30,829 nucleotides of DNA from a virus. Taxonomy: Duplodnaviria > Caudoviricetes. Location of the stretch: positions 1-30,829 of IMG/VR virus record IMGVR_UViG_3300020181_000026. One strand, given 5' to 3'. Each line of letters begins with the position of its first letter. The first letter of the stretch is position 1. The translations under genes were made by a program, and so were the position numbers. Shown piece by piece: positions 1-30,829 of this stretch. The notes below the pieces were generated by a model, which was not told the DNA's origin, searched no databases, and worked only from the letters and a program-made list of their open reading frames with translations.

Positions 1-1137
1 GTGTACCAGATGGATGTCCTGTTTGGTGTCCGCAACGGCTTCCTCACGGATGTGCGCGGGCGGGCCATCACGGTTGACGGTCTTGACCTGACACAGGTGG
101 TTCGTAAATCGGGCGACTTCGCCGACGCGTCACTGGGTGAGGCGTTGGAAAGTTCGGACGCTCTCAAGGTTGCGGCGCAGGGGTACACCGAGCATGCGGG
201 TACCCGTCAGGGCATCGCGTTCTGGCCCACGGTGCGGGTCGCGGAGTTGGCGGCGACGGAGTTCAGCCAGCAAAGCATCGCGTCCGCGGTCATCCTCGGC
301 GCCACCCCGCGAGAGGATCGCCACCTGATCTACAAGCGGTACCGGGAACGGGACATCCAGGTCATCCACTCGGTAGGCGTGCTGACTGAGGGGTTCGACA
401 TGCCTCAGGCCGAGGTTGCCCTCATGGGCCGGGCGACCTCCGTGCACGGTCTCTATGTGCAGATGGTGGGCCGGGTGCTGCGCCCCTTTCCGGGCAAGCG
501 CGAGGCCCTGGTCCTGGACATCACTGGTGTGACGGGCCGGTTCCCGCTGGCCAGTGTCGCTGACCTGTCTACGGAGAGTGTGCGCCCGAAGCCGGGGCAG
601 TCCCTCATGGAGGCGGAGGCGGAGGGTCGTCGGGAGAAGAAGGACAGGGGCAAGCTGTCCATTGCGGGTGACCGCGGGTTCGATGAGGTGAACCTGTTCC
701 ACCAGAGTCAGGGCGCGTGGCTGCAAACTCATAGCGGGGTGTGGTTCATTCAGACGAAGATGCGAACTGTCTTCCTGTGGCCTGATGACGAGGGCACCGC
801 CGCGTCCGAGACGGGTACGGAGAAGTGGAAGGTGGGTGTCACGCCCAGCAACTACAGCGCGCGGGGCGGTCAGTGGGTGCGTACGGGCCTGTCCTTGGAG
901 TACGCGCTTGCGGAGGCCGAGGAGTACGCCATGAAGATGGACGCCTCGATTGCCTCGCGTAAGTCGTCGTGGCGCCGTAAGGGTGTCCCTGCCAGTGAGG
1001 CGCAGAAGACTTACGCCCAGTCCCTCGGTATTGACGCCACGGCGATGACGAAGACGCAGGCGGCTGACGCTATCTCTGTCCACACCGCGTCGGTGATGTT
1101 GGACCCGAAAGGTGCCCCTAGGAAGGTAAACGCGTGA
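1..1137 (+). CDS. SF2 DEAD/DEAH-box helicase, C-terminal part (5'-truncated by window edge)
   Basis: Motif V SVGVLTEGFDMP and motif VI YVQMVGRVLRP, followed by ALVLDITG; motifs I-III are absent and would lie upstream of the window. Confidence 0.9.
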   Translation: MYQMDVLFGVRNGFLTDVRGRAITVDGLDLTQVVRKSGDFADASLGEALESSDALKVAAQGYTEHAGTRQGIAFWPTVRVAELAATEFSQQSIASAVILGATPREDRHLIYKRYRERDIQVIHSVGVLTEGFDMPQAEVALMGRATSVHGLYVQMVGRVLRPFPGKREALVLDITGVTGRFPLASVADLSTESVRPKPGQSLMEAEAEGRREKKDRGKLSIAGDRGFDEVNLFHQSQGAWLQTHSGVWFIQTKMRTVFLWPDDEGTAASETGTEKWKVGVTPSNYSARGGQWVRTGLSLEYALAEAEEYAMKMDASIASRKSSWRRKGVPASEAQKTYAQSLGIDATAMTKTQAADAISVHTASVMLDPKGAPRKVNA

Positions 1138-1455
1138 ACAACAATCCCATGAGAGAACTGACCCCGGACAACTACTTTGAGTTTTGCACAGCAGTTGGAC
1201 ATCAAGTGCTGATGTTCCTGGGGGGGTATGGGCGTCCTCGGACACAAGTCGGTTTCTGGGCACCTGGGCTACGTACACGTTCAGGATCCAGATCTACCCA
1301 CCATGGTTGCACTTGACTTGCTGCGCCATGCATCCAGGAGTTCCGGCGGGGATGAAGCATGGAACCGGCTGGAGAGCATCATCAGTTACTTGATTCCGCT
1401 TTCTCTGTCGATATCAACCGGGAAGACCATCCCGCAAGTACCTCTAGGAAGGTGA
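1134..1455 (+). pseudogene. Probable single ~106-aa gene split by a frameshift in a G7 run (ORFs 1134-1316 and 1228-1455)
   Basis: GTG start overlaps the helicase stop (GTGA). Removing one G from G7 at 1220-1226 fuses MNNNPMREL...VLMFLGG to MGVLGHKSV...VPLGR. Confidence 0.5.
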
Positions 1456-1459
1456 CGGT

Positions 1460-1510
1460 ATGACCGATGACCACGACTTCTGCATGAAGATCGGAGATGG
1501 CAAGAGATGA
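1460..1510 (+). CDS. 16-aa mini-ORF MTDDHDFCMKIGDGKR
   Basis: AGGAAGGT RBS-like sequence upstream; its TGA overlaps the ATG of the next gene (ATGA). Confidence 0.35.
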   Translation: MTDDHDFCMKIGDGKR

Positions 1511-1818
1511 TGCAGGGATCCGCTAACTACCCGAGAGGTAATCCGTCGATGCTGGAAAACCAGGCGGCACGGGTGCAGACGACCGTTACGGCGTTGCAGC
1601 AGGAGGTGAAGGATCTACGACAGGAGCTTGCGGCCATCCGCGCCCAGCTGGATGTTATGCGCCGCGCGCATATCGGATCGTCGTCGGACATTGGCCGCCT
1701 GTACGCAGAGGTGGCCAGCGTGCGCGGGGAAACCGCGAAGGTGGCCGCGCACGTTCGTTTCTCTGTGTTTTCGCCGGGAGGGTGCTCGCAGATCGAGTGC
1801 CCCGCTTGTCTGACATGA
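1507..1818 (+). CDS. Coiled-coil protein with C-terminal Cys cluster (CSQIECPAC)
   Basis: Heptad-rich LQQEVKDLRQELAAIRAQL; ATGA overlaps at both ends; alternative start at 1549. Confidence 0.7.
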   Translation: MMQGSANYPRGNPSMLENQAARVQTTVTALQQEVKDLRQELAAIRAQLDVMRRAHIGSSSDIGRLYAEVASVRGETAKVAAHVRFSVFSPGGCSQIECPACLT

Positions 1819-2009
1819 GGCGTGATCAGTGTTCGTACTGTGACAAGGTCAAGTTCCGGACGTATCCCTTGGCCCTGTCGGCGGCATTGTCGTTTTCCAA
1901 GAGGTTCAGTACGCCGTATCGGATCTACCCCTGCCCGCGTGGCAGGGGTTTCCACTTGACCACGCAGCGGCGTAAGGATCATGAGGAAGGGGCTATACAC
2001 GAAACATGA
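1815..2009 (+). CDS. Small zinc-finger-like phage protein
   Basis: CSYC...KVKF...YPCPRGRGFHLT pattern, typical of small actinophage Cys/His proteins; ATGA overlap with the upstream gene. Confidence 0.75.
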   Translation: MRRDQCSYCDKVKFRTYPLALSAALSFSKRFSTPYRIYPCPRGRGFHLTTQRRKDHEEGAIHET

Positions 2010-2030
2010 TTTCGTGTAGCGTCCCTTCCA
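1996..2030 (+). promoter_or_regulatory. Operator-like inverted repeat overlapping a -10 element, upstream of a probably leaderless gene
   Basis: TACACGAAA-catga-TTTCGTGTA (1996-2018, perfect 9-bp arms); TAGCGT at 2017-2022; ATG at 2030 lies 7 nt later with no RBS. Confidence 0.55.
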
Positions 2031-2290
2031 TGACAACACAGATGCACCGCAACGAGGTCACCTACGTCGGCATGCCGAACCCCCCAGCGAGAGTCGCCGC
2101 CTTTCAGTCCTCACCCCAGCAGGGCGTCATCCCGGCCCTCTACGTCGTAGAGGTATCCCGCGCGTGTACACCTGCGTACCCCGTGACCCACGAGTTCGGC
2201 GACACCAGGGAACAGGCAATCACCAAGTTGACGTCCCTGATTGAGCAGGCAAAGGCAGCGCTCGCGGAACTGTACGAAGCGCGGGACTGA
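2030..2290 (+). CDS. Hypothetical protein (86 aa)
   Basis: ORF MTTQMHRNEV...; amphipathic C-terminal helix; GC3-rich codons. Confidence 0.7.
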   Translation: MTTQMHRNEVTYVGMPNPPARVAAFQSSPQQGVIPALYVVEVSRACTPAYPVTHEFGDTREQAITKLTSLIEQAKAALAELYEARD

Positions 2291-2294
2291 CCTC

Positions 2295-2522
2295 ATGCCC
2301 GCACCGAAGAATCCGAACGTTGGTCCGGCCAACGCGGCTCGCGCCGAGAGGGCGAACCGCAAGGCTGCCAGCAAGCTCACCGAGCGAGGGTGGTTATGCC
2401 TCAATCCAACGGGCGTGGAAGTCCTCACCGACGCACTCAAGTACCTCAGTCACCGAGAGTTGACATCGTTCCTGACAGGTCTCCTGCAGGATCTTCAATC
2501 GCCAGAAAGGCACAAACCATGA
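2295..2522 (+). CDS. Hypothetical protein (75 aa)
   Basis: ATG 5 nt after the previous stop; ATGA overlap with the next gene. Confidence 0.7.
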   Translation: MPAPKNPNVGPANAARAERANRKAASKLTERGWLCLNPTGVEVLTDALKYLSHRELTSFLTGLLQDLQSPERHKP

Positions 2523-2725
2523 ACCAGATCTACGCCGCTATCCGTTCGCAGTTCACCAACGAGCAGGACGCGCGCAACAGTTTCGACATCCCTGCCGAAG
2601 AGGTCCCGATGTTCCGGGGGTTCTGGTTTATCAACTCCCCGTACGGATCCAACCCGTGCTACGTGTTCGCCGATGAGTCGGTGGACCTGGCGGCCGAGGG
2701 GTGGACGGAAGTGACAGAGCAGTGA
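2519..2725 (+). CDS. Hypothetical protein (68 aa)
   Basis: GAAAGG RBS; ATGA overlap; MNQIYAAIRSQF... Confidence 0.75.
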   Translation: MNQIYAAIRSQFTNEQDARNSFDIPAEEVPMFRGFWFINSPYGSNPCYVFADESVDLAAEGWTEVTEQ

Positions 2726-2970
2726 TGACCATTGAGGTGACGTACCCGGAGAGGGACATCACGGAGTCGTGGGCATCCGCCAACCCGGACGCAGCTATCC
2801 GGGCGGCGATGGAATGGGTTCGCTCGGGATGGGGCGACGACCAGGAGGTCAACGAGTACTACGAACAGATGGAGCAGTGGCTCGCCCAAGGTCACCCCTC
2901 CGTACTGAAGACCGTACGCAACCCCGATGGGGATCTGGAGGTCTGGAGAGTGGTGGAAACTGATGGGTGA
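2722..2970 (+). CDS. Hypothetical acidic protein
   Basis: GTGATG start overlapping the previous stop; (M)MTIEVTYPERD... Confidence 0.7.
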   Translation: MMTIEVTYPERDITESWASANPDAAIRAAMEWVRSGWGDDQEVNEYYEQMEQWLAQGHPSVLKTVRNPDGDLEVWRVVETDG

Positions 2971-3217
2971 TTATGACCGGTTCATCAACGTCCGACCCCG
3001 CCGACGCATCAGCCTCGAGGAGTTCGACGCGCTCTGTGCCCAGTACGCCGGAAGGACGATAGATCCCGAGGATATCAAGGTGGGATCCCGGATCCTGTTT
3101 TCTGACTCCTCCGGCGCGGTGCTGCTAGGGGTGGATTCCGTCGAGCGCCACGCAGACGGAAGTATGACCGTTCAGGCGTTCGCATACGAGATCGAGGAAG
3201 GTGAAGAAACCCCTTGA
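2963..3217 (+). CDS. Hypothetical protein (84 aa)
   Basis: ATG overlapping the previous gene end, GGTGG RBS-like sequence; MGDYDRFINV... Confidence 0.7.
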   Translation: MGDYDRFINVRPRRRISLEEFDALCAQYAGRTIDPEDIKVGSRILFSDSSGAVLLGVDSVERHADGSMTVQAFAYEIEEGEETP

Positions 3218-3516
3218 CACCTGAAATCGCCGACGTACCCCCGTGGATGTGGGACGTCCTGTTTGACCTGATTGACCAGCGCGATACGCACCCTAAGGCG
3301 GGGCCTCACGAATGGTGTGCATGCGATGCACTTGCGAAGGTCCCGAGGGAAGTAGTCAAACAGGCTGAGGCTATTAACGCGCTAGCGCATAGGTTTCGGA
3401 CGCGCATGGGTCAGCAGGAGTCGGAGAGTGCCGAATGATCCGCGCCTGGTTCGCGCGTCGGCTTGGCCAGGGTGTTTCGGTACGAGATCGAGGAAGGTGA
3501 TGAAACCCCATGACAC
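3185..3516 (+). repeat. 36-bp direct repeat (3185-3220 and 3481-3516), 2 mismatches
   Basis: TACGAGATCGAGGAAGGTGA(A/T)GAAACCCC(T/A)TGACAC; each copy contains the RBS and start codon of a different gene. Confidence 0.85.
3214..3438 (+). CDS. Hypothetical protein (74 aa)
   Basis: TTG start overlapping the previous stop; RBS lies within the repeat. Confidence 0.65.
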   Translation: MTPEIADVPPWMWDVLFDLIDQRDTHPKAGPHEWCACDALAKVPREVVKQAEAINALAHRFRTRMGQQESESAE

Positions 3517-3728
3517 AGAAAGCCGTAGTCATCCTGTTCAAACCGAGCGGTAAGTACTACACGACCGAGGAGTGGACAGTCCCGGACAACTGCCTGGCAC
3601 CGGTCGACATGCTTCACTCCCCCGACTTCCGCCGGATCTCCGGAGGTCCGGTTCTCATCCCCGAACAGGCTCCGTGGGGGTATCCGCACCTGTTCCCGAA
3701 CATCCTCCTCAAGTGGAACGCAGCATGA
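3510..3728 (+). CDS. Hypothetical protein (72 aa)
   Basis: RBS in the second repeat copy; LFKPSGKYYT...GYPHL; ATGA overlap with the exonuclease. Confidence 0.75.
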   Translation: MTQKAVVILFKPSGKYYTTEEWTVPDNCLAPVDMLHSPDFRRISGGPVLIPEQAPWGYPHLFPNILLKWNAA

Positions 3729-4816
3729 CCAACAGCGACCCGTTCGAGTCAGCCGTCGGCAAGCCCGTGACGGGCAAGCTGGACGAGGAAGGCATCGAGC
3801 GCGACGGGTGGGGCCGGTACCTCATCCCGCATCCGAAGACGGGGAAGAAGACGGCGTGGACCAGGGTGACGACGTTCGCCAAGTCCGCATCTGACACGTA
3901 CGCCCTGGGCCAGTGGGGCAAACGTATGGCAGTCAAGGGCTTGTCCCAGCGGCAGGACCTTATTCTCGCCGCCGCGGCGTGTGATCCGGAGCGGGACAAG
4001 GATCGGTTGAACAGCATCGCCGAAGAAGCGTCGAACGCCGCAGCCGCACGGGCGGGTAGCAACCTCGGTACCGCGCTGCATTCCTTCTCCGAAGCCGTTG
4101 ACCGCGGCGAGACCCCGTACATCCCCCCACCGTGGGACGCGGCGATGGACGCCTACCGCAAGGCCCTGGCCGACGCGGGACTCAAGCCCCGCGCGGAGTG
4201 GATGGAACAGATCATTGTCAACCTGATGTACGGGGTTGCCGGAAAGTACGACCGAATCTTTGAGGTCACCAAGCCCATATCCATGAAACTCGGGGGTATG
4301 CAATGCCGCCTCTCTCCTGGCCATTTGGTCATCGGGGACCTCAAGACGGGTAAGGATCTCCAATACGGCTGGGGCGAGATTGCCGTGCAGGAGTACCTGT
4401 ACGCCTCCGCCGCAACGGTGTGGGACAGGAGCGCGCGCAAGCATCTGCCCATGCCGGAGGTCCGCCGGGACGTTGCCGTGGTCGTGCACCTTCCTGCCAA
4501 CGATCAGGTATCCGGCGGCAAGGCAACGATCCACTTCGTCGACCTGGCGATCGGTGCTGATGGCGCCAATATCGCTGCTGATGTGCGGGAGTGGCGCAAG
4601 ATGCGCGGCATCGCCACACCTCTGTCGTCGGCCACGGTTGGTGAGGTTGACCCCACCCCGCCGTGGTCGACACCGGTGACGACGTGGGCTGAACAGATCT
4701 CCGCGTGCACCACTGAGGCTGAGGTGCGCAACGTTGCTCAACAGTGCTTTGCCGCTGGTGAGTGGACTCCTGAGCTAAAAGACCTAGGACTCAGGAAACT
4801 TGCTGAGTTTTCCTAG
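3725..4816 (+). CDS. PD-(D/E)XK family (RecE/Cas4-like) exonuclease
   Basis: RDGWGRY...TRVTT, GTALH, AGKYDRIF, IGDLKTGK and IAVQEYLYA motifs; start ATG 3725 (MTNSDPF). Confidence 0.85.
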   Translation: MTNSDPFESAVGKPVTGKLDEEGIERDGWGRYLIPHPKTGKKTAWTRVTTFAKSASDTYALGQWGKRMAVKGLSQRQDLILAAAACDPERDKDRLNSIAEEASNAAAARAGSNLGTALHSFSEAVDRGETPYIPPPWDAAMDAYRKALADAGLKPRAEWMEQIIVNLMYGVAGKYDRIFEVTKPISMKLGGMQCRLSPGHLVIGDLKTGKDLQYGWGEIAVQEYLYASAATVWDRSARKHLPMPEVRRDVAVVVHLPANDQVSGGKATIHFVDLAIGADGANIAADVREWRKMRGIATPLSSATVGEVDPTPPWSTPVTTWAEQISACTTEAEVRNVAQQCFAAGEWTPELKDLGLRKLAEFS

Positions 4817-4827
4817 AAGTTCGGCAC

Positions 4828-4855
4828 TTGCGCACAGAGTTCAGTCGTGTATTCT
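4828..4855 (+). promoter_or_regulatory. Putative housekeeping-sigma promoter
   Basis: TTGCGC-N16-TATTCT immediately after the exonuclease stop, in an AT-richer intergenic stretch. Confidence 0.5.
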
Positions 4856-4859
4856 GATT

Positions 4860-5137
4860 TCACCACCAAGCAAGACGGAAACCACCAAGTTTCGTCAAGT
4901 TCCTTGAGAATTTCACAGGGCATCACTGGTTCCGGGTTCCCCTGTCACATGTCGTGTCGTTCGGGTGGGCCGTCGAGCGACATGGAGAGTGCCCGGGACA
5001 ACCGGGATGGGTTCCGGTGCTAGCTCCCTTTGGTGGAGGTTGAGCGGCATCGGGCCCATCCCAACAACAGACTTTCGGCTACTGCCGAGAGGAACAGAAG
5101 AGAACACGAACACGAACATGAACAGGAAGAGGTAAGG
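4860..5137 (+). ncRNA. Structured 5' leader or ncRNA upstream of the putative SSB gene
   Basis: Stems ACAGGG/CCCTGT (4915-4945), CATGTCG/CGACATG (4948-4984), long hairpin 5004-5062 and TCGGC/GCCGA (5075-5088), then five GAACA units (5092-5125). Confidence 0.5.
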
Positions 5138-5563
5138 ATGTCCAACGACCCGTTCGCCCGTAGCTCCGGCGGAAGCCAACTTCGCGGCTACGCCGGACAA
5201 ACCGCGCTGATAACTCCACTGGAGTTTGCCCCGGGTGCGATCACTAGCCCCCGTGGCCCGGTTGATGGGGTGCGAGCCAACGTTGTGTTCTTCGACATGG
5301 AAAGTCCAAACCCCGTAGAGAACGCGACGGTGGTTGACGGAATGCTCATTCTGAACGGGCCCGTAGTCAGCGAGCTTAACTTGATCCTTGCCCAAAAGGG
5401 CAAGCCCGGTGCCAAGACCATGCAGTTGGGCAAGGTCAAGGAGAAGCCCAACACCAAGGGTGGCGACAAGCCGATTGTCGTTCTGGACGGGCCTGACGAT
5501 AAGGACGTGGAAGTCGCACGCGCGTATCTCGCCAGCATCAAACCCGAAGACCCGTTCGCCTGA
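5138..5563 (+). CDS. Putative single-stranded DNA-binding protein (141 aa)
   Basis: GAGGTAAGG RBS; beta-rich sequence; follows the exonuclease; ends in EDPFA, resembling the acidic-PF tails of SSBs. Function is inferred. Confidence 0.5.
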   Translation: MSNDPFARSSGGSQLRGYAGQTALITPLEFAPGAITSPRGPVDGVRANVVFFDMESPNPVENATVVDGMLILNGPVVSELNLILAQKGKPGAKTMQLGKVKEKPNTKGGDKPIVVLDGPDDKDVEVARAYLASIKPEDPFA

Positions 5564-5588
5564 GTCGGCACCTCGTAGGCGGACGTAC

Positions 5589-5745
5589 TCCCGGCCGAAT
5601 GATCCTTCGGCCTGCGGACGGGATTGGCCCACCCGTGGGAGAAACGGGCCACTAGGAGGAGGACGGAGCCTGTCGGCTTCGAAATGGATCTGCGGTAGCG
5701 CCGTACGCATCACCACTACCGTAGATAAAACGGCAGGCTCCGCCC
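5589..5745 (+). ncRNA. Structured intergenic RNA of unknown family
   Basis: GGCCGAA/TTCGGCC (5593-5612), TGGCCC/GGGCCA (5625-5651), and a 12-bp stem 5664-5675/5731-5742 enclosing an 11-bp stem 5688-5698/5716-5726, each long stem with one G-U pair on the + strand. Confidence 0.55.
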
Positions 5746-5791
5746 AACCGTCATGATCATAGGTAACGTCACGCCACACTGAGGAGTACCC

Positions 5792-6097
5792 ATGCTGACA
5801 AGGGCGTCCCTTCAAGGACAGCTTGACACCCTGGACAAGCGCATCGAGCGGCGCACTGCGCGGCTTGAGAAGAACGAGGCGCGGCTCCGGGAGATCCGGG
5901 AGAAGCAGGCGCAGCGCCTGAACACTCTCGCCGAGTTGATCCGCACGGAACAGGCTGATCTGGAGAAGGACATCCGCAGCCGCGACTGGCTGCGCAGCTC
6001 GCCGGTTGCAGACGAGCAGAACGACGACAGTGACACCAGTGCTGACGGTTTCGCCGAGGCTAAGCAGGACGCGCCGGGGTGGCAACCCCCGCAGTAA
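5792..6097 (+). CDS. Coiled-coil protein with acidic tail (101 aa)
   Basis: GAGGAG RBS; long heptad repeat followed by a D/E-rich C-terminus. Confidence 0.8.
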   Translation: MLTRASLQGQLDTLDKRIERRTARLEKNEARLREIREKQAQRLNTLAELIRTEQADLEKDIRSRDWLRSSPVADEQNDDSDTSADGFAEAKQDAPGWQPPQ

Positions 6098-6121
6098 GTG
6101 AGGCAGTCCTGTAGAAAGGCC

Positions 6122-6182
6122 CGTGGGGACGGGAAAAGTCCTCCCCGGTTCCTACCGATGGGAACCGGGGAGGCGCCCCACG
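6122..6182 (+). ncRNA. Nested hairpin abutting the tRNA-like RNA (possible terminator or processed RNA)
   Basis: Perfect 13-bp stem CCTCCCCGGTTCC/GGAACCGGGGAGG (6140-6173) inside a 7-bp stem CGTGGGG/CCCCACG (6122-6128/6176-6182). Confidence 0.55.
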
Positions 6183-6271
6183 AGGGGGTAGCTCAACGGC
6201 AGAGCATGTGTCCGGCCCCTGTCCGCTGCTCATTCGGACACGAGGTGCAGGTTCGACTCCTGCCCCCCTCA
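6182..6271 (+). tRNA. tRNA-like RNA with non-canonical, enlarged anticodon arm (no assignable anticodon)
   Basis: Acceptor GAGGGGG/CCCCCTC with discriminator A; U8A9; D-arm GCTC-AACGGCA-GAGC; variable loop AGGT; T-arm GCAGG-TTCGACT-CCTGC. The anticodon arm is a 9-bp stem with an 18-nt loop. No encoded CCA (reads CCG). Confidence 0.8.
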
Positions 6272-6308
6272 CCGCTCATTCACCACCGACCACCAGAAAG
6301 GCATAGTC

Positions 6309-6701
6309 ATGGACAACGTTGTATTCGGTTTGGGGTTCGCGGCGGAACAAACGCTCAACCTCTTGCGTGACAAGCTCTGGAACGTCATCCCTGTCCTGCT
6401 GGTGCTGGCTATCGTGGCCAGTGTGACCACCGGTAGCACCGCTTTCCTCGTCATCGCCACGGCAACAGCCGTCATCTGGGGACTACTCAGCCGGAGCAAG
6501 GCCACCCATGCGGCCAGGACGGCAGAGTTCACCCGACGTCGCGTGGAGGCCATGCGCCAGGAACGCGAACGCCAAGACGCCATCCTGCGAGAAGCAGCCG
6601 AGAAGGCCATCGCGGACGGGGCGCTCACCCGGCAGGACTTCCTGACACTGCGCGACAAGATGCAGTTCCAGAGCTTCAATACGGTGTGGGGCACGCGGTG
6701 A
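6309..6701 (+). CDS. Membrane protein (2 predicted TM helices plus charged helical tail)
   Basis: GAAAGG RBS; hydrophobic VIPVLLVLAIVASV and FLVIATATAVIWGLL segments. Confidence 0.8.
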   Translation: MDNVVFGLGFAAEQTLNLLRDKLWNVIPVLLVLAIVASVTTGSTAFLVIATATAVIWGLLSRSKATHAARTAEFTRRRVEAMRQERERQDAILREAAEKAIADGALTRQDFLTLRDKMQFQSFNTVWGTR

Positions 6702-7096
6702 TACACCCGGACACCCTGCCCCTGCTCCACCCCGGTGACTGGACGGTCATCCATCAGGACGAGGCACAGCAATGGATAGCCTCTGACGAGGCCGAAGAGG
6801 TCCGCCTGTACTTGGACAACGCATCAATCTGGCTGGGCGACGGGCGACGGATTGCTAACCTCGTCATCCCGTTCCATGAGGCCAAATTCGCAGGATCTCT
6901 AGATATCACTCATCAAGGGCAGGGCCTTTGTTTCACCTACCTCGGTGACTACGTCCCCCTCCCTGTTGCGCTGTACATCCTTGAGAAAGCGGGATGGAAT
7001 GTGGTCAGGGACGGGAACTCGCTACAGATCACCGAGAAAATGACTACCGGAATCCCCGTCGTCTATCAGTTCAACGACGCTAACCTGATCAAATGA
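6698..7096 (+). CDS. Hypothetical protein, paralog A
   Basis: GTGA overlap; MIHPDTLPLLHPGDWTVIHQDE...VALYILEKAGW. Confidence 0.8.
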   Translation: MIHPDTLPLLHPGDWTVIHQDEAQQWIASDEAEEVRLYLDNASIWLGDGRRIANLVIPFHEAKFAGSLDITHQGQGLCFTYLGDYVPLPVALYILEKAGWNVVRDGNSLQITEKMTTGIPVVYQFNDANLIK

Positions 7097-7109
7097 ACAG
7101 GGGTACACG

Positions 7110-7427
7110 GTGATCGACCCGGACACCCTGCCCTCGCTCCATCCCGGCGACTGGACGGTCATCCACCAGGACGAAGGGCAACAGTGGATAGTTTCCGATG
7201 AAGCCGAAGAGATCCATCTGTACCGGAGTGATGAATCGGAAGACTGGCGACGGATCCCCAAGCTTGTCATTCCGTTCCATGGAGCCACATTCTCGGGGTC
7301 CATGGAAATGACCGAAGACGGACGGGGCACGTGCTTCACCTGTATCGGCTACCCCGTCCCCATCCCCGTCGCGCTGTACATCCTCGAGAAGTGGGGATGG
7401 AAGATAACCGAACAGAGGCACCCGTAA
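7110..7427 (+). CDS. Hypothetical protein, paralog B
   Basis: AGGGG RBS; MIDPDTLPSLHPGDWTVIHQDE...VALYILEKWGW, clearly homologous to 6698-7096. Confidence 0.8.
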   Translation: MIDPDTLPSLHPGDWTVIHQDEGQQWIVSDEAEEIHLYRSDESEDWRRIPKLVIPFHGATFSGSMEMTEDGRGTCFTCIGYPVPIPVALYILEKWGWKITEQRHP

Positions 7428-7479
7428 TGGCGGGAGCGTCGCACAACCCCCACACAGTAAACCGAAAGGAGCAAGAACT

Positions 7480-7743
7480 ATGACCGAGTACGACACCACC
7501 CACATGCCCCAGGTGAGCGCCCCACCCCTGGCGAAGGACTTCTACAGCGGCGCCACCCCGTTCAGTGGCACCCTGCTGGACACCCCGGAACCCTGGCACG
7601 TCACGGTGACTTTCCAGGGACGCTCGCAGTCAGACCAGTACACATTCTCCGCCTCCGGCACCCCCGAGTTCGTGGCAGAGGCCGTGAACGGCGCGACGTA
7701 CAGCTTCACGGCGGAGATGGAACGCCGGAGCGGCAAGGCATGA
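7480..7743 (+). CDS. Hypothetical protein (87 aa)
   Basis: AAGGAG RBS; ATGA overlap with the next gene. Confidence 0.8.
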   Translation: MTEYDTTHMPQVSAPPLAKDFYSGATPFSGTLLDTPEPWHVTVTFQGRSQSDQYTFSASGTPEFVAEAVNGATYSFTAEMERRSGKA

Positions 7744-7967
7744 CCACCCGGTTTGTCATCACCCGTAGCGCCGATCACGGCGGCTGGGCGATCCTCTTGC
7801 ACATTATCGAGGGAAGCGATCCGCACCAAGTCGTCTGCATCGCGGGGAGCAAGTCCGAGAAGGCGACCCACGACAAAACGATCTCCGACCTGGAAACGTT
7901 CATCCAGCAGGCGCAACGCACATGGACCCGAATGAAGGCGGTGGCCCCCAGTGACGTTCCGGCGTAG
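7740..7967 (+). CDS. Hypothetical protein (75 aa)
   Basis: ATGA overlap; GC3-rich codons. Confidence 0.7.
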   Translation: MTTRFVITRSADHGGWAILLHIIEGSDPHQVVCIAGSKSEKATHDKTISDLETFIQQAQRTWTRMKAVAPSDVPA

Positions 7968-8142
7968 CTCCACCTGCGGCAGCTCAACATGCGTAGAGGT
8001 CCACATGGGGGTGGACCAGGGAGTACTAGTGCGCAGTTCCGACCCGACTCAACCGTCGGTCCTGTACTTCACCGACGAGGAGTGGACCGAGTTCGTGGGT
8101 GCGGTCAAGCGCGGCGAGTTCGACATGGGGGTGCCAGCATGA
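7951..8142 (+). CDS. DUF397 family protein (BldB-like)
   Basis: FRRSSTCGSSTCVEV...VLVRSS...LYFTDEEWTEFVGAVKRGEFD matches the DUF397 pattern WRKSS..CVEVA..VRDSK..L.F....W..F....K.GEF. Confidence 0.9.
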   Translation: MTFRRSSTCGSSTCVEVHMGVDQGVLVRSSDPTQPSVLYFTDEEWTEFVGAVKRGEFDMGVPA

Positions 8143-8306
8143 GCACAGGACTAGCCATTGCCCTGGTGGGAACCCTGTTCACCGTGGCGTTCTTCGTCAT
8201 CGGCATGGGAGCCCTTGCCACCTGGCGAACGATCGAGACGGAACGCGCCGAACGGTTCGACTCCCTCACGGGGGCGAACGCCACCCGCGACCCCATGAGT
8301 ATGTAG
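8139..8306 (+). CDS. Small single-pass membrane protein (55 aa)
   Basis: ATGA overlap; MSTGLAIALVGTLFTVAFFVIGMGALATW hydrophobic helix. Confidence 0.7.
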   Translation: MSTGLAIALVGTLFTVAFFVIGMGALATWRTIETERAERFDSLTGANATRDPMSM

Positions 8307-8321
8307 CCGGACCAGCACAGA

Positions 8322-8359
8322 GAAATGCCCCGCATCCCGTGGAAGGTGCGGGGCATTTC
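8322..8359. terminator. Bidirectional terminator between the convergent genome arms
   Basis: GAAATGCCCCGCA...TGCGGGGCATTTC, a 13-bp perfect inverted repeat between the stops at 8306 (+) and 8400 (-). Confidence 0.8.
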
Positions 8360-8399
8360 CGTATCGGTGCGGTCCTGGGCTGGTCCCACTGTCTCCAGT

Positions 8400-8795
8400 C
8401 TAGTGCAGGCGGGATCCGCCGGTAAGGCCAGTGGCTTCCGGGCCCACGGGGGCGTTCGACGGAGAGACCTCCGGGGTCACCGACTGGCGCAGCAGGATGC
8501 CCATCACGGCGGTCACTGCCAGCACCAGGGCACCAACCCGCTCCTGCGAGAAGTCGAGACCGTACGCACCGAGTACCGCCGCGCCTGCGGTGATGACGCC
8601 GGTCCACACGGTCGGGGCCACGGGACGGACAAGGAGTGCGTTCCATGCCGTGAGGACGGCGGACACGAAGAAGACGATGAGTCCTGCCTGTTCAGCGCTC
8701 AGGCCGTCCCAGCCGAACGTGACGAAGAACGTCAGCGCGGCCGAGATGCCCTGCAGCCACAACGACGGCTCACGACCAAAGATCCTGGATTTCAT
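8400..8795 (-). CDS. Holin (about 4 TM helices)
   Basis: AGGAG RBS; MKSRIFGREP... with multiple hydrophobic segments and an RQSVTP tail; directly downstream of the endolysin. Confidence 0.8.
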   Translation of the reverse strand: MKSRIFGREPSLWLQGISAALTFFVTFGWDGLSAEQAGLIVFFVSAVLTAWNALLVRPVAPTVWTGVITAGAAVLGAYGLDFSQERVGALVLAVTAVMGILLRQSVTPEVSPSNAPVGPEATGLTGGSRLH

Positions 8796-8814
8796 GGGGA
8801 TACTCCTAGCGTGG

Positions 8815-9648
8815 TTAGGTGAGGCTTGCCCAAGTTTTCGGGCCGACAACGCCGTCAGCTTTCAACCCGCGCATCCTCTGGTACCAGATCACGGCATCAC
8901 GGGTGTCTGGGCCGAACTCGCCATCGGCTGCGGACTTCCCGATGAACGCCTGAACGTACTTCACGTCGGTGCCGCGCATGTGCGGAGTCGTCAGCTCCAG
9001 CACCCGCTTGCCCAGGGGGAACGACGGGAGCCCCGCAGGCGGCTTGGTTGGTGCGGGGGCCGCAGCGGCGGGGAGGCTCGCACGCCACTTGTCCACCGAC
9101 CATCCCGCGAGCACGGTGTACAGGGCCCACATGGCCCAGTAGTCGCCGACCTTGGAGCGGATGAACGAGATGTGGATGTGCCACAGGTGTGATGGGTCGG
9201 AGGTCGCGCCCTCTTCCCGGTACTCGTTGTACCCCTCCACCGACCGGTCGTTGTCCAGCTGTCCGTAGAACTCAAACACGGACATGTCTAGACGCGGGTC
9301 TTTCGGGTCGTGCGCGGAGTTCCACAGTCGCTTGAAGAACGTGACGATGGTGCGGTAGTTTCCCGACTGCGCGGAGGGGAATGTCAGGTCAATGGCGGAC
9401 GCTGCATCCCATCCCGGACCGAACTGGTTGACCTTGTCCCGAATGCTGTAATTGCCGGGCCAGCGGGCTTTGTTCCTTTTCCCACTGTTGTGGAATCCCG
9501 ACTTGTCCGCGTAGATGCCGCCGAGTTCCAGGTCGGGAGTCAGGGTTCTCACCATGCGCCAAAACCACCAAATGGACCCAAGTATCAGTGGGTTGTCTGG
9601 CTTCGGCTTGTCCACGTGGAAGTCGGGGCGGGTCAGGTTCATGGCCAT
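8815..9648 (-). CDS. Endolysin: zinc peptidase (M15-like) domain plus C-terminal peptidoglycan-binding domain
   Basis: GFHN...AIDL...WHIHISF candidate metal ligands; Pro/Ala linker; PG_binding_1 motif ADGEFGPDTRDAVIWYQRMRGLKADGVVGPKTW. Confidence 0.85.
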   Translation of the reverse strand: MAMNLTRPDFHVDKPKPDNPLILGSIWWFWRMVRTLTPDLELGGIYADKSGFHNSGKRNKARWPGNYSIRDKVNQFGPGWDAASAIDLTFPSAQSGNYRTIVTFFKRLWNSAHDPKDPRLDMSVFEFYGQLDNDRSVEGYNEYREEGATSDPSHLWHIHISFIRSKVGDYWAMWALYTVLAGWSVDKWRASLPAAAAPAPTKPPAGLPSFPLGKRVLELTTPHMRGTDVKYVQAFIGKSAADGEFGPDTRDAVIWYQRMRGLKADGVVGPKTWASLT

Positions 9649-9693
9649 GGCGTGGCCTTTCGGTGTCGGTGACGTGCACCTAAACGATACGTG

Positions 9694-10071
9694 TCACTGA
9701 GTCGTGCTGGGTGACGGACGAGGAATCGGAGTGAAGGACGGGGGTGCAGGCAGGAGCGAGGCGTCGCAACCGAGGTTGCGGTACAGCGTGCGGAATGCCG
9801 CCTGCAGTTGCACACCGAACTGCGTCGTTGGTGCGGGGCGCACGTTCTCTGTCCACGCGGTGAGGATCCCGAACGTCTCGCAGAACTTGCGGTCGGACGC
9901 CTTGCGAGCTACCTCGGCCTGTTCGATGGCCTGTTGCGCCGCGCGGTTGGTGTACACGATGTTCACGGTCATGCCGCCCAGGGTGAACACGAGCAGTAGG
10001 ACGATGATGACGAGCGGGGAACGCGCGTTCACTGCGGTGGGTCCCTTTCGGGGTGGTGGGTCATCGGTCAT
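9694..10071 (-). CDS. Lysis-cassette membrane protein (1 TM, two Cys, Pro-rich tail)
   Basis: LVIIVLLLVFTLGGMTV TM segment; ATGA overlap with the upstream gene. Confidence 0.75.
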   Translation of the reverse strand: MTDDPPPRKGPTAVNARSPLVIIVLLLVFTLGGMTVNIVYTNRAAQQAIEQAEVARKASDRKFCETFGILTAWTENVRPAPTTQFGVQLQAAFRTLYRNLGCDASLLPAPPSFTPIPRPSPSTTQ

Positions 10072-10358
10072 GGCCTAGTGCCCGATGATTCGGGTTGCGA
10101 CGATGGTTGCTCCGGTGGCGACGGCTGCTCCGGAGATCCCGAGGGCAAGGATGTTGTACCGGAGCCTGCCTGCCCATTCCGGGCGAGACTGATTGCGGCT
10201 GCTCCCGCTGGCCCCGCTAGCAAACCCAGCGCCGTCCCCAGCAGGACCGGATTCGCTTGTCCCGGATCCAAAATGAAAGCTTGATGGGTGATTATCCCAA
10301 ACCCCAGGGTAAGAGAACCGAAGTCGAACAACATGCGTCTCACCCGTTCCGTGTTCAC
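10068..10358 (-). CDS. Lysis-cassette membrane protein (2 TM, Ser/Pro-rich tail)
   Basis: GTG start after a purine-rich RBS; two hydrophobic segments. Confidence 0.7.
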   Translation of the reverse strand: MNTERVRRMLFDFGSLTLGFGIITHQAFILDPGQANPVLLGTALGLLAGPAGAAAISLARNGQAGSGTTSLPSGSPEQPSPPEQPSSQPESSGTRP

Positions 10359-10448
10359 GCATTCCCTGCCCCTCTCGCCGGTTAAGAGCCATCCCCGGCA
10401 TGGTATCCCCGCGTCCATATCCCCACACGCTATCCAATAAATAAGGCA

Positions 10449-10464
10449 TGCCAATTCGTTGGCA
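10449..10464. promoter_or_regulatory. Inverted repeat in the AT-rich divergent region upstream of the lysis genes
   Basis: TGCCAA-TTCG-TTGGCA next to AATAAATAA. Confidence 0.3.
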
Positions 10465-10599
10465 CATGCATATGAACGTGAGCAGCCCCCCGCATGGTAG
10501 GGCAATGATCATGAAGCGGGGTATCCGGGATGCGGACAGAGTCTTGCGCCCATACCCATCCACGGCGGTACGATGTACACAGACCAACGAGGAGGAGAA

Positions 10600-10749
10600 A
10601 TGCCCGGTATGGACGAAAAGGACGTCGAGCGCGCGAAGACCTACAACGAAAACCCCGACAAGCCCGTGACCGAAACCGACGCTGAGTACCGTCAGGCCAT
10701 GGAAGGCAAGGCACCCGAAGGCGAACCGGAGTCCGGAATCCGACAGTGA
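10600..10749 (+). CDS. Moron-like 49-aa acidic protein (absent from the ORF track)
   Basis: GAGGAGGAG RBS; MPGMDEKDVERAKTYNENPDKPVTETDAEYRQAMEGKAPEGEPESGIRQ; TTGCGC-N19-TACGAT upstream; hairpin downstream. Confidence 0.7.
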   Translation: MPGMDEKDVERAKTYNENPDKPVTETDAEYRQAMEGKAPEGEPESGIRQ

Positions 10750-10756
10750 GGAAAAC

Positions 10757-10810
10757 GGGGTGATCCGGTTCCGCCACGGGTGCCACGCCCCACCCTCACC
10801 GGATCACCCC
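10757..10810. terminator. Hairpin between convergent genes
   Basis: GGGGTGATCCGGT...ACCGGATCACCCC, 13-bp perfect arms. Confidence 0.7.
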
Positions 10811-10823
10811 TGCCTATACACCG

Positions 10824-11138
10824 TTACGGGGCGGAATCCTCACGCACCCGGAACCGTGTCCACGTACTGCGCTCCTCGATAGCGCCCGGCCCATACAGAA
10901 CAGCGCGCGCGGCCCACTGACCCGCGACATCAAACGGAGCCGGGAACGCACCCAACACGCTCGACGACGACACTTCCATCGTCGCCGGGGTAACCGTCTG
11001 AACCTCACCGGCAGGGTCAAGGATCTCGATCGCCGCCGCATCAAACCCATTGAACGGGTCGGCCTGCTGAGGGCGAGTGACTTTCAAACGAATCAACCCG
11101 GGGGGAAGATCCCCCACCGTGAACGGACCTAGCGCCAT
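10824..11138 (-). CDS. Small beta-sandwich (Ig/BppU-like) virion accessory protein
   Basis: AGGAG RBS; F.VGD...ILDPAG...FDVAGQW...FRV pattern; follows the fibre gene. Fold is inferred. Confidence 0.6.
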   Translation of the reverse strand: MALGPFTVGDLPPGLIRLKVTRPQQADPFNGFDAAAIEILDPAGEVQTVTPATMEVSSSSVLGAFPAPFDVAGQWAARAVLYGPGAIEERSTWTRFRVREDSAP

Positions 11139-11150
11139 GGCGTGTACTCC

Positions 11151-14100
11151 TTAGTCCTGCACAACAACTTCCCCTATCAAACCCGACAGAAGCGTGTCGT
11201 CAGTAAGGGAACCAAGGGCGACATCGGAACTATGATAGGGAACGGACTGAACACGGTAGAAAATGGTCAACAGCTGCGAGATCCGACCGGCCGTACTGAA
11301 CAGGACGGAAAGGTCCCGTGCCGCCTGCCCCCGCAGTACCCACTGAATGGAAAGATCCCGGTTCGCCACCGTACCCAGGACGCCCCACTGTAGCGTTGCG
11401 TCCTTCGGCGACACCCGCGACAACACGCGCCAGGGCAGATCGAGATCCTGACTCAGGGGTGCAGTGACCCCCCACCGCAGCGCTAGGTCCGTGGCGTCCG
11501 CGGTCTGGAGGATCTTCCATCGGAATTCCAGGGCTTTCGCAGCGGCAATCTCATTCGCGACGCGCCAGAACAACCCCATCGACGAGGGGGTGGACATGGC
11601 GGCGGAGATACGCCACGGAACAGAAACGTCCCTGCTGACCGCGGACGCGATACCCCACTGAACTCCGATGTCACGGGTGACCTTCCCTGTCGTGGCCCAC
11701 ACCAGCTCCATGTCCTTCGACACCGAACCAGCAGCCTTCCACAGCAGGGACACATCCCTGGTGACACCCTGGTTAACCGCCCACGGCAACGACAGGTCCC
11801 TCGGGGCCGCCAACTGGGCAGCCACCCGCCACGGCAACGACAGGTCCCTCGGCGACGCCAAGGCACTGGCCACACGCCACGGCAAGGAGAGGTCCTTGGG
11901 CGCGGCAACGGCAGTGGACACACGCCACGGCAAGGAAACGTCCGCCGTCACCAGACTGGCGACAAGCCACTGGAACTCCGCTGTCGCCACCGGGGATTCG
12001 TACGTGACCCACGAAACCGTGAGGTCCGCGGACACCTGCCCCCCGACGGACCACCGAGCATCCAGATCCTTGGAGACAGACTGAGCCACCTTCCACCGGA
12101 CGTCCACGTCCTTGGGCGCGGCAATCGGCGCCAACAGCGGCGCCGGACCGATCGGTGTACCCGCGTCCCACACCCGGGCGCCGTCGATGGTGACGCCCTG
12201 GTTCGCTTCGTTACGGGCGATGCCGAACCCCATGAGAAGGCTCGTGCCGTTGCGCACCGTGTCGTTGTTCGCAGAACCCGTGATCGCGTCGCCAGCGACA
12301 GCAACAGTGGTGGAGTCCGGATCAGTGAACAACGAGGCGGAGATCTGCCCCGCCGTGACACTGTGCGTGAACCAACCCTCAAGGCGATGCCACTGCCCAG
12401 GGGTCACCGTCGAGACGGTAGTGCCTTCGGTCCCAGTGAAACCGTCCATCAGCCGGACCTGACCCGTCGTCAGAACCGACACTTCCATGACGAAGGTGGT
12501 AGACGCGTCCGCAGCGAGCACCAGCCGCGTACGGTCCGAACCCGTGGGCAACCGATCTACCTTGAAGTAGACCCGCCAGTCCTTGCGCAGCTGCCCAGCG
12601 GCAGTGCTACCGACAGTCCCCCCGGACCACCCGACATAAGACATGCCGGCCGTGCCGCCCGTTGTGCAGTACAACGCGCTTGACCCGAGGTGGTATCCCG
12701 ACGTGGTGTACACCCGCGCAGAGCCGGTGGAACTGGCAAGGATCTGAACAGCAGTGGACCCAGGCTCGTTGTCATCGGAGTTGGCAGTCGTCAGGGCAGC
12801 GCCGTTGGTCCCCTCAAAACCGTTGTAGACGTCGAACGTCATGACACCCCCGGATTCAACCTTCCAACGAAGGTCGACATCCTTCGGAGCGACGACGGAA
12901 AGGACAACCCACCGGGCATCCAGGTCTTTCGAGACAGAGGACGTGATGCCCCATCTCGCATCCAAGTCCTTGGACACCGCCGACGTGACACCCCAGCGCG
13001 CATCCAGGTCCTTAGTTACCGCACCTGCAACGCCCCACCGGGTATCCAGGTCTTTCGACACGGACGTGGTGGCCGCGGTCACCGCCCAGCGTGCATCCAG
13101 GTCCTTGGTGACCGTGGACGTAACCCGCCACCGAGCATCCAGATCCTTGGAAACGGCAACCTGGACACCCCAACGGGTATCCAGGTCCTTGACGACGGAA
13201 GACACCACCGCCCACCGGGCATCCAAATCCTTGGACACCGCCGACGCGACACCCCACCGCGCATCCAAGTCCTTGGTGACTGTGGATGTGACACGCCACC
13301 GGGCATCCAAGTCCTTGGAGACCGAGGAAGCCACACCCCAGCGGGTATCCAGGTCCTTTGCGATGGGCCCGGAAACCTTCCACCGCAGATCAGCGTCTTT
13401 GTTGGGCAGGATCGGCGGGGACAGCAGCGCCATTGGGCCGATGGCAGTGCCAGCGTCGTGCACGCGGACCCCGTCGAGCATGACGCCTTGACTGGCCTCG
13501 TCCCGGGCGATACCGAAACCGATGGTGAGGTTCCCACCGCCGCGCACGGTGTCGTTGTCCGCGGACCCCGTGATGGTGTCACCGGCATTGGACACCGCCG
13601 TTGCGTCCATGCTGGTGAACAGGGACATGCCCATTTGGCCAGCAGTGGCGCTGTGCGTGAACCAACCCTCAAGCCGGTACCAAACCCCGGCGCTCACCGT
13701 GGAAACGGTGGTGCCTTCGGTCCCCCCGAATCCATCCATCAGGCGGATTTGGCCCGTCGTCAGGACGGACGCCTCCATGATGAAGGCGTTGGACGCATCG
13801 GTCGCCAGGACCAGGCGAGTGCGGTCCGAACCGGTGGGTAGCCGGTCCAGCTTGAAATAGATCCGCCAATCTTTGCGGGGTTGCCCGGACGCGCAACTGC
13901 CTACGGTGCCGCCAGACCAACCGACGTAGGACTGTCCCGCTGTGACACCCGTGGTGCAGTACAGCGACGTTCCGGAACCGGCTTCAACCGGGACGACGGT
14001 GAAGTGGTCAAGCTCAACCCACGTCGTCCCGTTCGTCTCGACCTTGAGTGTGTGACTGCCCGGGGTGAGTGGACCGGAGTCGTAGATGAGGGTGGAGTTA

Positions 14101-14519
14101 CCGGCCCCGGCCTGCCCATAGGCGCTGCCCTGCAGCACCCCGTCTATGTAGACCTTGGATGTGCCACGCCCAGCCGCGAGGGTCGCCCACCACTGCAACC
14201 GGGTGCAATTAGCGTGGGTGTACTCCGCCGTACCTAACCCGGGGACGGATGTGGCGCTGCCGTCCGACCATCCCGCACCGAGTCCACTGAACGTGGACCA
14301 CCCTCCGGTGTAGGTGATCCCGTCGCCCTGGTTGCGGACTTTCTGCAGGATGGCGGTGCCGTTGAACCGGGCACCCGCCGCCTTGTACACCCGGGCCGAG
14401 CCAGCACCGTTGCCGAGGATCTGAACCGGGGTGGCGTTGGGTTGCGAAGCGTTCGAGTTCGACTCGGTGAGGGCAGCCGCGTCCGTGCCTTCAAAGCCGT
14501 TATGGACAACGAACGCCAC
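11151..14519 (-). CDS. 1122-aa fibre/adhesin-like protein with two lectin-like (LamG/ConA-like) domains and two Trp-repeat blocks
   Basis: GGAAGGTGG RBS; duplicated ~230-aa domain (NGFEG...W(Y/H)RLEG...DG.RV.D); ~14-aa KDLDARW.V repeats. Confidence 0.8.
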   Translation of the reverse strand: MAFVVHNGFEGTDAAALTESNSNASQPNATPVQILGNGAGSARVYKAAGARFNGTAILQKVRNQGDGITYTGGWSTFSGLGAGWSDGSATSVPGLGTAEYTHANCTRLQWWATLAAGRGTSKVYIDGVLQGSAYGQAGAGNSTLIYDSGPLTPGSHTLKVETNGTTWVELDHFTVVPVEAGSGTSLYCTTGVTAGQSYVGWSGGTVGSCASGQPRKDWRIYFKLDRLPTGSDRTRLVLATDASNAFIMEASVLTTGQIRLMDGFGGTEGTTVSTVSAGVWYRLEGWFTHSATAGQMGMSLFTSMDATAVSNAGDTITGSADNDTVRGGGNLTIGFGIARDEASQGVMLDGVRVHDAGTAIGPMALLSPPILPNKDADLRWKVSGPIAKDLDTRWGVASSVSKDLDARWRVTSTVTKDLDARWGVASAVSKDLDARWAVVSSVVKDLDTRWGVQVAVSKDLDARWRVTSTVTKDLDARWAVTAATTSVSKDLDTRWGVAGAVTKDLDARWGVTSAVSKDLDARWGITSSVSKDLDARWVVLSVVAPKDVDLRWKVESGGVMTFDVYNGFEGTNGAALTTANSDDNEPGSTAVQILASSTGSARVYTTSGYHLGSSALYCTTGGTAGMSYVGWSGGTVGSTAAGQLRKDWRVYFKVDRLPTGSDRTRLVLAADASTTFVMEVSVLTTGQVRLMDGFTGTEGTTVSTVTPGQWHRLEGWFTHSVTAGQISASLFTDPDSTTVAVAGDAITGSANNDTVRNGTSLLMGFGIARNEANQGVTIDGARVWDAGTPIGPAPLLAPIAAPKDVDVRWKVAQSVSKDLDARWSVGGQVSADLTVSWVTYESPVATAEFQWLVASLVTADVSLPWRVSTAVAAPKDLSLPWRVASALASPRDLSLPWRVAAQLAAPRDLSLPWAVNQGVTRDVSLLWKAAGSVSKDMELVWATTGKVTRDIGVQWGIASAVSRDVSVPWRISAAMSTPSSMGLFWRVANEIAAAKALEFRWKILQTADATDLALRWGVTAPLSQDLDLPWRVLSRVSPKDATLQWGVLGTVANRDLSIQWVLRGQAARDLSVLFSTAGRISQLLTIFYRVQSVPYHSSDVALGSLTDDTLLSGLIGEVVVQD
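11240..12113 (-). repeat. Degenerate coding repeat block 2 (about 20 units of 14-16 aa)
   Basis: (K/R)DLSLPWRV-type units. Confidence 0.8.
12850..13400 (-). repeat. Coding tandem repeat block 1 (13 units, ~42 bp)
   Basis: KDLD(A/T)RWxVxxxVx; on the + strand, recurring ATCCAGGTCCTT-like cores. Confidence 0.9.
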
Positions 14520-14547
14520 GGCGCCCCACCTTCCTTTTCGGCACGGA

Positions 14548-14591
14548 GGGGCGCAAGGTCACGCAGGGCAGGCTACGTAACCTTGCACCCC
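14548..14591 (-). terminator. 19-bp hairpin (attenuator, terminator or mRNA stabiliser)
   Basis: Minus strand GGGGTGCAAGGTTACGTAG-cctgcc-CTGCGTGACCTTGCGCCCC; three G-U pairs form only on the - strand. Confidence 0.75.
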
Positions 14592-14598
14592 GGGAAGA

Positions 14599-15126
14599 TT
14601 ACGGCAGGGTGTCACCCGTGACTCGGATGATTCCGCCATCGGGGTTCAACGCGGAAGTACCGGCGCCAACGGTCCGACGGATCCACACGCCCTTAACCTG
14701 GCCGGGACCGATGTCACCCAGGGCCAACGGTCCGGCGCCGAACGCGGACACACCCGTCGGGGCGGTGTTCTCGTTGGCGACCGTCGCGGCCTGAGCCGAA
14801 CCGGAACCCTTCGCCGACACGGCAATGTTGTCCGTAGCGATGTCAATCGACGCGCCACCCGAGGTCTGCGACTGGACGGCAACCGTCGCGTTCTGCAGGG
14901 TGAGAGTGGCGTGGTTGTTCAGGACGAAGATGCACCGGTACTCGACGTCACCGGCCGCGCTCTCCGCACCCGACACATCGTCGAACAGGTTGTTCATCGT
15001 CGCGTCGGTGATCTGCGTCGTCGACACCTGGTCACCGAGCGACGTGGCAGCGGTACCTGCCTGCGAGTCGCCCGTGGCAGCGACCACCGAAAAACGATAC
15101 TGAATATCACTATTGGTAATCGCCAT
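14599..15126 (-). CDS. Virion structural protein of unknown role (175 aa)
   Basis: AAGGGG RBS; Ala/Thr/Gly/Ser-rich beta protein, NNLFDDVSGAESAAGDVEYRCIFV...GVWIRRTV. Confidence 0.7.
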   Translation of the reverse strand: MAITNSDIQYRFSVVAATGDSQAGTAATSLGDQVSTTQITDATMNNLFDDVSGAESAAGDVEYRCIFVLNNHATLTLQNATVAVQSQTSGGASIDIATDNIAVSAKGSGSAQAATVANENTAPTGVSAFGAGPLALGDIGPGQVKGVWIRRTVGAGTSALNPDGGIIRVTGDTLP

Positions 15127-15151
15127 GGCGTACCCCTTAGCAGTCTGTGTC

Positions 15152-15169
15152 TACGAATGGATAGTACGG
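15152..15169 (-). promoter_or_regulatory. Candidate internal late promoter
   Basis: Minus strand CCG-TACTAT-c-CATTCGTA; similar elements lie upstream of the scaffold gene. Confidence 0.35.
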
Positions 15170-15188
15170 GAGTGACGGGTCGGATACC

Positions 15189-16847
15189 TCAGATGACCCA
15201 GTTCTTGTTACCGGCGATGTACGAACCACCGTCGTTACGGTCGGCCACCGCCGCGCCCGCCATCGTGACCACGTCACTGACCCACCCCGTCGCGCCCGTT
15301 CGGCGCCCGGTGATGTTGCCGAAGATGACCCCCTGAGACGGAGTGCCCGTAGCGATGAACCCTTTCAACCCGCTGTACCCAGTGTTCGGGCGAAGCGTGT
15401 TACCGATCGCGGTACACCTGCCCCAGGGAAACTCGACCGCCGCGCCTGAGACGCTGGCAACCGCGCCCTCGATGATGCAGATGTTGCCGACGAACGTTGA
15501 GACGAACGACGTTTTGATGGAACACAGCGCAGCGTTACCAGAATCAAAGTAGTTACTGTTGATCTGGATGGTGTCGGCACCATCAATGTCCAGATGCAGC
15601 GCCGAGTTTCCGTGCGTGAAATGACAGTTCATGAACTGCCATCCGCCATACCGTGCGCGCACCTGCGTACCGATCGACGACATGAACCGGCAGTTACTCA
15701 TAATCATGTCGGTGCCGGTGTACGTGGACGGAGCCATGGCCGTGGTGTCCATGGCCATGTTGCACGCCTTCGTCACGCACCGGTGCACGCCCTGGTCCAT
15801 CGTTCCGTCGAACGTGCCAGGGAGTTGACCCCGCCAGTGGAACGCGACGTTACAGTCCCGGACGTAGATGTCCTCAATGTGGATGAAGCCCACGTCGTTG
15901 AAGTCAATGCCGTCACCGGCGCGCGCGTTGCCCTGCAACACCAGGGATTGAATCCAGATACCGTGCGGGTTCGTTGCCAGGCGGGAACCGGACGCCAGGA
16001 TGCCCACCTGAATGAGCGGCGATGTACCAGCGCCGTTGGCGCGCAGCATCGTGCCGAACGTCCCCGCGTTGTTCCACCGGTCATACCAGGATCCATAGAC
16101 CCCGGAGATGGCAACGCCGTACTTCGCCACAATCGAGGTGTTCGCCGGGATGTCGTACACCCCGCGGTCGATGAGCACGTGCCCACCCGGGTAGTGGGCG
16201 AACCCCGGCGTCCCGCCGACCCCGCGCGTGTTCGCGTCGTCGATCGCCGCCTGAATGACCGTTCGGTTGTTCGCCGCCGTGGTCGGAAGATCAGACACCG
16301 ACGCACCATCCGCGCGACGCGCAATGGTCCGGCCCGCGGATTGGTACACGATGTGCGTGTAGCTGCCCAGCGAGAACGACGTACCTCCACCGGACCCCCC
16401 ACCTGAGCCGGGGGTCAGTAGCGTACCGGCGGAGTAGATGCCACCCGCAACGTCGAGCCGCCCCTGTACCGCGGCGTCGCCTGTCGCCAGGAACCCGGGA
16501 ACCGTCAGGTTCCCCGTCATGGTGTCCCCGTCGCGGTTCACCTTCCCGACCAACTGGGAACCGGTGTCGATCGCCGCCATCGCGAACCGGCCGTAACCGA
16601 AGTCGACGAAAACCAGTGTTGGCCCGTCAGGATCCCCGTCCGGGCCGTAGAAACCGACCCTGCCGTCGGCATCGGCGGTGACCTCGGAAACGGCAGTGCC
16701 GTCCGGAGTGGTCAGGTCGGTGACTTGGGTTCCGCCGGTAAGGCTGAGGTACACCGCGCCCGTGGCGCCTGGACGGACCTTGAGATCGTCACCCACCTTC
16801 TCGGTGGCAACGTCGGCGGGGGAGAGTCCGAAGAGATGACGTGGCAT
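15189..16847 (-). CDS. Tailspike / depolymerase with right-handed beta-helix (pectate-lyase-like)
   Basis: N-terminal anchor, KVNRDGDTMTGNL shaft motif, Gly linker, NNRTVIQAAIDDA...GGHVLIDRGVYDI entry motif, and Asn/Cys-laddered repeats. Confidence 0.8.
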   Translation of the reverse strand: MPRHLFGLSPADVATEKVGDDLKVRPGATGAVYLSLTGGTQVTDLTTPDGTAVSEVTADADGRVGFYGPDGDPDGPTLVFVDFGYGRFAMAAIDTGSQLVGKVNRDGDTMTGNLTVPGFLATGDAAVQGRLDVAGGIYSAGTLLTPGSGGGSGGGTSFSLGSYTHIVYQSAGRTIARRADGASVSDLPTTAANNRTVIQAAIDDANTRGVGGTPGFAHYPGGHVLIDRGVYDIPANTSIVAKYGVAISGVYGSWYDRWNNAGTFGTMLRANGAGTSPLIQVGILASGSRLATNPHGIWIQSLVLQGNARAGDGIDFNDVGFIHIEDIYVRDCNVAFHWRGQLPGTFDGTMDQGVHRCVTKACNMAMDTTAMAPSTYTGTDMIMSNCRFMSSIGTQVRARYGGWQFMNCHFTHGNSALHLDIDGADTIQINSNYFDSGNAALCSIKTSFVSTFVGNICIIEGAVASVSGAAVEFPWGRCTAIGNTLRPNTGYSGLKGFIATGTPSQGVIFGNITGRRTGATGWVSDVVTMAGAAVADRNDGGSYIAGNKNWVI

Positions 16848-16862
16848 GTTCTGTTCCTTCCC

Positions 16863-17792
16863 TTATGCCGCGTGGAAAGCAACGCCATCAAGGGAAATCC
16901 AACCACCAGCAGGCAGGTTGAAGTACCCGAGGATCACGTCCCCGTTGGCTTTGACGTCGAGCCGCCCCACTTCCTGGTTGGCGGTGCCAACTCCCGCGGG
17001 GACGGTGAAAATCAGCTGCCCCGAAGGGCGATAGCCGACAGGCAAGGTGAGCACACGGTCCCGCTCAGGCGGGGTGTATCCCGCCTTCGCCCGCACGAGA
17101 CCGTTCAAGACAACGAAACCATCGGCAGTTTTGGTGAAACCGCCATTGGCGAACCCGCTGCCGAAGTTCTGCCAGTTCGGGGCGAACGGAACAGCCTGAT
17201 ACGCGGGTTTGACCGTGGGGTGCACCTGGACCCAACCGGACCCGCTGCCCACCATCACCACTGGTTCGGACGCAGTTCCCTCGATGGCAACCTGTCCCCG
17301 GCGTGACGGCCGACGCGACGTTGACGACTGGACGGCAACGGGCTTGCCGATGAAATACCGCTCGTCAACCAGGGTGCCCGAAGACAGGCCGTTGGATCCC
17401 GCTGTCACGCCGAAGCGGGCGAGAGGAATGTCGTACGTTCCCGCCTCGTCACTCTGCAGGACCGGCGGGGATGTGCCCCCGGTGACGACTACAACGTTGA
17501 CGCTGTCCCCTGCCTGCGAGGCGCGCAGAACAATACGGTCGTACCGGGTGCTGCTCCCGGCGTTGGTTGTCAACGATCCTGTGATGACGGCAGTGTTCTG
17601 GTAAAAGAACCCATTGATCCACGCCTCACCAGGTTGCACCGAGTAGGTGGATCCAGTCACGGACACCCGCAGCGCGGACGATGTGGGGTCGTCGCCAACG
17701 ACTCCATCGACCTGCCACAGCCGCGCCATCCTGGACCACTGGAGTTCAGTGGTGACGTCGCTTGTCCCGAAAGGGTAGGAAGTCTCAGCCAT
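16863..17792 (-). CDS. Minor tail / baseplate protein
   Basis: V.PGEAWINGFFY...RYDRIVLR...YDIPLA...DER N-terminal domain and a C-terminal LPVGYRP fibre-tip-like domain. Confidence 0.8.
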   Translation of the reverse strand: MAETSYPFGTSDVTTELQWSRMARLWQVDGVVGDDPTSSALRVSVTGSTYSVQPGEAWINGFFYQNTAVITGSLTTNAGSSTRYDRIVLRASQAGDSVNVVVVTGGTSPPVLQSDEAGTYDIPLARFGVTAGSNGLSSGTLVDERYFIGKPVAVQSSTSRRPSRRGQVAIEGTASEPVVMVGSGSGWVQVHPTVKPAYQAVPFAPNWQNFGSGFANGGFTKTADGFVVLNGLVRAKAGYTPPERDRVLTLPVGYRPSGQLIFTVPAGVGTANQEVGRLDVKANGDVILGYFNLPAGGWISLDGVAFHAA

Positions 17793-19054
17793 TAAACCGT
17801 TGTCTCCTTTTTCTTGAGGAGCTTAGTGAGATCCGTAATCCGTTTCAGGAACCCGGGAGATCTCCGGGCGTACTGTCCATCGACTGTCCCCACCAATGCC
17901 GTTGCACGAAGAATATCGTCATTGCCGTACGTGATGGTCGCCTCCCGCACCCGCTCCTGAAGGGTGATGTACGGAAGCTCGATCGTGACGAAGTCACCGA
18001 CCTGCCAGTCCCGGAAGTACTGCAAGGAGTCCGTGTCGATCGGCGTCATGGAGATACCGACCTGCCCCGACTCCGTGTCAAAATGCTGATCTGCGGCAGC
18101 CTGCATCTGCGCGGACACGTCACCATCAGCGGGGTTGATCTCCCCCACATCCTCGAACGACTCCGCGTACACCGAAGGGAACCACTGATCGGTCCGGGTG
18201 TACAACACAAGGTTCTTCGCCACCTGCGGCCCGTCAGTGAACGCCGCGGTACGCCCCGCACCGAGGATCAGATGCGAGGTGTTCGGCGCCGAAACCCCAT
18301 AATTCGCGTCAGCCAGGGTGCCGTTCTCAAACGAGAACTTGGCGGTCTCCACACGGTCCACAGTTTCAAAGATCCGCAGAACCAGCTGCGTACCTTCCTG
18401 CACCAGCCGGAACCCGATGCCGCCCCGGTTTGCCGGAGCGGACAGTCCCGTCGTGGCAGCTTCCGCAATGTCGGCCATGGCCTCGATCAGCGTCTCGAAC
18501 CGGAAGTTCCTCCGAAGCGCCGTGGCAGTACCCCGGTTCAACGACGTGGGCAGCGACAGGAACGGGATCCGCTGGCGTGACACATGGTTGGTCGGGCCCG
18601 CTTGCTCCGAAACCAGATTCCGGATCATCGTCTCCACCGACGTGGACGCACCGGAAACCTGACGGAACGGGTTCGCCTGCGCGGTGATCGCCGCCGCCGG
18701 GTTAGGCCACACCAGCCAACGGGCCAGATAAACATTGTCGTCTGACCCATTGATGGTGAGCGTCCCCGTGTTGTCCTCCGATCCGGACCGATCCCATTGG
18801 AAGTTCGTAATGGGCCCACTCATCAAGGTGTCACCATCGTCGGTGTACACCTGAATACCGCCACCAGGGTTGGCACCACCCTGTTTCGGGTCCAGCAGCG
18901 CGGCCTTGTCGCTACCGGCCGACAGGCTCATCGTCCAGCTTCCAACACGGTTGTGGCGGGGAACCACGGTCAGTTCCCGAGCGTCGTCCAGCTGCGCCAC
19001 GACACGCAGATTCGCATCCCTGATGTAGGTCGTTAAACCATGAGCCTTCAGCAT
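17792..19054 (-). CDS. Minor tail protein (Tal/hub, siphovirus Gp37-like)
   Basis: Start MLKAHG overlapping the Dit stop (TGATG); R(H)N.VGSW and Y.RDWQVGDFVT motifs; second gene after the tape measure. Confidence 0.8.
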   Translation of the reverse strand: MLKAHGLTTYIRDANLRVVAQLDDARELTVVPRHNRVGSWTMSLSAGSDKAALLDPKQGGANPGGGIQVYTDDGDTLMSGPITNFQWDRSGSEDNTGTLTINGSDDNVYLARWLVWPNPAAAITAQANPFRQVSGASTSVETMIRNLVSEQAGPTNHVSRQRIPFLSLPTSLNRGTATALRRNFRFETLIEAMADIAEAATTGLSAPANRGGIGFRLVQEGTQLVLRIFETVDRVETAKFSFENGTLADANYGVSAPNTSHLILGAGRTAAFTDGPQVAKNLVLYTRTDQWFPSVYAESFEDVGEINPADGDVSAQMQAAADQHFDTESGQVGISMTPIDTDSLQYFRDWQVGDFVTIELPYITLQERVREATITYGNDDILRATALVGTVDGQYARRSPGFLKRITDLTKLLKKKETTV

Positions 19055-20016
19055 CAGTATGCCGCCAGGTAGCGGGGCCGGTAGGTGAGCTTCACCTGAG
19101 ACTGCGCCGTCGCCCCGGGGGCGCTGAACGTCACCGAGTTGTCGCCCCGCTCCAACGGCCACAGCGATGCGCCAGCAGTCATGCGCTGCCACTGGTTGAT
19201 CGGGGTACCCGCCGGCTCCTCGATCACCGCCTTGACCCCCTCGCGGGTGTCGATGAGTAGCTTCTTCCCCGCGGCCAGGGCGTAGTTGTACGTGAACGCC
19301 TTACCCGTACGCCCGTTGCTCGCGGTGAACGAGTTGAACGGGCCCGTCAGTTCCCAAATCGGGAACGCCCGAACGTTACCCACGTTCGGCACGGTGAGTG
19401 CGCCGATGACTTGCGAGTTACGGACCGTAAGCGGCAGGAGCGGGAAGAAGTCCCCGACCGTACCGCCGATGCCCCAAGACCGAGACCACTGTTCGCCCTC
19501 CCAGAACGGACGAGGCGCACGGAACGTCAGGATCGCCGACATCCACGTGCGCCCCTGCGCGTCGTCATCGTCGGACCCCTCGAACCCACCCGCGTAGTAC
19601 GCGCCGATGGTGCGGGTCTGCCCAGCGGGCTCCCGGATCTCAAGGATCCCTTCACCGTCCTGCGGATTAAGGTCGGAGATGAGGTCCCGGAAGATCGTCA
19701 GACACTCATCCCTGTCGGCGCCCCACAGGTACAGCGGGATGGAGATCTCTCGCGGAGCGGCGCGTACACCACGGATGGTTTCCCCATCGATGGCGGGGGA
19801 CCTGTCGGCGAAGAAATCCCACGTCGGCATAAGCAAACCCATGACTCCGGGCCGGACCACGATGCCCCGGGTATACGACTGCCAGTTAGTCAACTGGGTG
19901 CGACGGCCGGTAGGGAACTCCGGTGTTGGGGCGGAGGTCCAGAACAGGTCCGTCGCCAGTGACGGCGCGACGGGGGTGACCGGTGGGGGAGCTGTGGTTC
20001 CGACAAGAATAGGCAT
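19054..20016 (-). CDS. Distal tail protein (Dit)
   Basis: Directly after the tape measure; REISIPL, FRAPRPFW, NVGNVRAFP and WPLERGDNSV motifs. Confidence 0.8.
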   Translation of the reverse strand: MPILVGTTAPPPVTPVAPSLATDLFWTSAPTPEFPTGRRTQLTNWQSYTRGIVVRPGVMGLLMPTWDFFADRSPAIDGETIRGVRAAPREISIPLYLWGADRDECLTIFRDLISDLNPQDGEGILEIREPAGQTRTIGAYYAGGFEGSDDDDAQGRTWMSAILTFRAPRPFWEGEQWSRSWGIGGTVGDFFPLLPLTVRNSQVIGALTVPNVGNVRAFPIWELTGPFNSFTASNGRTGKAFTYNYALAAGKKLLIDTREGVKAVIEEPAGTPINQWQRMTAGASLWPLERGDNSVTFSAPGATAQSQVKLTYRPRYLAAY

Positions 20017-20028
20017 GGCGCGGCATCC

Positions 20029-22404
20029 TCACCCGTACAGCAGTTCAAGCTTTTGGAAGGTCCTGAAAAGAGCTTCCTCCGTCGGCACGTTCGGTGCGTA
20101 ATTGATGTTCAGTTCGTTGACCTGGTTGCGTGGCGTGCCCTTACCGAGGTTGTCCCAGTGCGAATCTGACCGCAGGCCCGTGCGCTGCGAATAGCCGACA
20201 AGCCCACCGTCGGCAAGCGCGAAGTGGATGTGAGCGTTGCCCTTGAACCGGCCGGTGCCCGCATGTTGGTCGTACACGTCCCCGGAGTAGGCGTGGGGCC
20301 GACCGTTGTTCATGTTCAGCGAGTTCCACGGCGAGATGAGTTCCTTGATCTGCGGACCCCACCGTGCCTTGATGTAGGACGCCACGGCGAACACGGCAGG
20401 AATGTCAATGGCCCGCCCGCCAGCATGGTACGAAAGGTTCCCGGACAGGGTCCGGGAACCAGGACGCAGGCCAGAGATCAGGGTGACAGCAGGACCGAAC
20501 GCGGCAGTCAGCTCAGCCAGCGCGGCCAGGATGGGCCCCTGCAGCCCTCCCACGCTGACGCCCTTACGGTGCCCAGTGAACGAACCTGACCCCTCGAAAT
20601 TGAACATGTTCGAGACGGTTGACTTGACCTTTTCGGCCAGCAGTCCCTTGCCCTTGTCGGCCATGCCCAGCATGATCTGACCGGCCTGGTTGCTGCCGAC
20701 GGAGTTCTTCAGATCCTGCAGGGGACCGGAGATCTTGCTGGTGACCCAGTTGGCGGGGCCGGACAACAGGCCAGCGATGCCACCGTCCTCATACTTCGGC
20801 AGGGGAAACTGCCCTTGCCGCATGGATTCCAGGATGGGCAGGTACTGGCGGGTGCGGTCCACGGGCATGAAGAACTCCCCAGACTGAACTTGCGCGATCA
20901 TGTTGTCCTTGCGCCGCAAGCCCATGCGCCCGGGAACCTGCCCACCGTTGCGGAACGGCGGGGCGAACTCGTTGATCCGGGAACCGACACCGAGCTTGTC
21001 AACAATCCAGTTCCATGGACCGATGAGGCCCTTGTTGACGAACCCAACCACGGCCACGATGGGTTTCTTCGCTGCCTCCCGCAGACCATCCCACCATTGC
21101 ATCGCCTTGCTGACACCGGAACGGAAGGCGCTGGGGATGGTGTCGGTGACGAACCTGGCGATACCGCGGAAGAACCCTGTCAGGGTGTCGATGGATCTGC
21201 GCCATGCCGGGATGATGGTTCCCGTCCACCAGTTCGTGATGGCTTGCCAAACAGCCTGAGCCTGGTTCTTCGCCTTGGTGATCGAGTCCGCCATGCGGCG
21301 GAAGAACCCCATCACCTTGTCCAGGCTTTGCGTCCACGAGGGGACGATGGTTCCGGTCCACCACCTGACTACCGCGGCCCACGTCTTTTTGATCCAGTCC
21401 GCTACGGCGATGACTGCGATGCGGAGCATGGTGTACTTCCGAATCAGCAGAGCAATCTGCTGACCAATCCACGGAATGATGACCCGCAGGAAGCCGAACA
21501 TGTCCCTGAGGAAGATGTTCGCCTCAGGCCCCGATGCGGCGATCACCCCGAAGAACTGCGAGATGGACTTACCGATCTCCGGAAGGAACTTTGCCACGGT
21601 CTCAAAGAGCGGCAGAGAAGCCTTCACCATGGCCTCAATACCCGGCAGCATGTTCAGGGCCATCTGCGCAATCGCCGGAGCGAGCTTATCAACAATCGGC
21701 GCGAGGCTTTTCGAGATCCGAGTCAGTGTCGGCTCCGCCTGCTTCAACGCCTTGGTGAAGGTGGCCGCGGCACGGATCATCGGCTGCTCGAAAGGCTTGC
21801 CCATCTTTTCGAACGTCTTCTTAGCATCCTTGCCGAACTTCTCCCACGCCTTCGCCACCCTCTTGTTGGTGATAGCAGCAGCGATGCCAGCAGCGAGGAA
21901 GCCCCCACCGACCGCAAGCAGGAGCCCCGCGCCGATGGCCGCAGCGACAGCAGGTGCCATCGCTGCGGCGATCACACCAGCGATGGCAACACCGATGGGT
22001 CCCAACATTCCAGGTACCGCCTGCAGGGCACCGACGGTGGACTCCTTCAGGCTGGTACCGAACCTCTTGCCGAACGTGGCAAGGGAACTGTCGGCCCGTT
22101 TCTTCCACGCCGAATCAAGGAAGAACTTCCGGAACCCACGACTCGCCCCCTTGGACAGCTGATCGCCGATCTCCTCACCAACCTTGACGAAGTGACTGCG
22201 GTTGCCTCGCAGGCGCCGTCCTGTCTCCTTCGCGAAGTGTTCCGGATCGATGGTCGCCGGAACGACCACCTTCTCTGACCGGCTCAACCGTCGGATGCGG
22301 GCCATGAACCGTGGAGCAAAGCCCTTGAAGTCGGGAAGGACGTCGACATAGACGGCGCCTCCTGAATTACCTTCGGGTGAGGAACCCCCAATAGGCGCAG
22401 TCAT
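20029..22404 (-). CDS. Tape measure protein with C-terminal peptidase-like domain
   Basis: GAVYVDVLPDFKGF N-terminus, Ala/Gly hydrophobic stretch, periodic Trp/Phe helices, and C-terminal SGLRPG...SYHAGGRAIDI...HIHFA. Confidence 0.9.
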   Translation of the reverse strand: MTAPIGGSSPEGNSGGAVYVDVLPDFKGFAPRFMARIRRLSRSEKVVVPATIDPEHFAKETGRRLRGNRSHFVKVGEEIGDQLSKGASRGFRKFFLDSAWKKRADSSLATFGKRFGTSLKESTVGALQAVPGMLGPIGVAIAGVIAAAMAPAVAAAIGAGLLLAVGGGFLAAGIAAAITNKRVAKAWEKFGKDAKKTFEKMGKPFEQPMIRAAATFTKALKQAEPTLTRISKSLAPIVDKLAPAIAQMALNMLPGIEAMVKASLPLFETVAKFLPEIGKSISQFFGVIAASGPEANIFLRDMFGFLRVIIPWIGQQIALLIRKYTMLRIAVIAVADWIKKTWAAVVRWWTGTIVPSWTQSLDKVMGFFRRMADSITKAKNQAQAVWQAITNWWTGTIIPAWRRSIDTLTGFFRGIARFVTDTIPSAFRSGVSKAMQWWDGLREAAKKPIVAVVGFVNKGLIGPWNWIVDKLGVGSRINEFAPPFRNGGQVPGRMGLRRKDNMIAQVQSGEFFMPVDRTRQYLPILESMRQGQFPLPKYEDGGIAGLLSGPANWVTSKISGPLQDLKNSVGSNQAGQIMLGMADKGKGLLAEKVKSTVSNMFNFEGSGSFTGHRKGVSVGGLQGPILAALAELTAAFGPAVTLISGLRPGSRTLSGNLSYHAGGRAIDIPAVFAVASYIKARWGPQIKELISPWNSLNMNNGRPHAYSGDVYDQHAGTGRFKGNAHIHFALADGGLVGYSQRTGLRSDSHWDNLGKGTPRNQVNELNINYAPNVPTEEALFRTFQKLELLYG

Positions 22405-22407
22405 TGC

Positions 22408-23480
22408 CTAGCCCTCCCCCTTGATCGACCCCGGGATATCCTCCCACGACACAGGCTTGCCCGGACTGTTCTTCGGTCGCGGCCTGTCCACCCGAGTCAT
22501 CCCCGCCATGGCGGCGAGACGCTGTTCCGTCGTCAACACGGGAGGCATGCGCTCCGCCATTCCCGTCGGCAACGCGCGCGGAGCAGTCGGCGCCTCCAAC
22601 CGGAACGCCTCCCGCTCCGGCTCCACCGGCTGCAACGGCCCACGGATCGGTTGCCCATGAGCCACAGGACCGTTGGGACGCAACTGCGTGAGGTAGGTGT
22701 ACGCCAGCGAGTTGCGTTGCTCAGCAACGTCCAGCCGGTCACGGTCGGTGGGCCGCGGGTACGGAACGAACTTGGGCGTGCGGCTACCCCGACGCCTGTT
22801 CGGCCTGGTGTTGATCACGGTAAGGCGCAAAGCCTGCGTCTCCTCGATGAGGTCCGCAAGAAGGAAATCGGTGTGTGACCACCGGAACCCCCCACGCTGC
22901 CCGCCGAGACGGGCCTTGTAGCGGGAGTCGGGCGGGAGTTGCTTGAGCAGAACGTGCAAACGTCGCCACGTCATCTTGCCCGTGTAGACGTCCCGCACGT
23001 CGATTCCCCGCTCCAGCAAGTCCGCCTCTATTTCCTCCGGGAACTCCGAGAGTGCCGCCTTTGCGCCCTGGATTCCCCCAAGCCCACCCCCGATTTATCG
23101 GTGATGTGCTCGAACAGGCGGGCGATCACAGCGACCCGCTTGCCCGCCAGTGATTCCAGGCGCTCGATGGTGTCCCGCCGGTCGTCACGAACGCGCTGGC
23201 GTTCCGTTGCGTCCGGGATGTTGTTCACCTCGTCCGCATCCGGATCGAACAGGATGCGAAGCGCCTCAATGAGTTCCCCCTCATCGAGGGCCGCGGTCGC
23301 CGAGTAGGGCCACTGTGACGTCTGGGGGAAGTGAATCCACTTGTCCTCGATCTTCACCGGGATGGGCTTTGCTTCCGCTTCCGCACGCAGCGCGTCGTCA
23401 CGATCGAAATCATCCAGGTCAAAAGCGAGGGAACTGTCGATACCTTCCGGAAGGTCGACGAAATCCTTACGTGCTGGCAT
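22408..23480 (-). CDS. Tail assembly chaperone, long form (GT) made by -1 frameshift
   Basis: The -1 frame after GGGGGAA reads GIQGAKAALSEFPEEIEADLLERGIDVRD... without a stop into ORF 22408-23019. Confidence 0.8.
23028..23480 (-). CDS. Tail assembly chaperone, short form (G)
   Basis: Between the major tail and tape measure genes; GAGGAG RBS; ends ...GVGLGESRAQRRHSRSSRRK. Confidence 0.85.
   Translation of the reverse strand: MPARKDFVDLPEGIDSSLAFDLDDFDRDDALRAEAEAKPIPVKIEDKWIHFPQTSQWPYSATAALDEGELIEALRILFDPDADEVNNIPDATERQRVRDDRRDTIERLESLAGKRVAVIARLFEHITDKSGVGLGESRAQRRHSRSSRRK
23073..23079 (-). promoter_or_regulatory. Programmed -1 frameshift slippery site GGGGGAA
   Basis: TTG GGG GAA near the end of G; open -1 frame downstream. 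Confidence 0.8.
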
Positions 23481-23504
23481 GGGTTACTCCTCAGGAATGA
23501 ACCC

Positions 23505-23529
23505 TGTCCCCGGACGGCGGTGCCCGGGG
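23505..23529 (-). terminator. Hairpin after the major tail protein gene
   Basis: Minus strand TCCCCGGGC-accgcc-GTCCGGGGA. Confidence 0.45.
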
Positions 23530-23538
23530 ATGGGAATG

Positions 23539-24108
23539 TCAGGACGGAAGCGCAACGCCACCGTACATACGCTGCATCGTAGTGCCATCGGCGGCGAGCA
23601 GCGCCGTAAAGGTCACCTCGTAACCAACAGGCTCATCGCCCTTGTACACGATCTCGCCACGATCAGTCACCTCGCACCGAGGAACGATGAACCGGAACCG
23701 GCGGGAACCGTCAACAATGTCCAGTCCTAGCGCGCGCTCGTCCGGCGCGGTGTTCTGCCCCTGAATGAACCCGAGGTACTGGTCATCGCCCACGCCCTGC
23801 GATGACATCTCCGAGATGGGGACGGCGTGGTACAGCGACAGCACGAACGCGTTCGATTCGAGGAACACCACCGAGAAAGTGGTGACCTTGCGGGAGATCT
23901 GCGTACGGACCGGGGAGTCGTAACCCCACGCCCGGACCTCGGTACGGTCCTGATCAGTGCCCTCGGTGAGGCCGTCCTCGGACATCAACCCAAGGTCATG
24001 CCACCCGGTGCCCCACGCGGACGTGAGCCCAACGGGGGCGATGGTCCCGACCGGACCCTCGTACGCCAGACCGGCATATCCGATCCGGACGCCTTCGGCA
24101 TCTGCCAT
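23539..24108 (-). CDS. Major tail (tube) protein
   Basis: W.DLGLMSEDGL, EVRAWG and GEIVYKGDEPVGYEVTFTAL motifs of actinophage tail tube proteins. Confidence 0.9.
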   Translation of the reverse strand: MADAEGVRIGYAGLAYEGPVGTIAPVGLTSAWGTGWHDLGLMSEDGLTEGTDQDRTEVRAWGYDSPVRTQISRKVTTFSVVFLESNAFVLSLYHAVPISEMSSQGVGDDQYLGFIQGQNTAPDERALGLDIVDGSRRFRFIVPRCEVTDRGEIVYKGDEPVGYEVTFTALLAADGTTMQRMYGGVALPS

Positions 24109-24119
24109 GTCTGTCTCTC

Positions 24120-24554
24120 CTAAGATTCACGGTGAAAGAGGAGCCCTACGGTGAAACCGTAACGCTCCACTGTTTTGTCTTCCTCGGGGCGCGGTGCGGG
24201 ACCGGCCGAATCGAATGCGCGAGTGACAACAATCCCCCGATGCCGCACACCACCCATGGACAGCAGCACGTCACGCGCCTGCGTGGCCAGCGTTTCCGCA
24301 TCGCCGGTGGTCCAACAGTCGACATCAATGATCGCCTCGTCCAAGCGCGCAATGCGGTTACGCATCACTCCACCGATCCGCGTGGGACGAACCGCCGGCC
24401 ACACCGGCTGTGCCGGGAGGACGGGGTACACGTTCACGCCGATGGGGTTGAGCCAGTCCCGCAGATACTCACCGACGACCACCGTCACAACGGACAGGTC
24501 CGTCGTAACGGTGGGAACGCCAGCGGTGTACGCATCAAGCGGGATGAGAGGCAT
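24120..24554 (-). CDS. Tail terminator / completion protein
   Basis: Upstream of the tail tube gene; TRIGG...LDEAIIDVDCW...SAGP motifs. Confidence 0.75.
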   Translation of the reverse strand: MPLIPLDAYTAGVPTVTTDLSVVTVVVGEYLRDWLNPIGVNVYPVLPAQPVWPAVRPTRIGGVMRNRIARLDEAIIDVDCWTTGDAETLATQARDVLLSMGGVRHRGIVVTRAFDSAGPAPRPEEDKTVERYGFTVGLLFHRES

Positions 24555-24559
24555 GGTGG

Positions 24560-24760
24560 TTACTTGCCCTGCGCCGGACGAACTTGCTCAGTTCCCTCGG
24601 GGAGGTTCAGGTTCACGTGACCATCCTTGACCTTACGCATGATCCACGCGGTGGGGCCCTCCACGAGTTCCCCCGGGGTCACATATCCCGAACCGTCAGG
24701 CTTACGGAACGGGAAAGCGGCCACGGCGCGCAAGGTCTCAGTCTCGTACTGCTCCGCCAT
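24560..24760 (-). CDS. Small hypothetical protein (66 aa)
   Basis: AAGGGA RBS; tightly packed between the neck genes. Confidence 0.7.
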   Translation of the reverse strand: MAEQYETETLRAVAAFPFRKPDGSGYVTPGELVEGPTAWIMRKVKDGHVNLNLPEGTEQVRPAQGK

Positions 24761-24762
24761 GG

Positions 24763-25077
24763 TTATCCCTTCGCGGCATTCAAAGCGATGCCGAGTGTGT
24801 GGTAGGCACGCATGTATCGGGTGCCGAACTCAAGGAAGACGGAATGTGGCTGCTTGGCGATCACACGCCACCCACCGCCGTCGAGCTTCACGATATGTAT
24901 GTCTTGGAAGTAGTGGGGCCGAAGCCCAGGGCCAACACCGTACCGGCCCGTCGTACCGACAGGGGCGGTACGGACCGCCCAGTCGTGGACCCGCTCCGCC
25001 CGGGGGTACAGCCTCTCGTGCGCCAACCTTTCCAGTTGGCGATCAAGGTTTCGGCGATTCATCTTCGCGTCAGCCAC
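24763..25077 (-). CDS. HK97 gp10-like neck protein
   Basis: APVGTTGRY...SVFLEFGTRYMRAYHTL motif. Confidence 0.8.
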   Translation of the reverse strand: MADAKMNRRNLDRQLERLAHERLYPRAERVHDWAVRTAPVGTTGRYGVGPGLRPHYFQDIHIVKLDGGGWRVIAKQPHSVFLEFGTRYMRAYHTLGIALNAAKG

Positions 25078-25080
25078 CGG

Positions 25081-25446
25081 TCACCCCGACACCGCGACGA
25101 GAGACAGTTCGGTATGCCGGATCCGTCCCGTGGCCGGGTCCGGGTGGAAACTCGGCGCACCGAGTACCTCCAACTCCAACCCCCGCCAGGTGACACGCGC
25201 GGACGAGGAAACGTCCACTTGCCCTTCCAAGAACGCCCGGTACGACGTCACGATCTGATCCCGGGTGCGCCCCGCGTCCCTGGTTTCCTGTGACGTCCCG
25301 GGCAGGATCACCCCGTAGCAACGCACCGACGGGGAGGCGGCAACCCTGCCCGGGATGACGTTGCCGAACCGGTCCGTCGTTGACGTCGCCGACACGTCCG
25401 AAAATGTCAGCAACTCCGACGGGAGGGCGAACATCATTGGCGCCAC
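25081..25446 (-). CDS. Head-closure / stopper protein
   Basis: TDRFGN...RVTWRGLELEVLGAP...HTELSL motifs. Confidence 0.75.
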   Translation of the reverse strand: MAPMMFALPSELLTFSDVSATSTTDRFGNVIPGRVAASPSVRCYGVILPGTSQETRDAGRTRDQIVTSYRAFLEGQVDVSSSARVTWRGLELEVLGAPSFHPDPATGRIRHTELSLVAVSG

Positions 25447-25826
25447 GCACCGAACCGCATGCTGGTCTGGTTCAGGTAGGCGAGCACGTTCGGCCCGAAC
25501 TTCGGCGTCGGCGCGTTACCCCCACCGGAACCGGACCGGCGAGTCCAGGACACCGAACCGGTGGACATGGACGAGAAACCGTCCTTAGCGCCCGTCTCGT
25601 CACCGAGGTCCATCATGTATTGCGCCTGCAGCAGCGTCATCATCATGATGTCGTGCCGCACCCGTGCGTCCGTGGCGAAGCCGTCTTCGCCGACGTCGTA
25701 CAGGTACCCGCCGAGGAGTTCCCGGATCCGTTCCGTTGCCCTGTCGAGTAGACGCTCCGGGTGGCGCGGCATGGGGTCGTCCTCGAGGAACGACTCCAGC
25801 TCATCGACTGTCGCGTACGCAACCAT
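25434..25826 (-). CDS. Head-to-tail adaptor
   Basis: MVAYATVDEL...LLDRATERI...S.STGSVSW motifs. Confidence 0.8.
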   Translation of the reverse strand: MVAYATVDELESFLEDDPMPRHPERLLDRATERIRELLGGYLYDVGEDGFATDARVRHDIMMMTLLQAQYMMDLGDETGAKDGFSSMSTGSVSWTRRSGSGGGNAPTPKFGPNVLAYLNQTSMRFGAWRQ

Positions 25827-25853
25827 GCCTGCGCCCCTCCCGAGGACTTGTCG

Positions 25854-26336
25854 TCAGACCCGTCGCGAAACACCCGTGTCAAGGTCACGCTCAACCTTGA
25901 CCGTGGCGCCCGTGAGGGGGTTGACGGTCACGTCGTAGGTTTCGGTCCGGGCGTCGCCCTCGGTTTCCTCGGTGCGCCCACCAACCTCACCGATCTTGAC
26001 GTAGGCGACCACGGAACCGTGGCCCTCCTTCGCCGCCTCGGCAAGCTCGCGGCCCGACGGGGTCGCGGTGGACACCCGCTCGCTCGGGTCCCACGTGTCG
26101 GCCGGGGCGTCGCCCGGCGCGGTGTGGCCCACCGTGCCGGGGACCTCACCCTCGGCGCGCGTGACGCGCGGCTGCTCGCCGGTCACGTGGCCCTCGGTCT
26201 GAGCCTCGGCCACGGCCTGTTCCGCCGTCGGGCCCGAATTCAGGTCGTTGACCACGGCCTCCGACGGGCGGGGCTCACTGGCGTTGGTGCCGGCGGACTG
26301 CTTCGGGCCCTTGCCGTTGTCCTGAGTGTTAGCCAT
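25854..26336 (-). CDS. Low-complexity acidic protein downstream of the capsid gene
   Basis: GAGGAG RBS; E/A/T/P/G-rich, with a short beta-hairpin-like C-terminus (TVKVERDLDTG). Confidence 0.75.
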   Translation of the reverse strand: MANTQDNGKGPKQSAGTNASEPRPSEAVVNDLNSGPTAEQAVAEAQTEGHVTGEQPRVTRAEGEVPGTVGHTAPGDAPADTWDPSERVSTATPSGRELAEAAKEGHGSVVAYVKIGEVGGRTEETEGDARTETYDVTVNPLTGATVKVERDLDTGVSRRV

Positions 26337-26377
26337 CGTGGCTATCTCCTCTGTGTGAAAGTGCCGGGATGGACTGA

Positions 26378-27343
26378 TCAGGAGTTGAGCACACCGGTCA
26401 TGCGCGCAGCGGCCTTACCGCCGAACGTCGCCAGACCGCAGTAGAACTCGATGCGGGTGCGGTACACGGGCTGTGACTGCAGGAAACCAAGGTCGTCGAC
26501 CTGAACGCCACCGTTGGTGAGGCCAGTGACACCACGGTCCGTCTCGTCCTGGCCGAACTTCACGGCGTAGATGGACGACGTGGTACCGGTGGCGGTGCCC
26601 TGAGTCTCGGTCTGCGGGAGGATGTCAGCGCCGGACAGGTTCTGCCCCGGGTCGAGAACCGGGATGCCGTTCCAGGTGAGCACGCGCTTGTTGGTCATGT
26701 CTTCGCGGACGATGTCCACACCACCGACGCGGCGGCCAGCGGAACGGACCTTCGCCTGCAGGCCAGCGTTCATGTAGATGGCGCCGTTGTTCGGGTTGAT
26801 GCCGGGAACGCGGGACAGCAGGTTGTCCAAGGCGTCAAAGAATGCGTCCCGGGTGGTCGCGTCGGTGTTGATGCCAGCACCGTTGGTGCCGATGGCGAAC
26901 ACCTGGTTACCGGTGAGGCGCTTCTTGAGGCCGTCGAAACCCTTGGCGGCTTCACCACCGGCGGAGGTGTCGTTGTTGAAAAACGCGTCCTGGAATCGGT
27001 AGGCAGCGGCCTTGACCTTCATGGCGGTCTGCACGGCGCGCTGGTCATTGAGGTTGCCGCGGGTCTGCACGAGGAACCGGTCAACGTCCGCGTCGCCACC
27101 CATGATGACCAGGGACTCGGTCGCGGTGACGACAACACCGGTCGACTCGGTGTACGCCTCGTTGACGTTACGGAACGCGATGCCGGGCAGGGTGCTTTCC
27201 GCGTTGTACGCGTAGGCGTTGCCCTGGACCTCCATCAACGGAAGCCGGTCAAGGACCGGGGATTCCTGGACGAACATTTCCAGTACGCCACGCTGCAAAT
27301 CGTTGGTCGACAAGACCGCCGCTTGCGCCAGGGTAACGGCCAT
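26378..27343 (-). CDS. Major capsid protein
   Basis: GAGGAG RBS; 321 aa after the scaffold; LPGIAFRNVNE, GGDADVD, FDGL..RL and YRTRIEFYCGLA motifs. Confidence 0.9.
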   Translation of the reverse strand: MAVTLAQAAVLSTNDLQRGVLEMFVQESPVLDRLPLMEVQGNAYAYNAESTLPGIAFRNVNEAYTESTGVVVTATESLVIMGGDADVDRFLVQTRGNLNDQRAVQTAMKVKAAAYRFQDAFFNNDTSAGGEAAKGFDGLKKRLTGNQVFAIGTNGAGINTDATTRDAFFDALDNLLSRVPGINPNNGAIYMNAGLQAKVRSAGRRVGGVDIVREDMTNKRVLTWNGIPVLDPGQNLSGADILPQTETQGTATGTTSSIYAVKFGQDETDRGVTGLTNGGVQVDDLGFLQSQPVYRTRIEFYCGLATFGGKAAARMTGVLNS

Positions 27344-27361
27344 AGCCGGACTCCTCAGGGG

Positions 27362-28087
27362 TTACGGATTCGACGTGGATGCGTACGCATTCACGAGACG
27401 TTGTTGTGCGTTGAGTGGGGCGGGGCGCGTGGTTCCGCTCCCGCCGTTCATGGAACTCGGCCCACCGCTGGCGACAGGCGCTTTCGGTTTCGTCTCTGCC
27501 TTGAGAGACGCATCGGCCTTGATCGCCTCGGTGATCGCCGCCTTGACCTTGTCCCCGAAATCAGCAGCGTCGGGATTCAACGAATCCATCTTCGCCATGA
27601 ACGATCGGGAATCGAGTAGGCGCGCGGGACTGGCGCCGAGAGCGGGGTCAGACGCGAGACGGAACACAGCTAGCTGGACGGCCTGGTCTTTGGCTTTCGC
27701 TGCAGCTGCATCGCGTTCCGCGGTTGCCTTTTTCAGGGCTTCCGCCGGGTCTTCCGTGCCGTCCTCTTTCAACCCGAGGGTTTTCAAGATTGCAGCAAGT
27801 TGTCCCTTGGTTGCCTTTTCCGCTTCCTTCGCCTTGCGGGCGTCTTCGCGCGCCGCGTCCAGTGCACGCTGTGCACGGGCGGGGTCGAAGTCGCCGGACC
27901 ACCGTTGCGTTTCGCCGCTGTCCGATTCCGCACCGGTCCTGGTCTCGCCCTGGCCGCCAGTGTCGCCGGACTCAGGTGCGGTCCCGGTTCCGCCCGTAGG
28001 AGCGGGTACGCCGGATCCGCCCTGAGTCATCAGACCTAGGGCCATCAGGGATGCGAGTGTGGACATGATGCGTAGAGATCGGAACAT
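27362..28087 (-). CDS. Capsid scaffolding protein
   Basis: Flexible N-terminus, charged coiled coil and LLDSRSF motif; directly upstream of the capsid gene. Confidence 0.85.
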   Translation of the reverse strand: MFRSLRIMSTLASLMALGLMTQGGSGVPAPTGGTGTAPESGDTGGQGETRTGAESDSGETQRWSGDFDPARAQRALDAAREDARKAKEAEKATKGQLAAILKTLGLKEDGTEDPAEALKKATAERDAAAAKAKDQAVQLAVFRLASDPALGASPARLLDSRSFMAKMDSLNPDAADFGDKVKAAITEAIKADASLKAETKPKAPVASGGPSSMNGGSGTTRPAPLNAQQRLVNAYASTSNP

Positions 28088-28107
28088 GGCGCGTGTCCCC
28101 CTTGGGA

Positions 28108-28154
28108 TACGAATGCAGACATGCGCACTTGCGCATACTGGCCCGATCTTACGG
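28108..28154 (-). promoter_or_regulatory. Candidate promoter/operator for the scaffold-capsid operon
   Basis: Minus strand CCG-TAAGAT; palindrome ATGCGCA-CT-TGCGCAT (28121-28136); CATTCGTA before the RBS. Confidence 0.4.
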
Positions 28155-28344
28155 TAAGCCTTGACGTAACGCCTAGCATGTGATCAGGGGACACTCGGCC
28201 TCAGCGACATAGCCCTAGGATTCCTATAGTCCCCGGAACGGACGTGGGGGTTACGGGGATGCGGGTACGCTACGTCGCCCCTCAGCAAACGTATCCCGCC
28301 CGGTGCAAGGGTAGGGGTCTTTCCCGGCGCAACGGCGGGGTAGC

Positions 28345-29346
28345 TCACGGGATACGTGTCGCGAACGGAACCCGATTACGAACAGCGGAACGCGCCCGAC
28401 TCTTGACGGTCTTCGGCAAGGCAGGGTCCGCAGCCAGCAATTTCTCAGCCGCCTTGCGCCGCGCCGCGTCCGACTCCGATTCCAGGGCGAACCCGAGGAT
28501 CACGGAACGTTGCGCCTCACGCTTGAGCGCGTCGGGCAGGGAACCCAGATCCGAAGTCCACTCGACCGACCACGGCGCCGTCCCACACCGGCACGACGGG
28601 TGCAACGGCGGCCCTGTAAGGGCACCCTTCGGGACGGCGTACGCCTTGCCATTGGCGCGGTACGTACGGCCCTTCGGGAACACCCCGCCCCTGGACATGA
28701 CCCCCGCCAGGGCAAGACAGTCCAAACAGGCATCGCGTTCGGGGCGCCACACGGTCTCCCACCCGTTCTTGCGAGCCACCATGTCCACACCATCAGCATG
28801 AGCAGCGTTAACGATCGTTCGGGCGCCCATCTCCACCGAGCGGGTCACCGCCTTCGCCATGCCGGCCACCGTGCGCATGTCGTCCAGGGTTGTCGCCGTG
28901 TCCGCAACCAGCTGGACTCTGTTCGCGCGCCTGATGGCTGACGGCACAACCGAGTTCACCAGGGAACGCAGGGACCGAGGCAGGCGTCCGGCGACGATAG
29001 GCGCAGCGGCCACGGGAACACCGATCAAGCCACCGCTCGCAGCAGCGTTCGCGACGCCCAGGGCCAGCGCCATCTCGGCAATGGGCGCAGGGTCGACGCC
29101 ACCGAGAACGGCCTTGATCTGCTCAATGAACGTGGCGACGATGCCCCGGATCCGACGCGCCTGATCCGGGGTGGCCTCGAGCGCGTCACCGACGATGATG
29201 GTCCACCGAGTAACCAGGTCCCGGGTGAACGCGTCCACCATCTTGCGTACGCGCTCGGTCAACGATGCGGCTGCCTCGTCTTCCGTCTCGATCAGTGCTT
29301 CGGCCTGAGACTCCAGTAACTCCAGATACTCACTCAGCGTCGCCAC
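28345..29346 (-). CDS. MuF-like minor head (capsid morphogenesis) protein
   Basis: W..ERDACLDCLALAG and PPLHPSCRC motifs; between portal and scaffold; start chosen at GTG 29346. Confidence 0.85.
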   Translation of the reverse strand: MATLSEYLELLESQAEALIETEDEAAASLTERVRKMVDAFTRDLVTRWTIIVGDALEATPDQARRIRGIVATFIEQIKAVLGGVDPAPIAEMALALGVANAAASGGLIGVPVAAAPIVAGRLPRSLRSLVNSVVPSAIRRANRVQLVADTATTLDDMRTVAGMAKAVTRSVEMGARTIVNAAHADGVDMVARKNGWETVWRPERDACLDCLALAGVMSRGGVFPKGRTYRANGKAYAVPKGALTGPPLHPSCRCGTAPWSVEWTSDLGSLPDALKREAQRSVILGFALESESDAARRKAAEKLLAADPALPKTVKSRARSAVRNRVPFATRIP

Positions 29347-29545
29347 GGGCGCCGCATTCTTCACAACACGGGTACGGATGATTAGCCGACAGACGTGGGT
29401 GCGCGCACTGGGGTTCGCGTAGCGCCGTGGCGCACATCCGATTCCGGTCTCCATGGGGCAGACACCGATCACCGGATATCAACCCGACCGGACGGCCGGA
29501 ATCCACGCAATAACGTTCCTCGGCCGGAACTTGTAGCCCGATCAC
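29330..29545 (-). CDS. Cys/His-rich 71-aa protein
   Basis: GGAGG RBS; GTGA overlap with the portal stop; 7 Cys, including CLPH, CAH and CCEEC. Confidence 0.6.
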   Translation of the reverse strand: MIGLQVPAEERYCVDSGRPVGLISGDRCLPHGDRNRMCATALREPQCAHPRLSANHPYPCCEECGARGDAE

Positions 29546-30828
29546 CGTTCGACCTCCCCACGGACTGGACCCGTCAGCCGGTTACGGAACGCGCTACGGG
29601 TGGGCTCGTCAACGTCCCCGAGCGCCGACGCCGTGTTGAACCGGGACACCGCCTCAGCCATACGAGAGGCGTCCTCCAGTCCGGAGATGGCCTGTACCTC
29701 TTCGGCAACCCGCTTGTCGTCCCAGTCAGGGTGGAACATTCGCACCTTGGTTTCAGCACTGATCGCCTTAGCTGCGTCCAGTGCGGCGATGGTCTGCGCC
29801 GTCTCCAACTGTCCGGGCTGCACGGACTCCGGCCATTCCACGTTAGGAACCTCCAGGTCCGCACCGTCGCCGAATACGAACGACTGCAGACGCGCGAGGG
29901 TGACCACGACCTCGGGGAGAACGGAATCCCAGTAGTCCCGCTTCATGTCCTGCGTCATGAGGGTGCGCTTGGCTTTGTTCTGGATCTCTGTCGCCGTGAC
30001 GGCTGCGCCCTCGGTCTCGCCCGTGAACGTGATCATCGAGTATCCGGCGCCCTGAATGATGGCCTCCCGCAACGCATCGCACGTGCGCGCGTGTTCCTCC
30101 ACCCGGATAGCAAACTGGACTTGTTCGATGGGCACCTTATCCACATCAAGGCCGAGATTCATGCCGACATACAACTCTTTGTCCAGGTCAACGAACGCGC
30201 CCTTACCCTCGGCCAGAGGAGACAGCGCGGAACGGTCCATGATCAGGCGCGCCTTGCCGAGGCGGATGTCGCGCATCCACGACGTCCACGCCACATCCAG
30301 CGCAGCCATGGCGTCCTCTACCCCTGAGTAGTCCGAACGCCCCCAGTTCGCCGCCGTCGGCACGTTGCGCCAGATCCGATTGGGCAGAATGTTCGGCACA
30401 TACCAGGCGGTGAGCGAGCCATCATCAAGGCCGGTGGGGATGACCCCCTCGTCCTGCCCGTCGACGATGTCCGGCGGGAGATAGCCACCCTCGGCGGGAG
30501 CGTCGCGGAACGCCACACGCTCACCCAACTCCTGCGGGGTACCCCGGTACATGCCGTGAATGATGTATCCCGGCTCGTGGCGCTCCAGGTGGCGCCACAC
30601 GGTGTTACCCTCCTGCCAGACGATCTCCCAGAACGTCACAGCCCGCAGACGGTCATGCGCCCACTCAGGCACCGCAACATCCGGATGCACGGGCACGGTC
30701 CACGCGCGCGCACGGAGGTTCTGGTCCCACACCGCCCGCAGATACACCCCGCCCAATGCCGATTGAATCTCCGCAGCCTGCCGCAGCCGGGACCACAGCC
30801 CATCCTCGATCAGGTCCTCCACGAACTG
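29542..30828 (-). CDS. Portal protein, SPP1 Gp6/A118-like (5'-truncated by window edge)
   Basis: AAE..SALGGVYL, HLERHEPG, GRSDY, W.RDIRLGK.R, QF.IRVEEH and TATEI motifs. Confidence 0.9.
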   Translation of the reverse strand, partial: QFVEDLIEDGLWSRLRQAAEIQSALGGVYLRAVWDQNLRARAWTVPVHPDVAVPEWAHDRLRAVTFWEIVWQEGNTVWRHLERHEPGYIIHGMYRGTPQELGERVAFRDAPAEGGYLPPDIVDGQDEGVIPTGLDDGSLTAWYVPNILPNRIWRNVPTAANWGRSDYSGVEDAMAALDVAWTSWMRDIRLGKARLIMDRSALSPLAEGKGAFVDLDKELYVGMNLGLDVDKVPIEQVQFAIRVEEHARTCDALREAIIQGAGYSMITFTGETEGAAVTATEIQNKAKRTLMTQDMKRDYWDSVLPEVVVTLARLQSFVFGDGADLEVPNVEWPESVQPGQLETAQTIAALDAAKAISAETKVRMFHPDWDDKRVAEEVQAISGLEDASRMAEAVSRFNTASALGDVDEPTRSAFRNRLTGPVRGEVER

Positions 30829-30829
30829 C

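What the first reader, a model, noticed from the sequence alone, without database searches (positions are those of the whole stretch)
6182..6271. tRNA shell with intact elbow but replaced anticodon arm
Seen: perfect 7-bp acceptor, 4-bp D and 5-bp T stems, with U8, A14, G18G19, A21, a Levitt-type A15-U48 pair and TTCGA all retained. The anticodon arm is TGTGTCCGG/TCGGACACG (9 bp) with an 18-nt loop, 19 nt longer than canonical, and has no U33 or purine 37 in register. TGTCCG occurs twice (6209, 6220), allowing a second pairing register with a 9-nt loop containing CAT. There is no G3-U70 pair, so it is not a tmRNA-type acceptor. Inference: preserved tRNA shape without decoding suggests a decoy for tRNA-targeting defence nucleases or toxins, a processing signal, or a scaffold presenting a guide-like loop.
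Basis: partly seen in the sequence, partly recalled or inferred. Interest (0 to 1): 0.8.

Follow-up and report, generated by a model that had tools for sequence, protein, structure and literature searches.

The report
Non-decoding tRNA mimic in actinophage operon
A soil phage carries a fully paired tRNA-shaped element that lacks the normal codon-reading loop, and distant relatives keep such elements in the same gene region while lengthening, shortening or losing that arm, so it likely works as a "cut here" mark for the host's tRNA-trimming enzymes in the phage's early RNA rather than as a tRNA.

Summary
In detail: 6182-6271 is a tRNA fold (Rfam tRNA, 55 bits) with a 36-nt stalk in place of the anticodon arm, and no single excision gives a canonical arm. 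It lies in a spacer of the early region of an actinophage-type siphovirus, downstream of an exonuclease and a putative ssDNA-binding gene. Loci fetched by that exonuclease often hold tRNA-shaped elements on the same strand (36 sense, 0 antisense hits in 74 loci). Their anticodon arms are long, short or absent and some lack the D arm. The acceptor/T helix and C74 persist, with fully variable acceptor sequences. That is what RNase P and 3'-maturation read, so a cis processing signal (t-element) is most likely (0.45); a trans decoy for toxins attacking tRNA ends is the main rival (0.25). This copy's loop is unique, has no detectable target, and the closest syntenic relative has only a plain hairpin here. 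No expression data exist. The cultured phage phiSAJS1 has an unannotated example, so the idea is testable. The scan reported similar phage tRNA shells before on other DNA; T4 RNA C/D are the old precedent.

The parts
6182..6271 (+). tRNA-shaped element without a canonical anticodon arm (whole)
   Evidence: Rfam RF00005 55.1 bits, E 1.9e-9; cloverleaf fold; parsed
6182..6188 (+). acceptor stem 5' strand (G+1); predicted RNase P cut between 6181 and 6182
   Evidence: pairs 7 of 7 with 6264-6270; the cut site is inferred
6189..6205 (+). U8/A9 and D arm with A14, A15, G18G19, A21
   Evidence: sequence
6207..6242 (+). 36-nt stalk at the anticodon position: 9-bp stem, 18-nt loop, internal repeat TGTCCG at 6209 and 6220
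   Evidence: no single excision gives U33 plus purine 37
6247..6263 (+). T arm, 5 bp, with TTCGA loop
   Evidence: sequence; pair probability 0.98-0.99
6264..6274 (+). acceptor 3' strand, discriminator A73 and CCG trailer (C74 present, CCA not encoded)
   Evidence: same end type as host CCA-less tRNA genes
6098..6181 (+). strongly folded spacer ending at the base just before the element, with a 13-bp perfect inverted repeat at 6140-6173
   Evidence: z -4.6; repeat I20
5792..6097 (+). upstream 101-aa ORF of unknown function; homolog at the same place in L121
   Evidence: 38% identity to the L121 ORF; no Pfam or PHROG family
6309..6701 (+). downstream 130-aa ORF with a hydrophobic stretch; starts 38 nt after the discriminator, behind an AGAAAGG motif
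   Evidence: 34% identity to the L121 ORF; only a weak holin hit, E 1e-3
5138..5563 (+). putative ssDNA-binding protein (phrog_870, function unknown)
   Evidence: model pLDDT 91.5; no significant structural match, best weak hit PRD1 P12 SSB at E 0.078
3572..4816 (+). exonuclease (Cas4-like) used as the marker gene to fetch relatives
   Evidence: phrog_466 E 1.5e-76; tblastn hits annotated as Cas4-family exonuclease

Best explanation
The element is a tRNA-shaped stretch without a decoding loop that likely acts as a cis processing signal: it is predicted to be cut at its 5' end by host RNase P and matured at its 3' end like a host CCA-less tRNA, which would split the phage's early transcript between the upstream genes and the downstream ORF. 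Shown: the fold, its place in a same-strand spacer, and, across relatives, retention of the acceptor/T helix and C74 while the anticodon arm and sometimes the D arm change or vanish. Inferred: transcription through the spacer; cleavage at 6181/6182, which would leave the upstream RNA ending in the folded region 6098-6181; 3' trimming and CCA addition, or retention of the shell as a protective 5' structure on the downstream mRNA; descent from an ordinary phage tRNA gene whose arm grew by a short duplication once decoding was no longer selected. The stalk sequence of this copy is probably tolerated filler.
For: (1) A scan for acceptor+T helices that ignores the D arm and the trailer gave 36 hits on the exonuclease strand and 0 on the other strand in 74 loci; 34 of 36 have C74 (the count includes two duplicated records and at least one likely chance hit). 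The covariance model gave 41 hits at E<=1 in 75 sources, all on the sense strand. (2) The core shrinks to what processing enzymes read: elements without D and anticodon arms (L296:3809, L300 twice), tetraloop arms (L247, L296, L301, L302, L124), long stalks (window, Streptomyces clade, L272/L274/L289, phiSAJS1), and L257 and L264, which keep the acceptor/T helix with a mutated T loop. (3) Acceptor sequences are all different (32 of 32 after collapsing two clades) yet paired: 95.6% of cells paired, 129 two-sided changes against 34.5 in shuffles (alignment fitted to the model, so inflated). No synthetase identity is therefore held in common. (4) C74 is kept (32 of 32) as in host Streptomyces CCA-less tRNA genes (28 of 28); C74 pairs with RNase P RNA (PMC1874595, passages). 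(5) Many elements end 26-150 nt before a start codon, on either side of the SSB-like gene. (6) Precedents: plant mitochondrial t-elements direct RNase P/Z cuts at mRNA ends (PMC1920247, abstract and section 35); M. smegmatis YrlA, with a 7-bp acceptor-like stem, is cut and gains CCA in vivo (PMC4201824, passages).
Against: No RNA data of any kind for this element. The closest syntenic relative (L121; exonuclease 56%, same gene order) has no shell here, only a plain hairpin, and most lineages lack one: 10 of 43 informative exonuclease clusters at 70% identity have a hit of 25 bits or more, 7 of 39 without the four clusters that seeded the search, one of them a canonical tRNA. Tandem groups of 2-3 elements with no ORF between them (L272, L296, L302) look more like an RNA gene cluster than like punctuation between genes. 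A strong hairpin after the SSB-like gene is not specific to shell-bearing loci (6 of 7 against 14 of 31, Fisher p 0.09). The features kept are also those needed to mature a free RNA that acts in trans, so the sequence evidence does not separate cis from trans. A second long-stalk shell on the L310 contig encodes CCA (L350).
Confidence: 0.45

Rival explanations
1. Trans-acting decoy: the shell is released as a stable, CCA-ended, non-decoding RNA that soaks up host defence enzymes acting on the tRNA acceptor end or elbow, without disturbing translation.
For: Tandem arrays of 2-5 elements (L272, L296, L301, L302); early region; host-like 3' ends; one CCA-encoding copy; patchy distribution, as counter-defence genes often have (general knowledge). 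Toxins that modify tRNA 3' ends (toxSAS/CapRel, MenT) are recalled, not tested here.
Against: The anticodon arm, target of anticodon nucleases, is the least conserved part; acceptor sequences share nothing; some copies have lost the D arm or the T-loop sequence and so the elbow. No paper on such decoy RNAs came up.
Confidence: 0.25
2. Scaffolded regulatory RNA: the tRNA body is a stable carrier and the stalk loop pairs with an mRNA or binds a protein, like P1/P7 C4 antisense RNA or the C-rich loops of actinobacterial 6C RNA.
For: In the Streptomyces clade a long stalk with a C-rich tip is kept across about a dozen elements; this loop also begins with four C; an 11-of-13 complement lies at the start of ORF 8139 (repeat I5).
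Against: The best loop-target duplex in the window (-28 kcal/mol) is no better than those of 30 shuffled loops (-24.8 to -32.5). Unpaired CCC is not enriched over shuffles (7 observed against 6.5 expected in 12 exonuclease-linked stalks; 12 against 10.8 in 81 others). No element found shares this stalk. Only 30.8 kb of a genome of at least 43.5 kb and no host genome could be searched.
Confidence: 0.13
3. Decaying tRNA gene: an ordinary phage tRNA that took a short duplication in its anticodon arm and is now a functionless relic.
For: A canonical tRNA-Ile(UAU) and a near-canonical Glu-like tRNA occur at the same kind of locus (L288, L248); the internal repeat looks like a duplication; the nearest relative lacks the element; no second copy of this element was found.
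Against: All 16 acceptor, D and T pairs are intact, while the arm stays non-canonical even with the 11-nt duplicate removed; non-decoding shells recur in several separate exonuclease lineages (the long-stalk label needs 5 changes on the quick tree, at least 3 by well-supported branches) and are conserved within clades.
Confidence: 0.12
4. Intron-containing tRNA that is spliced to a working tRNA.
For: The insert lies in the anticodon arm.
Against: No contiguous excision leaves a 17-nt arm with U33 and purine 37; the insert is far too short for a group I intron; bacteria lack the archaeal/eukaryotic tRNA splicing endonuclease (established knowledge).
Confidence: 0.02

Closest known systems
Phage T4 RNA C and RNA D (species 1 and 2; NC_000866.4 rnaC, rnaD)
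   Same: Phage-encoded RNAs annotated as small and stable; rnaC ends in a tRNA T arm with the middle replaced by other helices.
   Different: They lie in the T4 tRNA cluster, not in an mRNA spacer; 119-139 nt; no sequence relation to this element (the model hits only the rnaC T arm, 17.6 bits); rnaC shows no GCTC/GAGC-type D arm.
Plant mitochondrial t-elements (PMC1920247; abstract and section 35 read)
   Same: Non-decoding tRNA-like folds carrying the GGTTCRANYCC motif next to reading frames; cis signals for RNase P/Z.
   Different: Organellar, with mapped transcript ends; here a phage would use host enzymes, and no ends are mapped.
Bacterial Y RNA YrlA (PMC4201824; passages read)
   Same: tRNA-like D, T and acceptor domain without decoding, in actinobacteria and mycobacteriophages; the M. 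smegmatis RNA is cut by RNase P and gains CCA.
   Different: YrlA goes with a Ro60 gene and has a different arrangement of arms; no YrlA hit and no TROVE hit among 35 window ORFs.
P1/P7 C4 antisense RNA (named as an RNase P substrate in PMC11143913; passages read)
   Same: Phage RNA processed by host RNase P.
   Different: C4 has known antisense targets (recalled) and is not a tRNA homolog; no Rfam hit and no target found here.
tRNA gene remnants at integration sites
   Same: tRNA bodies with an altered anticodon arm; a host example sits beside an intact tRNA-Cys copy (L352).
   Different: Here both halves are intact and complementary, the element lies inside a phage early region, and no integrase or second copy lies next to it in the window.

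Membership tests
Canonical tRNA (Rfam RF00005) | 7-bp acceptor, D arm and T arm with conserved tertiary bases | tested here: met
Canonical tRNA (Rfam RF00005) | 5-bp anticodon stem with 7-nt loop, U33 and purine 37 | tested here: not met
   36-nt arm; neither register is canonical
Intron-containing tRNA | removal of one block restores a canonical anticodon arm | tested here: not met
   all single excisions to 16-18 nt tried; none of 17 nt has U33 and purine 37
tmRNA | G3-U70 acceptor and an mRNA-like domain | tested here: not met
   pair 3-70 is G-C; ARAGORN finds no tmRNA
YrlA / Y RNA | Rfam match and a neighbouring Ro60 (TROVE) gene | tested here: not met
   no hit at E<=1; no TROVE in 35 window ORFs; about 12 kb or more of the genome not held
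C4-type antisense RNA | loop complementary to a phage target | tested here: inconclusive
   no target above shuffles in 30.8 kb; rest of the genome and host not available
T4 RNA C/D-type tRNA-like RNA | tRNA T arm and ends kept, decoding arm replaced | tested here: met
   architecture only; no homology shown
T4 RNA C/D-type tRNA-like RNA | accumulates as a stable RNA in infected cells | not testable with these tools
   no RNA run listed for this stretch
t-element | T-arm motif in a tRNA-like fold in a spacer next to reading frames on the same strand | tested here: met
t-element | element ends coincide with mapped mRNA ends made by RNase P/Z | not testable with these tools
   needs transcript end mapping

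The most novel reading that the evidence does not exclude
Actinophages have repeatedly turned tRNA genes into non-decoding modules, down to bare acceptor/T minihelices, and place them around the exonuclease and ssDNA-binding genes to make host RNase P cut the early transcript; the freed, CCA-ended shells then double as decoys for defence toxins that attack tRNA 3' ends. This would be mitochondrion-style tRNA punctuation in a bacterial virus, coupled to RNA-based counter-defence.
Probability: 0.2. Interest if true: 0.8.

Novelty: new variant of a known kind. Interest (0 to 1): 0.52.

Why it matters
Non-decoding tRNA-like RNAs of phages have been known from T4 for decades with no function assigned in the record read here. 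This locus family gives a natural series (long stalk, tetraloop, no D arm, mutated T loop, plain hairpin, true tRNA) at one genomic position, which shows what is kept, and it includes a cultured phage with a harmless laboratory host (phiSAJS1 on Streptomyces avermitilis), so the cis-versus-trans question can be tested directly. It also warns that annotation tools miscall such elements as working tRNAs (tRNA-Pro here) or miss them.

Tried and rejected
Direct DNA search of the element against 50,697 phage records gave only short tRNA-arm matches. Single-protein or narrow searches for close relatives found only L121, L124 and the window's own record. Sequencing runs: no RNA holder listed; two further DNA runs gave only short pieces and none covers the element; neither is evidence on expression. 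Antisense target: not above shuffles. Promoter scan: 0 sites; a TTGCGC-16-TATTCT motif at 4828-4855 is by eye only. C-rich-loop idea (after 6C RNA, PMC6486639, seen in a search listing only): no enrichment over shuffles. The idea that C74 blocks RNase Z and so keeps the shell on the mRNA was dropped as specific evidence, because host CCA-less tRNA genes also have C74 in 28 of 28. The upstream hairpin as a shell-specific feature was not supported by its control. Relaxed ARAGORN with introns gave mostly noise and was not used for counts. RNAalifold on the Streptomyces stalks was uninformative because the alignment was out of register. Possible leucylation (A73, U8-A14, A15-U48 are present) stays open: S. 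coelicolor LeuRS does not use A73 and depends on variable-loop length (PMC6614811, passages). The ssDNA-binding label has no significant structural match; a wider structure search was not obtained. Ro60 was found in 1 of 4 genomes behind Streptomyces-clade loci, on a different contig from the shell. The careful tree did not finish; the quick tree was used, with three distant rows left out.

Full report
Observation. Rfam's tRNA model scores 6182-6271 at 55.1 bits, E 1.9e-9, the only significant RNA family hit in the window. The predicted fold is the cloverleaf with a 9-bp stalk. The second register is the minor state (pair probability 0.23 against 0.62) and is not a canonical Met arm. No contiguous excision leaves a 17-nt arm with U33 and purine 37, so splicing to a working tRNA is excluded. 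ARAGORN's 'tRNA-Pro(cgg)' is a forced call.

Setting. The window is part of a siphovirus of actinobacterial type: tail, capsid and portal genes on the minus strand, major capsid 68% identical to Streptomyces phage Rowa and about 60% to Gordonia phages. A protein record points to a contig of 43,459 bases, so about 12 kb or more is not held. The plus strand carries a helicase, an exonuclease (3572-4816), a putative ssDNA-binding protein (5138-5563; confident model, only weak matches to ssDNA-binding proteins), a 101-aa ORF, the element, a 130-aa hydrophobic ORF and small ORFs up to a hairpin at 8322-8359. The spacers here fold strongly (three of the four window stretches folded have z below -4). 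The spacer 6098-6181 closes at the base just before the element, and the next start codon follows 38 nt after the discriminator.

Closest relatives. L121 has the same gene order (exonuclease 56%, SSB-like 52%) but no tRNA-like element: ARAGORN finds none, the model finds none in the locus and at best 17.7 bits elsewhere in its 35-kb contig. At the same place it has a 44-nt plain hairpin whose base reads CAC-GAGGG...CCCTC as in the window; the two spacers otherwise do not align, so homology of the two hairpins is not shown. L124, the next relative, has a shell with a short arm between its exonuclease and SSB-like genes. This copy's own stalk was found nowhere else.

The wider family. Two pattern scans of IMG/VR for tRNA bodies with an over-long middle returned 120 and 119 loci (the first stopped at 10 of 64 parts, the second at 58 of 64). 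They held intron-type Tyr tRNAs, Ile tRNAs with a second hairpin, and many unrelated long-stalk shells. Two of these loci, picked only by RNA pattern, encode a relative of the window's exonuclease within 1.4 kb upstream (L038, L155). An alignment of five exonucleases then fetched 64 viral and 9 genome loci. Four of the five seeds carry a shell, so the sample leans towards their clades. In these loci plus L124 a scan for acceptor+T helices, blind to the D arm and the trailer, gave 36 hits on the exonuclease strand and 0 on the other. A covariance model built from 24 of the elements gave 41 hits at E<=1 in 75 sources, all on the sense strand; hits not in its training set include L253, L259, L288, L124, L317, L318 and L350. 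Rfam's gathering threshold confirmed 8 elements as tRNA-like in 17 loci given. After clustering exonucleases at 70% identity, 10 of 43 clusters with enough downstream DNA have a hit of 25 bits or more, 7 of 39 without the seed clusters; at 95%, 23 of 62. So the element is common but not universal.

What is kept. By inspection of the 44 elements listed, one has a canonical anticodon arm (L288, Ile UAU) and one a near-canonical one (L248). The others have long stalks (window; a clade of 93-98-kb Streptomyces elements, one deposited as linear plasmid pS1D4-14.2; L272/L274/L289; phiSAJS1), 4- to 6-nt loops, or no D or anticodon arm at all (L296:3809, L300). In L257 and L264 even the T-loop sequence has changed while the acceptor/T helix remains. 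Acceptor sequences differ in all 32 elements left after collapsing two clades, none of the 44 encodes CCA, and all 32 have C74 (the model includes these columns, but the blind scan gives 34 of 36). Pairing is kept by two-sided changes (129 cells against 34.5 shuffled, on an alignment fitted to the model). The control matters: 28 of 28 distinct CCA-less host tRNA genes, from 27 loci fetched out of the 73 matches in one Streptomyces genome, also have C74. The shells therefore end like host tRNA precursors, which argues for processing by the host machinery but gives no special role to C74. On a quick tree of 70 rows the long-stalk label needs 5 changes, so long stalks probably arose or were lost several times.

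Mechanism. The part that persists (a 12-bp acceptor/T helix, the T loop, purine 73 and C74) is what RNase P and the 3'-maturing enzymes recognise (established knowledge; the C74 contact is in PMC1874595, passages read). The parts that synthetases, ribosomes and anticodon nucleases need are not kept. In an actinobacterium, a tRNA-like domain with a 7-bp acceptor stem is cut and gains CCA in vivo (YrlA; PMC4201824, passages read). I infer that this element is cut at 6181/6182 and matured at its 3' end. Its position in mRNA spacers, often shortly before a start codon and on either side of the SSB-like gene, makes a cis role like that of plant mitochondrial t-elements (PMC1920247, abstract and section 35 read) the best single reading, at 0.45. 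Against it: nothing is shown at the RNA level; tandem arrays and one CCA-encoding copy fit a released RNA acting in trans; and the hairpin upstream is as much a general feature of these loci as of shell-bearing ones. The decoy reading (0.25) must aim at the acceptor end or elbow, not the anticodon. The guide-loop reading (0.13) failed two tests but cannot be closed without the rest of the genome and the host. A neutral relic (0.12) is possible for this single copy.

Comparison with what is known. It works like a t-element and is built like T4 RNA C, but membership of either rests on architecture only. It is not a canonical tRNA, an intron-containing tRNA, a tmRNA or a YrlA by the tests listed. 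Seven literature searches listed no paper on such elements in actinophages; the library holds open-access papers and preprints only, I read listings rather than full texts for these searches, and I opened no supplements. Earlier notes of this scan describe non-decoding tRNA shells in other phages and gave me the T4 and t-element leads; none matched this sequence, this genome or the exonuclease link.

Verdict. A real, non-decoding tRNA mimic; a new variant of a known but little understood kind. The single copy is modest: its loop is unique and its nearest relative does without it. The graded series around one phage gene module, with a cultured example, is what gives it value. Interest 0.52.

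Noticed in passing
window 5655-5755 and L121:3075-3180: A second structured RNA in the spacer after the SSB-like gene: long closing stem of different sequence in the two phages (z -4.2 and -4.0) with a shared 12-nt AGATAAAACGGC motif; no Rfam hit. A similar GTAAAACG motif precedes the shell in the Streptomyces clade.
   Followed up: partly
L318:6778-6901 (Streptomyces phage phiSAJS1, KT989433.2): Unannotated tRNA shell with a 73-nt stalk region after an SSB-like frame that the record does not annotate on that strand.
   Followed up: partly
L249-L263, L269, L308-L311, L317 (about 260 nt between exonuclease stop and shell): Conserved promoter-like motif and a conserved structured leader of about 230 nt ahead of the shell in 93-98-kb Streptomyces phage or plasmid elements; no Rfam family apart from the shell.
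   Followed up: partly
L007, L009-L012, L026, L029, L046, L125-L128 and many more: Viral tRNAs with a 7-nt UAU loop plus a second hairpin in the variable arm whose loop reads like a GAU anticodon: two Ile-type loops in one tRNA.
   Followed up: no
L245:2189, L246:1442, L265:1964: A conserved acceptor+T-arm element with an unusual middle, 1.8-2.6 kb upstream of the exonuclease match in one clade.
   Followed up: no
L350:436-533; L351:421-525; L352:304-401: Second long-stalk shell with encoded CCA on the L310 contig; two tRNA-like genes with inserts in the anticodon arm elsewhere in the same Streptomyces assembly, one next to an intact Cys-type copy.
   Followed up: partly
window 6686-7096 and 7110-7427: Tandem gene duplication, 73-82% DNA identity at about 410-nt spacing.
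   Followed up: no
window 6228-6235 and 6274-6281; 5032-5047: GCTCATTC occurs both in the loop and in the 3' trailer, and the trailer is 81% complementary to 5032-5047 in the upstream leader; may be chance.
   Followed up: no
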